DNA of 64,000 bases from a virus, in the IMG/VR virus record IMGVR_UViG_3300040801_004532, positions 1 through 64,000 of that record; one strand, given 5' to 3'. The translations under genes were made by a program, and so were the position numbers. Under the pieces are notes generated by a model. It did not search any database, was not told where the DNA came from, and saw only the letters and a list, made by a program, of their open reading frames with translations. How positions within the stretch are numbered: the first letter of the stretch is position 1; each line of letters starts with the position of its first letter. Shown here one piece after another: positions 1-64,000 of the stretch.

Positions 1-203
1 CCTGCTGTAACCTTGCATCCATTACTAACTCCTTCTACCGTAAATCCAGTTCCATCACCTCCAACAATTTGGCAGTCAAAAGGAGCTTGTCCCCCATCCA
101 CCTGTAAAATAGTTGATTCTCCATTATTAACTACCTCAGGTGAACCGCTATCAAACTCTGGTGGGAAGTATGTTCTTTTAAATGTTAGTGATATATTACC
201 CAT
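1..203 (-). CDS. Partial CDS (N-terminal ~67 aa; the gene continues past the window start). Paralogue of the Cys-rich fibre-associated protein at 3687..4571.
   Basis: DNA 120-203 is near-identical to 4487-4571 (…aaatgttagtgatatat(t/a)cccat). ATG (rc 'cat') at 201-203. Confidence 0.4.
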   Translation of the reverse strand, partial: MGNISLTFKRTYFPPEFDSGSPEVVNNGESTILQVDGGQAPFDCQIVGGDGTGFTVEGVSNGCKVTA

Positions 204-232
204 CTACAATATCTCTCCCTACAATCTGCTCA

Positions 233-1747
233 TTATGGACATCTCCACCTTTGGAAGTTGACAGAACAAAAATAACCAGAACTACAACCAACTTCTGTTG
301 CAGTTATACACCAATCTCCACAATATGAACAAATGCCTGGATTCAACCCACCTCCCTCTGCGCATGATTCTTGGAAACCGAAAGATCCACTTATACGACA
401 TGTGTATTGCACACGACAGCCAGGGTTATTATAATAGATCTGTTCTGCTCCAGGAGTGCAACCACCCGAGACACCACCATGACAACTACTCCACCCACCT
501 GAAGTACAACGAACAATTCCAAGAACAGTATTGCCACAAATATCTGTTACTGTAATCTGTGCTGCACCACAAGCAGATCCATTAGCATATAGAGTATTGG
601 TTTTTCCATAAGTTCTTAAATTTTCCAATGAAAAACCAGTTCCCGAAACAGACCAATCATAATATCCACAAGTACCTGTTGAATCAACTGCAACTGTTAC
701 ACCAATTTCATCATCACCTTGAGAAATTATATCAGCACTTATATCATTATCCCAATCTATAGCAATACATGAACTACAATCTACTCCGCCTACAGACCAA
801 CCAACAGATTGTCCCTGATCATCAGTACAAGTAACATCAACATAACCTGAAATACTCTCTCCTGCTGTTATGGAGAAACCATTTTCAGTATCATTAAATG
901 TAAAACCACCTCCATTTATTACTGCTTCACAATCAACTGGAGGCATTCCACCATCAACTGTATAATTAATAGTCTGCCCTGGTTCGATTGTTTCTGATTG
1001 TCCAGAAGGTATGGTTGGAGGAGAAAAAAGTGGGTACCCTGGATAATAATCATCTATATCATCAGGTCCCATTCCATAAGTTTTAACCATCCAATTTAAA
1101 AAATAACCATCCTGGTCAATCGGATCTGAAAATTGCACCCGAAAACCATCAAATCTTTTTTCAATTACCATTAGATCATAAGGAAAAGGACCACTTGAAT
1201 AATCTAATGAAAACTCTAAACTAGCTACAACTGCATATTTTAAAGTGGTCATTTCTTCAGAAAAAACAATATTAGCAGTTGTGTCTCCAGAAGCTATTTC
1301 CCATAGACCGTCTGTTACAATATATGCTGGGTTTAACTCTGAACCATCTATTCCAGATGATCCAGATGATCCAGATGTTCCACTTGTACCAATGACTCCA
1401 GATGATCCAGAAGTTCCTGATGTTTTTGATGTACCAGATGTACCAGATGTACCAGATGTACCAGATGTACCCCCACTTGTTCCAGATGTACCAGATGTAC
1501 CAGAAGACCCAGAATAGCCTGAAGAACCAGAAATTCCAGCCTCACATGATCCAGCTTTCTGTCTTACAGCGCATAAGGTTATGAATGTATCTGCTCGCGT
1601 ACTATCCAGACCATATGTTGGATCGCCAGAGATATTTAGATGTTGCCCATCATAATATATCTCCACTTCGTTGGAATTTTCGGTACGACCCATACGTACT
1701 CTTTTATTTGTTCCAACATATAGTTTTCCATTCTTAACCTTGGCCAT
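233..1747 (-). CDS. Tail-fibre-like protein with a collagen-like Gly-X-Y repeat (GTSGTSGSSG…) and a Cys-rich C-terminal domain
   Basis: 504-aa ORF. About 35 G-X-Y triplets. C-terminal domain is paralogous to 3687..4571 and 4594..6120 (CGYYDWSVSGTGFSLE…TNTLYANGSACGAA). N-terminus resembles the other fibres. Confidence 0.6.
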   Translation of the reverse strand: MAKVKNGKLYVGTNKRVRMGRTENSNEVEIYYDGQHLNISGDPTYGLDSTRADTFITLCAVRQKAGSCEAGISGSSGYSGSSGTSGTSGTSGGTSGTSGTSGTSGTSKTSGTSGSSGVIGTSGTSGSSGSSGIDGSELNPAYIVTDGLWEIASGDTTANIVFSEEMTTLKYAVVASLEFSLDYSSGPFPYDLMVIEKRFDGFRVQFSDPIDQDGYFLNWMVKTYGMGPDDIDDYYPGYPLFSPPTIPSGQSETIEPGQTINYTVDGGMPPVDCEAVINGGGFTFNDTENGFSITAGESISGYVDVTCTDDQGQSVGWSVGGVDCSSCIAIDWDNDISADIISQGDDEIGVTVAVDSTGTCGYYDWSVSGTGFSLENLRTYGKTNTLYANGSACGAAQITVTDICGNTVLGIVRCTSGGWSSCHGGVSGGCTPGAEQIYYNNPGCRVQYTCRISGSFGFQESCAEGGGLNPGICSYCGDWCITATEVGCSSGYFCSVNFQRWRCP

Positions 1748-1756
1748 TAGTACTCC

Positions 1757-3676
1757 TTATGTATTTTCATTAAGGACAAAAACTCTACCTCTATATGGCA
1801 TTATATGACTACTCGGATCTCCTGGATAGCCAGTGCCTCGATATGAATTTGTAGTAACCCATAGATAAGAGTCAACTCCGTATCCTTCCTTTGGGTAAAC
1901 GGTTGCAGTTGCTATCCCAGTAAATAATCTATCAGGGTAATAATATGCAGCATCCCAGTCGGAAAAAAGATGTGCAGCAACTGGTGAATTTTTAACTCCA
2001 AACGTCATTGTTGAGAGATCATATACAAGAATTGTCGAACCTTGAGATCCTTGTACAGATCCACATACATATAACTTACCTTTATATGGTACTATTTTTT
2101 GTATATTACTGAAAGCAGGTTGTAAACTAATTGTAGGTTCAGCAACAATTTGCCAACTACCGACTCCATCATTCCACACACAGACCTTATCATATTGATC
2201 ATAACCAAGATAATCTCCAAACGCAACAAAAAGATACCCGTTAGCATTACATAGTGCTATTGGTCTCCATTTTGCAGACGCACTTCTGTCTGTATTAAAA
2301 TAAGGAGGAAGATAAGACCAACCGCCTCCGTCAGGATACCATGGTCCAAGAAAGTCACCTGCTGTTTCTGTGAATGAAAGTATAACATACAATGGTCCAT
2401 CCTCTGTAATTGGAGAATATTCCTGACCAGAAACAGTTTCTACCCCTGATAATGACGTATATATAGTTTCTCCTTGAGCATAACGTATCGCGTAGTTAGG
2501 ACCAATAACCCCATATGCATTTTCATCTGTATGAGTGACTATATATACACCTTCTCCAAATTGACGAAATCCACAAACAGTCCAATCTGGCTCTGCATAA
2601 TATGGTTGCCACATTCCAACCCAATATTGCATACTACCACCTAAAAATGGAGAAGTCATTAATGATCCATTAGCTTCATGTAAGTGAGTTCTAGCACCTG
2701 TACTGTGCATATCTCGATCTGTTGAAGTCAAAACACTAATTTCTCCACTTCCGGGATAAGTCCATATATCATGATCTGGGGATAAAACTGAGATAGCACT
2801 CCAGTCAGCGGCAAAATATAACGATCTTGGCGATCCTGCTGATTCACCTACTGCAGTAAATAATGGAGTATCCGCATAAAATGACCCAGATCCAAGCTGT
2901 TTAAATCCGGCTCCAGCTACAGCAGGCGGTGAAGAAAACTCAGGATAAGGTGGTGGAGGCGGAGGTGGAATAATATGGATATTCTCTGACTTTGCCACAT
3001 CTTCAACTAACCAATCAAAAACAAAAGCAGAGGAATCAATTGGTTGATTAAAAGCAACCTTAAAACCGTAGGATGTTTTATCAAATATTAAAAAGTTAAA
3101 TGTTGGGTATGGAACATTGGTCCCCCTGAAGTTTATCGATCCAGTTACAGAATAATATTCTACAATCCTTGGAGTTTCAAAAATAATCAACGATGTTGTA
3201 TCACCGGGATTGAGCTCCAACATTCCTGCTGTAACTATGTTTGTTGAATCGAATTGTGTTACTAATGCAGATGTGCCTGAGTTACCGCTACTACCTGAAG
3301 TACCCGAAGTTCCATCTGTAGCTGAAGTTCCGCTTGACCCTGAGGTTCCATCTATTCCACTAGTTCCTGATGAACCCGATGTCCCAGAAGAGCCACTTGT
3401 CCCACTTGTCCCACTAGATCCAGATGTTCCGCTTGTTCCACTAGTACCAGAAGAGCCAGATGTACCACTTGTCCCTGCACCGCCAGCCTTTACATACTCC
3501 TCAAAGACAGATCTAATAATAAAAGTGTTTTCATTAAGATCTTGTACTCCTGCTGTAGGCGCACCAGATATATTAATAGTTTCACCATCCCATTTAACGA
3601 TAACTTCATTGTTATCACCAAAAATAATGGCTTGGTTTGTTTTGATGTTTAGATTTCTATTTTTATATCTGGCCAT
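1757..3676 (-). CDS. Tail-fibre-like protein with collagen-like repeats and a poly-Pro linker
   Basis: Start placed at M 'MARYKNRNLNIKTNQ' (3676) by homology to the N-termini of 233..1747 and 4594..6120. The ORF track extends to 3763. G-X-Y tract and PPPPPPP. Confidence 0.5.
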   Translation of the reverse strand: MARYKNRNLNIKTNQAIIFGDNNEVIVKWDGETINISGAPTAGVQDLNENTFIIRSVFEEYVKAGGAGTSGTSGSSGTSGTSGTSGSSGTSGTSGSSGTSGSSGTSGIDGTSGSSGTSATDGTSGTSGSSGNSGTSALVTQFDSTNIVTAGMLELNPGDTTSLIIFETPRIVEYYSVTGSINFRGTNVPYPTFNFLIFDKTSYGFKVAFNQPIDSSAFVFDWLVEDVAKSENIHIIPPPPPPPYPEFSSPPAVAGAGFKQLGSGSFYADTPLFTAVGESAGSPRSLYFAADWSAISVLSPDHDIWTYPGSGEISVLTSTDRDMHSTGARTHLHEANGSLMTSPFLGGSMQYWVGMWQPYYAEPDWTVCGFRQFGEGVYIVTHTDENAYGVIGPNYAIRYAQGETIYTSLSGVETVSGQEYSPITEDGPLYVILSFTETAGDFLGPWYPDGGGWSYLPPYFNTDRSASAKWRPIALCNANGYLFVAFGDYLGYDQYDKVCVWNDGVGSWQIVAEPTISLQPAFSNIQKIVPYKGKLYVCGSVQGSQGSTILVYDLSTMTFGVKNSPVAAHLFSDWDAAYYYPDRLFTGIATATVYPKEGYGVDSYLWVTTNSYRGTGYPGDPSSHIMPYRGRVFVLNENT

Positions 3677-3686
3677 TAAATAACTC

Positions 3687-4571
3687 CTATTGTGGGCATC
3701 CCCACTTTTGCAATCCCGGATTAGCACCTGAAAAACCAGAATTATAATATCTACCAGTTTCACATCTTCCGCTTACTTGAGCAAATGGAGGATGACAATA
3801 AGATAGATAAGCTGTTGAACCATCTTCACATGAATATGCTGGATTGTTGCCTGCATTTTGACCACCACATCCCCCACAATATAAAGATCCACTATAGGCA
3901 TATCCGTACTTATATAACCCATCTGGAGAAGTTGCACTACGAGCTATCATACATGTATATACATATGATCTAGTATACGTCAAATTTGAGGTTGGAGTAC
4001 AAGTCAACCATGTACCAGAAGTACATTTAACTTCATGTATTACTTCATTACCACAGGCATCAGTTACAGTAACTTCCGCTGCGCCACAAGCGGATCCATT
4101 TGCATGAAGTGTATTAGTTGTCCCATATGTTCTTGTGTGTTCTAGTGAAAATCCAGTTCCTGAAACTGACCAATCATAATATCCACATGCTCCACCGTTA
4201 ATAGCAATTGTTGTTGAGTCATTTTGAGCAACAGAAGTTCCGCTTGTAATATCGTCCCATGTGATTTCTGTACATGAAGTACAATCTACACCTCCAACAG
4301 ACCATGTTCCAGTTGTATTTCCTTGGTTATCTGTGGCTTGAACTTTAATATAACCACTAATATTTTGTCCCGCAGTTACTCTACAACCAGTTTCTGTTGA
4401 CTTAACTGTAAAACCTGTACCCCCACCCCCAACATTTTGACAATTGAAAGGTGCCTGTCCTTCATTAATCAATAACTCTACGGATTCTCCAGATTCAACG
4501 GTTTGCGGCGATCCACCATCAAATTCTGGCGGAAAGTATGTTCTTTTAAATGTTAGTGATATATTTCCCAT
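3687..4571 (-). CDS. Cys-rich fibre-associated protein (receptor-binding-like domain, paralogue family)
   Basis: 294 aa, 20+ Cys. Aligns with the C-terminal domains of the 504-aa and 508-aa fibres. Confidence 0.5.
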   Translation of the reverse strand: MGNISLTFKRTYFPPEFDGGSPQTVESGESVELLINEGQAPFNCQNVGGGGTGFTVKSTETGCRVTAGQNISGYIKVQATDNQGNTTGTWSVGGVDCTSCTEITWDDITSGTSVAQNDSTTIAINGGACGYYDWSVSGTGFSLEHTRTYGTTNTLHANGSACGAAEVTVTDACGNEVIHEVKCTSGTWLTCTPTSNLTYTRSYVYTCMIARSATSPDGLYKYGYAYSGSLYCGGCGGQNAGNNPAYSCEDGSTAYLSYCHPPFAQVSGRCETGRYYNSGFSGANPGLQKWGCPQ

Positions 4572-4593
4572 TTAACTCCTCTTAAATTTTAAA

Positions 4594-6120
4594 TTATGGA
4601 CAGCTCCATTTATAAATATCCATCCAATCAGGTCTTGCTGGCCAAGCACAATTATTCATTGAAACATCGCTATATCCATATTTTTCTAAGAATGGGGTTC
4701 TTCTATCAACTGTTTCACCATCTGGGCAAGTTAGAACATCTTGATCGAATATTCCAGGATCATCACACCCATTAACCTTAACAGATGTTAAGCTATACCA
4801 GCATGCCTGTGCTGTATTTCCACCTGTACAATTTGTACAACTTATAGCACAACCCGAAGGAGAACCGCAATTTATTTGATTTACAGTTCCACATTTAACC
4901 ATAGTACCTGATGTACATTTTATTTTTTCTGTAATAATATTTCCACATGCATCTTCTACAGTTACAGTTGCAATACCACAAGCACTACTACTTGAATATA
5001 GGGTGTTTGTGGTTCCGACTGTCCTTAAACTTCCTAATGAGAATCCCTCCCCTGTTACAGACCAATCATAAAATCCACAATTGGAGTTTGTTGAAGTTGA
5101 ATCAATCGCAATTGTTACTGAGTCATTTGTTCCAATGACAGAAGCACTTAAATCATGATCCCACTCCATAACAATACATGAACTACAATCAGTACCTCCT
5201 GCTCCCCAACTCCCAACATATCTTCCTGCATCGTCTGTTGCACCAACAGTTATATAACCAGATGCTCCCCCGGGGTCAGCAGTTAAGGTACAACCATTAG
5301 TATATGAACCAATTGTAAAACCACTTCCGCTACCAGATTCTTGATAGCAATTATATGGAGGAAGTCCACCATCAATTTCTAAATATATAGTCTCTCCTGG
5401 TTCAACTGAGTCAGGAGAGGTTTGTGAAAATTCTAAAGTTGGATTTCCAATTTGGTCATAGTCTTTTAAAAGAAAATCAATAATATATGTCTTATCAACT
5501 GGACCGTTTACCTTGATTTTAAAACCTGTTGTTGTCTTATCAAATACCAATGCCTTATAAAAAGTATATGGAGGATCCACTGCATAACATTGTGTTATAG
5601 ATACTGTATATTGATTATGAGGTCTTGGCGATGTAAAGGTTAGAGATGCGGTTGTATCTGATGAGGTTGTATCAAATACTAAAGCTCCAGCTAAAACTAT
5701 TAATGAACTTGAGTCTGAAGGAATAAACGATTCTCCGGATGTTCCTGATGTACCAGATGTTCCTGATGTTCCTGGATCTCCCGAAGTCCCACTCGTTCCA
5801 CTCGTTCCTGATGTTGACCCACTTGTTCCTGATGTGCCAGATGTTCCAGAAGATCCCGAAATTCCCGAAGATCCGCCAGTACCAGAAGTTCCTGATGATC
5901 CACTTGTACCCGATGTCCCCGATGTACCGGAAGGAGACCAATCATCCAAATCCTGTCTGGTTACAAACGTATTGCCTGCAGTTCCATCAATACCTGAAAC
6001 TGGAGTTTGATCTGTTCTTACGAAGTAATCATCATAATAAATTCTTCCTTGGTCATTATCACCAAGTTTAATATCTTCATCAGCTCCGAAGAACACATCG
6101 CCTTTTCTAAATTTTGGCAT
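4594..6120 (-). CDS. Tail-fibre-like protein with collagen-like repeats and a Cys-rich C-terminal domain
   Basis: 508 aa. GTSGTSGSSG tract. C-terminal paralogous motif CGFYDWSVTGEGFSLGSLRTVGTTNTLY…ACG. Confidence 0.6.
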   Translation of the reverse strand: MPKFRKGDVFFGADEDIKLGDNDQGRIYYDDYFVRTDQTPVSGIDGTAGNTFVTRQDLDDWSPSGTSGTSGTSGSSGTSGTGGSSGISGSSGTSGTSGTSGSTSGTSGTSGTSGDPGTSGTSGTSGTSGESFIPSDSSSLIVLAGALVFDTTSSDTTASLTFTSPRPHNQYTVSITQCYAVDPPYTFYKALVFDKTTTGFKIKVNGPVDKTYIIDFLLKDYDQIGNPTLEFSQTSPDSVEPGETIYLEIDGGLPPYNCYQESGSGSGFTIGSYTNGCTLTADPGGASGYITVGATDDAGRYVGSWGAGGTDCSSCIVMEWDHDLSASVIGTNDSVTIAIDSTSTNSNCGFYDWSVTGEGFSLGSLRTVGTTNTLYSSSSACGIATVTVEDACGNIITEKIKCTSGTMVKCGTVNQINCGSPSGCAISCTNCTGGNTAQACWYSLTSVKVNGCDDPGIFDQDVLTCPDGETVDRRTPFLEKYGYSDVSMNNCAWPARPDWMDIYKWSCP

Positions 6121-6128
6121 TTATCTCC

Positions 6129-7427
6129 TTATCTTATAATAGACCATTCAAGAATATAATTTTCAGAATCAATTGGATTAGAAAATAGGACTGTAAATCC
6201 AGATGTTGTCTTTGATATAATTGCCATTGAATAGAACGAAATAGGATCATCAACTGTATTAACTAAAACTAAAGAATCAATGTTATAATTTTCATCTGCC
6301 TCTTCAGAATAAAATAAGATAGTTGCAGATGTTGAGTCAACTTCCAAAGGTCCTGCCCCAACTTTCTGATATCTAACTCTATTCCACCTTTCGCCAAGAT
6401 GTTTTATTTCAAGGACTCCAGTATGATCTCTTATTCCATAACCAGTAGCCCCAGCAGTATCTCCAAAATTTAAATATCCGTTTTCTTTAAAAAGAACTGA
6501 ATTTTCATTTGCTGAAGCAGAAGTTATTTTTATAGGTCTGTTTCCATTTATATCTACATACCAATCCGTATTTCCATAAAATGCCAATCCATAGTTAATA
6601 TGACCAAAGTTATTAGATGTAGCAAACGTATCTCCAAATTCAATTCCGTCGGTTGTTATTGATCCACCTGCGCCCCTTATTCCAGTTGAAACTTTATTAG
6701 CATCAATATCGCCACATCCAGTAACACTAGTTGTTCCATAGTTACATTGAATTCCAACAGTATTTGTATTTCCATTATCTCCAAATTTACAAGTACTTAC
6801 AGATAAAACATTTCCATAACTTAAAATACAAACACGGTTATCATTTTGGACTTTAACAGATAAATATGCAAATGCCACCCAGGAATTTTCTATAAAAAGT
6901 CCAACATCCCCCTCTGGTATTTCAATTAATACAGTATCTGGATCATAATTTTGACCAATTATGTAGATAGACCCCTCAGTTCTTCCTCTTATTTCAAATG
7001 TTTCTAAATATGTACCATCGGCTAAAAATATATATGCATAGTAACCATTAAGAAATCTTGGAACCTGTGTTAATGCATATGTTATTGTTGCCCAAGGAAG
7101 GGTTATAGTTCCTTCACCTGTTGAATCACTTCCTGTTGGAGAAACATAATAATATAAATCCTCTGATGCTCCAGCTTCAGTATCAATATATGTTTTAACG
7201 GCTTTTTCTGTTGGAACTGCAGTATCTGAGTTTCCTACTAATGTTCCATCAGTTGAAAATTCAGAAATGGCTGAACCAGAAATTAGAGAAAGACCTGATT
7301 GATCAAAGGTTCCAACAACGGACCCATCACTTTGTATTTCGATCTTTTTAGAATTATCGTCAACAATAACCTTTGTATCTAAGTCAAAAATCCTATTGAA
7401 GAAATTCCATCTGCGATCATAGGTCAT
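6129..7427 (-). CDS. Tail fibre / beta-helix-like structural protein carrying the shared N-terminal anchor and the 'INEFSTDGTL.GNSD.AVPTE.AVKTY.D' motif
   Basis: 432 aa. N-terminus MTYDRRWNFFNRIFDLD resembles the N-terminus of the 1272-aa fibre. Gly/Asn-rich repeats. Confidence 0.5.
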   Translation of the reverse strand: MTYDRRWNFFNRIFDLDTKVIVDDNSKKIEIQSDGSVVGTFDQSGLSLISGSAISEFSTDGTLVGNSDTAVPTEKAVKTYIDTEAGASEDLYYYVSPTGSDSTGEGTITLPWATITYALTQVPRFLNGYYAYIFLADGTYLETFEIRGRTEGSIYIIGQNYDPDTVLIEIPEGDVGLFIENSWVAFAYLSVKVQNDNRVCILSYGNVLSVSTCKFGDNGNTNTVGIQCNYGTTSVTGCGDIDANKVSTGIRGAGGSITTDGIEFGDTFATSNNFGHINYGLAFYGNTDWYVDINGNRPIKITSASANENSVLFKENGYLNFGDTAGATGYGIRDHTGVLEIKHLGERWNRVRYQKVGAGPLEVDSTSATILFYSEEADENYNIDSLVLVNTVDDPISFYSMAIISKTTSGFTVLFSNPIDSENYILEWSIIR

Positions 7428-7491
7428 TTAAAATTTTCTCCTAAAAAGAGGAGCAGTGAAAGATATTCACTGCTCCAATTTTCTGTGCGTA

Positions 7492-10400
7492 TTAGATTAT
7501 GTAGAAATCACTTCCGTCGCTTACAAATGTATATGCTGAATTGTAAGCATCAATTGATTTAGAAGCAAGCCCATCAATTGTTCCCGGTGTTGTTGAAACA
7601 ATTACACTATTCGAATCAGAAGTAATTTTCTTAATTGTAATTTGCGCATCAACCCCTTCAAATAGATCAATATTAACGTCACCTGCTGTTGTATCAACAA
7701 GTAGAATTTCACCATTCACTGCTGTAGTATCTGAGCTAACATATTTAACTTCTCTAAGTGTGTCAATTGAGGTATCAACATATGTCTTAACTGCTTGCTC
7801 AGTCGGAACTGCAGAATCAGAGTTGTCAGTTAATGTTCCATCGGTTGAAAATTCATTTACAGTTGCTCCAGTTGATAAATATAAGCCAGTTGAATAGAGT
7901 GTAGCTGCTGCTTGAGTATCAACATAGAATCTGATATCTGGATTAGATTTTCCTCCTTCCCAAACGTTGATGAAGGTATTTGAGTCTGCTCTTACAAAAG
8001 TTCCGACTCCATCATTCTCAAATATAGTTGTACCCCCACGGAAAATTTTAAGGGATGGAGTTACTGAGTCATCTGCATCAAAATAAGTACTACCACTAAT
8101 TCCAAAAGTAGCACGAGATCCAGCATAAGCTGTTATATTAGTATCAGCTAATATATCTACATTTGCTCCTGTTTCAGTAGCATATAGATAAAGATATCCT
8201 GATGATCCTTCTAAATAAACATAAGTTTCATCCCCAGCTAATCCTAATCCAATCCAATCCTGTGAGTCAGTATCACAATAAATATAATTATTGCTTCCAG
8301 ATAGATTTGTATAATCACCAACATCAAAGAGAGAAACTCCATCACTTTGAACGAAAGATGTTGTAGCTGCTGCTCCAGTGGAGTCCACATAAAACATATA
8401 ATTAGGAGTTTGCCCTATTAAAATGTCTGGATTAGAAGCATCCACATATGCTTTAACAGCTTTTTCAGTTGGGATTGCACTATCTGAATTTCCAGACAAA
8501 GTCCCATCAGTTGAAAATTCATTTACAGTTGCTCCAGTTGTTAAAGTTAGACCAAACTCTGTAAATGTCGCAGCAACAACGCTTGATTCACTTACTGTAA
8601 TTATATTTGATGTTTGATCAATGGAAACATATGCTTCAGATTCATCACCAAGATTAATTCGTTCCTCATTTGCATCAAGAATTACTCTTGTATCAATATA
8701 ACCATATAGATATTCATCTGTAACTAATAATCTTCCTGCTGCTGATGCTTTTCCAATTCTTTGAGTTGAAGAATCAGGATCAAAATGAGCAACTTCAACT
8801 CCATCGGTTACAATTGTTACATAACCAGATGCTGTTCCATCATCTACAACTTCAACATATGAGTCACCTTCGTAAATTTTGTCTCTAGCAACTTGTCCTG
8901 TTGCTTGATCAACATAGGTTTTTACTGCTTTTTCAGTTGGAACTGCATCATCGGAGTTCCCTACTAATGTCCCATCAGTTGAAAATTCATTTATAGATGC
9001 CCCCGAGGCTAATGTCAGACCCTCAGAAGTGAATGTACCAACTGTAGATGCTGCAACATTCATAGTAATATATTCAGGGGCTACTTCAGCATCAGTTGCA
9101 CCAATTTCAATATAATTATTTGGATCATAAAAAACAGATGTAATTCCTCCAGCAATTTTCTCAAATGCTTTATCATTGCCTGAATAAAGGGAAATGCTTT
9201 CTGAAGCTGTAGAGTCCTGTCCAGTACTTATCTTTAAATAACTTCCTACATCTGTAGAACCAAAATAATTATAAGTATAATCTATATCCATGAAAACTTG
9301 CTCACTAAAACCGGTACCAACAGTGTAAGTAAGTTTTGCATTGTCTCCCGCAACAGAGGAATCAACTTTTATTTCTCCTCCGAGAGTTCCCAACCTAATA
9401 TTTGGATCACCACCTTCTGGATCATTTGCTTCAAAATAAGCACGACCTTCTAGAGCTGTACCCAAATAACCATAATCATACACCGTTAGGGTTATTCCGC
9501 CATAATTTGAATCCGCAGTAATAGAACCGTCAGCGGCTATATCTATCACAGCATCTGTTGCTGTAGCATAGATATAAGTATTACCATCCCCGTCTATATA
9601 ATAGTAAGACAAATCGTTTGCCGCTCCTATTCCTACCCATGTAGAACTTCTATAAAGATAAGGAACAGACCCTGTATTATTCGTATAATCCCCAGCATCA
9701 AAAATTGATGATCCATTAGTGATAATTGAACCTGATGTTACAGCCATCTCATTAGATGCACCAATGTTAAGTTGAATCTGTGTATCTGAAACTTCAATTC
9801 TTCCTGCTGCTGATGCTTTTCCAATTCTTTGAGTTGATGATGATGGATCAAAGTGTGCAACTTCAACTCCATCGGTTACAATAGTTACATAACCAGTAGA
9901 AGTTCCGTCATCTACAACTTCAACATAGGAGTCCCCTTCATAAATCTTATCTAAAGAAATCCCTGAAGTTGCATTATCTACATAGGTTTTTACTGCTTTT
10001 TCTGTAGGAATTACATTATCTGAATTTCCTAGTAATGTTCCGTCAATTGAAAACTCATTTACTGAAGTTCCAGATTGAAGTGAAACTCCAGAAGCAGCAA
10101 TTGTCATGACTCCGGTTGTAGCAATACTCATAGAAATTTGAGCGTCTGTTACTTCAATCCTTCCCGCACCGACTGCTTTACCAATTCTTTGTGTTGAAGC
10201 ATCTGGATCAAAATATGCAACTTGAACTCCATCAGTTACAATTTCAACATACCCAGTTGCAGTTCCATCATCACCAATTCTTACATATGAGTCACCACTG
10301 GCCATTGTAACTTCATCAAGAACGTTATCAATTGTAATATAAGCGTCACCAGCAGTGTCAAATCTCTTTTCAGTATCATTCCACCATGGAACTCTTAGAT

Positions 10401-11310
10401 TTACTGGAACATCTTCTCTAGTTGCAACCGCTTGTGTATCACCCACTTCCCCAATTCTGAATGTATCTGAGTCTTCCGAAAAGATAAATTGATAATTTGG
10501 TTCTGTGCCTCGATCTACTTCCATGCCAGCGGTTCCGGCTGTAACACCAGGACCTGTTTCGCCATCATTCACAACAATAATATTATCTGATGTAGTTACC
10601 TGTTGATTATGAATAACGAAGGTTGTTCCGTCAACAAACAGATCCCCGCTTATGGATACGTCTTGTGAGAAAACTGTTGATTCGCCATCTGTTCGTATAA
10701 CTTCTTCGCCATCAATTACTGTAGTTACATACCCTTCCCCAGTATCAACGACCTCAACATAAGAATCACCTTCTGAAATTTGATCTGTAGAAATATTGCC
10801 AATTTCTGTATCAACGTATGTTTTTACTGCTTGTTCTGTAGGAACTGCATCATCCGAGTCTCCAGATAAAGTTCCATCAGTTGAAAATTCATTGATTGAT
10901 GTTCCGCCCGCCAATGTTAATCCATCTGATGTCCATGTTCCAACTGTAGCTGTATTAATCACAACTTCAACATACGCAGTATTTGTACCGTCATCAACAA
11001 CCTGAACCCTTGAGTCATCTTGTGTAATTCTATCTGCCGCAAGAGAAGCAAATTTATTGTCAACGTATGTTTTTACTGCTTGTTCAGTAGGAACAGCATC
11101 ATCTGAATTTCCTATTAAAGTTCCATCAATTGTAAATTCATTAATAGAAGCACCATTTGCCAATGTTAAACCATCAGCATTAAATGTTGCAACTGTAGCG
11201 TTATCAATTTCGATTAAAGCTCGGCTATTTGATACATCGTCGATAACTCTGACTCTACTATCAGAGTCAAAAATTTGATCGAAAATGTTCCATCTTGGAC
11301 TATAAGCCAT
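7492..11310 (-). CDS. Giant repetitive tail-fibre protein (1272 aa)
   Basis: About 6 copies of the SINEFSTDGTL.GNSD.AVPTE.AVKTYVD motif. Near-identical internal ~55-aa duplication (IYEGDSYVEVVDDGT..GYVTIVTDGVEVAHFDP.SSTQRIGKASAAGR). Confidence 0.6.
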   Translation of the reverse strand: MAYSPRWNIFDQIFDSDSRVRVIDDVSNSRALIEIDNATVATFNADGLTLANGASINEFTIDGTLIGNSDDAVPTEQAVKTYVDNKFASLAADRITQDDSRVQVVDDGTNTAYVEVVINTATVGTWTSDGLTLAGGTSINEFSTDGTLSGDSDDAVPTEQAVKTYVDTEIGNISTDQISEGDSYVEVVDTGEGYVTTVIDGEEVIRTDGESTVFSQDVSISGDLFVDGTTFVIHNQQVTTSDNIIVVNDGETGPGVTAGTAGMEVDRGTEPNYQFIFSEDSDTFRIGEVGDTQAVATREDVPVNLRVPWWNDTEKRFDTAGDAYITIDNVLDEVTMASGDSYVRIGDDGTATGYVEIVTDGVQVAYFDPDASTQRIGKAVGAGRIEVTDAQISMSIATTGVMTIAASGVSLQSGTSVNEFSIDGTLLGNSDNVIPTEKAVKTYVDNATSGISLDKIYEGDSYVEVVDDGTSTGYVTIVTDGVEVAHFDPSSSTQRIGKASAAGRIEVSDTQIQLNIGASNEMAVTSGSIITNGSSIFDAGDYTNNTGSVPYLYRSSTWVGIGAANDLSYYYIDGDGNTYIYATATDAVIDIAADGSITADSNYGGITLTVYDYGYLGTALEGRAYFEANDPEGGDPNIRLGTLGGEIKVDSSVAGDNAKLTYTVGTGFSEQVFMDIDYTYNYFGSTDVGSYLKISTGQDSTASESISLYSGNDKAFEKIAGGITSVFYDPNNYIEIGATDAEVAPEYITMNVAASTVGTFTSEGLTLASGASINEFSTDGTLVGNSDDAVPTEKAVKTYVDQATGQVARDKIYEGDSYVEVVDDGTASGYVTIVTDGVEVAHFDPDSSTQRIGKASAAGRLLVTDEYLYGYIDTRVILDANEERINLGDESEAYVSIDQTSNIITVSESSVVAATFTEFGLTLTTGATVNEFSTDGTLSGNSDSAIPTEKAVKAYVDASNPDILIGQTPNYMFYVDSTGAAATTSFVQSDGVSLFDVGDYTNLSGSNNYIYCDTDSQDWIGLGLAGDETYVYLEGSSGYLYLYATETGANVDILADTNITAYAGSRATFGISGSTYFDADDSVTPSLKIFRGGTTIFENDGVGTFVRADSNTFINVWEGGKSNPDIRFYVDTQAAATLYSTGLYLSTGATVNEFSTDGTLTDNSDSAVPTEQAVKTYVDTSIDTLREVKYVSSDTTAVNGEILLVDTTAGDVNIDLFEGVDAQITIKKITSDSNSVIVSTTPGTIDGLASKSIDAYNSAYTFVSDGSDFYII

Positions 11311-11370
11311 TTTAATAAACCCCCATTAGTAATTTATAATTTATTCTAAACTAAAAACAATTTATAATAA

Positions 11371-11958
11371 TTAGACTGCATAAAAATTCGATGCATCGCA
11401 TAAGAAAGTATAAGATTCATTCTCCTGACTAATTATAAATTGGCTATTCCCATCAACCAATCCTGAATTTCCTTGAACATAAACAACATTTGAATCTGAA
11501 GTTATTTTCTTTATAATATATCGTCCATTCCCTGTGTTTATAAGGGTAATGGTTACATCACCATTGGTAGTATCAACAAGGAGAGCTTCTGCGTCAACTG
11601 CGTTGTCATTTGAACTTACATGTCTTAAAGTATATCCGGCTGAAATCGACGCGATTTGGGTGTCAACATAAGTCTTAACCGCCCGTTCCGTAGGAACTGC
11701 AGTATCTGAGTTTCCTACTAATGTTCCGTCTGTTGAGAACTCAGCAATAGTAGATCCGGTTGGTAAAGAAAGGGTAGTAAACTTGCCACTACTTGGATTT
11801 GTTGCCCCGATTGGTCTTGGAGATGCAAACAAATCCTGAGTAGTGATGTTCATTGTTAGATCGGGGTCTTCGCTTACATCTACTATTGCTAACAGATCAG
11901 CATCATCAGCTTGAGTTAATGGATCAAGTTCTGAAATCCTTTTGTCATCATCTGCCAT
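11371..11958 (-). CDS. Short fibre protein sharing the motif and the C-terminal domain of the giant fibre
   Basis: 195 aa. The motif is STIAEFSTDGTLVGNSDTAVPTERAVKTYVD. The C-terminal segment IIKKITSDSNVVYV aligns with ITIKKITSDSNSVIV at the C-terminus of the 1272-aa fibre. Confidence 0.5.
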   Translation of the reverse strand: MADDDKRISELDPLTQADDADLLAIVDVSEDPDLTMNITTQDLFASPRPIGATNPSSGKFTTLSLPTGSTIAEFSTDGTLVGNSDTAVPTERAVKTYVDTQIASISAGYTLRHVSSNDNAVDAEALLVDTTNGDVTITLINTGNGRYIIKKITSDSNVVYVQGNSGLVDGNSQFIISQENESYTFLCDASNFYAV

Positions 11959-11977
11959 TGTATATACTCATCCTTTT

Positions 11978-12256
11978 TTAGTCGTCAACTAAAATTCCAT
12001 CATTTGAGTAAAGTGAATCTAGTTTGCTTCCTGTAAGGGTACCATAATCATTTGAGTATTTTCGCATAGCGGCCTGTAGCAGATTAAGTTTTTCCAGAAG
12101 CTGATATGCTGTACTTACAATCTCGATTTCAATTGGCTCTGGATCGTTCTTGTTTTCTAACTCATCAAGTAACGACGAGATCGAACCGAGAGCACTCTTC
12201 ATGGAGTCTGACTGTAGCTCATTAAGAATGTTGGCTACTTGATTGGGTTTTGACAT
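11978..12256 (-). CDS. hypothetical protein
   Basis: 92-aa ORF in the structural operon. Confidence 0.35.
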   Translation of the reverse strand: MSKPNQVANILNELQSDSMKSALGSISSLLDELENKNDPEPIEIEIVSTAYQLLEKLNLLQAAMRKYSNDYGTLTGSKLDSLYSNDGILVDD

Positions 12257-12338
12257 TAAATTGCTCTCCCTCTTAATAGATTAAAACTTTTATAATGCGA
12301 AATACTTTAAAATTTAATATCCTTACAGTTTTGTCTAG

Positions 12339-12677
12339 TTATTCTATTGATTTCTTTGGATCTGGTCCCGATACAATTTTTGTGATACTTCGTCTTAAAA
12401 GATTTTCTTGTTCTGGGTTTGCCATTTTAATATCGACCATGGTTTTTAAAGCTACAATATTTTTCATATCTCCAACTTCTTTTTGCATCATATAGGCTCG
12501 ATTATGAGATGCCTCAAGATTATCCGCAATAACATTTATTGCACACTCTTCGATTGGATATGTTTCTCCAGTTTTCTCGTTGTATCTCACACCTTTTCTA
12601 TATAGAACACAATTTTCATCACATGGTTTCAAATTTCTAAAAGGACACTTTCCTCTTTTATTCTTCTTTGATAGCAT
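12339..12677 (-). CDS. hypothetical protein (Cys motifs)
   Basis: 112-aa ORF, CPFRNLKPCDENC. Confidence 0.35.
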   Translation of the reverse strand: MLSKKNKRGKCPFRNLKPCDENCVLYRKGVRYNEKTGETYPIEECAINVIADNLEASHNRAYMMQKEVGDMKNIVALKTMVDIKMANPEQENLLRRSITKIVSGPDPKKSIE

Positions 12678-12689
12678 TAAGATTCTCCC

Positions 12690-14498
12690 TTATATTCTTG
12701 TTTGTTTCGTAAAGTTTACGCCCTTTGGACGCCATTCAACATTTCCCACAATTCCTTCTGTTTCCCCTCCATGCTCATGAGATCCAGCTGGTTCAGTTGT
12801 ATCATAATTATCAGGTGCTCGTTTAATTGTAAACCCTTGGCCGCTTGTTGCTTGTCTAAAATAATTAATATTTGTACTATCTACATTCTCCAATGTAACA
12901 GTCAAATCATGGTCATGGTTTCCAACCAAATCAATAACATGCTCATGGGCGGGGAATGTCCATGTGCTTCCAGTTGTATCCGACCCTCCAACCTGACCTC
13001 CAGCCGCAGAACCTTTGGTAATATATACAACCGTATCATCTACATCTGTATCAAGGGTATAACCAATTACTGCTGTGTCTTTATAGAATAGAATTGTTTC
13101 TCCGGAAGGAATGGCTGGTACTGCGTGGTCTGCATCTGTGTGTGGATTGGCTGAAAAACCAGTATGTCCAGATGAACCAAAATCCAGGTTATATAAAGCT
13201 GAGTGATCTGTGGCGCTTGCTTCAACTTTACTATAACCTGCTGAATTTCCTGACATTATCACATAGTTTAATGTGATAGTATTAGTTGACATTATAATTC
13301 TTAATGTGTTGCCACCATCTCTAACCTCAACTGCTGTTGGAACAATTTGTCTATTGTTTGAGTCATCATACCATTGACAAATATAAGCATTGCTTCCATC
13401 CAATTGTGAAACGTCAATATCCTCGTAATAACCAAGTGCATGAACATTGGATGGGGTAACCTGTCCTTCAACACCAAAACCTATAACTACTTTTGGATCA
13501 AAAATCATATCAATTCTGGTTGTTGAATTTCCAGATGAAAGTGCTCTACCAACAACTTGATAAAACGGTCTCGTTCTTACGTTTGTAACAGTTCCAGGAT
13601 CTGTATTTGAAAGGTATAGTAAATCTCCAGTTGAAACAATAGATCCGGTTTCAACAGGAACTTGTTCTACAAATCCAGAAACCGATGCTCGTCCGCTTCC
13701 CCCAACAGCAAGTCCAATTCCTAGGGTAACAATATCAGCTCCAGTATCAACACCGGTGGCAATGGCGAGTTGTGCTACACGGTTGTTGTCAACATAGCAA
13801 AGAGAACCAACTGTAACTCCAGTTGTATCAATTGTATTAATATCAATCGTAACACCGCCAGCGGTTAATTCTCTCCATTCGCTTAAATGACCAAAGAAAA
13901 ATTTATCGTTGGATGTCTCAAATATAATCCTTCCTTGGTCTCGCTCATCGTCAAATGTTGGTCTTGTTACTGCACCACCCGCATAATATCTTAAGTATTG
14001 TCTTTCGTTGGTTGGTGTATCAGGATCGTAATCATAGAGTGCGTCAATGACGTGGGGGGAAACAATATTTAATTCAACGACCTTTAATAGGATATAATTC
14101 GTACTTAGACTTAATAGATTTCGTTCTGTCGGTTTTAAAATCTTGATGCTTGCTTGTGGAGCAGGTCGTGATTTAGCGTATGCATAGTCTAAAACAACAT
14201 AATGATAACCGCCTTGTTGAGGTAAAACTGTAGATGGGTTAACATAATTCTCGGCTTTTGAAAAATCAACCTGATGTGGGCTAGTTATGTGAATTAAGAC
14301 GTCATCCTTAATTGCATATCCTTCGCTAACCACAACGGTATCAGTTGGAGATGTCGAGTCAATTGTAACTTGTAAAGACCCAACTGTCAGAAGCCCCTCA
14401 ACATCGTGGCTAACCATTTGAGTGATCTTATTAACCACATTGCTGTTATAGGATGCAAACGGATCAATCATCCTCTCTTGACTTGGGATACTCGCCAT
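12690..14498 (-). CDS. structural protein (baseplate/tail candidate)
   Basis: 602-aa ORF downstream of the upstream motif/promoter region. Beta-rich, Thr/Ser/Gly-rich. Confidence 0.4.
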   Translation of the reverse strand: MASIPSQERMIDPFASYNSNVVNKITQMVSHDVEGLLTVGSLQVTIDSTSPTDTVVVSEGYAIKDDVLIHITSPHQVDFSKAENYVNPSTVLPQQGGYHYVVLDYAYAKSRPAPQASIKILKPTERNLLSLSTNYILLKVVELNIVSPHVIDALYDYDPDTPTNERQYLRYYAGGAVTRPTFDDERDQGRIIFETSNDKFFFGHLSEWRELTAGGVTIDINTIDTTGVTVGSLCYVDNNRVAQLAIATGVDTGADIVTLGIGLAVGGSGRASVSGFVEQVPVETGSIVSTGDLLYLSNTDPGTVTNVRTRPFYQVVGRALSSGNSTTRIDMIFDPKVVIGFGVEGQVTPSNVHALGYYEDIDVSQLDGSNAYICQWYDDSNNRQIVPTAVEVRDGGNTLRIIMSTNTITLNYVIMSGNSAGYSKVEASATDHSALYNLDFGSSGHTGFSANPHTDADHAVPAIPSGETILFYKDTAVIGYTLDTDVDDTVVYITKGSAAGGQVGGSDTTGSTWTFPAHEHVIDLVGNHDHDLTVTLENVDSTNINYFRQATSGQGFTIKRAPDNYDTTEPAGSHEHGGETEGIVGNVEWRPKGVNFTKQTRI

Positions 14499-14689
14499 TA
14501 GTTTAATATCTCCTTACTATTTATCACTCTAACAAATTAGAAAATTCTTGCTGTAGGATCATCACTTGCATTTTATTTTTGTTCTAAATTTTTATTATTA
14601 TTAGATTTGTACCGAGAAGTATTTTTGGTAATGAGATGGCATCTATATATATTAATAACCGAAGAGGTGAATTTGTCTTGCGGAATTTA

Positions 14690-14727
14690 GAAAAGGAAAG
14701 GGCGCTTCTACATATAGAAGCGCCCGT
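14690..14727 (-). terminator. Rho-independent terminator for gene 14803..15444
   Basis: Perfect 10-bp stem gggcgcttct/agaagcgccc with a 6-nt loop. T-rich tract on the minus strand. Confidence 0.5.
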
Positions 14728-14802
14728 AACATGCTAATAACTATCAATGATAACTCATTGGTAATTTATCATATTTTTGTTCTAAAAACAGGAACACATT
14801 AG

Positions 14803-15444
14803 TTACAATCTTTCTAATGCAGAAGAGATATCTTGTATCCTAGGAGGGTTAGCAGTAATCTCAACGATTTTCCATCCATGTTGCTCAAGTTTTAAATTTT
14901 TATTTGGGTCAATATATGCTTCTTTATTATGCCAAAATGTTTTTGGAAATTGTATTACAATCTTCAAAACCGGGTCACAGAAGTCTGTAATGAACTCAAA
15001 CACGATTCTGCCAGCGACCTCCTGCCTTATCATGTAATCTTTTTTTACATTCGTGAAATAGGCTCTAAGAAGGTCAAGTACCTGATCCTTACTATTACAA
15101 CAAATATCATTGGACTTCTTTTCATTAAGCATTTTAGAAAAATCAATTTCTTCTTCAATTTCAGGTTCTACAACTTCAATCTCCTCTCCCATATCTTCAG
15201 GAAGCTCGTCGATCTTTTCAAGTTCTTCTTTTACAAATACTTGTTTTTCCTTCCCGTATTTTGATGAAGCATTAAATTCTTCTGATGAAAGAGGAGCATC
15301 GGGAAATCGTAATTTATATTCAGCATATTTTATTGAGTGGTTAGATGAAAGATGTCTAGGCGAAATCACCAAAAAGGGTTTACCACAAAGCTGACAAATT
15401 ACTCGTCCTTTTTCATCAAAAAATGGGTGCTCATATTCGCTCAT
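14803..15444 (-). CDS. Zinc-finger plus DUF559/Vsr-like PD-(D/E)xK nuclease-domain protein
   Basis: CQLCGKPF…H…NH at the N-terminus. The C-terminus (EFITDF…WH…GWKIVEI) resembles the C-terminus of 29061..29876. Confidence 0.4.
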   Translation of the reverse strand: MSEYEHPFFDEKGRVICQLCGKPFLVISPRHLSSNHSIKYAEYKLRFPDAPLSSEEFNASSKYGKEKQVFVKEELEKIDELPEDMGEEIEVVEPEIEEEIDFSKMLNEKKSNDICCNSKDQVLDLLRAYFTNVKKDYMIRQEVAGRIVFEFITDFCDPVLKIVIQFPKTFWHNKEAYIDPNKNLKLEQHGWKIVEITANPPRIQDISSALERL

Positions 15445-15511
15445 TTCATTTCTCCTTATAAATTAATATTCAAACACAATTTAATATTTGTTCTAAAATG
15501 GAGGCAATCAG

Positions 15512-15985
15512 GTGGACCTACAAAAATTTATTTGGAGGAAAATTTTGAATGTAGAACAAAATCCACTTCTAGTATTAAACATTGATGAGAAGCTCCCATA
15601 TCATTTTATAATAGGAGTAGCGATACATACTATGAGATCTAAGGAACGTGGAAAAATGTTTCTTAAATATGGACCGCTAAGATTTACTAATGATGATATA
15701 AAAAGACTACAAAACGCAGCGTTATTATCAACCGATAAATTATTCAAAACATCACAGCTAGATTGTATCAAAATTGCAAATGTTGAAGAATTAGTTTCAA
15801 CCTTTAGTGCTATGAAATTATCATGTGCTGTAAATCAATGCAGCCTACATCATTTTTCTTCTGAGTATGATATAGAGGATGAATGGTTTGATACGCTTGT
15901 TAAGATGGCGAATACAGATAAGCACTCGGAGGAATTATTGGATAATGCACAAATCAACTATAAACCATTTCACTTCGGACAATGA
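15512..15985 (+). CDS. hypothetical protein
   Basis: 157-aa ORF. Confidence 0.3.
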   Translation: MDLQKFIWRKILNVEQNPLLVLNIDEKLPYHFIIGVAIHTMRSKERGKMFLKYGPLRFTNDDIKRLQNAALLSTDKLFKTSQLDCIKIANVEELVSTFSAMKLSCAVNQCSLHHFSSEYDIEDEWFDTLVKMANTDKHSEELLDNAQINYKPFHFGQ

Positions 15986-16454
15986 AGAATATAGTAATTT
16001 TTATCCTGTCGAAGTACAATTCGAAGGAATAGTATATCCTTCAGTTGAACATGCTTTTGTAGCAGCTAAAAGTCTAAATATAATGTTCAGAAAAGAGATT
16101 TCAGAGATGCCAGCTGATTCTGCTGGACTAGCAAAAAGAAAAGGAAGAAAAGTTAAACTACGCCCAGATTGGGATCTGATTAAGTTAAGAGTCATGAGAG
16201 AATTGTTAGATCAAAAATTTAGGCAACCTAAATTTAAAGAGAAACTATTAGCCAGCGGAGATGCTGAAATAATTGAAGGAAACTATTGGCATGATAACTA
16301 TTGGGGTGATTGCTATTGTAAAAAATGTATAAATATAAAAGGAAAAAATCACCTAGGAAGACTTATTATGAAAATAAGAGAGGAAATCAAAAATGAAGAT
16401 CTTAGTAACCGGAGATATACACAACGAGTTCGGACGATTAAACGAACTAATTAA
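15945..16454 (+). CDS. NADAR-domain protein (YbiA-like N-glycosidase / ADP-ribose processing)
   Basis: Strong alignment to E. coli YbiA: FYS..DEYSNF…EH.F.A.K…NYWGD…GKN.LG..LM..R. RBS ggagga 9 nt upstream of ATG 15945. Confidence 0.7.
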   Translation: MHKSTINHFTSDNEEYSNFYPVEVQFEGIVYPSVEHAFVAAKSLNIMFRKEISEMPADSAGLAKRKGRKVKLRPDWDLIKLRVMRELLDQKFRQPKFKEKLLASGDAEIIEGNYWHDNYWGDCYCKKCINIKGKNHLGRLIMKIREEIKNEDLSNRRYTQRVRTIKRTN

Positions 16455-17070
16455 CAAGAAACAACCTGATATGATAATTTGTTGTGGGGATTTTGGTTAT
16501 TGGCCAAAAATTGAGTCGCTAGAAAAACTATCAAATATCAAACTTCAATCAGCAAAAAAATTGCTATGGTGTGATGGAAATCATGAAGATCATTGGTCTC
16601 TAAAAGAAAGAGAAACAGATGAACTAGCACCAAATATTTTTTATATGCCAAGAGGATCAACATATACTTTAGATGATGGGAGAGTAATCTTATTTATGGG
16701 CGGAGCAGATTCAATTGATAAAGAGTGGAGAAGACTGGGTGTTGATTGGTTTCCAGAAGAAATAATCTCACAAAAAGATTTTGAAAATCTGCCTGATTAT
16801 AATACTAGAATTGATATTATTATTTCACATACATGCCCCGAGTGCTTAGTTGATGAAATGCGAAAAACTTATCCTGAAAAGGGATATGAACCATCTAACA
16901 CAGCATTATCAAGGCTGTTAAATATCTACAAACCAGATTTATGGTTTTTCGGTCACTGGCACAGTTATAGAGAAGGTGTTGTTGAAAACACTAAATGGTA
17001 TGCTCTTTCAGCTCCTGGTTTTGAAACTAGATGGTGGATGTGGTTACCAGAAAGGAGGCGAGTTTTTTAA
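16393..17070 (+). CDS. Calcineurin-like metallophosphoesterase
   Basis: GDIHN…GDFGYW…GNHEDH motifs. Confidence 0.65.
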   Translation: MKILVTGDIHNEFGRLNELINKKQPDMIICCGDFGYWPKIESLEKLSNIKLQSAKKLLWCDGNHEDHWSLKERETDELAPNIFYMPRGSTYTLDDGRVILFMGGADSIDKEWRRLGVDWFPEEIISQKDFENLPDYNTRIDIIISHTCPECLVDEMRKTYPEKGYEPSNTALSRLLNIYKPDLWFFGHWHSYREGVVENTKWYALSAPGFETRWWMWLPERRRVF

Positions 17071-17119
17071 TTTAATTGCTAGTAAATCTTTTTACAACAA
17101 AACCAAAACGGAGGTCTAA

Positions 17120-18886
17120 ATGACGTTAATCATCATGTTCGTGATCTTTCTACTGGCAGCAATTTTTGTTCCGAAATTCATCCCGGACGTCAAATACAAT
17201 CGTGGATACGATGATGTCCAAACAAAAGATATGGGCTGGATTCGTAATACGGTGCGGGGAGCATGCGTCGTTTTGGCAATCCTATGCTTCCTCAGCATGA
17301 GCTGCTTCACCATTGATTCTGACAGCGTTGGCCATATGAAACGGGTATATTTTGGAGAATCCATGCCCTCTGGCCGGATCATTGCAGATCAAAATCAAAA
17401 GGGGCCGCAGGCAAACATTATCGCTCCTGGATTCCATCTGATGCCATTCATTAAGGTTACCCACGATATCGAAGAACTTCCTTTGATTGAAGTTCCCGAA
17501 GGACAGTATGGGTACCTTGTTGCAAAAGATGGTCGTCCCATGCCCGATGGACAATTCATTGCCTCAGCATGGGAGAATGTAAGTGATATGATCAATGCTG
17601 AAAAATTCATGGGCTACCTGGATGAGTCTGAAACCCCGTTGGGAATCAAAGGTCCCCAACTTACCGTTCTCCCGCCTGGCCAATACCGGGTCAATCGCTA
17701 TTTGTTTGATGTTTATGCCGACACCGCAACAGATGTTCCAATCGGTCATGTGGCCGTGGTCAAGTCCAACGTGGGAGATCATTACAATGGTGATCCGATC
17801 CTTCCGACTGGGGTTGACAAAACCACACTTTCCGTCCCGATTGTTCCGAAAGGACATAAAGGGGTTTGGAACGAAGTTCTTCGGCCGGATCGTTATTACC
17901 TAAACAAAAAAGCATATGATATTATTATCATTCCAACACAGGTTCAAACCTGGAAATATCTAGGAGGATACGAACGTCGTTTTATTGATCTAACCCTAAA
18001 TGACGATGGCAAAATTCAACAACATGTACGAAGCCTTCAGGTTGACATTCCAAAAGATGCAGCCGATGGTTCAGTTCTTCTTCGCGTTGAAAACTGGGAT
18101 GTCTTTCAGGATGCAAGAATCCAGGTTCAGGTCACCCCGGAAAATGCTCCATTTGTTGTTGCAGCAGCGGGAGGAATTTCCGCCATCGAAGACAAAATTA
18201 TGACTCCGACATTTAGGAGTGTTCTTCGTAATGAAGCTGCAAAAAATATTGTAGAAACTACAGAGGTAAAGGGTAAAGAAACAAAAATCAGTCGCCCAAG
18301 AAGAGTTCTTGATCTTCTTTATAAAAGAGAGGGCCTGGAAAGTGCAGTCGAGAGCAAGCTGATTCCAGAAGGCGAGAAATATGGTCTGACAGTTATGGAA
18401 GTCAGATTTGGGGATCCGGTTGTTCCTCCCGAACTATTGGTTCCTGGCAAAAGAAAACAGCTCGCCGAATCCTTGATGGCAACCTATAAACAGGAGCAAG
18501 AAGCGCAAATCAAGCGTGTTGAATCTGAACGAGAACGAGCCCGAGCAGATCAGCAACCTGTCCTGATGAAATCTGAGATTGGAATCAAGGTGGCTGACAA
18601 TGAAAAGAAAGCCCGAATCAAACGAGGTGAAGGTGAAGAAGCTTATTTGAAAGCTGTCGCCAACGGGCAAAGGGCTCAGGCTACTGTACTCGGGCAGGAT
18701 CGTGCCTTCGAACTGGCATATGTTGAAAAGATCCTTGAAGCAGCAGTTAAAAATCCGGAGATTATCAAATACCCCGGAACACTCGTCATGGGATCAACTG
18801 GCGGGTTTGAAGGTGCAGCAGCAATTCTCGGTCGAAGCAATCTCAATATGGGACTGGCAACCCCCGTGCCTGCTGTAACCAAGTAG
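17120..18886 (+). CDS. Membrane protein of the SPFH/band-7 (flotillin-like) family (putative)
   Basis: Two N-terminal TM helices. C-terminal E/A/Q/R-rich coiled coil typical of flotillin/YqiK. Lies in the GC-rich island. Confidence 0.4.
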   Translation: MTLIIMFVIFLLAAIFVPKFIPDVKYNRGYDDVQTKDMGWIRNTVRGACVVLAILCFLSMSCFTIDSDSVGHMKRVYFGESMPSGRIIADQNQKGPQANIIAPGFHLMPFIKVTHDIEELPLIEVPEGQYGYLVAKDGRPMPDGQFIASAWENVSDMINAEKFMGYLDESETPLGIKGPQLTVLPPGQYRVNRYLFDVYADTATDVPIGHVAVVKSNVGDHYNGDPILPTGVDKTTLSVPIVPKGHKGVWNEVLRPDRYYLNKKAYDIIIIPTQVQTWKYLGGYERRFIDLTLNDDGKIQQHVRSLQVDIPKDAADGSVLLRVENWDVFQDARIQVQVTPENAPFVVAAAGGISAIEDKIMTPTFRSVLRNEAAKNIVETTEVKGKETKISRPRRVLDLLYKREGLESAVESKLIPEGEKYGLTVMEVRFGDPVVPPELLVPGKRKQLAESLMATYKQEQEAQIKRVESERERARADQQPVLMKSEIGIKVADNEKKARIKRGEGEEAYLKAVANGQRAQATVLGQDRAFELAYVEKILEAAVKNPEIIKYPGTLVMGSTGGFEGAAAILGRSNLNMGLATPVPAVTK

Positions 18887-18937
18887 AATGAAAAGGTGGG
18901 AGGGGAGTATTCCTCCCACCTTTCCCAAGGAGCTAAA

Positions 18938-19324
18938 ATGTCAGATCAAATTTATATTGGAGCATTTGATGGGTCTGCAAAACCAAATCCTGGCGAAATA
19001 ACAATTGGCGGATGGATTGCAGATTCTGATAAAAAAACGCTTATTTCATTTACCGAAAAAATCGGCTATGGTACAAACAATGAAGCAGAATATCTAGCAT
19101 TTATAAGGCTCCTAAAGGAGGCAAAAGGATTAGGGATTAAAAAATTATCAATAAAGGGAGATTCCTCATTAGTTGTAAATCAAATAAACGGCACATGGAA
19201 AATAAAAGAACCAAGGATGAAGGAGTTAAACAATAAGGCCCATTCTATTATGGAAGGAATGGTTATAAAACTAACTCATGTAAAACGAAAATTTAACATC
19301 GTTGCAGACTCACTAACCAGGTAA
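18938..19324 (+). CDS. RNase H (RNase HI-like)
   Basis: FDGS…GG…TNNEAEYLA…GDS.LVV.Q…W pattern. aaggag RBS 7 nt upstream. Confidence 0.6.
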   Translation: MSDQIYIGAFDGSAKPNPGEITIGGWIADSDKKTLISFTEKIGYGTNNEAEYLAFIRLLKEAKGLGIKKLSIKGDSSLVVNQINGTWKIKEPRMKELNNKAHSIMEGMVIKLTHVKRKFNIVADSLTR

Positions 19325-19381
19325 CCTTGGAATACAACAGTTTCCTTGCATGGTTATCAATTTCAAAGAAAGGATTTCAAC

Positions 19382-20236
19382 ATGCGTATCGAATTGCTAA
19401 TTATTGATCCACAGAATGATTTTTGCTGGCCGGGACTTAACCCGATTGAAGTTTCAGATGAAGGCAAACGAGTCCTTCCTTCTGAAGTATTCAAACCGGG
19501 CGCCCTTTATGTTCCGGGGGCAGAAGAAGACATGACCAGGGTGGCTGCCATGGTTCGGCGCCTGAAGGACAAACTGGACGACATCCACATCACCTTGGAC
19601 AGCCATCACTACATCGACATCGCCCATCCTCCGTTTTGGATTTCTTCCAGCGGAAAGAATCCGGATCCGTTTACCATCATCACAAAAGATGATGTGGCGA
19701 ACGGAGTGTGGCGAGCAACCAACCCCCAATTCCAGGATCGTGTGATGGAATATGTCACACAACTGGAAGTGAACGCCCGTTACCCGTTATGCATCTGGCC
19801 GGTCCATTGTGTCATCGGGAGCTGGGGCTATGGGGTATTTCCGGACCTACTCAAAGCCATCTTGGAGTGGGAATCGGATTTTGCCATGGCAGACTATGTA
19901 ACAAAGGGATCGAATCTTTGGACGGAACATTACAGTGCGGTTCAAGCAGATGTCCCGGATCCCGAAGATCCCGACACCCAGCTCAACATGCGCCTCATCG
20001 AAACCCTCCAGGAGGCAGATGAAATCATCCTGGTCGGCGAGGCAAGATCACATTGCCTTGCCAATACGGTCATCGACATCGCAAACAATTTCGGGGAGGA
20101 AAACATCAAAAAGATGGTTCTCCTTGAAGATGGGTCAAGCGATGTCCCCGGCTTTGAAAACCTTGGGGAGGATTTCGTCAAAGAAATGAAGGGCCGAGGC
20201 ATGCGTATTTCGACCACCACGGAATATCTAAAATGA
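19382..20236 (+). CDS. pncA: Nicotinamidase / isochorismatase-family cysteine hydrolase (PncA-like)
   Basis: LLIIDPQNDFC, WPVHCV, VTKG and LVGEARSHCLANTV motifs align with E. coli PncA motifs. Confidence 0.65.
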   Translation: MRIELLIIDPQNDFCWPGLNPIEVSDEGKRVLPSEVFKPGALYVPGAEEDMTRVAAMVRRLKDKLDDIHITLDSHHYIDIAHPPFWISSSGKNPDPFTIITKDDVANGVWRATNPQFQDRVMEYVTQLEVNARYPLCIWPVHCVIGSWGYGVFPDLLKAILEWESDFAMADYVTKGSNLWTEHYSAVQADVPDPEDPDTQLNMRLIETLQEADEIILVGEARSHCLANTVIDIANNFGEENIKKMVLLEDGSSDVPGFENLGEDFVKEMKGRGMRISTTTEYLK

Positions 20237-20466
20237 AAGGGGGCGGGGAGATAGACTTCATCGCTTCCGATTTAGAAGATCTCCACAGAATCAAGTGGAT
20301 AGCAATTCATAACCCTCATCGAGGGTTGCCACTTGATCGCTCCCCCGAACTCACAGAAGACGACCGAGTTATTTTAGATTTTGAATGTAAAGTTATCAAT
20401 TGCTGCAAAAAAGGCAAGATACCAGCTCAAATAACCATCGAAGATGCTAAGCTGATACAGGGGTGA
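20233..20466 (+). CDS. hypothetical protein
   Basis: 77-aa ORF in the GC-rich island. Confidence 0.3.
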   Translation: MKGGGEIDFIASDLEDLHRIKWIAIHNPHRGLPLDRSPELTEDDRVILDFECKVINCCKKGKIPAQITIEDAKLIQG

Positions 20467-20469
20467 CAT

Positions 20470-20721
20470 ATGTACTTTGTTTGTCATTATTGGGATAATG
20501 GAAATGATTTTTGGATCTCGCCATGCAGTAAACCAGAAGACGTAATCAACTATATTGAATCGTTTGAGCTTGATCCCAAGGATTACTATATTATAAAGGG
20601 ACGAATGCTAAAAGGAATTGAAAATACTTCTTTTAACCTGGTAACTTTCAAGGAGAATGAATATGCCAAGACTGATGGCGACAACGGAGGATCAGGTAAT
20701 CAAGATACCGGGTCCGGGTAA
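20470..20721 (+). CDS. hypothetical protein
   Basis: 83-aa ORF; overlaps the next ORF. Confidence 0.25.
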   Translation: MYFVCHYWDNGNDFWISPCSKPEDVINYIESFELDPKDYYIIKGRMLKGIENTSFNLVTFKENEYAKTDGDNGGSGNQDTGSG

Positions 20722-21421
20722 CTTCCAATTTTCGGCGATTCGAATCGAGGATCTCGGAGCAACAGAATACACCCTGGCCACCCTGGTGGTTGATATTTCA
20801 GGAAGTGTAACCACATTTGCCGATGAGCTACTCGACTGTATCAAAACAATCATCAAAGCATGTCAAAAGAATCCGCGAGCAGAAAATATGCTGGTTCGCC
20901 TCCTTCTGTTCAATGAAAAAATTTATGAAATACATGGTTTCAAAAATCTATCAGATATTGATGTAAACAACTATGAGGCTCTTCGCCCAGACGGATTTAC
21001 AGCTCTATATGATGCAACTTATGATGCAATCGGCGCAACCCTGGAATACTCCAAACGATTGGTTGACCAGGATTTCGATTGCAATGGCGCCGTTTATATT
21101 GTGACGGATGGTATGAACAACCGGGGTAAGATGACCCCAAGTGCAATCGCCCAAAAGATCGGCGAAGCGGTTCATAACGAAGAGATTGAATCGCTTATTT
21201 CAATCCTTGTTGGGCTGCATGATCCCAATAGTTCATGGGAACAGGAGGTTCGGGAATCCTTGGAGATGTTCCACGAGAAAGCAAACCTCACGGAATTTCT
21301 GGACATCGGCGAAGCAACACCACAAAAGCTGGCCAAGTTGGCCGGTTGGGTAAGCGAAAGCGTCAGCAGCCAAAGCCAGGCACTCGGCAGCGGCGCTCCA
21401 AGCCAAACCCTCCAGTTCTAA
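20657..21421 (+). CDS. vWA-domain protein with a complete MIDAS motif
   Basis: VVDISGSV…TALYDAT…IVTDGMNN. Start uncertain: several in-frame Met codons. Confidence 0.5.
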   Translation: MNMPRLMATTEDQVIKIPGPGNFQFSAIRIEDLGATEYTLATLVVDISGSVTTFADELLDCIKTIIKACQKNPRAENMLVRLLLFNEKIYEIHGFKNLSDIDVNNYEALRPDGFTALYDATYDAIGATLEYSKRLVDQDFDCNGAVYIVTDGMNNRGKMTPSAIAQKIGEAVHNEEIESLISILVGLHDPNSSWEQEVRESLEMFHEKANLTEFLDIGEATPQKLAKLAGWVSESVSSQSQALGSGAPSQTLQF

Positions 21422-21524
21422 TGTTTAGAATAATGAACATTAAATAGGTTAATGATGTATATAATGAACATTAAACCGAAAACGGGGGGAGGCAACTCCC
21501 CCCATAAATCTTAGGGAGTAGAAA

Positions 21525-21905
21525 ATGAAAAAAAGTCAGTTGATTGAAACGATTTATCGAAGCAAATTGACCAAAACGAACAAGTCGACAAAGGTCAAAA
21601 AGGGCGTTATGGTGGCCCAACATACAGATGGATATACAGTCGGGATCGGTTTCTCCATGTGTCACAGGAGAGATCGATTTGATTATCATCCCGGAACAGG
21701 TCAAAGAACCCCCGGATGGGGAAAAACGGTAGCAGCCGAAAGGGCCGAAAAGTGGAAGGATCGACTATCAATTGAAATTCCCCAAAGCATTGAACCGGAA
21801 ATGAAAGACTTTATCGGTCGGTGCCGTCGTTATTTCAAAGACAAGGTACTTCCGCCATGGGCCGAAATCCTGATTAACCAGGAATGTGAAAACCCAAAAG
21901 AATAA
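21525..21905 (+). CDS. hypothetical protein
   Basis: 126-aa ORF, gggag RBS. Confidence 0.4.
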   Translation: MKKSQLIETIYRSKLTKTNKSTKVKKGVMVAQHTDGYTVGIGFSMCHRRDRFDYHPGTGQRTPGWGKTVAAERAEKWKDRLSIEIPQSIEPEMKDFIGRCRRYFKDKVLPPWAEILINQECENPKE

Positions 21906-21915
21906 AGGAGATGTT

Positions 21916-23031
21916 ATGACCCAGCCCAAAATTGTTGCAAAATCGCTCAAGACCATTCTGGAGGATCCGGGGGTTCAATGTATTTTGGACCGGTCCTGCA
22001 ATCTTTCCGACGAACTAATTAACGAGGTTCAAGGCTGGTGGGGGTATGATCTGTTCAATAGAAAACCCAGCCCTGCATATGATGAATACGGGGTTTTCTC
22101 CGGCACCGACCTTGACCTGGCATGCTTCCTTTATTCCCTTTCGGGACGCGGTGCAGTTATCAACATCCCCACATACAAATCCCACACCCAAACCAAACTT
22201 CGGGAAGACCAAATGGTCACCTCCAAGGCAAATCGCCATGGCGAAGTTCTTGGTGTTGGTGCCAACAAAATTTTCTTTTCCTTCAACGTCACCATTATGG
22301 ATCAGAATGTTGTCGGGGAAGAAAAGGTTGGCGATTTTCGGACCTTCTCATTAACCGACAAACTCGGTGACTGGTATGATGGGTGGCAGCGAATCGAGTT
22401 CGTGCCAACCCTCAAAGAAAATCGGTTTATCACCGAAAACAAACTATGGACGGGAAGCAAGATCATTTTCAAAAATTTCATTCATCCGAATCGGTGGACA
22501 TCCATGTTCGGTCGGCATTACGTGATCACGAAAATGCTGATCGACCGCCTGGAGGATGAATGTAAATTCATTCAGGCCGAAATCAAGCGAATCCAGGCAG
22601 CCGGAATTGAATTTCCAGAGGGCGAAGGCCCCATAAAATATTCATATGATTATGGAAAGGGTGTTCAGAAAAAATTCCCGGCGTTTGAAACAATGATCTT
22701 TATTCCAGATACCGAAATCAAGGAAGATTATGATTTCTATCCCACCGACCAGGAAGGATTGGTCAATGCATACAACCGACGGAAGCGACTCCTCTATGGC
22801 GTCATTCCTTCACTTCGATTCATGACCAGGGCCTCAGAATTTGCCCATTACAAACATCCGGATCGTTTTCCGGCATGGATGCGTGGGACAAAATGGGAGG
22901 AAGATTTTACCATCCCCGGGAAACGAATCAAGTGGCAACGGCTGAAACTATTTCAACCCAAGGTCGGAACCCAATCAATATCAATCCTGAAACGATCGTT
23001 CGAAAAATCGGCGACAGTTTCAGGCGATTAA
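21916..23031 (+). CDS. hypothetical protein
   Basis: About 371-aa ORF, aaggag RBS. The ORF track starts at 21886 (GTG). Confidence 0.4.
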   Translation: MTQPKIVAKSLKTILEDPGVQCILDRSCNLSDELINEVQGWWGYDLFNRKPSPAYDEYGVFSGTDLDLACFLYSLSGRGAVINIPTYKSHTQTKLREDQMVTSKANRHGEVLGVGANKIFFSFNVTIMDQNVVGEEKVGDFRTFSLTDKLGDWYDGWQRIEFVPTLKENRFITENKLWTGSKIIFKNFIHPNRWTSMFGRHYVITKMLIDRLEDECKFIQAEIKRIQAAGIEFPEGEGPIKYSYDYGKGVQKKFPAFETMIFIPDTEIKEDYDFYPTDQEGLVNAYNRRKRLLYGVIPSLRFMTRASEFAHYKHPDRFPAWMRGTKWEEDFTIPGKRIKWQRLKLFQPKVGTQSISILKRSFEKSATVSGD

Positions 23032-23109
23032 TTTGATACTCGTAGGGAATGGGGAATATTATATATTCCCCATTCCCATACTAAACAGGCTTTTAAATAG
23101 GAGGTTGAG

Positions 23110-23325
23110 TTGCTTCCAAAAACAAAGATCGTAAACTATCCAATCAAAGTTCCGTTGAGTGATTATTGTTGGAGCCATGAGCCTCCGCATACTATATGCG
23201 AAAATTTTGACAACGAGGGCGGACATGCCAGATGTATTTTGTTTCGTAGAGAAACAATTCACAGAAATGATAAAGGGTATTTAAAACCAGAAATCTGTAA
23301 GAACCTTAAAACTAGTTGGGAATAA
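23110..23325 (+). CDS. hypothetical protein
   Basis: 71-aa ORF. Confidence 0.25.
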   Translation: MLPKTKIVNYPIKVPLSDYCWSHEPPHTICENFDNEGGHARCILFRRETIHRNDKGYLKPEICKNLKTSWE

Positions 23326-23343
23326 TACTACCAGGAAGGGAAA

Positions 23344-23778
23344 ATGATTAAAAATTTTTTCTGTCTGACTTTAATAATTGCGTCATTATTCATTTTTTCA
23401 TGTGGTCCAACAATTGACGTTAGAATACCTATAAAAGTAGAAAAGCTTCATATAGATTTTGAAGAAGAAACTGTCCATTTAAAATATCATATAAAGAAAA
23501 CTATATTTATTGATAGCGTTGATAATCTAGAAGAAAAACAAATGATTATATTGGAACGTGCAAAAACCGATTTAATTAATGCTGATTTTTCAGTGGTAAT
23601 AATAAGCGTTCCAGGCGGATCTACAGATATAACCTATTTCTGTGGTCCAGTTAAAATTGGTTTCTCAAATCTAGCAATATCAAGAGCCCTAGCATTGAAA
23701 TTATTTTCTCCATCAAAAGATGACCCATCAAAACCAATTATGTCAAATGAATTATCAACCCCAAAAAAACCACTTTGA
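23344..23778 (+). CDS. putative lipoprotein
   Basis: Signal peptide with lipobox-like FIFSCG. Confidence 0.4.
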   Translation: MIKNFFCLTLIIASLFIFSCGPTIDVRIPIKVEKLHIDFEEETVHLKYHIKKTIFIDSVDNLEEKQMIILERAKTDLINADFSVVIISVPGGSTDITYFCGPVKIGFSNLAISRALALKLFSPSKDDPSKPIMSNELSTPKKPL

Positions 23779-23787
23779 GGAATTTAA

Positions 23788-24603
23788 ATGATTGAAATAG
23801 ATACCTTTCTTGAAATAGGAAGTCAACATCGAATGTGTGAGGATTATATCATTCAGGGAAACGATCCCACGCAATATATAATTTTGGCTGATGGTTGTAG
23901 TTCAGCCAACAATACAGAGATGGGCGCAAGAATTTTATGCCATCTTGCAAAACAATATCTTAAATACCGGGGCGAAGATAATCTATATTCTATTGGTTAT
24001 TCAGACCTTGGTAACTGGGTTATCTATAATGCAGAATTAATTGCAAGGCAGATGGGGTTATCATTATCTTCTTTAACTTCAACCTTGATTGTTTCATTTA
24101 TAAGAGATGGAATGGTTAAGGTTTTTATGTACGGAGATGGTTGTATTATAACAACATCCCCCAACCATGATAGTATAGAGATCACTAGAGTTGACTTTGA
24201 GGGGAATGCTCCATATTATTTGGTTTATCGGGTAGATAAAGAAAGAGGACAAATCTATCACGAAAATTGCCCAGAAAAAATTACATCTATAAATTTCTCA
24301 ACCAAAACAGATTTACCATATACCAATCGTTGTGCTTACGATTATCCCAGCGAATTTACATATTTAATGTCCACACATCCATTGATCATGATCGCATCAG
24401 ATGGGCTGTTTTCATTTTTGATGGGTAATGGTTCATCTGATTTAATAGACCCGATGGACCTTTTAAAAGGCGGATTTATTTCTTTTAAAAATACAAAAGG
24501 TTCTTTCCTCCAAAGAAGACTTAACAAATATATGAAACATCTATCAAAAGATGGAATCGCCCATTTTGATGATTTATCAGTAGGAGCATATTTAAAAAAG
24601 TAG
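23788..24603 (+). CDS. PP2C-like Ser/Thr phosphatase (divergent)
   Basis: ILADGCSS…G (DGxGG-like), STLIVSF…YGDGCII, IASDGLFSFL (SDGL motif). Confidence 0.4.
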   Translation: MIEIDTFLEIGSQHRMCEDYIIQGNDPTQYIILADGCSSANNTEMGARILCHLAKQYLKYRGEDNLYSIGYSDLGNWVIYNAELIARQMGLSLSSLTSTLIVSFIRDGMVKVFMYGDGCIITTSPNHDSIEITRVDFEGNAPYYLVYRVDKERGQIYHENCPEKITSINFSTKTDLPYTNRCAYDYPSEFTYLMSTHPLIMIASDGLFSFLMGNGSSDLIDPMDLLKGGFISFKNTKGSFLQRRLNKYMKHLSKDGIAHFDDLSVGAYLKK

Positions 24604-24612
24604 GAGGGAGAA

Positions 24613-24921
24613 ATGACCGCCATTGATATAACACCTATAGCTGCTGACGTGCCAAAACTTCAAAAGAATTGGCCGACCTTTAAAGCAGTTAATGATTGTG
24701 ATCGAGATAAGATTGAACTGGATATGGAAGTAAGTATAAGAGTTAAAGGAGAAACTATAAGAGTTAAAATAGAAGCTATGAATGATTCCTTATTAATAGG
24801 AAAGGTTTTAACAAAAAAGTTTTATTTTGTTCAACCATTTATAGAAGGTGATATGATCCAATTTGAAAAGAAAAACGTCATAGATATTTTTGACATAAAC
24901 AGAACAGGAGTACTTTACTAA
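24613..24921 (+). CDS. hypothetical protein
   Basis: 102-aa ORF. Confidence 0.3.
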   Translation: MTAIDITPIAADVPKLQKNWPTFKAVNDCDRDKIELDMEVSIRVKGETIRVKIEAMNDSLLIGKVLTKKFYFVQPFIEGDMIQFEKKNVIDIFDINRTGVLY

Positions 24922-25109
24922 TGCCCTATTATCATTGTAGAAAATGTCACCACGAATTTGAACGTATTCCATATGAAAAAGAAAATGTTATTTGTGATTG
25001 GTGTGGCGCCGACCGGCCAATGATATTAGAAGAAAAAACTCCGCTTGAAAAAATGGCTGAGAATGCTGATAAATTACTAGATAAATTGATCAAAGAAGGG
25101 AAAAAATAA
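24921..25109 (+). CDS. small zinc-ribbon protein
   Basis: CRKCHH…CDWCG. Confidence 0.3.
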   Translation: MPYYHCRKCHHEFERIPYEKENVICDWCGADRPMILEEKTPLEKMAENADKLLDKLIKEGKK

Positions 25110-26797
25110 TGGAAATATTTGTGGGGGGTAAAAAGGTTACCTTAACACAAAAGAACTTCGTCGCAAAAGGAGGCGAAGGGCAAATATTTCATCGTAGTAA
25201 TGTTGCATATAAAATATATGAAGACCTTACAAAGATGATTCCGCCCGCAAAGATCGGCGAATTGAATCTCCTGGATGACCCATGTATTGTTAGACCCAAG
25301 GATCTTATTATGAATAATAAAAAGCAGCCAGTGGGTTTTACAATGGACTGGGTAGGGGACTCAAATCATCCATTATGTAAATTATTTACAACAAAATTTC
25401 AGCGGGATAATGGAATTATAATTGATCAAATTATAGCTTTAGTTGAAAAGATAAAAGAAGTAACAAATTTCATTCATAACCATAATTGCCTTATAGTAGA
25501 TGGTAATGAACTAAACTATTTAGTCAAGGGAGATTTTGTAACTCCCTTGTTTATTGATGTCAATTCATGGCAAACTCCATCATATCAAGCAACAGCAATA
25601 ATGCCTTCAATTAGAGATTGGTCAACTGATACATTTACACAATTGACTGACTGGTTTTCATTTGCTGTTGTTTCATTTCAACTTTTCGTTGGAATACATC
25701 CATATAAGGGCAAACATCCAAAGTATAGAAAAAATGATTTTGCAAGTCGAGTTAGAGATGGTATCTCAGTATTTAATCCCCAAGTAAACTTGCCTCCAAC
25801 TACAAGGGACTTTTCTTTGATCCCATCTTCATATAAAGATTGGTTTTATCAAATGTTCGAAAACAAAGATAGAAAACCGCCGCCAACTCTACCAGGAGAG
25901 GCAGGAGTTATACAAGTTACAATACAGGTCATTACAAGCACTGATGCTTTTGAGGTAACTCTTATTAAGGATTATGGTGAAGAAATTTTATTTCATAATC
26001 CAGAGTTTGATATAACAAAAACAAAATCAAAAATCTTTATAGGCAAAACCGATTACCGGGTTTCGAAGGGAGTTGAAATATTATTTGTATCGCCACAACA
26101 AATCCCCATACTTGTAAAAATACAAGATGGTATGGCCCAATTTAAATGCCTTCAAGCTGGTTATGTAATGAAGGGAAATAATATTGCCTGTACTGAAATG
26201 ATGATTGTTAATAATACGTTGTATCTAAAAAATGGAATGAAACTGATTGAAATGGACTTTAAAGAAATGTCCCAAAATATCATTCCAATGCCCAAAACAA
26301 CGTGGACAGTCGAACCTCTTTCAAGTCAAATACTAAGCAATGTTATTTATCAAAGTGTCCTTGGAAAAGCCTTCCTCTGTATACCGGAACCTTTGAGCGG
26401 AAAAAGTAGGTTCCATAACATTCGTATCCCCGAGATAGATTCTCATCGAGTAATTGAGGCAAAATATGAAAATCAGGTTTGTTGTCTTATTACTCACACA
26501 GGGAAAGAATATGAACGTGTTATCATTGTATTTGATAAATCTTTTCAGAAATATACATTGCGAATTATTCAGGGGATTGACTACATTCCATTGAACTTTA
26601 CAGTTCTTGATAATGGCGTATGTGTTATGATCCCCGAAGATAATGTTGTTGAGTTATTTCTGAATCGAATGGATAAACAAGAGGTGAAACGGATTGAAGA
26701 TCCACAAATTGATAGTTCCATGAGGGTATTAAAAGATGGAACAAGAATCAAATTCTTCAAAGATAATAGCTTATATACAATGAAGATGAAAAAATAG
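25109..26797 (+). CDS. Atypical protein-kinase-like protein
   Basis: Gly-loop VAKGGEGQIF, Lys motif AYKIY, catalytic-like LIVDGNELNYLV, IDVNSW (DFG-like). About 290-aa C-terminal extension. Confidence 0.35.
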   Translation: MEIFVGGKKVTLTQKNFVAKGGEGQIFHRSNVAYKIYEDLTKMIPPAKIGELNLLDDPCIVRPKDLIMNNKKQPVGFTMDWVGDSNHPLCKLFTTKFQRDNGIIIDQIIALVEKIKEVTNFIHNHNCLIVDGNELNYLVKGDFVTPLFIDVNSWQTPSYQATAIMPSIRDWSTDTFTQLTDWFSFAVVSFQLFVGIHPYKGKHPKYRKNDFASRVRDGISVFNPQVNLPPTTRDFSLIPSSYKDWFYQMFENKDRKPPPTLPGEAGVIQVTIQVITSTDAFEVTLIKDYGEEILFHNPEFDITKTKSKIFIGKTDYRVSKGVEILFVSPQQIPILVKIQDGMAQFKCLQAGYVMKGNNIACTEMMIVNNTLYLKNGMKLIEMDFKEMSQNIIPMPKTTWTVEPLSSQILSNVIYQSVLGKAFLCIPEPLSGKSRFHNIRIPEIDSHRVIEAKYENQVCCLITHTGKEYERVIIVFDKSFQKYTLRIIQGIDYIPLNFTVLDNGVCVMIPEDNVVELFLNRMDKQEVKRIEDPQIDSSMRVLKDGTRIKFFKDNSLYTMKMKK

Positions 26798-27035
26798 GGG
26801 GATCTATGAATGAGGTAACATTAGTAATTTTAGTATTAATAATGATAATAGATTTTACGTTATACTATATAACAAGAAAGATTGATCCAACCCTCAAACC
26901 ATTTTCCTTTCGTTTTTTCGGGTCTGGAATTTACGCCTTTATATCATACCTAAAACGAATTAAAAAGCAATAGCACTATATATATAAATATTTGAAGAAG
27001 GATAATTTTTATCTTCAAACGAAAGGAGGAGATAG

Positions 27036-27485
27036 TTGGAAATCAAAGGATTGAAGGCGACCCAGAAAGAACTAACTTTTATGAAAGGGGGTGAAAGAGT
27101 GAAAAGAGAAGTAAGGTACAGGGGAATCAGCAACGCAGTTCGTCGGGCAATCGCCAGAAGTGAAATAAGCGGCGAAATCAAAATCCAGGATGTACGGGCA
27201 AAACTCGATGCCAGCAAATGCAGCGCCCCGGAAAAAGTGATCGAAAAATCTCTGTCGTATCTCGCCAACAACGGCGAAATCATTGCCGGGAAAAATGGTC
27301 GATTCTTTACCAAGGACAGTTTGAAGTCAGAGTCGACACCGTCTGCTGTCAATAAGGAATCCCGTTCGGGGATGCTTTTGGGAGCAGGAGATTCGGCCCT
27401 GGTGTCCGGCAAGATCACCTCCATGAGCTATGAAGAGGGGAAGGTGATCGCCACGGTTGAGGTTAAGTCGCTGGATTTGGCTTAA
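27036..27485 (+). CDS. hypothetical protein (GC-rich; TTG start with a strong RBS)
   Basis: aaggagga 7 nt upstream of the TTG start. Confidence 0.35.
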   Translation: MEIKGLKATQKELTFMKGGERVKREVRYRGISNAVRRAIARSEISGEIKIQDVRAKLDASKCSAPEKVIEKSLSYLANNGEIIAGKNGRFFTKDSLKSESTPSAVNKESRSGMLLGAGDSALVSGKITSMSYEEGKVIATVEVKSLDLA

Positions 27486-27513
27486 CTCAACCAAACTAAG
27501 AGATTGAGAAAAG

Positions 27514-27549
27514 AAATGCTCGGGAATCCCCCCGGGCATTTTTTTTGGA
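27514..27549 (+). terminator. Rho-independent terminator
   Basis: atgctcggg…cccgggcat stem followed by T8. Confidence 0.5.
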
Positions 27550-27560
27550 AGGAAAATGAA

Positions 27561-27899
27561 ATGAAGAAAAAATCTTATAAGGAAATGAATTTTGTTTGGG
27601 TTTCCAGTCATTGGGATATCCATTTGAAGGGACTATGTATTGAAGAAGGAAAACTACAGAGGTTCAAAACAGATTATGATACAGAGCTATGTACAATTTA
27701 TCCATTGACCACAAAAGAAAAATTTATATGGTTATTTAAGAAAAAAATGTTTGAATGGTGCGTTGGATACCATTGGACTTATCCTCATAGAAAAACTGGC
27801 AATTTATATCATAGAAGAAAACCAGTTTGGATTCATAAAGGTCTTGTGTGGTTATATTACACAATAACCCTCAAGGAGATACAACGATGGATTCCATAA
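27561..27899 (+). CDS. hypothetical protein
   Basis: Start at MKKKSYKEM. The ORF track starts at 27504, inside the terminator. Confidence 0.3.
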   Translation: MKKKSYKEMNFVWVSSHWDIHLKGLCIEEGKLQRFKTDYDTELCTIYPLTTKEKFIWLFKKKMFEWCVGYHWTYPHRKTGNLYHRRKPVWIHKGLVWLYYTITLKEIQRWIP

Positions 27900-28171
27900 A
27901 AAAATGTCCATGTGAGGATTGTTTGTTACGACCTCGATGTAAAGAAAGATTGATAGCCACATCAAAAAATGATAACTATAAGTATTTGATTATGGAACGA
28001 GCATCATCATGTCCATATATAATAGAATATTTTGGGTATAAGAATTATCTTGATAGGCACGGAGAAAAACTTTTAGATTTTTCATATGATAAAATTTACA
28101 GAATGTGTGATTTATTTGGGATAGATAACCATTACTTTGTTTGGCAAGCAGGTTGGGAATTTACCATTTAA
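27887..28171 (+). CDS. hypothetical Cys-rich protein
   Basis: aaggagata RBS. CPCEDCLLRPRC. Confidence 0.35.
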   Translation: MDSIKKCPCEDCLLRPRCKERLIATSKNDNYKYLIMERASSCPYIIEYFGYKNYLDRHGEKLLDFSYDKIYRMCDLFGIDNHYFVWQAGWEFTI

Positions 28172-28229
28172 CTATATATATAAATTAATGAAAAGAAGTT
28201 ATTTAATTAATCTTTAAAAGGAGAATGTT

Positions 28230-28571
28230 ATGCTTTACTGTGACGGTTGTGCAAAGGCAAATGGGCATGAAATTACCAGCCAAAAACAGAAAGGTGAATG
28301 TGAATTGTGTCGCCGGCGTCTTGGAACCATGAATGTCATGCCAGACAATGTGGTTGATAGCCACATCAACAACGTCAAAAAGGAAGATTTCTCAGCGGCT
28401 GGGATCAAGGTTAAGCAGGTCCCCGGATTTGTTCCGGGAACAAATCTGGATGCAATTGAGCCGGGTGCACCCCACAGATTCCTCAGCGAAACCAAGGTAC
28501 TGTTTCATCAATCAAACCGGTTAATCATCGCGGATATGGAGTCCGGAAAAAGAGTTGAAATTAATTTCTAA
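28230..28571 (+). CDS. hypothetical protein
   Basis: 113-aa ORF, ggag RBS. Confidence 0.35.
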   Translation: MLYCDGCAKANGHEITSQKQKGECELCRRRLGTMNVMPDNVVDSHINNVKKEDFSAAGIKVKQVPGFVPGTNLDAIEPGAPHRFLSETKVLFHQSNRLIIADMESGKRVEINF

Positions 28572-28582
28572 TCTACTGACGA

Positions 28583-28624
28583 AAAAAGACCCGAGCCTGA
28601 TTTCTCAAGCCCGGGTCTTTTTTT
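28583..28624. terminator. Bidirectional hairpin terminator between convergent genes
   Basis: agacccgagc…gcccgggtct stem flanked by A-run and T-run. Confidence 0.5.
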
Positions 28625-28645
28625 TGGAAGGTAGTTTAATTTATC

Positions 28646-28996
28646 CTAGTTTTTTATTGATATTGATTCGTTCACTGGGTTTTGGTTTGTATTGGCTACT
28701 ACTTTATTAAAGGTTTTTCCTTCATCATTCATAATATATGCAACTGTATCAAATGCAATAGTATATTCGCTTCCGTTTTCCAATCTACAAACCAGCCTCT
28801 TATAACGAACACAACTTGAGCACCCTTCTTTTTCTGTTTGGCAAGTACATGCACTATTAATATCAAACAAAATAGCGTCAGTATATGCCTCACAGTCCGG
28901 TCGCCTTAAAAGATCAGTTGAAATACTAACCTTTCTAATACTATCCAACAACCACATTTCCTGGTTGTCTTTATACCGTTGGATTCCTATAATCAT
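28646..28996 (-). CDS. hypothetical protein
   Basis: 116-aa ORF. Confidence 0.35.
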   Translation of the reverse strand: MIIGIQRYKDNQEMWLLDSIRKVSISTDLLRRPDCEAYTDAILFDINSACTCQTEKEGCSSCVRYKRLVCRLENGSEYTIAFDTVAYIMNDEGKTFNKVVANTNQNPVNESISIKN

Positions 28997-29060
28997 GATT
29001 TTTTTCTCCTCTCTAATGTCTAATGTTTTAATGTCTTATGTCTTATGTCTACCTTCCTGT

Positions 29061-29876
29061 TTATTTGTTCTGAGAATTGGGAATGGGATCTATATTAAGA
29101 GGCAATGAATCCACAAATCGGAATACTTTCCACCCTAGTTTTCCAAGGATCGAATCTCTAATTGCATCTTTCTCGGGGTCGTGCCAGTAGGAACCGTCAT
29201 ATTCAAATGCAAGTTTTTCCTCTGGCACGGCCACATCTATACAGAAATCACCCAAAGGATATTCAAGAATTGCTGTCGGATATTTTTCTTTTACCATTTC
29301 ATAGAGTTGTAATTGGGGGGTTGAGATGCGGGGGGCGGCTAACCAACCTTTCTGACCATTAATAATTTGTTGCTTCCTTCTTTTTTTGGCTTTATCTTTT
29401 CCCATTATTTCTTCATAGGTTTTTCCTTTTAGTAAAGAAGGTCGCCCTTTTAAAGCATCTGAAACTTTTTTGGATATTTCTGGATCTTTTAATGGATTTA
29501 ATTCACCCAAAAAAAATTTTTTCCCATGATCAGTTTTCATAATATTTTTTTTACCAAATTTTCTTTTTGTAGTCTTTTCTGACTTTCCTAAAAGTTCTTC
29601 ACTAGAATATCCTATACCTCCATAGAGTTGGTTACATGTTTCTATAATTTGTGTTTCACATTTTTTCCTTCGTTTACTTCTTTTTTCAGAATCTTTTTTT
29701 GTCATTGTAGGAAGGTTGGGAAATTCTTCTCTAACATCACGAATTGTTTTTTTATGGAGTTTTAAGTGTTGCCAATGCAAAAATTGCATTTCTTTTCCGC
29801 AATAGGGACATACTACATATTTAACATCTACTACTAGGTGTATCCTATTTCTTTCTTTTCTTGTTAGCCGTTTCAT
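29061..29876 (-). CDS. Zinc-finger plus DUF559/Vsr-like endonuclease-domain protein (homing-endonuclease-like)
   Basis: CPYCGKEM…H..H.KLH at the N-terminus. The C-terminus (GDFCIDVAVPEEKLAFEYDGSYWH…GWKVFRF) matches the DUF559 PD-(D/E)xK signature. Paralogue of 14803..15444. Confidence 0.5.
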   Translation of the reverse strand: MKRLTRKERNRIHLVVDVKYVVCPYCGKEMQFLHWQHLKLHKKTIRDVREEFPNLPTMTKKDSEKRSKRRKKCETQIIETCNQLYGGIGYSSEELLGKSEKTTKRKFGKKNIMKTDHGKKFFLGELNPLKDPEISKKVSDALKGRPSLLKGKTYEEIMGKDKAKKRRKQQIINGQKGWLAAPRISTPQLQLYEMVKEKYPTAILEYPLGDFCIDVAVPEEKLAFEYDGSYWHDPEKDAIRDSILGKLGWKVFRFVDSLPLNIDPIPNSQNK

Positions 29877-29892
29877 ATTAATTTGTTCTGAA

Positions 29893-29938
29893 CCGACGAA
29901 AAAAAGACCCAGAAGAGATTTCTCCCTTCTGGGTCTTT
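29893..29938 (-). terminator. Terminator downstream of the capsid-like gene
   Basis: agacccagaag…cttctgggtct 11-bp stem. T-run on the minus strand. Confidence 0.5.
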
Positions 29939-29970
29939 TAAAGTTAGGCTAATGTACCATACCCTATTGA

Positions 29971-31422
29971 TTATGCACCAATACTTAAAGTTGCAATCCC
30001 GGATGCCCTAACAAGAGCAGTTGCGTATCTACTTAGGATTGTCAAGCTTGGTGTATAGCCAAGTGGATACGGATGCAAAACTGCTGGCACATATGGGCTG
30101 TAAAAGTAAATAGCCTTTAGTTCTTCAACTGGTTTGTACACCATCAACATTGTTCCTTGTGTTACGACTGCTGATGTAAGAACTTTCCATTTTCCACCAG
30201 CAACTGTGGCTGAACGGTAACCTAGATCACCATCAACTGAGCTTGTTCCTGTATAGTTGAAGGTTTGTAGATCTTCAAGAATAGCAACATCTAGTGGGTT
30301 AGCTAGAATTGTATTTCCAGCTTCGATGTTGGTATCTGTATAGATCTGACCTGATAGTTCGTTCAATGGAACAATGATGTTCTCATGCCAATACTTGGTT
30401 CCCCATGTATATGTAACAGGTGGGGTACGGTTGAATGTCTTTTGATGTGTTGCAGAGTTCAAGCGAGTATTGGCTGTGATTAGAGCATTGATGATTTCTC
30501 TGTCAATGTCTAGCGCTACTTGCTGACCAAGAATGTTTACGATTTCAGCTTGCATTGAAACATCAAATAGAGCTCTCATGTCTTGCTCCATGTTGATTGT
30601 CCAATTTGCTGAGATCTGGCGGTCTCTTGCATATAGACGAATTTTGTCTACATTAAGAGTTACGCTTGGGTTAATTCTGTTTTCTTCTAGTGAAGTGGTT
30701 ACCTGGAAACGAGCATATAGAACTGTTCCAGTTGTACTAGAAATGTCTACAGTACCATTTAGGAAATCAACTTTACCAGAGATAACGTCAGCGGAACCAC
30801 CAACTGTTACACTTGATGAAAAGTGTCCTTCAACAGCAGGTACAATTGAAACGTCTGTCCATGCAGTACCGTCTGTAGAAACACCAGTAATTTCGAAGTC
30901 TCTTTCAAGGTGAGCCTGTGTGCTATTAAGACCAATTACACCAAGAACATCATATGACGAACTTGGAACAGCCATTGAAGCAGAAACAGGTGTACCTATT
31001 GCGGCACCTTGTGAAATATCTGTGCTTGTTACGGGTGCATCATACTGAGAAGGATTGTTTGATGGACTAAACTTGGCTTTAATAAACGCCTTAACTGTTT
31101 CAGGTTTGTCCATTGGTGAAACTGTTACGGCTTCTTTTGCAACTAGTTTCGGATAAAATACACGAAGAATGGGTAGAGTTAATGTTTCATATGGGTTGAT
31201 CTGAAACATTGAGTTCTCTAGAAGGTTAATTCTTGTGTTTTCCGCTAGCTGAACAAAAGCTGCCCGGTCTTTTTTGCTCTCGATTGATTCCGCTAGACCT
31301 TGTACATACGCATCAAAAGCAGCGTCATCAACAAGAACGGCTTTTAGATTACCTGGCTTTGATGGATCAATACCAGACATCTTTTTAGTGGTCGCATAGA
31401 CCTCTTGTAGCAACTCTTTCAT
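29971..31422 (-). CDS. Major capsid protein candidate (T4 gp23-like / HK97 fold)
   Basis: 483 aa, followed by a strong terminator and preceded by scaffold-like genes. Weak similarity of the C-terminus (FYSPYVP…) to gp23. Confidence 0.45.
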   Translation of the reverse strand: MKELLQEVYATTKKMSGIDPSKPGNLKAVLVDDAAFDAYVQGLAESIESKKDRAAFVQLAENTRINLLENSMFQINPYETLTLPILRVFYPKLVAKEAVTVSPMDKPETVKAFIKAKFSPSNNPSQYDAPVTSTDISQGAAIGTPVSASMAVPSSSYDVLGVIGLNSTQAHLERDFEITGVSTDGTAWTDVSIVPAVEGHFSSSVTVGGSADVISGKVDFLNGTVDISSTTGTVLYARFQVTTSLEENRINPSVTLNVDKIRLYARDRQISANWTINMEQDMRALFDVSMQAEIVNILGQQVALDIDREIINALITANTRLNSATHQKTFNRTPPVTYTWGTKYWHENIIVPLNELSGQIYTDTNIEAGNTILANPLDVAILEDLQTFNYTGTSSVDGDLGYRSATVAGGKWKVLTSAVVTQGTMLMVYKPVEELKAIYFYSPYVPAVLHPYPLGYTPSLTILSRYATALVRASGIATLSIGA

Positions 31423-31582
31423 AACCCTTTAACCTCCATAGTAAATTTTTTTTGGGTAAAGCATACATCTCACTCTAGCTTTTGGATTATGTTCTAAACT
31501 TATGATAAGATTGGTTTTATGCTAAAAAGGAGGGATATTTGAGTTTTAAACTGAATTGATAAAATTGGCTTGAGAATTAAAC

Positions 31583-31996
31583 TTAACGAGAAAATCTTTT
31601 ACTAATTGTTGTGAGTGTATTTCTCAAATGGTAATCAAGTTTTTCATCTGATAACTTAGTAATAATTTTAAGTAACACAGTTGTTTCGTGTTTAAGTGTT
31701 CCATCATAAACTAACCCTGAAGAAATAAGTTTATCAATTCTATCAAGTAATTTTGAAATCTTTTTCTTTCTTTTGTAGTCTTCCATTAACCTTTCAAGGT
31801 CTTCCTTGTTTTTCTTAACGCTTATTTTTTTGTTTTCTATTTCTGTTTTAATATCTTCAATTTCGCCAATTCTTGTGGAATAAATTTCGCTAAACAATGG
31901 ATAAACATTTTGGATAATGTTATCTGCCAGAACTAGTTTGGATTCATCAATATTTTCTGGAACAACATTTGGAATAGAGGTTTCTTCTATGATCAT
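31583..31996 (-). CDS. hypothetical coiled-coil protein (scaffold-like)
   Basis: 137 aa. Confidence 0.3.
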   Translation of the reverse strand: MIIEETSIPNVVPENIDESKLVLADNIIQNVYPLFSEIYSTRIGEIEDIKTEIENKKISVKKNKEDLERLMEDYKRKKKISKLLDRIDKLISSGLVYDGTLKHETTVLLKIITKLSDEKLDYHLRNTLTTISKRFSR

Positions 31997-32283
31997 AGTT
32001 CACTCCCGATAGATTCTAGAAGTTCCATTTGCTTTCTTGAGTTCTGGTCATCTAGAATCTCAATTCGTTGTATTATATCATTCTTTATAGTATCGGATTG
32101 TTCTAGTAGAGCATTTTGTTTTTCTCTTTTTTTCCTTAGCGACTCAATTCTATTTTCAACTATTTCTAGTTCATTCCTTAGTTGAAAATTGGGGTCATTT
32201 TTGCATATCAAAAATATTCGATCTACAATTGATGGTAGAAGGACTTGTGGATTTTCTTTTTTGTCTATATTCTCAACTTTCAC
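31993..32283 (-). CDS. hypothetical coiled-coil protein
   Basis: 96 aa. Confidence 0.3.
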   Translation of the reverse strand: MKVENIDKKENPQVLLPSIVDRIFLICKNDPNFQLRNELEIVENRIESLRKKREKQNALLEQSDTIKNDIIQRIEILDDQNSRKQMELLESIGSEL

Positions 32284-32293
32284 ATTAGACTCC

Positions 32294-32704
32294 TTACTGT
32301 TTTTGGTAGGCTTGTTTTTTTATTTCTTTGAATCTATTTGAAAAGAATTTAATCTGATCAGAAATTTTCATCATTCTACCAGAAACCTTTTCTTTACATT
32401 TCTCAGGATTTTTGGCTTTTTGACATTTTGCCATATTCTGTTTTAATTTTTGAAGTTGAAGATTTTTAGCCGTTATCCTTGCTTTTAACATACATAAGGC
32501 TTTTTCTTCGGGCGGCAACGTGCCACATTGTCTAGCTGCTTTTGTAAAATAGTCTTTATATATTTTAAATCCATGTTGTAAAATACTAACTGCAGATAAT
32601 CCAATCCCAACTGCTGCTAGAGGAACAACCTCATCAACATAATTCAAGTGATCAAGATACTCATCAACTAGAATATGTTTTTCCATATTACACCCATCTA
32701 TCAA
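32294..32704 (-). CDS. hypothetical Lys/Cys-rich protein (paralogue of 33370..33912)
   Basis: Shared YK.Y..AA..CG…KC…P..CK.K motifs. Confidence 0.3.
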   Translation of the reverse strand: MIDGCNMEKHILVDEYLDHLNYVDEVVPLAAVGIGLSAVSILQHGFKIYKDYFTKAARQCGTLPPEEKALCMLKARITAKNLQLQKLKQNMAKCQKAKNPEKCKEKVSGRMMKISDQIKFFSNRFKEIKKQAYQKQ

Positions 32705-33350
32705 AGAAAGTATATACCTTCTTTTCGATTAATTTATCAAAATAATCTGGCATAAAACATTGTCCATTTACACAAACAAGACCATTTCTATTTTCAAAAA
32801 GCATGCTTTGCTCAAATTTCATTTCGTTAAAATCAACAACTGCTGCTTGATGTGATGGAGAAGAAACACAATCAAAGGCAATAATTGTTAGAGGAGCTTT
32901 AACCTCATTATAATCAGTTCGTCTTTCTAATTCCGCCAGCCCTCTCATGCTAAATCCAACGCCGGTTTTATCTCTCAATAACCCAAGAAGAATCCCACCA
33001 TTTGGAGTGCTTGTTGTTTCCATTTCAGCATACAACATGTTATTTCTAAATTCATAATCACGAATAATATGAGAAACTTTTTCAAGAGAAACGGTAGTTT
33101 GCCTAATACCATCAACCTGGTTATTTCCAGTTGGTAGTGGATGATCAAGTTCTGAATAAAATGCTCTTCGTCTCATTCTTGACTCGCAATTAGTCATTCC
33201 TTCAGAAAGGACAGAAGAAGGATATAATCTATGGTTCTGATTTACTTCATCCACGGTTTGAATTGGGCATCTGAAGATGGCTTTTGCGGGGGTTTCCCTA
33301 ACCATCTGTGCCTCTGCCAATACAGTACCTTCAATAATTAGCTTACCCAT
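32688..33350 (-). CDS. putative prohead protease / prohead core protein
   Basis: 220 aa. Assigned by position only, between scaffold-like genes and the capsid candidate as in T4 gene order. Confidence 0.25.
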   Translation of the reverse strand: MGKLIIEGTVLAEAQMVRETPAKAIFRCPIQTVDEVNQNHRLYPSSVLSEGMTNCESRMRRRAFYSELDHPLPTGNNQVDGIRQTTVSLEKVSHIIRDYEFRNNMLYAEMETTSTPNGGILLGLLRDKTGVGFSMRGLAELERRTDYNEVKAPLTIIAFDCVSSPSHQAAVVDFNEMKFEQSMLFENRNGLVCVNGQCFMPDYFDKLIEKKVYTFFDRWV

Positions 33351-33369
33351 CTTATTTATCTCCTGATGT

Positions 33370-33912
33370 TTATAGTTGGCCCATTTTTGCTTTTTCTTTA
33401 GAAATTTTTGCTTGTATTTTTTGTTTGCATGTAGTCGGATCTTTGGTGTTTCCGCATTTACTAAGTGCTGATTGCATAGCTTGAATTTTAGCTTTTTGAG
33501 CGTCTTGTTTGAATTTAGACATACAATTTGTTTTTTCGACTCCAGATTTTCCTTTACATGCTTTTGCTGCTTTAGACAAAAATCTTTTATATGCTTTATA
33601 TGCTAAAGCCCCTGCTAATGCAACAACTGCCGCTGCTTGCATACCGCTTGCTTGACCAGCCTTAAATGAAGCACCAATAGGGTCTTTATAGTTATTAATA
33701 GCGGAAACAGCAGCACCCCATCCTCCTTCTCTTAGAGAAGTTTTATCTTTCATAATTCCTTCTATTAAAAGACACTTCATTTGATCCATAGTCGCTTCAA
33801 TAACAAATTGATGAAGCTGCGATTTTTCATCATCTGAAAGATTATCATGTTCATCAATATAGAAACTTGTAAAAATTTTTATATCGTCTAGTTTGCCAAA
33901 ATTTAAGTTCAT
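33370..33912 (-). CDS. hypothetical Lys/Cys-rich protein (paralogue of 32294..32704)
   Basis: 180 aa. Confidence 0.3.
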   Translation of the reverse strand: MNLNFGKLDDIKIFTSFYIDEHDNLSDDEKSQLHQFVIEATMDQMKCLLIEGIMKDKTSLREGGWGAAVSAINNYKDPIGASFKAGQASGMQAAAVVALAGALAYKAYKRFLSKAAKACKGKSGVEKTNCMSKFKQDAQKAKIQAMQSALSKCGNTKDPTTCKQKIQAKISKEKAKMGQL

Positions 33913-33913
33913 C

Positions 33914-34807
33914 TTATTTATCTCCTGTTTTTGCCTGTTTTTTATAGTAATCTTTTATAGAATCATAAACCTCTTTTATGAACTTATAGTATATCACAAT
34001 AATTTCGTTGAGTTTTCCTTTATAAGAGTTAAAGTTAGCAGAGATTATTTCAAATAATTCGATGGCTTGCGATACATAATTTCTAACCTTCAATAACTCT
34101 TCACTTGACTCACTTCCCAAATAGGCTTCAATTGCAGTCATACGAGCATATACTTTTTTTAGTTCATAAATTCTACCTAATTCTGTGGGCGATTTTTCTT
34201 CTTCTTCTTGTCCCATTCCCATATCGCCGCCCATACCTGCTGTTTCATCGCCCATTCCAACATCACCACCAGTATCTCCCAAGTCGCCGCTAGCACCTGC
34301 TTCATCTCCAAGTCCAGCATCCGGGTCAGAACCAGCAGCATGTACTGCTGTCTCTGGATCTTCTCCAACTTCTCCACCCTCTATATCTTCTTCATCAACC
34401 TCTTCATCAGACTCGCCAGTTGCTTCTTCAGCAGATTCCTCACCTGCTGTTGCAGCCATAGCTGCTTCATCCTCTGGATCTAGTTCCTCTTCTCCTTCTG
34501 GTGGTTCAAACTCTTCTTCTTCTGGATCAATATCTTTTGATTTCTTTTTCTTATCCTTTTTTTCATCATCTTCCTGTTCAAGGATTCTTAACCAATCTTC
34601 TTGTTCTAAAGGATAATAGTTGCTTCCAGCTTTCTTTCCTTTTGGTAAAGCAAATGGCCGATGTGTAACATAAGGCGTATCGACGGCATCAGGAACATCA
34701 ATATGATCATCTTCTGGATCATCTGTATATGGAGGATATTGAAAATTAAAACCAGGCCCAAATACCTCATCCTGAAGAAGTTTATGTATCTTTTTTAGTC
34801 TAGACAT
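33914..34807 (-). CDS. Highly acidic low-complexity protein (scaffold / internal-core-like)
   Basis: D/E/G-rich tract of about 150 aa. Confidence 0.4.
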   Translation of the reverse strand: MSRLKKIHKLLQDEVFGPGFNFQYPPYTDDPEDDHIDVPDAVDTPYVTHRPFALPKGKKAGSNYYPLEQEDWLRILEQEDDEKKDKKKKSKDIDPEEEEFEPPEGEEELDPEDEAAMAATAGEESAEEATGESDEEVDEEDIEGGEVGEDPETAVHAAGSDPDAGLGDEAGASGDLGDTGGDVGMGDETAGMGGDMGMGQEEEEKSPTELGRIYELKKVYARMTAIEAYLGSESSEELLKVRNYVSQAIELFEIISANFNSYKGKLNEIIVIYYKFIKEVYDSIKDYYKKQAKTGDK

Positions 34808-36730
34808 TTAGAATGCTGCTCCTCCAAAGCCTCCTCCTGCTCCACCTAAACCGCCCATATCATCTTCATCTTTTTTAGATGGATCAAGCGATTGCTCAAC
34901 ATTTTGGTCAATATTATACTTCTTGATTTCATCCCAATCAAAATGAGATAAGTATTTCTTTTTGGCATATTCTTTTGGAATTCCGATTCGATCAAGACTT
35001 TCAATTAGACCAACAAGCTCATTCATGTATCTTGCCTCTCGTTCATATTGTAGAGATTTTGGTGCAGGAAGATTAACTTCGACGTTATCAAATATTTGTA
35101 GTGCCTCGTCTGGATCTATAATCTCAAAAACCTTTTCTAATAGATCTCTAATCTGCATACTGATATATTTTTGATGTCCAATTACAGTTCTTGCAAATAG
35201 AATATTCTCTTCACTTAATGCTGCCTTATTTGAAAGGTTTTCTTCTATTCCAATAAAACTAGGCGGAATACCCCAAGAGGCTGTTAATTGATCTCGCATA
35301 AATTTTAACTCATCTGTTTTACTTCTAACATCAACATTGCCTTCATTAAATGTACTAATATCAACAAAAGGTTTTCCATCCTTTTGTGGAATGTAAACAT
35401 CTTCGAACGTTGTAATCATACTTGGAATTGTATCAACAGTTCCAAAGCTATCAAGACTAACCTTTCTTTTTCTAAACTCTTCTTTCATCTGTTCAATAGC
35501 TTTTCTTGCATCACGAGGCAAACCAATTTCAACAGCAATCTTTCTTTTCTCTGTTGATCTCGACAATCTTTGAACTGCTAATGCAGTTTCAAGAGCAATT
35601 AAAACTTTAGCCGAATACTGTGAAGAATCAAACACTGACTCCCCATATGGATAATATTTTGTAGATGGAATTTGAAAATGAGTCATCTTGTCCGGCGGAA
35701 CATATCTGATCTCTAGTGCTTGAGTTGGATCAGAATGTTGAATCATATAGACAATAATATCTTTAAGTTCCTGATTATCTTTAAACTCGCCCATCTGTGG
35801 AATTTTCTTTTCAAGATTCCTTAAAATCGACAGACAAATATTGTTTACAGCTTCGTCTTCCAAATTCGTTCCTACGATATTCATTCCCCTAAAAGTAGGG
35901 AATACTAAATATCCAAAACAAACTGGGAACAATGAACTCTGTAGTTTAACAATTGAACTGGGTTTATGAAAAACTAAATGTATATTTGAAACCTTTACCT
36001 TTTTACTTGTATCATTTTGTTCCGAAAAAGATGAATAGTCAATCTTTATATTTAATGATCTATCCTTTTTTCCTTCTTTAAATGTTTCATTCCAAACGGA
36101 CAGATCTCCATTATTTATTTTATTTTGAATGTGGTCACGATATGCGGTTGTTTCACTTAGCATTGATTTGCTTGTAAGAGCAATCTTTGGAGAGGCAATC
36201 TCGCAGAAGAAATCGCCATATAATAGCGTATTTCTAACAACTATATCTAGTCGCTTTTCAAGCCCAATTTCTTTTATTACTTCTTTGACTCGTTTAACTC
36301 TTGACTCGGCAGATTCTTCATCCTCAATATAGCTAGTTGGTTTAACATCAAGCGATACTTTTGTAATATCATCTGGTGAAAGAATATTATCAACAAGAAC
36401 TGCCAACGCTCTATGGGCATAGTTAATATTTGAAATGATGGCTTCATACGTCTTATAACGCATCAACCTAGCGGCTTGACCAAAAGCAGCAGGACCAGCT
36501 TGGGATTGTGAAAATATCCCGCCTGCTGAAAGACCAACGCCAGTTGTTGATTTCGAAATTACAGCTCTAACTAAATCAATATATCCATTTCTTCCACTGT
36601 GGGATTTGTATGTAACAATATCCTTGACAGCTTTATCTAGAGCTGTATCAATTTTCTGAGTTTTCGTTCCTACGACATTCGACTTAAGCTGTGTAAATAA
36701 ATCTGCTAGCTTTTTATTTTCTGGCATCAA
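34808..36730 (-). CDS. portal protein candidate
   Basis: 640 aa, assigned by position in the head module. Gly-rich C-terminal tail. Confidence 0.35.
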   Translation of the reverse strand: MMPENKKLADLFTQLKSNVVGTKTQKIDTALDKAVKDIVTYKSHSGRNGYIDLVRAVISKSTTGVGLSAGGIFSQSQAGPAAFGQAARLMRYKTYEAIISNINYAHRALAVLVDNILSPDDITKVSLDVKPTSYIEDEESAESRVKRVKEVIKEIGLEKRLDIVVRNTLLYGDFFCEIASPKIALTSKSMLSETTAYRDHIQNKINNGDLSVWNETFKEGKKDRSLNIKIDYSSFSEQNDTSKKVKVSNIHLVFHKPSSIVKLQSSLFPVCFGYLVFPTFRGMNIVGTNLEDEAVNNICLSILRNLEKKIPQMGEFKDNQELKDIIVYMIQHSDPTQALEIRYVPPDKMTHFQIPSTKYYPYGESVFDSSQYSAKVLIALETALAVQRLSRSTEKRKIAVEIGLPRDARKAIEQMKEEFRKRKVSLDSFGTVDTIPSMITTFEDVYIPQKDGKPFVDISTFNEGNVDVRSKTDELKFMRDQLTASWGIPPSFIGIEENLSNKAALSEENILFARTVIGHQKYISMQIRDLLEKVFEIIDPDEALQIFDNVEVNLPAPKSLQYEREARYMNELVGLIESLDRIGIPKEYAKKKYLSHFDWDEIKKYNIDQNVEQSLDPSKKDEDDMGGLGGAGGGFGGAAF

Positions 36731-36738
36731 TGGACTCC

Positions 36739-37002
36739 TTATCGTCTAGCTTGACTTCTAACCCTTGGTCCATATTTATCATGGATCATATTTCTGTATT
36801 TATGGTAGAGATCACGATACTTAACCATTCTTTTATATAAGGGGTCGTTTCTTTTTCTTGCTGCAATACTTGAAAGTTGCCCCGCAGCCCTTTTAATTTT
36901 TGATTGTCCTGTAATCGTGGCTTTTGAGGTTAGTTTCGATTCGTCAAGTGAGTTTAGATATTCTGTGACCTTATTATCAATATTGCCTTGACTCATTATC
37001 AA
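36739..37002 (-). CDS. hypothetical protein
   Basis: 87 aa. Confidence 0.3.
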   Translation of the reverse strand: MIMSQGNIDNKVTEYLNSLDESKLTSKATITGQSKIKRAAGQLSSIAARKRNDPLYKRMVKYRDLYHKYRNMIHDKYGPRVRSQARR

Positions 37003-37426
37003 CTTGCCCCTCTTGTTTCTCCATCATGGTATCCATAGAAGATTTCCTGACTTCGTCCGCTTCATAGCGGGTATTGAAATATTCAATCATGTTGAATATC
37101 AGCGTATCTTCATCCCCATAGAGAAACACAAATTCTTTATATAAATTTGGTCCTATTAGCTTAATAACCAATCGAGCAAAATCCTGAGAAATTACATTAA
37201 AATCTTCGTCATTAACTCTTGAAGCATCTAATGAATAAACTAAAATCCTGTCCTTATGAATAATCTCATATGCTTTATTCATATGATATTCTAAAACTGA
37301 TGCGTAATCGGTAAATTTTGTAACTATGTTATTCCTTCGTTTGCTTTTTAAAGTTGCCAGTAAAAGATATACACACGATAGAATTGAGATCCCTAAAAAA
37401 GTTGTTAAAACATATATTATTGTCAT
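36977..37426 (-). CDS. hypothetical membrane protein
   Basis: N-terminal TM helix. Confidence 0.3.
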   Translation of the reverse strand: MTIIYVLTTFLGISILSCVYLLLATLKSKRRNNIVTKFTDYASVLEYHMNKAYEIIHKDRILVYSLDASRVNDEDFNVISQDFARLVIKLIGPNLYKEFVFLYGDEDTLIFNMIEYFNTRYEADEVRKSSMDTMMEKQEGQVDNESRQY

Positions 37427-37427
37427 A

Positions 37428-37700
37428 TCAGTCAGAAATTATATCCTCTTGAATTTCTTCTTTCGCTGTCTCTTGTTGTTGCCCCAATTCAAAATTTTCT
37501 GTGTCTATATCTTCAACTGTAATGGCGGAAATTTTACTGGGTCGGATTATAGTCGAACATGTTGATGTATGCAAAATAGAAACGTTATTACTTTCTAGAA
37601 GACTTGATGTCTTTCTGGTATATTCCTCTATGGGTGTCTTATCATCATCTTTAATTAGAATTGGACTACCCCCGTCTTGATAAATTATGATTTGTTTCAT
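37428..37700 (-). CDS. hypothetical protein
   Basis: 90 aa. Confidence 0.3.
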   Translation of the reverse strand: MKQIIIYQDGGSPILIKDDDKTPIEEYTRKTSSLLESNNVSILHTSTCSTIIRPSKISAITVEDIDTENFELGQQQETAKEEIQEDIISD

Positions 37701-38020
37701 TAGCCGCTCTCTTTCATAAATTTATCAAGTAAAGATTTAGGCTCCTCATTTGATTTATTATCCGAGGGTTTAGACTCTTCTATGATTAGAGGGGGTGTGT
37801 CTATCTTCTGTAACTCTACTTCATCTTGTTCAACCTTTCTTTCATTAGGATCTATTACCTCAAAATTTTCAATTTCAGCCATTTTTAGGGCGATTCGCAT
37901 TTGAATAAGCTCTTTTTCTGAAAGCTCTATTTCAACAGGAGTTCGCAATTTTCTATTTCTAAAACGAATCATCCTATTATTGTCTCTTATTATTAAGATT
38001 TTCATATCTTCCCTTTCCAA
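37700..38020 (-). CDS. hypothetical protein
   Basis: 106 aa. Confidence 0.3.
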   Translation of the reverse strand: MEREDMKILIIRDNNRMIRFRNRKLRTPVEIELSEKELIQMRIALKMAEIENFEVIDPNERKVEQDEVELQKIDTPPLIIEESKPSDNKSNEEPKSLLDKFMKESG

Positions 38021-38088
38021 AACCGACCAAAGGTTAAGCAGGCATCATTACCTGCTTAACCTTCAGGTCTATAAATATAGAGAAAATT

Positions 38089-39096
38089 TTACTCGTCGTC
38101 TTCGATGGCTTCTTTGAAGATTCTAAAGGCTTCTTCATATTCATCGCCTTGATCTTCATTATCCATCTTTCTTTGTAGAGATGGTGGGGGAGCATGACCC
38201 GCTCCCGAACCTTGTTCGTTCATCTCTTTATCGACGTCGAGGTCTTCCTCGTCTTCTTCCTCACCACCTTCCTCGTCTTTTTCTTCTTGCTCATTGTAGT
38301 TTTTGGCCTTTACCATTTTATCATGAATATCTTTTCGTGGAGGGATTTGGCCTTCTGCATCACCTGTACCTGCTTGCTCTGTACCAGCACCTTCCGTATC
38401 TTCTTCTGGGCCTGAAGCTTTCTTTTCTTTTGGAGCTTCCATTCCTGGTTTTGGTCCGTCACCAGTATAGGACATATCTCCCTCTTCTACTTCTTCCTCT
38501 CCTTCTTCTTCCTCTCCTTCTTCATCTTCCATTTCAGCAATCAGTTTTTCAATAACTGCATTTTCTAGACCTTCAGTCATATCTTCTTCTTCTTCGTCTT
38601 CCTCTTCTTCCTCTTCTTCGTCTTCCTGTTCCTTCACATATTTCTTACCTTTAGGAACTTTCTTTCCAGACCATTCGGCTTCTTCCATTTCTTCCTTTTC
38701 GTCTTCTTCGTCTTCTTCTTTCTCGCCTTTTTCCTCTTGTTCCTTGGCTATTTCTTTTGCGGCGTCTTTCTTTGAACCTGAAATATTGCCTGCATCAGAA
38801 GTTCCAGCTTGTTCTGTACCTGTTCCTTCACCATGTTTTTCTGAAGCTGTTTTCTTTTCAGTACCATCTTCATTATAGTCACCTTCTGATACCTCAACAC
38901 CAGCATCTTGTGACTCATTGAAGTAATACCGTTCTAAAATACTAGCTGCGTCCTTATAAACTGGCAACTCGCCTTGCCCGTCCCATTTCAGAATGGGATC
39001 TAGCATGGGTCCTTTAACATCGACAGATTTCGATGTATCAAATTCAGAAATTGCCTGTTTCAATAAGTTCTGGTATGAAACTCTTTTTCTACTCAT
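38089..39096 (-). CDS. Highly acidic protein (poly-E/D)
   Basis: 335 aa with EEEEEEEDEEEEDM tracts. Confidence 0.4.
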   Translation of the reverse strand: MSRKRVSYQNLLKQAISEFDTSKSVDVKGPMLDPILKWDGQGELPVYKDAASILERYYFNESQDAGVEVSEGDYNEDGTEKKTASEKHGEGTGTEQAGTSDAGNISGSKKDAAKEIAKEQEEKGEKEEDEEDEKEEMEEAEWSGKKVPKGKKYVKEQEDEEEEEEEDEEEEDMTEGLENAVIEKLIAEMEDEEGEEEEGEEEVEEGDMSYTGDGPKPGMEAPKEKKASGPEEDTEGAGTEQAGTGDAEGQIPPRKDIHDKMVKAKNYNEQEEKDEEGGEEEDEEDLDVDKEMNEQGSGAGHAPPPSLQRKMDNEDQGDEYEEAFRIFKEAIEDDE

Positions 39097-39198
39097 TTTT
39101 AGTTATCCTCCTAGAATAATTAAGAAAGTAATAACCAGTTTCCTTGGCATTTGATTTTTGTTCTAAACTACATAACCTATAAAACCCCAGTTTAATTC

Positions 39199-40701
39199 TT
39201 AAAGCATTCCTCCCATTCCTGTGAATGTCATTAATTCACAATGACCATCACTATTCTTTTTATCACTTGAATCTCTATTACTTTTTCTTGTTGCACTAAT
39301 AAATTTAAACCTTTCAAAATCAACCTTAAAATCAATCGCTACATTACTTTGTCCTGATCTGTTTTTTCCAATCTTGCCATGAACAAGATTATCATCAACT
39401 GGATCCTTAGCTAAAAGACCAACAAAATCAGCATGTTCTACTTTTTTGATTGATTCTGAAATTTGATCAACTCCAAGCTCTTTAGAGTCATTAATTTTAT
39501 ATGCAGAACGACCCAATTGAGTTGCAGTTATAATTGGTATATTATATTGAACAGCAAGGGTTTTTAATGCTAATGCAATATGCCCAAGCTCTAATCTATA
39601 TATATCATATCTAGTATCTGTTTTTAATAAATCTAGATAATCAACATAAAGTCCTGCAATTTTAGAATTTGGATATTGATCAATGGTATCATCAATAACA
39701 CCCATAAGATCCAATGGACTCATTGAAGTGGGTGGGAAATATTTCATTATGATTGTTGCGCTATTTTCATCAAGACGATCAAAAATCCTCTTTTTAATAT
39801 CTACCTTTTGACTAATCTCTGTTAGAAATTGTTTAATTGTTACATCAAATAATGGTTGATATGTTCTCATTAAAGATTCTTCAATTGTATTTTCCATAGT
39901 TACATAAATGAAAACATTATGAACCTCGCCTTTAACTGGTTGCTTTGCTTCTGGGATTGCTCTCATAGCGGTCGATGTTGCAGAAAATATAATTGAGTTA
40001 TTTAAAATTGTTGATTTCCCTGCTCCAGACCCCCCACCCCAAACATACAACCTTGAAGGTTCATACCCCCCAAATAAAATTTCATCAAGAAGAGGAAATC
40101 CAGTTGGGGTTTTATTTACCCTGTCATATTTCCTAAGGATCATTTCTTTAACACTATCAAAATCATCTTTATATAAATCGAGTGATGCTGCAGCCTCTAT
40201 TGCCATCGCTCTGTTATTTTCCATCATATTTGAATAAAGCTGTTTTATTGTAACCTCATAGTCTTCAATCAAATCATCAATTGAGTCAAATGATCCATCT
40301 TTAATTGACTCCAAAACCTTATCTAGATCATCATAATTTTTAAACAGAGAATTAATTTTCTTTCTTAATCTAACCTGTTTTACAATGTCCTGAAATACTG
40401 ATTCTTTTAATTCCTCGTGAATTTTTGAATCTAGAAAATCTTTGTGTTGGTTAAATTTTTCACTAAAAGCAATACTGTCTAGAACATTCTCGATAGTCTT
40501 ATCCTCAAGAAGAAGTTGGCAAATTGTCTTGAGACAATCTAATTTTGATTTTATTGTGACAGGAATTTCAAATGCCTGTTTGGATTCACTAAATAGAAGA
40601 ATATCTAATAAATCTCGATATAAAGCTTTTGTCTTTTTGATTCTTGAATTTTTATTAAGAATTAATGTAAAACAAGAATTTAGAAACGACTCTGTTATCA
40701 T
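39199..40701 (-). CDS. Replicative DNA helicase (DnaB / gp41 family)
   Basis: Walker A GGGSGAGKST, Walker B YVDYLDLL (DnaB IDYLQLM), H3-like IITATQLGRS. Confidence 0.55.
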   Translation of the reverse strand: MITESFLNSCFTLILNKNSRIKKTKALYRDLLDILLFSESKQAFEIPVTIKSKLDCLKTICQLLLEDKTIENVLDSIAFSEKFNQHKDFLDSKIHEELKESVFQDIVKQVRLRKKINSLFKNYDDLDKVLESIKDGSFDSIDDLIEDYEVTIKQLYSNMMENNRAMAIEAAASLDLYKDDFDSVKEMILRKYDRVNKTPTGFPLLDEILFGGYEPSRLYVWGGGSGAGKSTILNNSIIFSATSTAMRAIPEAKQPVKGEVHNVFIYVTMENTIEESLMRTYQPLFDVTIKQFLTEISQKVDIKKRIFDRLDENSATIIMKYFPPTSMSPLDLMGVIDDTIDQYPNSKIAGLYVDYLDLLKTDTRYDIYRLELGHIALALKTLAVQYNIPIITATQLGRSAYKINDSKELGVDQISESIKKVEHADFVGLLAKDPVDDNLVHGKIGKNRSGQSNVAIDFKVDFERFKFISATRKSNRDSSDKKNSDGHCELMTFTGMGGML

Positions 40702-40709
40702 TAATGATT

Positions 40710-41093
40710 TTACCTCTTCTTTTTGATTTTTTGTTCCAATGTCGAATTAAACATTTCCATGATTTTCTTATCTACTTCCTCAGCAATCTTTTCTGACATA
40801 ATATCTATTATAGATTTTCCCTCTATATAAATATCACTAGCAGAGATAGTATTTGAAAATGCCATAGAATCATCCATAGAAAAAGAAACAAACCCCTCAT
40901 CTTTTTCTCCTGTGGCATTACTAATCCAATCAACCTTCCCTTTTCCTTGGCATTTTCTACAAAAAGGCGTGATGATATAATTAGAATTTTGATCTACATC
41001 TTTTTCTGTTCCTTTTCCGCCACAATGGTCACATATAAGTTCGCCTTCATTGATAACAACCTTTTGACCTTTTGCATTAACCAAATCTTCCAT
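40710..41093 (-). CDS. CxxCxGxG zinc-finger protein
   Basis: CDHCGGKG…CRKCQGKGKVDWI. Confidence 0.4.
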   Translation of the reverse strand: MEDLVNAKGQKVVINEGELICDHCGGKGTEKDVDQNSNYIITPFCRKCQGKGKVDWISNATGEKDEGFVSFSMDDSMAFSNTISASDIYIEGKSIIDIMSEKIAEEVDKKIMEMFNSTLEQKIKKKR

Positions 41094-41348
41094 TTATTCC
41101 GCCTTTTTTCCCACTGCTTTTTCAATCCAATCAATTTTTCCTGACCCAAGACAATGGTGACAGACCAACATAGTATTGTTTGGTACCTTTGGAAATTTTG
41201 ATGTTTTAATAAATTTTGCCCTCCTCACCAAACCACTACCACCACACGTTCTACAAAACTCCTGCCCTTCTTCAAGGGCAATGTAAGTTTTGTTATAAGC
41301 ATTATATCTTTTATTCATGGAAAGGCAATACCCTCGATTTATCATCAA
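41094..41348 (-). CDS. CxxCxGxG zinc-finger protein (paralogue)
   Basis: CRTCGGSG…CHHCLGSGKIDWIEKAVG. Confidence 0.4.
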   Translation of the reverse strand: MMINRGYCLSMNKRYNAYNKTYIALEEGQEFCRTCGGSGLVRRAKFIKTSKFPKVPNNTMLVCHHCLGSGKIDWIEKAVGKKAE

Positions 41349-42708
41349 GATCTACAAACTCATCTTTGGATAAATATTTCTTTACCAAATAATGACAATA
41401 ATCCTCATCTAAACTAGCTAAGACATTAAGGGATCTTGGGATACTATGAGCTTTAACTTTTTGTTTTCTTGTTAATTTTCCTTGGTTTAAAATCCTTGTA
41501 GCTTCTAAACATTCTCTATAAAATTCTTCTTCGTCACCAGATTCATAAATTGGATAAACACGTTCTGCAAATTCTCTCATACCTTGTTGAATATCTGTAT
41601 ATAAATCCAATGTATATAATATTGAATAGACCTTAACATCTTCCCAAAATGTATTTCTACTTGGATCATAAATCCCATCAACATTAATCTTTGAAAACCC
41701 CCACTTATCGGATAGACGATCAAAAATTCTTTGTGTCATATCATGAACAGATAGATCCTTTAAAAATCTCAGATCAAGTCTATCGCTTTTGATACTCATT
41801 TTTCTAATGTAGCCATATTCATCTGCAACATGCATAAACCTTGCGTGCATTACCTGCTTATAAATACCCGATGAATCATAAGTAATGTTCAAATCAATTC
41901 CATGTTTCTTTTTAATAACGACACTAAACAATTCATAAAACAATACATCCCTGAAATTTGCACCACCAAGAATATGAAAATTTAAATGTTTGAATCCATG
42001 TCTTATGGCTTCATTTACAAGCGGAACAATAGGAAGGATATAAATCACACATGGGATTGACATATCACTAGACATATTCGCAACAATTCCGCCTGTACCA
42101 TGATACTTAAAATGTCTGAACATATCATGGTCTCTTAGGAGCTTCGTATAAATTTCCCAAAGTTTGGGGGTACGAAAATGATGAACATATATAATCTTAT
42201 CACGAACATGATCAGGAAGAGATTTGGCTTTTTCATATGACTCAAGATTTAATTTATAAACATCATCAAAATTATGAAAAATCTTGCAACCAGGTCCCGG
42301 AGGAATATCAAGAATAAATGCTTTATCATAAACATCTGCATACTCAACAAGCCACTCATAATATAATTTATAAAGCAAATCAGATTCTGCTCTTGTTAAT
42401 CTTCCAATTGAAATCTGAAAGCCACCACTATCTGCAATCAAATTACAATTATCAAAGAGTCCCCACTCTCGACACTTCCTATATAAATCACCTTCTCGTT
42501 GTTTATATTTATCAAATTTTTTCTTTCCGCCAAAATCCTGACCAAATGAATGAAGAAACCCGGCAGTTGTTTTAGAAAGAAAGTTTGATATGTCTTCTCT
42601 CGTAAAATTATTGTTAAATCTCCCTCTTCGTCCTTCGATAAAATTTTCAAGAATAGTTGCAAGCGTCTCAAATCCTGCTAGAACATATCCACTTCTTTTA
42701 ACATCCAT
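41311..42708 (-). CDS. dpdA: tRNA-guanine-transglycosylase-family protein (DpdA-like DNA 7-deazaguanine transglycosylase)
   Basis: DSGGFQ motif (IADSGGFQISIG). HILGGANFRDV region like TGT LHLxGVG. Confidence 0.5.
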   Translation of the reverse strand: MDVKRSGYVLAGFETLATILENFIEGRRGRFNNNFTREDISNFLSKTTAGFLHSFGQDFGGKKKFDKYKQREGDLYRKCREWGLFDNCNLIADSGGFQISIGRLTRAESDLLYKLYYEWLVEYADVYDKAFILDIPPGPGCKIFHNFDDVYKLNLESYEKAKSLPDHVRDKIIYVHHFRTPKLWEIYTKLLRDHDMFRHFKYHGTGGIVANMSSDMSIPCVIYILPIVPLVNEAIRHGFKHLNFHILGGANFRDVLFYELFSVVIKKKHGIDLNITYDSSGIYKQVMHARFMHVADEYGYIRKMSIKSDRLDLRFLKDLSVHDMTQRIFDRLSDKWGFSKINVDGIYDPSRNTFWEDVKVYSILYTLDLYTDIQQGMREFAERVYPIYESGDEEEFYRECLEATRILNQGKLTRKQKVKAHSIPRSLNVLASLDEDYCHYLVKKYLSKDEFVDLDDKSRVLPFHE

Positions 42709-43140
42709 TCAAATACCCCCCACCCTCCCCAATTCTGTCATTCCCTTTGAGTATGGACTTGTGGCAGCACCACTAGTTCCCGAAATCCCAGCAAATCCAA
42801 TTGATCCAGATACTCCCGATGGTCCAACACATCCACTTGTTCCAGATGTACCCATATAACCAGAAGACCCATTATAATCTGGAGGTTCAACTCCAGTAGC
42901 TTGTTCAATCCAATCTAATTTTCTTTTTCCCCAACATTTAGGGCAAATTGAAATATTCCTACATATTGATCCATCCTTCCTCGCTAATTCAATTGCTCCA
43001 CGCCCACCACAAATGGGGCACACAATTTCTCCCAAATCTTCATCTAGTTCAATTTCGCTTATTCCAGCACCATTGAAAGGGGTGCGTTTAGAAATAACTT
43101 CACCATTTAGATATTTTTTAAAATTATCTAATATTCCCAT
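42709..43140 (-). CDS. Zinc-finger (CxxCxGxG) protein with a collagen-like C-terminus
   Basis: CPICGGRG…CPKCWGKRKLDWIEQATG followed by GSSGYMGTSGTSG…. Confidence 0.45.
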   Translation of the reverse strand: MGILDNFKKYLNGEVISKRTPFNGAGISEIELDEDLGEIVCPICGGRGAIELARKDGSICRNISICPKCWGKRKLDWIEQATGVEPPDYNGSSGYMGTSGTSGCVGPSGVSGSIGFAGISGTSGAATSPYSKGMTELGRVGGI

Positions 43141-43151
43141 TTATTCACCAC

Positions 43152-43676
43152 CTACAATTTTTCTATTACAATACTACCACCAGTGGACGAATCAAATTCC
43201 ATTGCACATTTTAACGCCAACTCAATTCGTTTTACTGGTTCCATATCATTGTTTAGTTCTTGTATTGCTTTCAAAGATCCCAAAGCATATGTACCGCCAG
43301 ATCCAATAGCAGTAAATTCATCCACGGTACTAATATGAAAATCAACCAAAATTTCATATAGCTGCTTTTTGTAACCAATAATAAGATTGGATACCCACGC
43401 TTCAGTTTGGTCGTCTGTAATAGCAAGACATCCCTTTTCTCGACAATGATTTCTCAGATAATCAGGGAAGTCAAGTATATCTTCTGGAGGGTCAAAAAAT
43501 TTAGAATGTAAAATTTGACACCCCCTTGCGCTGCCAACTGCACCCAGCAAATAATTTCCAACTCTAAATATTTTTTGGGCTTTAATGGGACGAATGTCAC
43601 CGCCTTCAGACGATCCTCTGGTATCTGCTCCTATATAAACATTTCCCTTATGTTTTATTCCTACAACACATGACAT
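43152..43676 (-). CDS. HslV-like Ntn-hydrolase peptidase (proteasome beta-like)
   Basis: MSCVVGIKHKGNVYIGADTRGS…AIGSGGTYALGSLKA aligns along E. coli HslV. Ser replaces the Thr1 nucleophile. Confidence 0.6.
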   Translation of the reverse strand: MSCVVGIKHKGNVYIGADTRGSSEGGDIRPIKAQKIFRVGNYLLGAVGSARGCQILHSKFFDPPEDILDFPDYLRNHCREKGCLAITDDQTEAWVSNLIIGYKKQLYEILVDFHISTVDEFTAIGSGGTYALGSLKAIQELNNDMEPVKRIELALKCAMEFDSSTGGSIVIEKL

Positions 43677-43677
43677 T

Positions 43678-44478
43678 TTATTCCCCCTTTAATTTCATAT
43701 CATCTCTCATCCTAAGACATTTTGCTAGATCAAATGAGTAGTCGTATATATGTAACCCTTTACTTGAAGCAAATATTTCTCCATCTTCAATCCCAATCTC
43801 TTCTGTAATATATTCCTTTAATAATTGAATACCAGCAAGATTTGCAGGGAATCCTCCCCATAGGTCCCACGATCTGAAATATGGATAAAAGTGAAGTTTT
43901 CCATCTTGAATCCTTGTATCAATGTGTCTTAAACATGGAGGATCTTGTAAAAGCATATCAGTTGGATGTGCAACTTGTAAAACCATTTGATTATTTCTGT
44001 AACCTTTATTTTTATATGTCCAAATTAACAGTTCAATTTGATTTAAATGCCAATGACCGGTAGAATAAATAATGCCAAGATCAATTAATTCCTCAATTTC
44101 CTCTATGAGAATATTTGGCCAATGACCCTCCTTATATAAATGTAAGGGATAATTTATTGGATACGCAGTTAACCTTTGACCATATGTATATGATTCCCCA
44201 TCTTTTAATGCTCCAGTCATCAAATACGGAAGGTATTCATCTAGATAATCATCAGCTACAGGGTTTGGAATATTATGGTGTGCTTCTATCTGAGGTAAAA
44301 GAGGTTTTGACCAGGGATGTTTAATATGAACATTTACCCAATCAAATTCTAATCTTTTTTGCCCAGCATATGATCCCCGGTCAATTTTAAATACTGAACC
44401 TTCTTCAAGGATTCTAAAAAGAGTTTGAAACCAAGCATCTCCTAAATCTCTGGCTTCAATCGTTTGAACATTAAGCAT
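43678..44478 (-). CDS. Thymidylate-synthase-family enzyme (ThyA or dNMP hydroxymethylase)
   Basis: PC…DGKL…RSWDLWGGFPANLAGIQLL…G…HIY aligns with the ThyA catalytic region. Asn is present at the N177-equivalent position. Confidence 0.55.
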   Translation of the reverse strand: MLNVQTIEARDLGDAWFQTLFRILEEGSVFKIDRGSYAGQKRLEFDWVNVHIKHPWSKPLLPQIEAHHNIPNPVADDYLDEYLPYLMTGALKDGESYTYGQRLTAYPINYPLHLYKEGHWPNILIEEIEELIDLGIIYSTGHWHLNQIELLIWTYKNKGYRNNQMVLQVAHPTDMLLQDPPCLRHIDTRIQDGKLHFYPYFRSWDLWGGFPANLAGIQLLKEYITEEIGIEDGEIFASSKGLHIYDYSFDLAKCLRMRDDMKLKGE

Positions 44479-44490
44479 TATCTATTCCTT

Positions 44491-44817
44491 TCATGATATA
44501 ATTTTAGAATCTTCTTTTGGGGCTTCAAGGGTAAATTCATCAAGTGATTCTCGAGTTTTCTCATCTATAAGAAAACCATAAATTTCGTCAACCTTTAAAA
44601 CCTTCAAGAGGGATTTCCCAATTACCACATCCATTCCACCACGAGGATGCATAACAAGAATATCTCCTTTATTTATACCTTCAACTTTTAATCCAACAGA
44701 TAGAACCTTGCCATATGCTTGTGGATCCTGAACAGTTTCCGGAAGGATTATTCCTCCTGACGATTTACTTCTCTTCAGAACTTGTACTATAACTTTGTCT
44801 TCGATTGCTTCGATCAT
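44491..44817 (-). CDS. groES: Co-chaperonin GroES (Cpn10) homologue
   Basis: IEAIEDKVIVQ…KSSGGIILPE…GKVLSVG pattern. Confidence 0.55.
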   Translation of the reverse strand: MIEAIEDKVIVQVLKRSKSSGGIILPETVQDPQAYGKVLSVGLKVEGINKGDILVMHPRGGMDVVIGKSLLKVLKVDEIYGFLIDEKTRESLDEFTLEAPKEDSKIIS

Positions 44818-45124
44818 TTTGTTTAGCTCCCTTCTTTTGCTTCTTTTTTTTACGAATGATTTTTTCTTTCAACTTCTCCAACTTTTCTTCTTCTTTTTGT
44901 ATTGCTCTTATAGATTGGACTTTTTTTCTTCTTTTCCTATCGCTAGGTTTCTCATAATACATCTTTTCTCTAAACTCTTTGGCAATACCACTCTTTGAAA
45001 ATTTCTTACGAAAGCGTTTTAAAAGTTCTTCATCACTCTCGTCTTTTCTACGAACTACACATATTCCTGTGTGTTCATCAGGATAATAATGTTTATGATA
45101 AGTCATAGCTTGAATATTTGCCAC
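44765..45124 (-). CDS. rpsU: Ribosomal protein bS21 homologue (phage-encoded)
   Basis: VVRR…ELLKRFRKKFSKSGIAKEFREKMYYEKPSDRKRRKK aligns with bacterial S21. Confidence 0.55.
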   Translation of the reverse strand: MANIQAMTYHKHYYPDEHTGICVVRRKDESDEELLKRFRKKFSKSGIAKEFREKMYYEKPSDRKRRKKVQSIRAIQKEEEKLEKLKEKIIRKKKKQKKGAKQNDRSNRRQSYSTSSEEK

Positions 45125-45133
45125 CTCCCTTCA

Positions 45134-45805
45134 TTATACAAATCCATAAATTATATGGTCTCTCGATGAAAAGCTGAAACCATATTTCTCGCAAATATCA
45201 AAAACAGCTGCAGAATTTTTAATGAGATCTACCCTGGTTGTTCCCTCAGGCATAACCCAAACTCTATGGTTCCAACTAAGGTTTTTATAATTAGCGGAAA
45301 TATTGGCCAAAAACTTTTCAATCAACGGACTATCATCATATACAACTTTTATATAAACTTCTGGAAAACTTTCTAGAAGTTTAACATTTTGTAGTGCTGA
45401 TGATAGATCACTATCATTAAAGATTTTTGGCGAATAAACATATCTAACATGTTTATCAGGAGAAACCTCTTGAATTAACTGGAACAATTTATACCCATTT
45501 GATTCAACATTTGCAATTGGATAGTCCAGCTCATTAAGTAATAAAGCGGCTTCATCAAAATGTTTTGGAACCGTTGGTTCTCCACCTGTAATCAAAAGTC
45601 CTGCATTTGTTCTATAAATTGTATCTTGAATATCTGAAAGAAGATGCGGAGCCTCTGCTGAGATTCTCATTTTTACAGAGGTATCACACCAAGGACATTT
45701 CAGATTACAAGTCTTAAATCTGAGAATGATCATTGGTCGCCCGCTATCAATTCCTTCGCCTTGCCATGAAATAAAATTTTCGATTAATTTAACACTTTTA
45801 CTCAT
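45134..45805 (-). CDS. queE: 7-carboxy-7-deazaguanine synthase QueE (radical SAM)
   Basis: WQGEG…CNLKCPWCDT…ITGGEP… Aligns with E. coli QueE and has the same length (223 aa). Confidence 0.65.
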   Translation of the reverse strand: MSKSVKLIENFISWQGEGIDSGRPMIILRFKTCNLKCPWCDTSVKMRISAEAPHLLSDIQDTIYRTNAGLLITGGEPTVPKHFDEAALLLNELDYPIANVESNGYKLFQLIQEVSPDKHVRYVYSPKIFNDSDLSSALQNVKLLESFPEVYIKVVYDDSPLIEKFLANISANYKNLSWNHRVWVMPEGTTRVDLIKNSAAVFDICEKYGFSFSSRDHIIYGFV

Positions 45806-45840
45806 TTATAATTTCCCCTTTCGTTTATTGTTTGTTCTGA

Positions 45841-48800
45841 TTATATAGTTAATAGTTCCGACTTTTCTCTTATATCAGTCAGCGGCTTAAGCATTAGCTC
45901 ATGCCTATCCATAAATGAAAATCTCAATGCTGCGTTTAAATCAGGGACAAAAAATGCTGGTAGCCTCCTTTCTTCATCGGGAATAGCAATTACCTCAAGT
46001 TTATTACCACGCCCAATAAATTTATCATATTTAGCTCTTATTTTTTCTCTTTCTTTATCATCTTGTATTTTATCAAAATCAATTCCTCTAACCCAGAACA
46101 TGTATGCCTTATTTCCAGGTCTATGAATATCATACATTATATTATTCCAGGCTTCCATAGCTCTAACGCCTTGTGGAATTGTTTTATAATCGCTTAGTTC
46201 TTTTCCCCAAGTTACAGGTCGAGCAATAGTTTTATCGCCTTGAATAATAAGATCTTTAAATTCCTTTTCTTTTCTTGACACATATTTTATAACTTTTGAT
46301 AATTTAAATTTTTCATCTTTCAGGATCAGCTCTGAAAGCTCTGATAAAAATTCTTTTGATTTACTTGGATAATCTGATCTTTTAATTTCAACACCCATAT
46401 AATTAATCTTATCAACTTCTTTTCCTTCGTTATTTATAACACGAATTGCATATCTCTTTTTAGCCAAAAACAATCCTCGTGAAATAACAAGCTCATTTTT
46501 TAATTCAAGGCGATTAAATTCTAAATTAACATTGTGTCGTTTAACCATTTCAACAATTCGATGTTTATTTAAAAATTCTTCAACCTCTTTACACCATCCT
46601 TGAATTTTCTCGACTGATAGATCTTTATTTTTAAACCCTCCAAAATAACAGAAAATTGAATCTGTATCGCCTGTTATTATATATTCGTTATTTCTTTCGG
46701 GCATTTCATCTGAGTACATTTCTTTTTTGGTTAAGGGATTGGGGTGCTCGTATTTTTCATTCTTGTCTATGTGCCTCATAAAAGCATCACCTTCAATAAT
46801 TGATGTTTTTAATGCCTCTTGTCCGGATAATGTTACGGCCCCTGCTACATCAATATCAAAAAATCTAAATGCCTTATTAGCTACAACTCCATATAATGTA
46901 TTTGCAAGGACCTTATAAACTAACTGTCTTGTATAAAAGAAATTTTCGGAATCTTTATCTTTTTCTTCAATCGCTTGAAACATCTCTTTTTTATATCTTT
47001 TTCTTGTTTTCATTAACATATCAACGACCTCACCAAAAACAGAAAACTCTTTTTCGTGTGGTAAAAAGAAACATCCGTTGATTGTATAAACTAAATTATT
47101 TTCTTTAACTTTTTTCATTAACTGGTCAGGAGTAATAACCATCTCTTTCTTTTCAAACAATGGATCATATACAACCTCAATTTTCTCCGGAAGATTTTCT
47201 GGATGATATGCTAATTCATAACCAAGATGTGAGTCTTTAGTTTTCATTACATAACTATTCACGCCAATGTTATATGTAATCATAATACTTGGGTATAGAG
47301 ATGCAAAGTCAAAGTCTGTAATCCAATCATATGCGCCTGGAATTGGACTAAAAACAAATGCCCCCGGATATTTTCCTTTTTCAGTATGAGGGTCAGAATT
47401 TTTTGAACCGAAACCTTTATTTCTAAGATATGATACCATCAACGAATCAATTTGACCAAATGATGATACAGAATCAAATGAAGTATTACAAATTATTCTT
47501 AACTCATTAAGCAGGTTAATATGAGCTAATTTATCATCAAGTTGCTCAAGGAGATCTGTATCCCGAATGTTATATTCAATTGTCTTATTAAACATTTTCC
47601 AATACATTTCATTGAAAGGTAAGGGCAGATCTATTTTTGTAATCCCCAACTCATGTTGTGCAATAAAACCAAGTTTATAATTTTCCATTTTTGTAAATGT
47701 AAATGTCCTATATAAAAAGTCCTGATCAATTGCTACACAACCAGGAATATGGCAAACATATTTTGAACCGTCAACATAAAACTCGCCAAATCTATTGAAC
47801 ATTGATTGCTTTAATCCAATCTTTGGCATTCTGTTATATATATATTCAAGGTCGAATGAAATACAGTTCCATCCTGCAATAAAATCAGGATCTTCACTTT
47901 TAAAATCTTTGGAAAATTCCCTCAACAGTTCCTTTTCTGTATTAAAAATTTTAAAATCAACCCCATCAATTTTTTCAATCGGTTCTGTTTTATTGTCAAC
48001 TACATAATGTGTTTTGGTTTTATTGAATATTGTTGTAAGCATATTAATTGGAAATTTGGCCTCTAGAGGACGGGGGAAAACTCGCTCATCCCCTGTATCT
48101 ACCTCAATATCGAAAAACATAATATTTGATTTAACTTTTTTAGCTTCGCCTTTACTGTAATGATAATAATCCATTGCATGTTTCGCTGTTATTCTGACAT
48201 CACCTTCGTATGTTATATCAGGATCTAAATTATATCTATCTCGGTATTTCACCTTAATTTGATTTAAATGATCATAAGGAACAATCTTCTTTCCTTGATG
48301 TCCCTTTTTTATTTGATAACAAACATAATCGTCATTCTCCGTATGATATATTTTTCTATTGTCCTTATCACGAAATATATAAAGGATTTGACTTGTTTTG
48401 TTAAGAAACTGAACATCAATCAATCTATAATCATCTGAATAAAATTGCTTTGGAATCTTATATCTAAATATTCCAGCCCCCATAGATTCAATATCATGAT
48501 GCGAAACCTCTATGTCTTTTCCACTCAACATTGTAGAAATTTGCCCCATCGCTTCTTCAAATTTTGGTTCCCAAACTCCCAAATTTCTATTGACAAACGA
48601 AGGATGAACTATTATGACAGTTTTAAACCCATTCCATTCTGTAACCTTGCCATGAATTTTTGTTATGCCTGATTTTCCCATTCCAAATGCAGACATAGGA
48701 CTTCCGCCCATAATAACAACAAGTTTTGGATTACAAATCTTTGTTATATTTATACAATTGATTTTGCAGTTTTTAATAACATCATCATCTGGGTTGCCGG

Positions 48801-49080
48801 TTGTTCCATCATCATTTAAGGTTTGACAAAGGACAACATTTGTAAGAAGGTAATTGCATTTATTTAAACCAAATTTATTAAAGTATTTTCTAAATAATTT
48901 CCCAGCCTTCCCGACTAATGGATTACCTTTTTTAACTTCTTCTTTACCAGGATTTTCTGCGATAAAAACTACATCTACTTTTGATAAATCATCTTCACAA
49001 TTTGTTTCAAGAATACACGAAGGGAATTCTAAAAGTTTACACTCGGCACAATTTGCAAAAGACTTTTTTATTGAAAACAA
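45841..49080 (-). CDS. Family B DNA polymerase with an N-terminal UDG-like (family 4) domain
   Basis: N-terminus VVFIAENPG…GNPLVGKAGKLF (UDG motif). FFDIEV (Exo I), DFASLYPSIM (motif A), K..ANTLYG (B), GDTDS (C). Confidence 0.85.
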   Translation of the reverse strand: MFSIKKSFANCAECKLLEFPSCILETNCEDDLSKVDVVFIAENPGKEEVKKGNPLVGKAGKLFRKYFNKFGLNKCNYLLTNVVLCQTLNDDGTTGNPDDDVIKNCKINCINITKICNPKLVVIMGGSPMSAFGMGKSGITKIHGKVTEWNGFKTVIIVHPSFVNRNLGVWEPKFEEAMGQISTMLSGKDIEVSHHDIESMGAGIFRYKIPKQFYSDDYRLIDVQFLNKTSQILYIFRDKDNRKIYHTENDDYVCYQIKKGHQGKKIVPYDHLNQIKVKYRDRYNLDPDITYEGDVRITAKHAMDYYHYSKGEAKKVKSNIMFFDIEVDTGDERVFPRPLEAKFPINMLTTIFNKTKTHYVVDNKTEPIEKIDGVDFKIFNTEKELLREFSKDFKSEDPDFIAGWNCISFDLEYIYNRMPKIGLKQSMFNRFGEFYVDGSKYVCHIPGCVAIDQDFLYRTFTFTKMENYKLGFIAQHELGITKIDLPLPFNEMYWKMFNKTIEYNIRDTDLLEQLDDKLAHINLLNELRIICNTSFDSVSSFGQIDSLMVSYLRNKGFGSKNSDPHTEKGKYPGAFVFSPIPGAYDWITDFDFASLYPSIMITYNIGVNSYVMKTKDSHLGYELAYHPENLPEKIEVVYDPLFEKKEMVITPDQLMKKVKENNLVYTINGCFFLPHEKEFSVFGEVVDMLMKTRKRYKKEMFQAIEEKDKDSENFFYTRQLVYKVLANTLYGVVANKAFRFFDIDVAGAVTLSGQEALKTSIIEGDAFMRHIDKNEKYEHPNPLTKKEMYSDEMPERNNEYIITGDTDSIFCYFGGFKNKDLSVEKIQGWCKEVEEFLNKHRIVEMVKRHNVNLEFNRLELKNELVISRGLFLAKKRYAIRVINNEGKEVDKINYMGVEIKRSDYPSKSKEFLSELSELILKDEKFKLSKVIKYVSRKEKEFKDLIIQGDKTIARPVTWGKELSDYKTIPQGVRAMEAWNNIMYDIHRPGNKAYMFWVRGIDFDKIQDDKEREKIRAKYDKFIGRGNKLEVIAIPDEERRLPAFFVPDLNAALRFSFMDRHELMLKPLTDIREKSELLTI

Positions 49081-49221
49081 ATAAATGCCTCCTCAGTTTA
49101 GTTTTGATTTTGTTCCGATTAAAAAAATAATTAACCATTTAAAAAAACATTCATCTATATATATTAATAAGTGAAAGTAGGTTGGGCGCCTAATATTTAT
49201 TACCGAAGAAAGGAGAACAGC

Positions 49222-50043
49222 ATGACCGAACATGAAACGACAGCAATTACCAAGCAAGACGTGGAAAAGGTTGTGTCAGTGATTTCGATCAATGACGCAG
49301 AAAAAATCCTCGGAATCAAAAACGAGCCTCCGTACGACATCAAAAAGCTCCTCCATGAGTATCACATCGGTTTTGAAGTTCTCATGGAAAACCGCGAGTT
49401 CAAAAAGCTTCGCCCTTTGACGGATGCCAAGAATATCATTCTTCGGCACCTCATCGAGAACCAAGTCGAAGAGAACGGCCGGTTCGACATGGAAGGGGTT
49501 ATTCCGTTTGAAGATGCTTGCACGTCTTGCCACGGCACCGGGGAATTATATAAATTCTTCCGGCGAGTCGTCACCCTCGATTGCAAATTCTGCGAGGGCG
49601 AGGGTGAAGTTACTTTAGAGTGCCGGGCCTGCGGCGGATCCGGTCGCTATATACGAGAGTACGGCGACCTGAAGATCGATGTGGCTTGCAAAAAATGCGA
49701 CAAAGATCCCGAAACCGGCGACCCCCTTGGGGTTGTGACTTACAAATGCCGGCGGTGTCGGGGAAAAGGAACATTCCGGAAAACCGTGATTGACAGCAAG
49801 ATCAAATCCACGACCCATTGTAAGGTTTGCAAGGGCCGGGGGTTCATCGTTCCGGATGATCGGTTCCCTCCCCGAAGGGGTCAAACGATTCAAATTGCCA
49901 ACCCGGTCATCAAGGAAAGCGACCTTGAATCAATCGGAAGCGTCATCAAGGAAAGCAAGCCGGAAGCGGCCGAAATCTCCATCGAGGAAGACAACCTGGA
50001 ATCACTCGAAAGCGCCATCAAGGATTCCCCCGCAAGCGAATAA
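49222..50043 (+). CDS. DnaJ-type CxxCxGxG zinc-finger repeat protein
   Basis: Six CxxC.G.G repeats. aaggag RBS. GC-richer than its neighbours. Confidence 0.5.
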   Translation: MTEHETTAITKQDVEKVVSVISINDAEKILGIKNEPPYDIKKLLHEYHIGFEVLMENREFKKLRPLTDAKNIILRHLIENQVEENGRFDMEGVIPFEDACTSCHGTGELYKFFRRVVTLDCKFCEGEGEVTLECRACGGSGRYIREYGDLKIDVACKKCDKDPETGDPLGVVTYKCRRCRGKGTFRKTVIDSKIKSTTHCKVCKGRGFIVPDDRFPPRRGQTIQIANPVIKESDLESIGSVIKESKPEAAEISIEEDNLESLESAIKDSPASE

Positions 50044-50071
50044 TTAATCTCTGGTGCCCAACCAGGCAATG

Positions 50072-50136
50072 AATGGAGGAGCATTTCAAAGCTATTGTAA
50101 CTCAATAGTCGAGAAATGCTCCTCCATTAGTTTTTT
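50072..50136 (+). terminator. Long inverted repeat plus T-run (terminator for 49222..50043)
   Basis: 16-bp stem aatggaggagcatttc / gaaatgctcctccatt followed by agtttttt. Overlaps the 3' end of the minus ORF 50092..50634. Confidence 0.4.
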
Positions 50137-50634
50137 AACAGACATTTTTTCGCTTTTTATTTTTTTCTGTTTTTTTAACTTTTTCTTTTTTGGTTTCTCA
50201 ATTCCCAATGTATCGAAAACCATATCACGTTCATCTGACTTTTCAATTATATCACATAGTAAATATAAATCATCATTTTTCAAATAGGGAATTTTTTCCC
50301 TTAATTTTTCATATAAAATAACCCTTGGCTTTCTTGGATAAAATGTTATATCTCGCCTAGTTATCCGGAAATCACGAACACATCTTTTTATAAAATACAA
50401 TAACTCTTCTCTGCTTAAATATCTTAAATTAATATCATTAAAATATCTATCTAAATATTTATTCAACGGACCATTCTTTAAAAACATTGAAATAACAAAT
50501 GTGTGTGTAATCGGAGAATTATATTTTAAAATATCAGGAGTTATAACCTTACCATTCTCATCTGTTTTTTGTTTTGGTATCTTAGTTTCTCTTCTCCCGT
50601 CAAACAACCAGTTATTAAAAGTTTTGAATGGCAT
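50092..50634 (-). CDS. hypothetical basic protein
   Basis: 180-aa ORF; its 3' end lies in the inverted repeat. Confidence 0.3.
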   Translation of the reverse strand: MPFKTFNNWLFDGRRETKIPKQKTDENGKVITPDILKYNSPITHTFVISMFLKNGPLNKYLDRYFNDINLRYLSREELLYFIKRCVRDFRITRRDITFYPRKPRVILYEKLREKIPYLKNDDLYLLCDIIEKSDERDMVFDTLGIEKPKKKKLKKQKKIKSEKMSVKKLMEEHFSTIELQ

Positions 50635-50636
50635 TA

Positions 50637-50909
50637 TTAATAATCCTTTAAAAATCTCAATAAAATTCCATCACGCAAACCTTTATTACCACAATTATGA
50701 TTAACTAAAAAAGTATCGTCTGATAAATCAACTTTGATCTTTATATTGTATATATCTAATTTGTTAGGTTCACTATTATCTTCTCCGGCTCCAATCTGAC
50801 TTCTTAAAAAATTTTCAACAATATTTGGGACTGCCTCTTTTTTCATATTTGTTGAAATATCAAAACTATCTTTGTTAATATCATATTTCAACTCAACAAA
50901 CAAATTCAT
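50637..50909 (-). CDS. hypothetical protein
   Basis: 90 aa. Confidence 0.3.
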   Translation of the reverse strand: MNLFVELKYDINKDSFDISTNMKKEAVPNIVENFLRSQIGAGEDNSEPNKLDIYNIKIKVDLSDDTFLVNHNCGNKGLRDGILLRFLKDY

Positions 50910-51904
50910 TAAATTGCCCCTTTCATTTCATTACAAATCACATCATAGAATTTATTCATTTGTTCCTCACATAACAGTTTTGGAACATCAACCTTTGGCA
51001 CCCAATCAACATTTGCATTTAGAATATAATCTATTTTTCTCATTAGTTCTCCGGAGGAGTTATACAAGTATTCATCAGGCAGTAGTTCTGGATATGCTAA
51101 ATCTCTCCTAGCCAAAGGGATACAATTATTCATTACAGCATCAACAATTTGATAACCAAATGTATCCTCATGAGCTGTAATCAATAATATTTTTGACGAT
51201 CTCAAATTATAAAAATAATCATACCATGTATATGAAATAGGTCTTTTAATTTCACAGAAAGTATCCTCAACCAATTTCTCAAGAGATTCATCAATCTTCT
51301 GTGGGTTTGATCTTGAGGCTGACATAATTTCAATTGTTTTTTCTATTTCAGGAAAATCAAATTCTAGTGGGGGAAATGGTAAATAAGATACCATTATATT
51401 CCTCCAGTGTGCATCATTTCCAAAGACACTATGGCCACCAACTCTTAGTTTATTTTTATGATAACAACTTCCAACAAAAATCTTATCAAACATTCTACAT
51501 ATGCTTGATTCAATTGGAAATTTATCAGACCTAACTTTTCCATAATAATCTAAAACATTCAATGATGTTGCATGACAAAAAGCATACATTTTCTTTGGGC
51601 GTTTGTGAAATAAAACATGACCAAAAATTCCTGGAAAGCTAATATCCGCCCAAAATAAAATATCATCATCCTTCAAATCTAAATTCATATACTCGTTGAT
51701 TTGAGCTGTTTCAAGTTCAATGGCTTGATTTATTGGAGAGAACATATCTAATCCGCTTCGTCTATGAACCATCTCCTTAATTTTATCTCTCCCAAGAGTT
51801 AGTACCTCAAACCCTCGTTTTTCAAATTCTTCTGGCAGTTTCCAGAACCACCATTCAGAATATCTTAAAGCTGATGGAAATTGTGGTACAAAGATTATTC
51901 TCAC
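50909..51904 (-). CDS. Glycosyltransferase (GT-B, group-1-like)
   Basis: C-terminal ITAHEDTFGYQIVDAVMNNCIPLA matches the E.FG..EA...G.P motif. Confidence 0.45.
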   Translation of the reverse strand: MRIIFVPQFPSALRYSEWWFWKLPEEFEKRGFEVLTLGRDKIKEMVHRRSGLDMFSPINQAIELETAQINEYMNLDLKDDDILFWADISFPGIFGHVLFHKRPKKMYAFCHATSLNVLDYYGKVRSDKFPIESSICRMFDKIFVGSCYHKNKLRVGGHSVFGNDAHWRNIMVSYLPFPPLEFDFPEIEKTIEIMSASRSNPQKIDESLEKLVEDTFCEIKRPISYTWYDYFYNLRSSKILLITAHEDTFGYQIVDAVMNNCIPLARRDLAYPELLPDEYLYNSSGELMRKIDYILNANVDWVPKVDVPKLLCEEQMNKFYDVICNEMKGAI

Positions 51905-52107
51905 TTTCCCTTCCTTTCATTGATTAAATCTGGAATAGGTAAAGGCTTTCTATATTCACAATATAAACAAAGGTCTTGCATATTTACCACTTTTTCAGCA
52001 TTACACTTACCTTTAAAAGTACACCAATCATCCCTTGTTATCTGAAGTGAAACCCAACCTCCTAACCTTTTTACAGACCCCCCTGTACAAGTTGGACCAT
52101 TCGACAT
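51901..52107 (-). CDS. hypothetical Cys-rich small protein
   Basis: 68 aa. Confidence 0.25.
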   Translation of the reverse strand: MSNGPTCTGGSVKRLGGWVSLQITRDDWCTFKGKCNAEKVVNMQDLCLYCEYRKPLPIPDLINERKGK

Positions 52108-52339
52108 TTGAAAAACCTCCTACCCATTTAGAATAATTATATAGATTAAATAAAATTAAAACTGCCATTTGAATTAAGAGGAACCAATGAGTTTTTTGAT
52201 AAAAAATATATGCTTGGCACAAAAGACTAATATTAAACACCATGAAACCAGCAGGGCGCTTCTCTCCAATGAGATAAAGTCCAATTAATGTTGTGATAAG
52301 GGAAACTATTTCTAACCACCTTAGAAGATCCATTTGCAA
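52028..52339 (-). CDS. hypothetical membrane protein
   Basis: 103 aa with TM helices; overlaps the neighbouring ORF. Confidence 0.2.
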   Translation of the reverse strand: MQMDLLRWLEIVSLITTLIGLYLIGEKRPAGFMVFNISLLCQAYIFYQKTHWFLLIQMAVLILFNLYNYSKWVGGFSNVEWSNLYRGVCKKVRRLGFTSDNKG

Positions 52340-52791
52340 TATCCTTCATAAAGTATATATTTCTTTTCATATTTCCAAAGGGATTTTTGACTGGGGTAAA
52401 TTTTATTGAGATAGTCTTCTTTTACTGTTGGGAAAGCTACCTTATGAACATAATGAGCAATCATATTAACCGAGTAAAAAATCACATCTTCTTTTGAGCG
52501 TCTGGCCAATGATTCTCCAATCGCTCCAAACTCTCTATGATCCGGTTGATATTCATAAACAGGATCTGGAAAATAAAAGGTATTGTTTTGACCTAGAAAT
52601 CGGTCTGGAATTTTGTCTTCAAAAATAGTGGTTACTTGAAAATTTTTGGCTAGATTTTCTGTTTCTCTTCTTCTTTCATCTGAAGTACTCTTTGGATAAA
52701 TAACAACAGTTGATCTACTTGAAGTTAAAACCTCAAAACAGCCAATTAATTCATCATCTGGATGTGGTGCAACAATGACAATTTCGCTCAT
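52321..52791 (-). CDS. LmbE/PIG-L-family deacetylase-like protein
   Basis: IVIVAPHPDDELIGC N-terminal signature. Confidence 0.45.
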   Translation of the reverse strand: MSEIVIVAPHPDDELIGCFEVLTSSRSTVVIYPKSTSDERRRETENLAKNFQVTTIFEDKIPDRFLGQNNTFYFPDPVYEYQPDHREFGAIGESLARRSKEDVIFYSVNMIAHYVHKVAFPTVKEDYLNKIYPSQKSLWKYEKKYILYEGYCKWIF

Positions 52792-52889
52792 ATAAATCTC
52801 CTTTCAATTATTTGTTACTCATTATTAAAAAAAGATCTCTCTCTATACATTCTCATATTTTTATGTTCTAACTATATATATTAATAACT

Positions 52890-53280
52890 GATACAGGACA
52901 TTTGGTTTGGATAGAAGGGGTTTTCCGGTTTGTAAGGATAGCGCAATCGGATCTTCGGTCTCCTGGTATGGCGGTGCAAAAACGGCGCCGGCACCGGCCC
53001 TACTTCGGATTCTCGAGAAGCGCAATAAGAAATCTCATGAAGCATAGAATATTGTGCTTCGGAGTAAGGACCACAGTTCCTTGGTATTCCGGAAACCAAA
53101 ACTGTAGATGGTATGCTGTGACCTACTCTTCGCCCTCCTGCCGTGTACACAGGCTACATCCCCGGCCTTGCGGATGACTGCCCACGGCCATTCTGGCGGA
53201 CCGTTTTTCACACCGCCGGCGGCGAGATCAAAGGAACAGAATCCATCCCCCTTCTTTCCATTAACTATTCAAACGGAGGT
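52890..53280 (+). other. GC-rich (about 52% GC) non-coding island; candidate structured RNA
   Basis: No plausible ORF. Three cUUCGg motifs. Local stems ggcgg/ccgcc and cctg/cagg. Long-range tttccgg/ccggaaa pairing. Preceded by both recurrent promoter-like motifs. Confidence 0.25.
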
Positions 53281-53285
53281 ATAAA

Positions 53286-53459
53286 ATGACCTTAAAAATA
53301 TGTTCCATTTGCAATGAACCGTTTGAAAGTAAAAGTAAGAAACCTTATAAGATATGTAAAAACTGTTGTATAACAAAGGTTGAAAATGGAAACGTAAAGA
53401 ATGCATTAGAAAAACACAAAAAGGTCATTGAGAATTTAAGTTTAAAAACAACTAACTAG
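53286..53459 (+). CDS. small Cys-rich protein
   Basis: 58 aa, CSICNEPF…CKNCC. ggagg RBS. Confidence 0.3.
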   Translation: MTLKICSICNEPFESKSKKPYKICKNCCITKVENGNVKNALEKHKKVIENLSLKTTN

Positions 53460-53470
53460 AGGGGGATCAA

Positions 53471-53776
53471 GTGAGTTTGATAAATCCATTTTCTGAAATG
53501 AGCAGAGAGGAAATTATCACCGGCCAAATATTCTTTCGGGAGAAAGCACTAGCAAAAAAATTAGATTTGACAAACAGAAAGATCTTCCTTATCACAGGGA
53601 TTATTGCGATTCCTCCTTTCTTTCCATTCAAGAGCGAGCATATGTATGATTGTGGAGGGATGAATACTTCATCTGAAACCTTATTATCAATTAATCATTT
53701 AGGCAAAGATATACGAGATCTTTCTTTGGGAAGTACCCCTGATCAGTTAATTACAAAACCAATATGGAGAATTTGA
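53471..53776 (+). CDS. hypothetical protein
   Basis: 101 aa. Confidence 0.3.
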   Translation: MSLINPFSEMSREEIITGQIFFREKALAKKLDLTNRKIFLITGIIAIPPFFPFKSEHMYDCGGMNTSSETLLSINHLGKDIRDLSLGSTPDQLITKPIWRI

Positions 53777-53841
53777 GTTTAAAACTCATTAGTTTCATTT
53801 TTATTTTTTAGAACAAAATAGAGAATCATACTTCAAATTAT

Positions 53842-53918
53842 CGGGGCGTGGCGCAGCCTGGTAGCGCGCCTGCTTTGGGAGCAGGAAGCCGGAGGTTCAA
53901 ATCCTCTCGCCCCGACCA
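53842..53918 (+). tRNA. tRNA-Pro (anticodon TGG)
   Basis: Cloverleaf folded by hand: acceptor cggggcg/cgccccg, anticodon loop tttggga, T-loop ttcaaat, CCA encoded. Confidence 0.8.
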
Positions 53919-53957
53919 CCCAATTTTAATTTTAAAAAACATAAAGGTCGAATAGTT

Positions 53958-54203
53958 ATGGTGAGGGTCATCCATAGGAATTGCAACAAACCAGCTTTTT
54001 ATTTTAAAAGCCGATTGGATATTGGGGATATTATATATGCCTCAAATATAATTTTCCTGGATGGATCAACTCCAGAACCGGACACCCCTATGATTTGTGG
54101 TTCATGCAACCAAATGATTTTATCAGGCGAATTAGAACAAGAAGGTTGGACCGACTGGTTTATGGTCGAAGAATTTCACACATTTGAAAACAAGAAAGGA
54201 TGA
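53958..54203 (+). CDS. hypothetical protein
   Basis: 81 aa. Confidence 0.3.
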
Positions 54204-54207
54204 GAAA

Positions 54208-54474
54208 ATGTCGTTGTTTGCAAAGAAGAAAATGACCCATGCTGAAATCGTTGCTCCATTAAAAACCATGGCTGAAACTCTATCAAGCTATATAAAAGAT
54301 CAAGCAGAAACCATTGGGGAATTGAATGTAAAAAAGAGAGAGATCGACAATCAGATTGAATTTTCAAATGAAGAAATTGAAAAATCAAACCATACAGTTG
54401 AGCAGATTAAGAAAATGGTTAACCTTCCCAAAATCAAGAAAATGCCGGCTGATTCGGTTCCTTCGGATGAATAA
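54208..54474 (+). CDS. hypothetical coiled-coil protein
   Basis: aaggatgag RBS. The ORF track starts at 54184. Confidence 0.35.
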   Translation: MSLFAKKKMTHAEIVAPLKTMAETLSSYIKDQAETIGELNVKKREIDNQIEFSNEEIEKSNHTVEQIKKMVNLPKIKKMPADSVPSDE

Positions 54475-54557
54475 CAATATGCCTGCGTGGCGATTAAATT
54501 CTTATATTCGAACCCTAAATTATTTTAGAACAAAAAAATAAAAGGGGTTCGACTATA

Positions 54558-55328
54558 ATGATTTGTGAATATTGTAAAAATAAACACGATGGATCATATG
54601 GATCGGGGAGATTTTGTTCTTCAAAATGTGCCAGGGGGTTTTCTACATCAAAGAAAAGAAAAGACATTAACAAAAAAGTGTCGGAAACTCTTAAAGGATA
54701 TAAAACAATTCCTGGCGGAAAAGTTAAATTATGCGATTATGGTTGTTGTAAAGAAGCAAAATTTCAATTGAAAAACAAAAAATGGTGTTGCTCAGAAAGC
54801 CATAATAAATGCTCAGCTGTTAGAAAGAAAAATTCTAAAGGTTTGACAAAATCGCATAAAAATGGGCGTCCTGCTTTTCCAGAAGGAGCTTATTTAAAGG
54901 GGCATGAGTCATTCAAAAAAAATCTTAAAGAAAAATATAAAAAGTTAAATTTTATTGATAAACCTATAGCAGAAAAACGAAAAATTATATTAAAGGATCA
55001 AAACAATAAATGTGCCATTTGTAATATTGAACAAGAATGGAATGATAAACCTTTAATTTTCCATCTTGATCATATAGATGGCAACAGAAAAAATTGGAGT
55101 AGAGATAATCTAAGATTTATCTGTCCCAACTGTCATAGCCAAACAGAAACATATTGTAGGGGAGGTAATAAGAACATATCAAATAAGCAGCTTAAAAAAT
55201 TACTAATAGAAACAAACTTTAATTTTACAAAAACTTTAGAATTAGCAAACTTATTTCCTGGTGGTTATAACTGGAACCGTGTTAAAAAAATAGCAAGTAA
55301 AATGTGCCAGGGTGATGGAATTTGGTAG
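54558..55328 (+). CDS. HNH homing endonuclease
   Basis: CAICN…HLDHIDGNRKNWSRDNLRFICPNCH. N-terminal zinc finger. The 3' end overlaps tRNA-Leu. Confidence 0.55.
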   Translation: MICEYCKNKHDGSYGSGRFCSSKCARGFSTSKKRKDINKKVSETLKGYKTIPGGKVKLCDYGCCKEAKFQLKNKKWCCSESHNKCSAVRKKNSKGLTKSHKNGRPAFPEGAYLKGHESFKKNLKEKYKKLNFIDKPIAEKRKIILKDQNNKCAICNIEQEWNDKPLIFHLDHIDGNRKNWSRDNLRFICPNCHSQTETYCRGGNKNISNKQLKKLLIETNFNFTKTLELANLFPGGYNWNRVKKIASKMCQGDGIW

Positions 55329-55392
55329 ACATGTATGTTTTAGAAGCATATGCCGTAATGGCGTGGGAGTTCAAGTCTCCCTCCTGGCACCA
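55306..55392 (+). tRNA. tRNA-Leu (anticodon TAG), type II
   Basis: Acceptor gccaggg/tcctggc, anticodon loop tttagaa, long variable arm, T-loop ttcaagt, CCA encoded. Confidence 0.75.
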
Positions 55393-55398
55393 AATCAA

Positions 55399-55872
55399 AT
55401 GAAAGTGAAAACAAAAATGAGCGATCATTTCCTTGAAGCGAGAATTCCATGTTATAAATGCCTTGTTATTTCAGCATGTAAAGAATTTAGTTGTCTTGAT
55501 GAATACCAAAAGGAAGCATTGAAAAATAATTATAGACAAATATGCCTAATGATTCCACAACCTGATTCACAAAATAAAAACTATAAGAAAAGTCTTTTAG
55601 AATGTTGGGCGAATTTAGGACATAGAATTTCTTCAAGTGTACAAAATAGTGAATCAGGCGATGTCAAGGAAGGAGATAGTGTTAAAATAAATCCTTCTTT
55701 ATCTTTTCTTATAAATGATCTATCTGCATTAACACAATGGATTATAAACTCCTCTAGTTGGAGAGAATCAGAATTCTACGAATTTGATCGTTTTGAAATA
55801 TCAAGGCGATTGGAAATTCTATTAAGAATTGTAAATTCAAGCCCGAGTAGCTCAGCTGGCCAGAGCGACTGA
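55399..55872 (+). CDS. hypothetical protein (start uncertain)
   Basis: The ORF track starts at 55312 inside the tRNA. The first Met after the tRNA is at 55399. The 3' end overlaps tRNA-Thr. Confidence 0.3.
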   Translation: MKVKTKMSDHFLEARIPCYKCLVISACKEFSCLDEYQKEALKNNYRQICLMIPQPDSQNKNYKKSLLECWANLGHRISSSVQNSESGDVKEGDSVKINPSLSFLINDLSALTQWIINSSSWRESEFYEFDRFEISRRLEILLRIVNSSPSSSAGQSD

Positions 55873-55917
55873 TTTGTAATCAGTAAGTCGGGGGTTCGAC
55901 TCCCTCCTCGGGCTCCA
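55841..55917 (+). tRNA. tRNA-Thr (anticodon TGT)
   Basis: Acceptor gcccgag/ctcgggc, D-stem gctc/gagc, anticodon loop tttgtaa, CCA encoded. Confidence 0.8.
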
Positions 55918-55938
55918 AAAAAAAGAAAGGATTGAATT

Positions 55939-56106
55939 ATGAATCCAGATGGGTATCATTTGGCATCAACTATATTCCTTCTGGTAAATGGGATTTGGTG
56001 GGGTAAAAATACTCCAATAAATCTTTTAATAAAAACTATATTCTGGAGTCTTGGTATATGGGGGGTAATTATTTGCCTTATTGATTTTGGATTGCTAACT
56101 CCTTAA
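55939..56106 (+). CDS. small membrane protein
   Basis: 55 aa with two hydrophobic helices. Confidence 0.25.
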   Translation: MNPDGYHLASTIFLLVNGIWWGKNTPINLLIKTIFWSLGIWGVIICLIDFGLLTP

Positions 56107-56116
56107 TTTAGATAAA

Positions 56117-56193
56117 GCCCCCGTAGCTCAGCGGAATAGAGCATCTGACTTCTAATCAGAGGGTCGCAGGTTCGAATCCTGCCGGGGGTACCA
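56117..56193 (+). tRNA. tRNA-Arg (anticodon TCT)
   Basis: Acceptor gcccccg/cgggggt, anticodon stem tctga/tcaga with loop cttctaa, T-loop ttcgaat. Confidence 0.8.
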
Positions 56194-56206
56194 CCAAAAC
56201 AAGGAA

Positions 56207-56509
56207 TTGCTAATGCTTGGAATGAGAGAAGAAATTTCAGAAATGATAGAAAATATCACATGTATAATCATAGGGCCACTTATTGTATTTATAGTTTTAG
56301 CAATAACCTCTATTGCTTTTATATTTTATAAAAATCCTTGTAACAAATGTATATTAAAAGTAAGGTGCTCAGAAGTATGTCATCAATCTAAAAAGTGGGA
56401 TTCAGCTCATGACATTTTTAACGACGCTAAAGAAATGCCAATATTGGCGGCAGCGGGTGCCTGTTATATTTTAGCAGTTGGAATAGCATTATATAATCTA
56501 CTCGTATAA
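56207..56509 (+). CDS. small membrane protein with a Cys motif (paralogue of 56761..57063)
   Basis: TM helix followed by PCNKCILKVRCSEVC. Confidence 0.35.
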   Translation: MLMLGMREEISEMIENITCIIIGPLIVFIVLAITSIAFIFYKNPCNKCILKVRCSEVCHQSKKWDSAHDIFNDAKEMPILAAAGACYILAVGIALYNLLV

Positions 56510-56540
56510 TTTGGTTAACCTGAAACAAGGCAGGAATTAA

Positions 56541-56798
56541 ATGGGAATTGAAAATCTTGAAGAGTTCAGAATAATTAAAGAAATTATCAGAAGGGACGGG
56601 GTCGGGATTCCTGATAGAAATGGATGGAAACCAAAAAGAGGTATGATAGTTGAGTTAAAAGACGGAAGACATGAAGTCTTTCGAACTACAGTTAAATCGT
56701 CTCTTGAGGAAACTATTATTCCACTCCTACCGCAAATCGAAAGAATAACATTCATTCTAGATGATGAAGAATATGAATTGGCTATATGTGATTGGTGA
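56541..56798 (+). CDS. hypothetical protein
   Basis: 85 aa. Confidence 0.35.
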   Translation: MGIENLEEFRIIKEIIRRDGVGIPDRNGWKPKRGMIVELKDGRHEVFRTTVKSSLEETIIPLLPQIERITFILDDEEYELAICDW

Positions 56799-57063
56799 AA
56801 ACGCTGCTTATGTTTATACACAAATTATATGGTTGCTTGTACGACTATGGGTATATATAACAGTAAAAGATCCATGTAAAAATTGTTTAATTAAATCATG
56901 CTGTACAGAAAAATGTGAAGAAAAAATTCAAATATTAAATTTCATATATCCTGAAGAAAAAGAAGGCGATGCAAAATTTATCGGGGTGCTTTGTCTATTT
57001 GCATTGGTCGTTCCTTCTTTTCTTTTGATATACTTTACAATTATGATAATTGCAGACCTGTAG
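56761..57063 (+). CDS. small membrane protein with a Cys motif (paralogue)
   Basis: DPCKNCLIKSCCTEKC followed by a C-terminal TM helix. Confidence 0.35.
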   Translation: MMKNMNWLYVIGENAAYVYTQIIWLLVRLWVYITVKDPCKNCLIKSCCTEKCEEKIQILNFIYPEEKEGDAKFIGVLCLFALVVPSFLLIYFTIMIIADL

Positions 57064-57127
57064 CCAAGCGGTAAGGCACGAGGTTTTGGTCCTCGCATCC
57101 CAGGTTCGAATCCTGGCAGGTCTGCCA
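57054..57127 (+). tRNA. tRNA-Gln (anticodon TTG)
   Basis: Acceptor agacctg/caggtct, anticodon stem cgagg/cctcg with loop ttttggt, T-loop ttcgaat, CCA encoded. Confidence 0.7.
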
Positions 57128-57241
57128 ACTCGAAAGGAAAATAAATGAAAGAAATTCAATTTCATCAAGTCAAAATTGATTTCTATTGTGATCGTTGTGA
57201 AGCAAGGGAAAAGGGTGTAAGCGTTCAGGAATGTATTTTCA

Positions 57242-57685
57242 ATGGTCCGCCCATGTGTCAAAAATGTGACGAAGAAATGTCACCGGTCAAAATCTTTCTC
57301 GACAAGTGAAAGGAACGTCATGACCGAAGAGCAAAGGTTTGAGCAGTTAATCGAAGATGAACGTATCAAAAATGTTACAACACTATTAAAAAAGATTGAC
57401 GAAAACGAAGTTCATTTTCAGGATCCAAATATTCAAGCGATTTTAGAAGAACTTTCTTCTTCCGAGAAGAAATTTTACAAATGGGTTTCATTGGCTGATT
57501 CCCTTCCGCGCGGATCCAAACTATTCAAATTATTAGTAAAGGTTCATAAACTCGGTATGATGGGGCATGAGAACTATCAAAAAATCTATGGTGACACGGT
57601 AGATAAGGACACGGAAGTCAGAGATAAATTATACGAAGATACTCCATTTGATAAGTTGGATGTCGATCAGGCATTTTTTGATTAA
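57242..57685 (+). CDS. hypothetical protein
   Basis: 147-aa ORF; the true start may be M at 57320. Confidence 0.35.
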   Translation: MVRPCVKNVTKKCHRSKSFSTSERNVMTEEQRFEQLIEDERIKNVTTLLKKIDENEVHFQDPNIQAILEELSSSEKKFYKWVSLADSLPRGSKLFKLLVKVHKLGMMGHENYQKIYGDTVDKDTEVRDKLYEDTPFDKLDVDQAFFD

Positions 57686-57691
57686 AACAAT

Positions 57692-57781
57692 GCCTGGGTG
57701 GTGGAACCTCGGTAGACACAAGGGACTTAAAATCCCTCGGGAATTATTCCTGTGCGGGTTCGATTCCCGCCCCAGGCACCA
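57692..57781 (+). tRNA. tRNA-Leu (anticodon TAA), type II
   Basis: Acceptor gcctggg/cccaggc, anticodon stem aggga/tccct with loop cttaaaa, long variable arm, T-loop ttcgatt. Confidence 0.75.
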
Positions 57782-58069
57782 ACATTAAGAAAGGAACAGA
57801 ATTTGTATAAGCTGACCTACTGTTTAAATAACCTTGGTGAATATGAAACATTTGCAGAGGCATTCTCTGTACTATATAAAAAATTAAGAGAAGATTCTAA
57901 AGATGGATTTTCATTACAGCTTCTCGAGACAGCAATATGGATCGACCATGATGGATATGGAAGTCCAATCTTCTTTTATGATATAGTAGATAGAGCTAAT
58001 AAACAAAACTTGCTTAAAGATGGCCAACTTGATGAAAAAGTCGTAAAAGAAGCAATAAATAAAGGGTGA
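57752..58069 (+). CDS. hypothetical protein (5' end overlaps the tRNA; true start probably later)
   Basis: 105-aa ORF ending 1 nt before tRNA-Leu(CAA). Confidence 0.3.
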   Translation: MRVRFPPQAPTLRKEQNLYKLTYCLNNLGEYETFAEAFSVLYKKLREDSKDGFSLQLLETAIWIDHDGYGSPIFFYDIVDRANKQNLLKDGQLDEKVVKEAINKG

Positions 58070-58155
58070 GGCCCGATGGTGGAACTGGTAGACACGCTGG
58101 ATTCAAAATCCAGTGCCATAATGGCGTGTGGGTTCAACTCCCTCTCGGGCTACCA
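58070..58155 (+). tRNA. tRNA-Leu (anticodon CAA), type II
   Basis: Acceptor ggcccga/tcgggct, anticodon stem ctgga/tccag with loop ttcaaaa, long variable arm, T-loop ttcaact. Confidence 0.7.
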
Positions 58156-58175
58156 ACTATTTTAGGAGGGAAGTA

Positions 58176-58346
58176 ATGGGTCTTCGAATTAAAAGTGGTC
58201 CTAAATGGGAAGACGATTCTTTAAATGAAATCAGTTTAAGTGCACTTGAAAGAGAGGCCAGAAAGTTTTATGAAAAAACAAGGCCTTGGGAAAAGAATTA
58301 TTGGAAAATAAATCAACGGAAAAAAAGAGATTGGGAAGAAGAATAA
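58176..58346 (+). CDS. hypothetical small protein
   Basis: aggaggg RBS 6 nt upstream. Confidence 0.35.
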   Translation: MGLRIKSGPKWEDDSLNEISLSALEREARKFYEKTRPWEKNYWKINQRKKRDWEEE

Positions 58347-58353
58347 ATTAAAT

Positions 58354-58431
58354 GGACCCATAGCTCAGTTGGCTTAGAGCCGCCGGCTCATAACCGGAAG
58401 GTCGAAGGTTCGAATCCTTCTGGGTCCACCA
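58354..58431 (+). tRNA. tRNA-Met (anticodon CAT; elongator type, possibly Ile-lysidine)
   Basis: Acceptor ggaccca/tgggtcc, anticodon loop ctcataa, T-loop ttcgaat. No C1·A72 mismatch and no GGG/CCC stem, so it does not look like an initiator. Confidence 0.7.
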
Positions 58432-58454
58432 TACTAAATACGAAAGGAATTACT

Positions 58455-59093
58455 GTGATACCAAGTGTCTTTTTCAAAGATTTCGAACAAGCTATAGATT
58501 CAATTATCAAAAAGAAAAACCAACGAAAAGTTACAGAAGAAATTATTGAAAAATTAAAAAGCCACGGATTCCCCCCATCATTGAATAAGGGAATTATAGT
58601 TGATGGACTTTCAAAAATTATTAATGAAGAACTTCCTTTCGATTCTTCTCGAGTTTTAACAGAAATGATTACATTTTCAAAAGCTGTACCCATTAAATTG
58701 ACAAACCATCAGAGATCAAATTTAAAAAAGATTATGGAGTGTATTCTTGAAACTCCAACAGACACAAGTTGCAACCATGACTCATTGGTAATTTCAATAT
58801 CAATTCATGGAGGCGGCTTTACACCAGTAATTAGATTGCCCGAAGTGATCTGTTTATATTGTGGTTTAAATGTCACTCTTTATTCAAAAGAAACAGAAAA
58901 ATATGGTATTGAAATCTCCGATAAAAAAATGAAAGAATTATTCAAATGGGCTATGGAAAACAGAGGTAAATTTGCAGAAGATTTTGTAAAAGATCCGATT
59001 GGATCATATAATAGCTGTGAATCAAAATGGGAGGGAGATATTCCTTTTAGAATAACAAATATGAAAGCATTCGAATCGCGTAGTGGTCAATAA
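58455..59093 (+). CDS. hypothetical protein
   Basis: 212 aa. Confidence 0.4.
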   Translation: MIPSVFFKDFEQAIDSIIKKKNQRKVTEEIIEKLKSHGFPPSLNKGIIVDGLSKIINEELPFDSSRVLTEMITFSKAVPIKLTNHQRSNLKKIMECILETPTDTSCNHDSLVISISIHGGGFTPVIRLPEVICLYCGLNVTLYSKETEKYGIEISDKKMKELFKWAMENRGKFAEDFVKDPIGSYNSCESKWEGDIPFRITNMKAFESRSGQ

Positions 59094-59134
59094 CCAACAA
59101 CTTTCAAGAGTCAAGACTAAGGAGAAAGAACAAA

Positions 59135-59680
59135 ATGGAAATGACAATAACGGAAGGTTTGAAAAGACTGAAACTCCTTGAAAAAAGGATGGCCAGAAAC
59201 TGTGGGGAAATCGAAAGATATTCCTCAATTCTATCAAATGAAAAACCTGCTTTCGATACAGAAGAAAAGCAGAAGCAAGAAGTGAAAAGTCTTATCCAGG
59301 CAAATATGGACCTGGTACAAGAATATGAAAAACTCAAAGCATCAATCGACTATACCAATCTTGTTATCAAGGTTAAGATTGGTGATCAAACCAGGACAAT
59401 CCATGGGTGGTTGACCATTCTGAGAAAGACTGGTCAGTTGCTCATTCAAACCTACAATTCCTTGAGCACGAGGGATGCAACATCAAGACAGCCCCGTTAT
59501 CGGGACCAGAACACAGGACAAAGCCCAACAGTTGTTCGTCTCTATGATGAAAATCAAAAACGGGATGGCCAAAGACTTTGGGAAGACCTTACCAAAGGAA
59601 AAGAGGTTGAAGGTCGTCTTGAAGTTATCAACGCAACAACCCAACTGCTGGATCCGCCCGAACCAGTTGAAAGGAGTTAA
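59135..59680 (+). CDS. hypothetical protein (GC-richer)
   Basis: 181 aa. Confidence 0.4.
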   Translation: MEMTITEGLKRLKLLEKRMARNCGEIERYSSILSNEKPAFDTEEKQKQEVKSLIQANMDLVQEYEKLKASIDYTNLVIKVKIGDQTRTIHGWLTILRKTGQLLIQTYNSLSTRDATSRQPRYRDQNTGQSPTVVRLYDENQKRDGQRLWEDLTKGKEVEGRLEVINATTQLLDPPEPVERS

Positions 59681-59684
59681 CTCT

Positions 59685-60017
59685 ATGAAGAAGTTTGGAG
59701 CATTCCTATTAGTAATTGGTTTCGTTCTGCTCCTTTGTGCTTCTGCAAGTGCTGATGGATTCTATAGGTGTGGCGGATATATGGTCAAGATTGGAGATCT
59801 GAAGTTTCAGGTCCTTCAAAAATGTGGACCGCCAGAAATGAGAGAGTTTGTCGGAAACTCGGCAGAAAGACAAACATATAGAAGGGGCAGAACAAGAAGT
59901 TATAATTACGACATGCCGGTCGAACAATGGATATATGGACCTGACCGTGATCTATGGCATGTTATCACCTTTAAAGGTGGTAAAGTATATAATATCGAAA
60001 GTATCATTCAACGATAA
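59685..60017 (+). CDS. small secreted protein (signal peptide)
   Basis: MKKFGAFLLVIGFVLLLCASASADG. aaggag RBS. Confidence 0.4.
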   Translation: MKKFGAFLLVIGFVLLLCASASADGFYRCGGYMVKIGDLKFQVLQKCGPPEMREFVGNSAERQTYRRGRTRSYNYDMPVEQWIYGPDRDLWHVITFKGGKVYNIESIIQR

Positions 60018-60204
60018 AGTTTGGGTTCGCTGGTCCTCACTGCTGCTTTTGTGCGGTGGGTTGGTATTAAGACCAGAGGGCTACGAGAAGCGGACCCAAT
60101 ACTTCTTTTGGATTCTGTAGTGTAAACAAGTGAAACCGGGGAGCCCTTTCATATTGGGATAAATATGAGACTACAATGGATATAGGTTGATTACCTATAA
60201 AACT

Positions 60205-60310
60205 ATTTCAAGTTTCAAGTATAAATTCTCAAGTCTCACTCGTGACCGCGGCGAGGGTAAATAACCATTTGCGGGTTTCAAGTTTAAAGGGGTAAAGAAT
60301 CAAGTTTAGG
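60205..60310. repeat. Five direct copies of the octamer TCAAGTYT in a non-coding region
   Basis: tttcaagtttcaagt…ctcaagtctc…tttcaagtttaaa…atcaagtttagg. Confidence 0.4.
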
Positions 60311-60408
60311 GCTTGGAATGATTCCATGCGAGAAAAACCCAGGTTTGGTGGTGCATCTCTCCAGCAACATTGCCACTACTGGCTGCTACACGGATCCAAT
60401 CAATTTAA

Positions 60409-60493
60409 TGCGGCGTAGAGAAGCGGTCAATCTCAGAGGGCTCATATCCCTCCGGCGTAAGCCTCACGGGTTCGAATCCCGTCGCCGCTACCA
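60409..60493 (+). tRNA. Unusual type-II (long variable arm) tRNA with a CAT anticodon
   Basis: Acceptor tgcggcg/cgccgct (U1·U72 mismatch), D-stem gaga/tctc, anticodon stem gaggg/ccctc with loop ctcatat, 13-nt variable arm, canonical T-arm acggg-ttcgaat-cccgt, A73, CCA encoded. Confidence 0.4.
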
Positions 60494-60497
60494 AAAT

Positions 60498-60575
60498 GGG
60501 GGCTTGGATTAATGCTTGATCGCCCTGACTCAAGAAGCAGGGAGGAGTAGAGTAGCGACCTACTAGCCCCCACCA
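60498..60575 (+). ncRNA. tRNA-like element (acceptor stem plus ACCA, non-canonical interior)
   Basis: gggggct…agccccc-a-cca. Internal hairpins ccctg/caggg and gtag/ctac. No TΨC-type loop. Confidence 0.2.
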
Positions 60576-60592
60576 TTAAAAAAGGAATAACC

Positions 60593-61168
60593 ATGATAAA
60601 AGAAGATACAACGAATGAAGAACTAGAGAAGGAAAAACAAAAATTAGAAAAAGACCTTGAGTCTTTAAGAAAAAATTATAAAACATTAATGACCAAATTG
60701 ACAAAAACAACTAATCGAATAAGTGAAATCGACAGCGAATTGGATAAAAGAAATTTAAAAGGAAATGATATTGAAAAATTATTAGAAACATTTCCTGAAA
60801 CCGAGACAAAAGAAAAATTGCTGCGCGATCTATTGAGCAAGTTTGATCTTTCAGCAGAAGGATATTTTCCCGATACTGGTCAAAGATGTATCCAAATTTC
60901 CTTGGAAAAGGACAGTAAAGAATCTCTCCAAAAAACATATTATGGTCTTAAATTACTTTTACCATATCTCAAACCAGTAAAAGATGGTAATATCTATGTA
61001 GATATTTTTGAAAGCACTTTATCAAGATTTGGAATCTATACTCTTATTATCAAAAAAGAGAAATTTGAAGTTGAGAAAACAACATGTGGACATCCCGAAA
61101 CAATCTACTCAAATAAAGATTTGAAAAAAGTTTTAGAATATATTCAAAAACATCATTATTACGAATAA
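60593..61168 (+). CDS. hypothetical coiled-coil protein
   Basis: 191 aa. Confidence 0.4.
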   Translation: MIKEDTTNEELEKEKQKLEKDLESLRKNYKTLMTKLTKTTNRISEIDSELDKRNLKGNDIEKLLETFPETETKEKLLRDLLSKFDLSAEGYFPDTGQRCIQISLEKDSKESLQKTYYGLKLLLPYLKPVKDGNIYVDIFESTLSRFGIYTLIIKKEKFEVEKTTCGHPETIYSNKDLKKVLEYIQKHHYYE

Positions 61169-61179
61169 GGAGATAAAAA

Positions 61180-61548
61180 GTGACAAGTTTTAGAGCAATG
61201 AAGGTTTTTGATTTTAAAGATGGGAATTTTTATAGAATCGCGTGTGCATGTGGAAGCTCTGATTGCGATTTAACACTTGAGTTAGAATATGATCCTCAGA
61301 TCAATCATGTTTATTTAAACATGTATAAAACCCTTAGATGGTCTTCATATTATAATGATGGAGATAAATGGTATAAAAATATTTGGTATCGTTTTAAAGC
61401 AGCTTTCAAATGTCTTTTCTTTGGTTATGTAGAAGTTGAAGAATCCTTTATTATAAGTGGTTCAGAACATATGAATGAATATATTAAGGTCCTTCAAGCA
61501 TGCCAAAAACATGTTGATAAAAGAGAAAAAGAAAGTCTGAACAAATGA
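61180..61548 (+). CDS. hypothetical protein
   Basis: 122 aa. Confidence 0.35.
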   Translation: MTSFRAMKVFDFKDGNFYRIACACGSSDCDLTLELEYDPQINHVYLNMYKTLRWSSYYNDGDKWYKNIWYRFKAAFKCLFFGYVEVEESFIISGSEHMNEYIKVLQACQKHVDKREKESLNK

Positions 61549-61883
61549 AAAAGGTTCATATAACAATAATTTACTTCACGCCAGAAAATGATGGGAATGT
61601 AAACTTATTAAAATTTACAAAAACAATTGAAATTGAACTCCCCGTTTTCATGTGTGGAGTATTTATAAAAAATGACGCAATTGAACAACTTGATCTAAAA
61701 GATGGTTATGTTAATTTTGATCCTTATATTAGAGAATACTTTGTTACAAATAGATGCTGTGATGGATTACCTAGGTATGGTTATTACTTTGGTCGTGACG
61801 GATATGATGACCCAAGAATAATTGATATTATCAATAAATTTGAAACTCATGGTTGGAAAACAGAACGATTGAAAAAAGGGTGA
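61545..61883 (+). CDS. hypothetical protein
   Basis: 112 aa. Confidence 0.35.
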   Translation: MKKVHITIIYFTPENDGNVNLLKFTKTIEIELPVFMCGVFIKNDAIEQLDLKDGYVNFDPYIREYFVTNRCCDGLPRYGYYFGRDGYDDPRIIDIINKFETHGWKTERLKKG

Positions 61884-61966
61884 GTTGCCCGAGTCAGGTA
61901 AGGGAGCGGTTTGCTAAACCGTCGAGTGTAAAAGCTCCACAGGTTCGAATCCTGTACTCACCGCCA
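61879..61966 (+). tRNA. tRNA-Ser (anticodon GCT), type II
   Basis: Acceptor ggtgagt/actcacc, G73, anticodon loop ttgctaa, long variable arm, T-loop ttcgaat. Confidence 0.75.
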
Positions 61967-61990
61967 ACAACTTCTAGAAAGGATTAAAAA

Positions 61991-62179
61991 ATGAATGATG
62001 GAAATTTGGCCCTTTTGATGATATTACTTCTGGCTTGGGGAATCTTTGGTTTAGCATGTAGCCTATCATGTGCTGTTTATTCGATTAAAAATTCCTCAAC
62101 AACCTGGTATAAAATTGCAGGATGGGTCGTTATTGCAAATACAGTCATTACTTTTCTAGCTGGAATACTCACACACTGA
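61991..62179 (+). CDS. small membrane protein
   Basis: 62 aa with two TM helices. Confidence 0.3.
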   Translation: MNDGNLALLMILLLAWGIFGLACSLSCAVYSIKNSSTTWYKIAGWVVIANTVITFLAGILTH

Positions 62180-62190
62180 AAGGGGTTGAG

Positions 62191-62391
62191 ATGACCGGTC
62201 GATATGTAGTAACTGGGGTCCAACTTGGTATGCTACAAGTTTTTTTTAAGGAGGGAAAATCTTCTGATGGACTAACTCTTCTTGAAAAAATTCTAGATAA
62301 ACAATTTGTTGGAAATTCATCCCGTGATATTGGGATTGACATAAAACTAATAGAACATTCGAAAACATTTACCAATGAAACTTCTACCTAA
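62191..62391 (+). CDS. hypothetical small protein
   Basis: aagggg RBS. The ORF track starts at 62122. Confidence 0.3.
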   Translation: MTGRYVVTGVQLGMLQVFFKEGKSSDGLTLLEKILDKQFVGNSSRDIGIDIKLIEHSKTFTNETST

Positions 62392-62704
62392 AGATCTTCT
62401 ATATAATCTATTAACTAAATATGGGGAAGACGAACAGCTAAGACAAGCTATGGGTGAATGTGGGGAACTAATAGCTGCTTGTCAAAATTATCATCGAGCA
62501 CAAACATACGGGCATCGAACAGAAACTCTTTCTGTTGTAATAGAGGAAGCAGTTGATGTTTTTTTCATGACTCAACAAATTCGGATTTTAAACCCGGAGT
62601 ATTTTGATGAACTTTGTGATAAAAAGCTTAAAAAAGTTTTGGCAAAATTTAAGAATGAAGTTCCTATTAAGACAAAAACCGATATACATAGTAACAACAA
62701 TTAG
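62375..62704 (+). CDS. MazG-like nucleotide pyrophosphohydrolase (putative)
   Basis: MGECGELIAA…VIEEAVDVFFMT, matching the EE..EL / EE.GDV pattern. Confidence 0.4.
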   Translation: MKLLPKDLLYNLLTKYGEDEQLRQAMGECGELIAACQNYHRAQTYGHRTETLSVVIEEAVDVFFMTQQIRILNPEYFDELCDKKLKKVLAKFKNEVPIKTKTDIHSNNN

Positions 62705-62729
62705 AATATCAAAACCTGAATCTAGGTGC

Positions 62730-62969
62730 ATGAGTTTCTATTATAGTTTAAAGAAAGCAAAAAGAGTAGTTGAATCAAATCAAGGTGACATAAATGAGAA
62801 TGGGCATTATTCATATTGTGTGATTGAAGAAACACTGCCAGGAATGTATTCATATCTCTTAAAAACCAGAAAAGAATGGTGGTTTCGTTTCAACCATGAC
62901 ATAAATAAATATGTGCCATGTGAAAAACCAGAGGAAAAAAGAAACACCATCGCCTTTGGAATGGGATAA
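62730..62969 (+). CDS. hypothetical protein (start uncertain; the ORF track starts at 62604)
   Basis: MSFYYSLKKAKRV…. Confidence 0.25.
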   Translation: MSFYYSLKKAKRVVESNQGDINENGHYSYCVIEETLPGMYSYLLKTRKEWWFRFNHDINKYVPCEKPEEKRNTIAFGMG

Positions 62970-62996
62970 TGAAACAAGATTAAAGAAAGGTATAAA

Positions 62997-63359
62997 ATGA
63001 AATACGAGGAATGTCCTAATTGCGAAAGTTCATATCTTGGAGATATATGGCAGAAAGAAAGAAAGTTACAACAAATCTGTCATGATTGCGGGTGGAAAGG
63101 CGAGGTTAGAACACCGGAGAAAAAACGAATCAACTATACAAAATCGGTTCGGGTGGGCCAATTCTATGGCTACCATTATGAAATTTTTGATAAGTATGGA
63201 CACACGGCAGTAATATCCAGGTATTATGATTCATGGGAGTCTGCGGATGCTGCAATAAAAAAAGAAATTGAAAACGGGAAAACCAACGTCCACGCTGGTC
63301 CCTATACTGGCATCCTATGGCCCCCAACTGTAACGGTAAAAGGAACTCGTTATAAATAA
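62997..63359 (+). CDS. zinc-ribbon protein
   Basis: CPNCESS…CHDCGW. Confidence 0.35.
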   Translation: MKYEECPNCESSYLGDIWQKERKLQQICHDCGWKGEVRTPEKKRINYTKSVRVGQFYGYHYEIFDKYGHTAVISRYYDSWESADAAIKKEIENGKTNVHAGPYTGILWPPTVTVKGTRYK

Positions 63360-63366
63360 GATCTAC

Positions 63367-63455
63367 GGAGGGGTGGTCAAGTATGGCGTGACAGCGGTCT
63401 TGAAAACCGTCGGGTGTAAAAAGCCTTGCAGGTTCGAATCCTGTCCCCTCCGCCA
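63367..63455 (+). tRNA. tRNA-Ser (anticodon TGA), type II
   Basis: Acceptor ggagggg/cccctcc, G73, anticodon loop cttgaaa, long variable arm, T-loop ttcgaat. Confidence 0.75.
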
Positions 63456-63474
63456 TTAAAAAGAAAGGTTCAAA

Positions 63475-63804
63475 ATGGAACTTCAAATTATACTAGCAAT
63501 TATATGGCTTCATTTCATAGCAGATTTTCTATTACAAACTGATTACATGGCTTTAAATAAGTGTAAAAGCATTTCTGCTCTATCTTTTCATTGTATTGTA
63601 TATTCAATTCCATTTTTAGCATTTGGCCCAGAATACGCTTTGTTAGCTGGAATGTTTCATTTTCCAGTTGATTTTGTAACATCAAAAATAACAGCAAAAT
63701 TATATGAACAACAACGAATAGGTTTATTTTTCAAAGTAATTGGTTTAGATCAAGCAATACACATGACCGTTTTAGTTTTAACTTTTGAGTACTTTTTCTC
63801 ATAG
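63475..63804 (+). CDS. hypothetical membrane protein
   Basis: 109 aa, multi-TM. Confidence 0.35.
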   Translation: MELQIILAIIWLHFIADFLLQTDYMALNKCKSISALSFHCIVYSIPFLAFGPEYALLAGMFHFPVDFVTSKITAKLYEQQRIGLFFKVIGLDQAIHMTVLVLTFEYFFS

Positions 63805-63817
63805 AAAGGACCCCTCA

Positions 63818-63952
63818 ATGAAGTGTGTAAAAAAGCATGGAGAGATCAAACGAGTAAATGATAATCTAGCAAAGCAGCTTGTTGAAGAGCATAATTGGTC
63901 TTATTGCCCAAAATCAGAATGGAAAGAAAAAATTAGAAATAAAAAGAACTGA
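63818..63952 (+). CDS. small hypothetical protein
   Basis: 44 aa, aaagga RBS. Confidence 0.2.
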   Translation: MKCVKKHGEIKRVNDNLAKQLVEEHNWSYCPKSEWKEKIRNKKN

Positions 63953-64000
63953 TAGGAAAAACTAATGGGTATAAGAATAATGATATACTGGGAATTTATG

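Follow-up and report, generated by a model that had tools for sequence, protein, structure and literature searches.

The 85-nt sequence at 60409-60493 is a real tRNA gene of the long-arm CAU type. We consider it probable that this gene encodes a phage initiator tRNA built on a class-II body, and that the tRNA-like sequence behind it (element 2) is a separate, tRNA-derived module that does not decode. What the analysis itself shows is the structure of the gene, its identity elements and conservation, its covariation and phage specificity, and its collinear alignment with T5 tRNA-fMet. The window, meaning the whole 64,000-nt stretch analyzed, belongs to a distant T4-like phage with a contig of ~248 kb, and the gene lies in its tRNA cluster (Table 1).

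Table 1. Features of the tRNA locus and its surroundings, in window coordinates
Feature	Position	Strand	Details
tRNA cluster	53842-63455	+	11 genes, all CCA-encoded, same strand
Other CAU tRNA of the window	58354-58431	+	Type I, G1-C72
Initiator-type tRNA(CAU) with long variable arm	60409-60493	+	ARAGORN, Rfam, MFE cloverleaf, class covariation
Long-arm tRNA, acceptor stem	60409-60415/60483-60489		U1·U72, G2-C71, C3-G70, G4-C69
Long-arm tRNA, D arm	60418-60434		A11:U24
Long-arm tRNA, anticodon arm	60436-60452		G29-31:C39-41
Long-arm tRNA, anticodon loop	60441-60447		CUCAUAU, 7 nt with U33
Long-arm tRNA, anticodon CAU	60443-60445	+	ARAGORN
Long-arm tRNA, 13-nt variable arm	60453-60465	+	CGGCGUAAGCCUC; GGC/GCC 3-bp stem, GUAA (GNRA) tetraloop; MFE fold
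Long-arm tRNA, A73	60490
Long-arm tRNA, encoded CCA	60491-60493
Spacer, tRNA CCA to element 2	60494-60497	+	AAAU, 4 nt
Element 2, putative tRNA-derived cloverleaf RNA	60498-60575	+	Conservation in L120; ARAGORN -mt mode only
Element 2, acceptor stem			GGGGGCU/AGCCCCC, perfect 7 bp, then A-CCA
Element 2, D-like hairpin			GAUU/GAUC, without G18G19
Element 2, anticodon-like stem			CCCUG/CAGGG, loop of 8-10 nt
Element 2, T-like stem			AGUAG/CUACU, 9-nt non-TΨC loop
Conserved spacer	60576-60592	+	Shine-Dalgarno-like AAGGA, 5' of the ATG of the downstream ORF
Downstream ORF	60593-61168	+	191 aa, phrog_7208; accompanies element 2 in L120

The tRNA gene and its identity elements

ARAGORN calls a tRNA-Met(cat) of 85 nt at exactly 60409-60493, with the anticodon at position 35. 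The gene scores 49.1 bits against the Rfam tRNA model RF00005 (gathering score 29), which flags 1:72 as non-standard. Folded without constraints, its minimum free energy (MFE) structure comes out as a cloverleaf in which the variable arm forms a hairpin (-32.6 kcal/mol, z -2.46). A 7-bp acceptor stem and a 5-bp T stem are given by both ARAGORN and the MFE fold, and the stems read UGCGGCG (acceptor), GAGA/UCUC (D) and GAGGG/CCCUC (anticodon). The D-loop is Tyr-like, AGCGGUCAA. These three methods bear out the type-II shape, CAU anticodon, U1·U72 mismatch and A73-CCA end of the original prediction. No tool, including ARAGORN at the relaxed settings that had been proposed as a check, returned a type-I fold or a different anticodon for this sequence.

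Formyltransferase identity consists of an unpaired 1-72, A73, G2-C71, C3-G70, G4-C69 and a purine11:pyrimidine24 pair, and CAU alone is sufficient for MetRS (PMC9976931). [quoted passage not shown] A foreign tRNA-Tyr was turned into an initiator once these elements were installed (PMC11231383). The long-arm tRNA carries CAU and an unpaired 1:72, as bacterial tRNA-fMet does. It has the minor formyltransferase determinants (4/4: G2-C71, C3-G70, G4-C69 and A73), its D stem provides the purine11:pyrimidine24 pair as A11:U24, and three consecutive G-C pairs are present at 29-31:39-41. In its sequence the gene has the complete set of bacterial initiator hallmarks. Position 38 is U where A is usual, and U is also found there in the initiator-like tRNA of phage 44RR. 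The body is not class I, with a 13-nt hairpin in place of a 4-5-nt variable loop.

Among tRNAs, a long variable arm has been typical of those for Leu, Ser, Tyr and Sec. To our knowledge, every initiator tRNA described so far, cellular or phage (e.g., T5), has a short variable loop, and a literature search turned up no account of a natural initiator in which this loop is replaced by a long arm.

E. coli tRNA-fMet (metZWV/metY) shares with the window tRNA the unpaired 1:72, G2-C71, C3-G70, G4-C69, A73 and CAU, as well as a GAGN/NCUC D stem with A11:U24 and G29-31:C39-41 (rules from PMC9976931 and PMC11231383). The two differ at 1:72 (C1·A72 in E. coli, U·U in the window), in the anticodon loop (CUCAUAA versus CUCAUAU), in the D-loop (AGCCUGGUA versus the Tyr-like loop) and in the variable loop, which has 5 nt in E. 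coli as against the 13-nt hairpin arm.

A CAU anticodon is also used by tRNAs of the Ile2 type, in which C34 becomes lysidine and AUA is read. Such a tRNA could serve an AT-rich phage, and the other tRNAs of the cluster mostly read A/U-ending codons. The window already holds an Ile2-like CAU tRNA, however. The gene at 58354-58431 groups with the curated Ile2(CAU) tRNAs of T4, T5 and 44RR, and it is therefore no rival initiator. The long-arm tRNA has G4:C69/G5:C68 rather than the C4:G69/C5:G68 that E. coli TilS reportedly uses (Ikeuchi et al. 2005), its acceptor is UGCGGCG and not of the GGNCC type, and it bears the initiator mismatch and three G-C pairs. An Ile2 function is highly improbable.

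A viral class and its relation to T5 tRNA-fMet

A pattern search finds the same architecture in at least 119 viral contigs. The pattern constrained only the anticodon arm (GGG:CCC required), the gap length and the T-loop, so the evidence from the acceptor stem of the class is independent of the search, while G29-31:C39-41 is informative for the window gene only, GGG:CCC having been imposed on the class. Position 1:72 is other than G-C or C-G in 111/115 class tRNAs. The neighboring determinants are frequent: G2:C71 and C3:G70 in 103/115 each, G4:C69 in 94/115 and A73 in 95/115. Among 75 unique strict members a strong 1:72 pair (G-C) occurs in none (0/75), and the commonest state is U·U (21 members).

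An alignment of 38 class sequences has 91.3% of its cells paired, compared to 70.5% when shuffled and 41-52% when slid, and its covariation is 0.569 versus 0.156. Within it 1:72 is unpaired in 26/38 members and pairs 2-7 are paired in 95-100%. The 11:24 pair is AU in 28/38 and UA in 6/38. Arms with at least 3 bp make up 63% across the class but 31% of shuffles, and 27 of 56 hairpin arms have GNRA loops. The long-arm class usually fills the initiator slot, and a type-I initiator-like gene coexists with it in just 2 of the 82 loci that hold it.

These data bear on whether the gene is a pseudo-tRNA, as had been suggested; the U·U and the long arm would then be marks of decay. All stems are intact, covariation is strong over 38 diverse homologs, the arms out-fold shuffles with GNRA loops enriched, and at least 119 phage contigs carry such a gene, usually as the sole occupant of the initiator slot. 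A relic would fit the Rfam score, which is the lowest but one in the cluster, and the lack of annotation of long-arm genes in several GenBank records. Because the covariation is class-wide, we judge decay to be very unlikely.

A second alternative is that the class-II body belongs to an elongator brought by EF-Tu to internal AUG codons. It could be a Leu, Tyr or Ser tRNA retargeted to AUG, which would cause mistranslation, or a long-arm elongator tRNA-Met. Bacterial class-II tRNA-Tyr, -Leu and -Ser resemble the window tRNA in having the long arm as a short hairpin, and the Tyr-like D-loop (AGCGGUCAA), the 13-nt arm and A73 (Tyr, Leu) recall tRNA-Tyr/Leu bodies. In contrast to these tRNAs, the window tRNA has CAU, its D stem is 4 bp long and contains A11:U24, its 1:72 is mismatched, and its acceptor and anticodon stems are of the initiator type. 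It shares the long arm of class-II elongators, not their Leu/Ser/Tyr anticodons or fully paired acceptor. Its anticodon has none of the Tyr, Ser or Leu letters, its discriminator is not the G73 of Ser, and its arm stem has 3 bp only. The unpaired 1:72 of the window tRNA, G-C in 0/75 members with the rest of the stem 95-100% paired, speaks against elongation, as this mismatch bars the A site (PMC11231383), and CAU is read by MetRS (PMC9976931). Fully paired genes with a very similar body (class B) do exist in phages, and one of them, L074, has 83% body identity to the window tRNA. The long arm is for this reason not exclusive to initiator-like genes. The window tRNA departs from class B, though, exactly at the initiator determinants 1:72, 2:71 and 11:24.

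Long-armed tRNAs with non-cognate anticodons are known in the allo-tRNAs and the nematode nev-tRNAs, which likewise combine a long arm with an anticodon from another amino acid family. These retain the identity of Ser/Leu (or Ala) tRNAs and serve elongation, whereas the window tRNA carries determinants for Met, formylation and initiation. Allo-tRNAs have an 8/4 or 9/3 acceptor/T geometry (PMC7609411); the window tRNA is 7/5 and lacks this allo-tRNA/tRNA-Sec-like form. The Leu-like tRNA retargeted to another codon that was first proposed is not the best reading, given the missing Leu/Ser/Tyr anticodon, the full initiator set and, in T5-like phages, an arm inserted into an initiator lineage. We regard an elongator of any kind as unlikely, and an initiator as the better reading.

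The long-arm initiator architecture hardly occurs in cellular genomes. Across 185,579 of them, 50 loci combine CAU with a long arm, and most of these are phage-like arrays in metagenome-assembled genomes (MAGs) or archaeal intron-containing genes. The true cases lie within dense tRNA arrays on MAG contigs. This count bears out the earlier remark that CAU and a long arm do not occur together in any standard bacterial tRNA. The nearest relatives of the window tRNA are uncultured, with 86% body identity. An exact 28-mer of it has 0 matches in IMG/VR, and blastn of it against cultured phages found no match at E<1e-3 and, at E<10, partial ones only. No conserved protein partner was seen beside long-arm initiator genes, the top family occurring at 13/95 loci and having no Pfam match; an RF-1-domain protein is nearby in 4 loci.

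Cultured phages with a long-arm gene are Salmonella phage Arash, Pectobacterium phage DU_PP_V and Providencia phage PR1. In cultured-phage records these genes are mostly unannotated, and annotation pipelines tend to miss them.

The long-arm genes of PR1, Arash, DU_PP_V and the window align collinearly with the curated initiator tRNA-fMet of T5. The alignment also holds short-arm genes, from a Proteus phage, My1 and Av-05, and in it the long arm is a ~10-nt insertion relative to T5 tRNA-fMet. In cultured T5-like phages the arm has been inserted into an initiator lineage, a series that the window tRNA resembles only moderately. That T5 encodes a formylmethionine-specific tRNA is attributed to Chen et al. 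1975, as cited in PMC4810235. The T5 gene (T5t14, NC_005859 32428-32505) and the window gene are both phage-encoded, lie in a tRNA cluster and encode CCA. They share U1·U72, G2-C71, C3-G70, G4-C69 and CAU in a CUCAUAA-type loop. The U·U that might look like a defect is the state seen in this curated initiator too. The T5 tRNA differs in its type-I short variable loop, in U73 and in lacking G29-31:C39-41, as against the 13-nt arm, A73 and three G-C pairs of the window tRNA. The two also come from different hosts and phage families (T5-like versus distant T4-like). Because the T5 initiator is without the three G-C pairs at 29-31:39-41, the E. coli initiator rules are not uniform in phages. In the T4-like phage 44RR, the identical CUCAUAU loop occurs on an initiator-like tRNA of type I.

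Proposed initiation pathway and role of the arm

Using E. coli-type rules, we infer from the sequence how the long-arm tRNA might be charged, formylated, used in initiation and processed, and what its arm might do. Host MetRS would charge the tRNA through the CAU anticodon and A73. Formylation by the host methionyl-tRNA formyltransferase would follow from the unpaired 1:72 (U·U), supported by G2-C71, C3-G70, G4-C69, A73 and A11:U24. U1·U72 would also prevent EF-Tu binding and entry into the A site, and would make the tRNA resistant to peptidyl-tRNA hydrolase. Recruitment to the 30S P site would depend on the three G-C pairs that close the anticodon stem. Formylated and directed to the P site, the tRNA would thereby give the phage its own initiator supply.

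The extra arm itself looks like a selected, lineage-variable insertion at the variable loop. Our best guess is that it sets the phage initiator apart from that of the host, or resists an agent directed against the host initiator. Toxins that attack tRNA-fMet are known. It is possible, though doubtful, that long-arm initiators form a private phage initiation channel, in which the arm evades an inactivator of the host initiator or acts as a handle for a phage factor. Candidate inactivators would be a VapC-type tRNA-fMet nuclease or an acetyltransferase, as a toxin of the host or of a rival element, or the phage's own host-shutoff activity. With such a channel, phage mRNAs could keep initiating while host initiation is blocked, and the long-arm tRNA would be the first natural class-II initiator tRNA.

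The long arm sits on a full initiator signature, and the combination recurs in phages that include cultured ones of Salmonella, Pectobacterium and Providencia. Long-arm initiator tRNAs would appear to be a widespread, overlooked phage class. If they do initiate, formyltransferase, IF2 and the P site would tolerate a class-II body, and phages would have repeatedly selected an initiator physically distinct from that of the host. Such an initiator would bear on the idea that phage tRNAs counter tRNA-targeting defences, and it would provide a natural scaffold for orthogonal initiator engineering. Since cultured phage-host pairs carry the gene, the question is directly testable.

Element 2, a tRNA-like sequence behind the long-arm gene

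A 7-bp stem followed by NCCA is by itself within chance, with ~10 other instances in the coding sequence of the window. Element 2 is nonetheless real, as shown by its conservation in L120, a contig from a related phage (positions 95-167, 77 bits with a covariance model). The acceptor/ACCA element noticed at first has a perfect stem in the window, and all stem pairs (21/21) are intact in both copies. The stems show 1 compatible substitution in 42 nt versus a background divergence of 16% (P ~0.006). The 3' 47 nt are 100% identical, and the differences are confined to loops (AAUGCUU, ACUCAAGAAG and AGUAGCGAC in element 2). A rod-like MFE fold of the window copy was rejected, as its pairing segment UGCUU is deleted in L120. 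The MFE of the L120 copy is a cloverleaf, which for both these reasons is the preferred structure.

Element 2 has the four arms of a cloverleaf, a 7-bp acceptor, a discriminator and CCA; it lacks G18G19, a TΨC-type T-loop and a 7-nt anticodon loop. This combination of cloverleaf stems and non-canonical loops supports the original description of a degenerate tRNA or tRNA-like RNA, with the decoy also proposed there as a candidate role. ARAGORN in bacterial mode does not call it, even at 60% thresholds, and it has no match to RF00005 at E<=1. Candidate identities as a tmRNA, a member of an Rfam family or a homolog of the T4/T5 stable RNAs were also tried, and it matched none of them. Scanning metagenome and viral contigs for a conserved 17-mer gave chance matches only, blastn against cultured phages gave no match, and in ~1.2 Mb of phage tRNA-cluster loci the covariance model (R1) detected no copy other than that of L120. 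Two copies were found in all, those of the window and L120.

In its permissive organellar (-mt) mode ARAGORN assigns the window copy a 4-base anticodon, CAAG. The L120 copy is called tRNA-Leu(CAG) in this mode, with U33 and a purine at position 37. Element 2 could on this basis be a working tRNA without an elbow, its expanded anticodon loop decoding the quadruplet CUUG, or CUG. The A73-CCA end is intact, and an 8-nt loop is typical of quadruplet decoders, both natural and engineered (PMC11231383). The 'anticodon', however, differs between these close relatives (CAAG in the window, CAG in L120), neither Rfam nor bacterial-mode ARAGORN makes a call, the D-loop is down to 4 nt, and G18G19 and the TΨC loop are gone. 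Decoding by element 2 is hardly credible.

Element 2 might instead be a decaying pseudogene, a copy of tRNA-Val or tRNA-Pro with no function of its own. Its acceptor is identical to that of phage tRNA-Val(UAC), and its anticodon and T stems resemble those of Val/Pro genes. The element 2 model scores phage tRNA-Val at 30-35 bits versus 26-29 bits for tRNA-Pro, a comparison biased toward Val because the Val genes were retrieved by acceptor stems identical to that of element 2. Non-canonical D, anticodon and T loops, an 'anticodon' that varies and an occurrence in two contigs only would all fit decay. Decay should reach the stems too, yet all 21 pairs hold in both copies, the one change among 42 stem nucleotides is compatible (P ~0.006), and the copies differ in loops only, with identical 3' 47 nt. 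Homology to L120 begins at 60496, 2 nt ahead of the element, which indicates that element 2 and the downstream gene move as a unit. A functionless copy is a rather unlikely explanation.

The 191-aa protein of the downstream gene has weak tblastn matches in T4-like Klebsiella phages and no relative in IMG/VR. A large protein database holds three relatives, with L120 and L121 among the contigs, and L121 is without element 2. Megablast of the 59-62 kb region against cultured phages gave no match. Promoter and terminator scans around the tRNA/element 2 locus did no better than on shuffles.

We favor a tRNA-derived cloverleaf comparable to T5 RNA3 and T4 rnaC/rnaD. Element 2 appears to have kept the acceptor, the other three stems and ACCA, and to have lost the elbow motifs of the D-loop and T-loop as well as a fixed anticodon. 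Most likely it is cut from the cluster transcript, or structures it, and acts as a stable RNA that does not decode or as a processing element, in either case tied to the gene downstream. It would be a further example of the long-unexplained tRNA-like stable RNAs in T4 and T5 tRNA clusters. The element 2 model, run on the T5 and T4 loci, hit ordinary tRNAs only and gave no homology to their stable RNAs, and the likeness is best described as functional and positional only. Like T5 RNA3, RNA1 and RNA2 and T4 rnaC and rnaD, element 2 lies 1-6 nt from a same-strand tRNA gene in a cluster. T5 RNA3 follows tRNA-Asn by 2 nt and T4 rnaD follows tRNA-Arg by 1 nt, compared to 4 nt for element 2. A tRNA-like terminal helix is common to all of them. 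rnaC, RNA1 and RNA2 are longer (119-144 nt) and retain a canonical T-loop, which element 2 does not. RNA3 (73 nt) also ends in A-CCA and has non-canonical internal hairpins, but it is without a D stem, whereas element 2 has all four cloverleaf stems.

Initiator elements in the long-arm tRNA

ARAGORN calls a tRNA-Met(cat) at exactly 60409-60493. The Rfam tRNA model gives this gene 49.1 bits, where the gathering score is 29; it assigns 11 additional nucleotides to the variable region and flags pair 1:72 as non-standard. Unconstrained folding gives, at minimum free energy (MFE), a cloverleaf plus one extra hairpin, a GGC/GCC stem capped by GUAA. No tool proposed a type-I fold or a different anticodon, relaxed settings included. 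Because the three methods concur and no alternative fold was offered, the structure originally described, a CAU cloverleaf with a 13-nt variable arm and a U·U first pair, is correct.

Read position by position (see table), the gene carries the bacterial initiator signature. It departs in three features only: the arm of 13 nt, U38 rather than A38, and U·U rather than C·A. Formyltransferase identity lies in an unpaired 1-72, aided by A73, G2-C71, C3-G70, G4-C69 and R11:Y24, and the CAU anticodon alone suffices for MetRS (PMC9976931). The 1:72 mismatch also gives A-site exclusion and protection from peptidyl-tRNA hydrolase, and the three G:C pairs of the anticodon stem give P-site binding; a foreign tRNA-Tyr was made an initiator merely by installing these elements (PMC11231383).

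We consider it probable that 60409-60493 is an initiator tRNA by identity, and now read it as a phage initiator with an inserted variable arm. Host MetRS would charge it and host formyltransferase would formylate it; it would then avoid EF-Tu and enter the P site. The window's second CAU tRNA falls with the curated Ile2(CAU) tRNAs of T4, T5 and 44RR and apart from T5's elongator Met, which leaves the long-arm gene as the sole Met-type tRNA seen in the window.

Coordinates and details of features in the window and in retrieved loci (L-numbers)
Feature	Record	Position (strand)	Detail
Long-arm tRNA	window	60409-60493 (+)	85 nt
Its acceptor stem	window		U1·U72, G2-C71, C3-G70, G4-C69, G5-C68, C6-G67, G7-C66
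Its D stem	window		G10-C25, A11-U24, G12-C23, A13-U22
Its anticodon stem	window		G27-C43, A28-U42, G29-C41, G30-C40, G31-C39; loop CUCAUAU
Its 3' end	window		A73, then CCA
Element 2	window	60498-60575 (+)	tRNA-shaped RNA
Second CAU tRNA	window	58354-58431	Ile2 group
HNH homing-endonuclease ORF	window	54558-55328 (+)
tRNA-Leu(UAG)	window	55306-55392 (+)
TCAAGTYT cluster	window	60208-60307 (+)	4 copies in 100 nt
GC-rich island	window	52900-53250 (+)	43-62% GC vs ~30% in flanks
Domain-5-like hairpin	window	53010-53066	22 bits
Unannotated initiator-like gene	L190	3001-3084	Arash (OQ632216)
Unannotated initiator-like gene	L191	3001-3086	DU_PP_V
Unannotated initiator-like gene	L205	300-382	Providencia PR1
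Unannotated initiator-like gene	L208	300-375	E. coli phage Av-05
Variant T-loop tRNA	L026	4136-4211	tRNA-Pro
Variant T-loop tRNA	L061	3464-3537	tRNA-Phe
Variant T-loop tRNA	L190	2821-2895	Arash tRNA-Met
Sixfold pattern	L175	5088-6281	CAWBCD010000019.1

A class of long-arm initiator-like tRNAs in phages

IMG/VR was scanned for an initiator-type anticodon arm (GGGCTCATANCCC), a gap exceeding the type-I loop, then a T-arm. At least 119 contigs match. Because the pattern specifies neither the acceptor nor the D stem, these serve as independent tests. Among the matches listed, 111 of 115 parsed tRNAs have a 1:72 other than G-C/C-G (U·U 27, U-A 21, C·U 16, A·A 14, A-U 13, C·A 7, and others), and the same 115 carry G2:C71 in 103, C3:G70 in 103, G4:C69 in 94 and A73 in 95. 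A strong 1:72 pair is absent from all 75 unique listed sequences with both G2:C71 and C3:G70, U·U being the most frequent state.

The cloverleaf is strongly supported by comparison of 38 aligned class sequences: 91.3% of cells pair, against 70.5% when shuffled and 41-52% with slid partners, and covariation is 0.569 versus 0.156, a level reached by 0/500 shuffles. In this alignment 1:72 is unpaired in 26/38 and pairs 2-7 are paired in 95-100%. Selection keeps this one position unpaired within a stem that is otherwise perfect, as an initiator requires. Among the matches listed, arms run from 11 to 22 nt, 63% have at least 3 bp (31% of shuffled versions), and 27 of 56 arm hairpin loops are of the GNRA type.

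The listed loci hold tRNAs in dense arrays, the median being 9 per locus. A type-I initiator-like gene lies alongside the long-arm one in only 2 of 82 listed loci, and an ordinary type-I CAU tRNA is also present in ~30 of them. The long-arm gene fills the initiator slot of these arrays. No protein family is a consistent neighbour; the top family occurs at 13/95 of the loci listed.

A megablast of the class against cultured phages matched Arash, a Salmonella phage (96%), and DU_PP_V, a Pectobacterium phage (88%). Neither record has an annotation at the site, yet ARAGORN calls the gene. The Arash gene (C1·U72, G2C3, A11:U24, GGG:CCC, a GGC-GAAA-GCC arm, A73-CCA) is a textbook class member. As a query it retrieved 21 cultured-phage records, mostly T5-like Demerecviridae. 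Arash, DU_PP_V and the two Providencia phages, PR1 and PSTCR5, have genes of 82-86 nt, unannotated or beneath a 'hypothetical protein'; Pectobacterium My1, the Proteus phages (annotated tRNA-Met) and Av-05 of E. coli have genes of 75-77 nt. When aligned, all share acceptor, D and T arms, 1:72 is mismatched or weak throughout, and the long arm consists of ~10 nt inserted precisely where the variable loop lies.

T5t14, 'initiator tRNA fMet' in the curated T5 annotation, is collinear with this series and the window gene; its sequence, UGCGGGU...ACCCGCU-U-CCA, gives U1·U72, G2-C71, C3-G70 and G4-C69. T5 codes for a formylmethionine-specific tRNA (Chen et al. 1975, as cited in PMC4810235). Unlike the window gene, T5 tRNA-fMet (within locus L209, NC_005859 28-42 kb) lacks three consecutive G-C pairs (stem CUAGU/GCUAG) and has U73, so not every phage initiator obeys the E. 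coli rules. In the T4-like Aeromonas phage 44RR2.8t, an initiator-like tRNA of type I (U1-A72, G2C3, A11:U24, GGG:CCC) shares the CUCAUAU loop of the window gene.

The initiator reading replaces two original suggestions. A retargeted Leu-like tRNA gives way to the full initiator signature and to the arm being an insertion in the T5-like series; a pseudo-tRNA, to intact stems and the covariation of the class cloverleaf.

The same pattern was sought across 185,579 species, each represented by one genome. Only 50 loci match, nearly all on MAG contigs. Genuine cases lie where tRNAs are arrayed at 7-18 per 8 kb. Of the MAG cases, L176 is nearer to the window gene than any other match listed. The remaining loci are archaeal intron-containing initiators or duplications. 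The long-arm initiator-like tRNA is a phage-specific class rather than a curiosity. On one MAG contig (L175) six copies of the pattern follow one another every 192 nt, suggesting a tandem array, while ARAGORN reports only one CAU tRNA there.

Phage-encoded initiators (T5, cyanophages) and V-arm tRNAs with non-cognate anticodons (allo- and nev-tRNAs) are already known. Full-text searches with incomplete coverage turned up neither this phage class nor any natural initiator bearing a class-II arm; an earlier mention is possible. Phage tRNAs are proposed to escape host tRNA nucleases; VapC-LT2 targets tRNA-fMet, and in the Shigella case phages 'generally avoided encoding' it (PMC10264068). As a hypothesis, a structurally distinct phage initiator would fit this framework.

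Several further variations were seen. A second set of long-arm CAU tRNAs, class B, pairs fully at 1:72 and has C11:G24, a CUCAUAU loop and a D arm of Tyr/Leu-like type, CCAGAGUGGACAAUCGG (IMG/VR loci L032, L045, L061, L073, L074, L081; Elusimicrobia MAG L146/L153/L171). Among the matches listed it is smaller than the initiator-like class A and similar in body; its genes sometimes adjoin an initiator-like gene. Class B looks like an elongator tRNA-Met on a class-II body, so long arms in phages are also found on apparently elongator CAU tRNAs. Otherwise normal phage tRNAs carry T-loops AUCGUGA, AGCGUAA or AUCGUAC instead of the usual UUCGAAU, which may be another recurrent phage-specific variation. 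The GenBank annotation of Arash also misses tRNA-Gly and tRNA-His, the PR1/PSTCR5 gene lies beneath or adjoins the 'hypothetical protein', and the Av-05 gene is missed even by ARAGORN. A small RF-1-domain (GGQ) protein of about 118-135 aa, release-factor/peptidyl-tRNA-hydrolase-like, occurs in 4 phage tRNA-array loci (L019 and three other class-A loci). In Arash, an annotated peptidyl-tRNA hydrolase lies 2 kb from the long-arm initiator.

The tRNA-like element downstream

Element 2 has the 7-bp stem and A-CCA originally described, after a 4-nt spacer; a stem of this sort is not significant by itself. A related phage contig, L120, holds a copy before the same downstream gene, with a neighbouring protein 89% identical to the window's. 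Homology starts at window 60496, 2 nt 5' of element 2, and L120's upstream 92 nt match nowhere in the window. Element 2 and the CAU tRNA can therefore be separated as modules, the former moving with the downstream ORF.

The 3' 47 nt of the two copies are identical, against 84% identity overall. Differences fall in loops or linkers, save one compatible stem change (U·G to C-G; 1 in 42 stem nt, P about 0.006). The L120 MFE is a four-arm cloverleaf; the window MFE is rod-like and pairs a segment that L120 has lost by deletion. G18G19 is absent from the D-like loop of 7 or 4 nt, and the T-like loop, AGUAGCGAC, does not resemble TΨC. The anticodon-like loop measures 8-10 nt in the window copy, against 7-9 nt in the L120 copy. 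ARAGORN never called element 2 in bacterial mode. Organellar mode called both copies at the expected coordinates, with 'anticodons' CAAG (four bases) and CAG. A decoding role is very unlikely: the anticodon differs between copies, whereas a decoder would conserve it.

An element 2 covariance model scores L120 at 77 bits, phage tRNA-Val(UAC), with an identical acceptor stem, at 30-35 bits (biased by the retrieval route), and tRNA-Pro(UGG) at 26-29 bits. Because its matches beyond L120 are ordinary tRNAs only, element 2 is a tRNA-derived RNA, with stems maintained and loops not. The nearest known RNAs are the T5 'tRNA-like stable RNAs with unknown functions' and T4 rnaC/rnaD, which all abut tRNA genes. 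T5 RNA3 (73 nt) lies 2 nt 3' of tRNA-Asn and has a paired acceptor ending A-CCA. Element 2 has no sequence homology to these T5/T4 RNAs. It would be a new addition to a known but unexplained kind. By analogy, we tentatively suggest a non-decoding stable RNA or a processing/stability element for the downstream gene.

Setting of the tRNA array

The window is part of a ~248-kb contig from a large phage that is distantly T4-like. Encoded in the window are a Gp20-type portal, a capsid protein of Gp23 type, a DnaB-like helicase and a fusion of a family B polymerase with UDG. Megablast of 59-62 kb found no close relative among cultured phages. Eleven tRNA genes lie on one strand at 53.8-63.5 kb, all 11 with encoded CCA, with small ORFs and an HNH endonuclease scattered among them. 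The 3' end of the HNH ORF lies within the 5' part of tRNA-Leu(UAG). In related phage arrays, homing-endonuclease-like ORFs are the commonest neighbours.

The TCAAGTYT cluster sits in a 370-nt non-coding stretch 5' of the initiator tRNA. The whole window has 10 copies, a local clustering without overall enrichment, and the cluster could be a regulatory or promoter-associated repeat. A GC-rich island heads the tRNA cluster. Its ORFs are overlapping and spurious-looking only, and it matches no Rfam family beyond a weak group-II domain-5-like hairpin. The fold of the island, at -132.8 kcal/mol (z -3.16; 0/100 shuffles), has three UUCG loops and is closed by a long helix; the island is a candidate structured RNA of ~350 nt with no assigned family.
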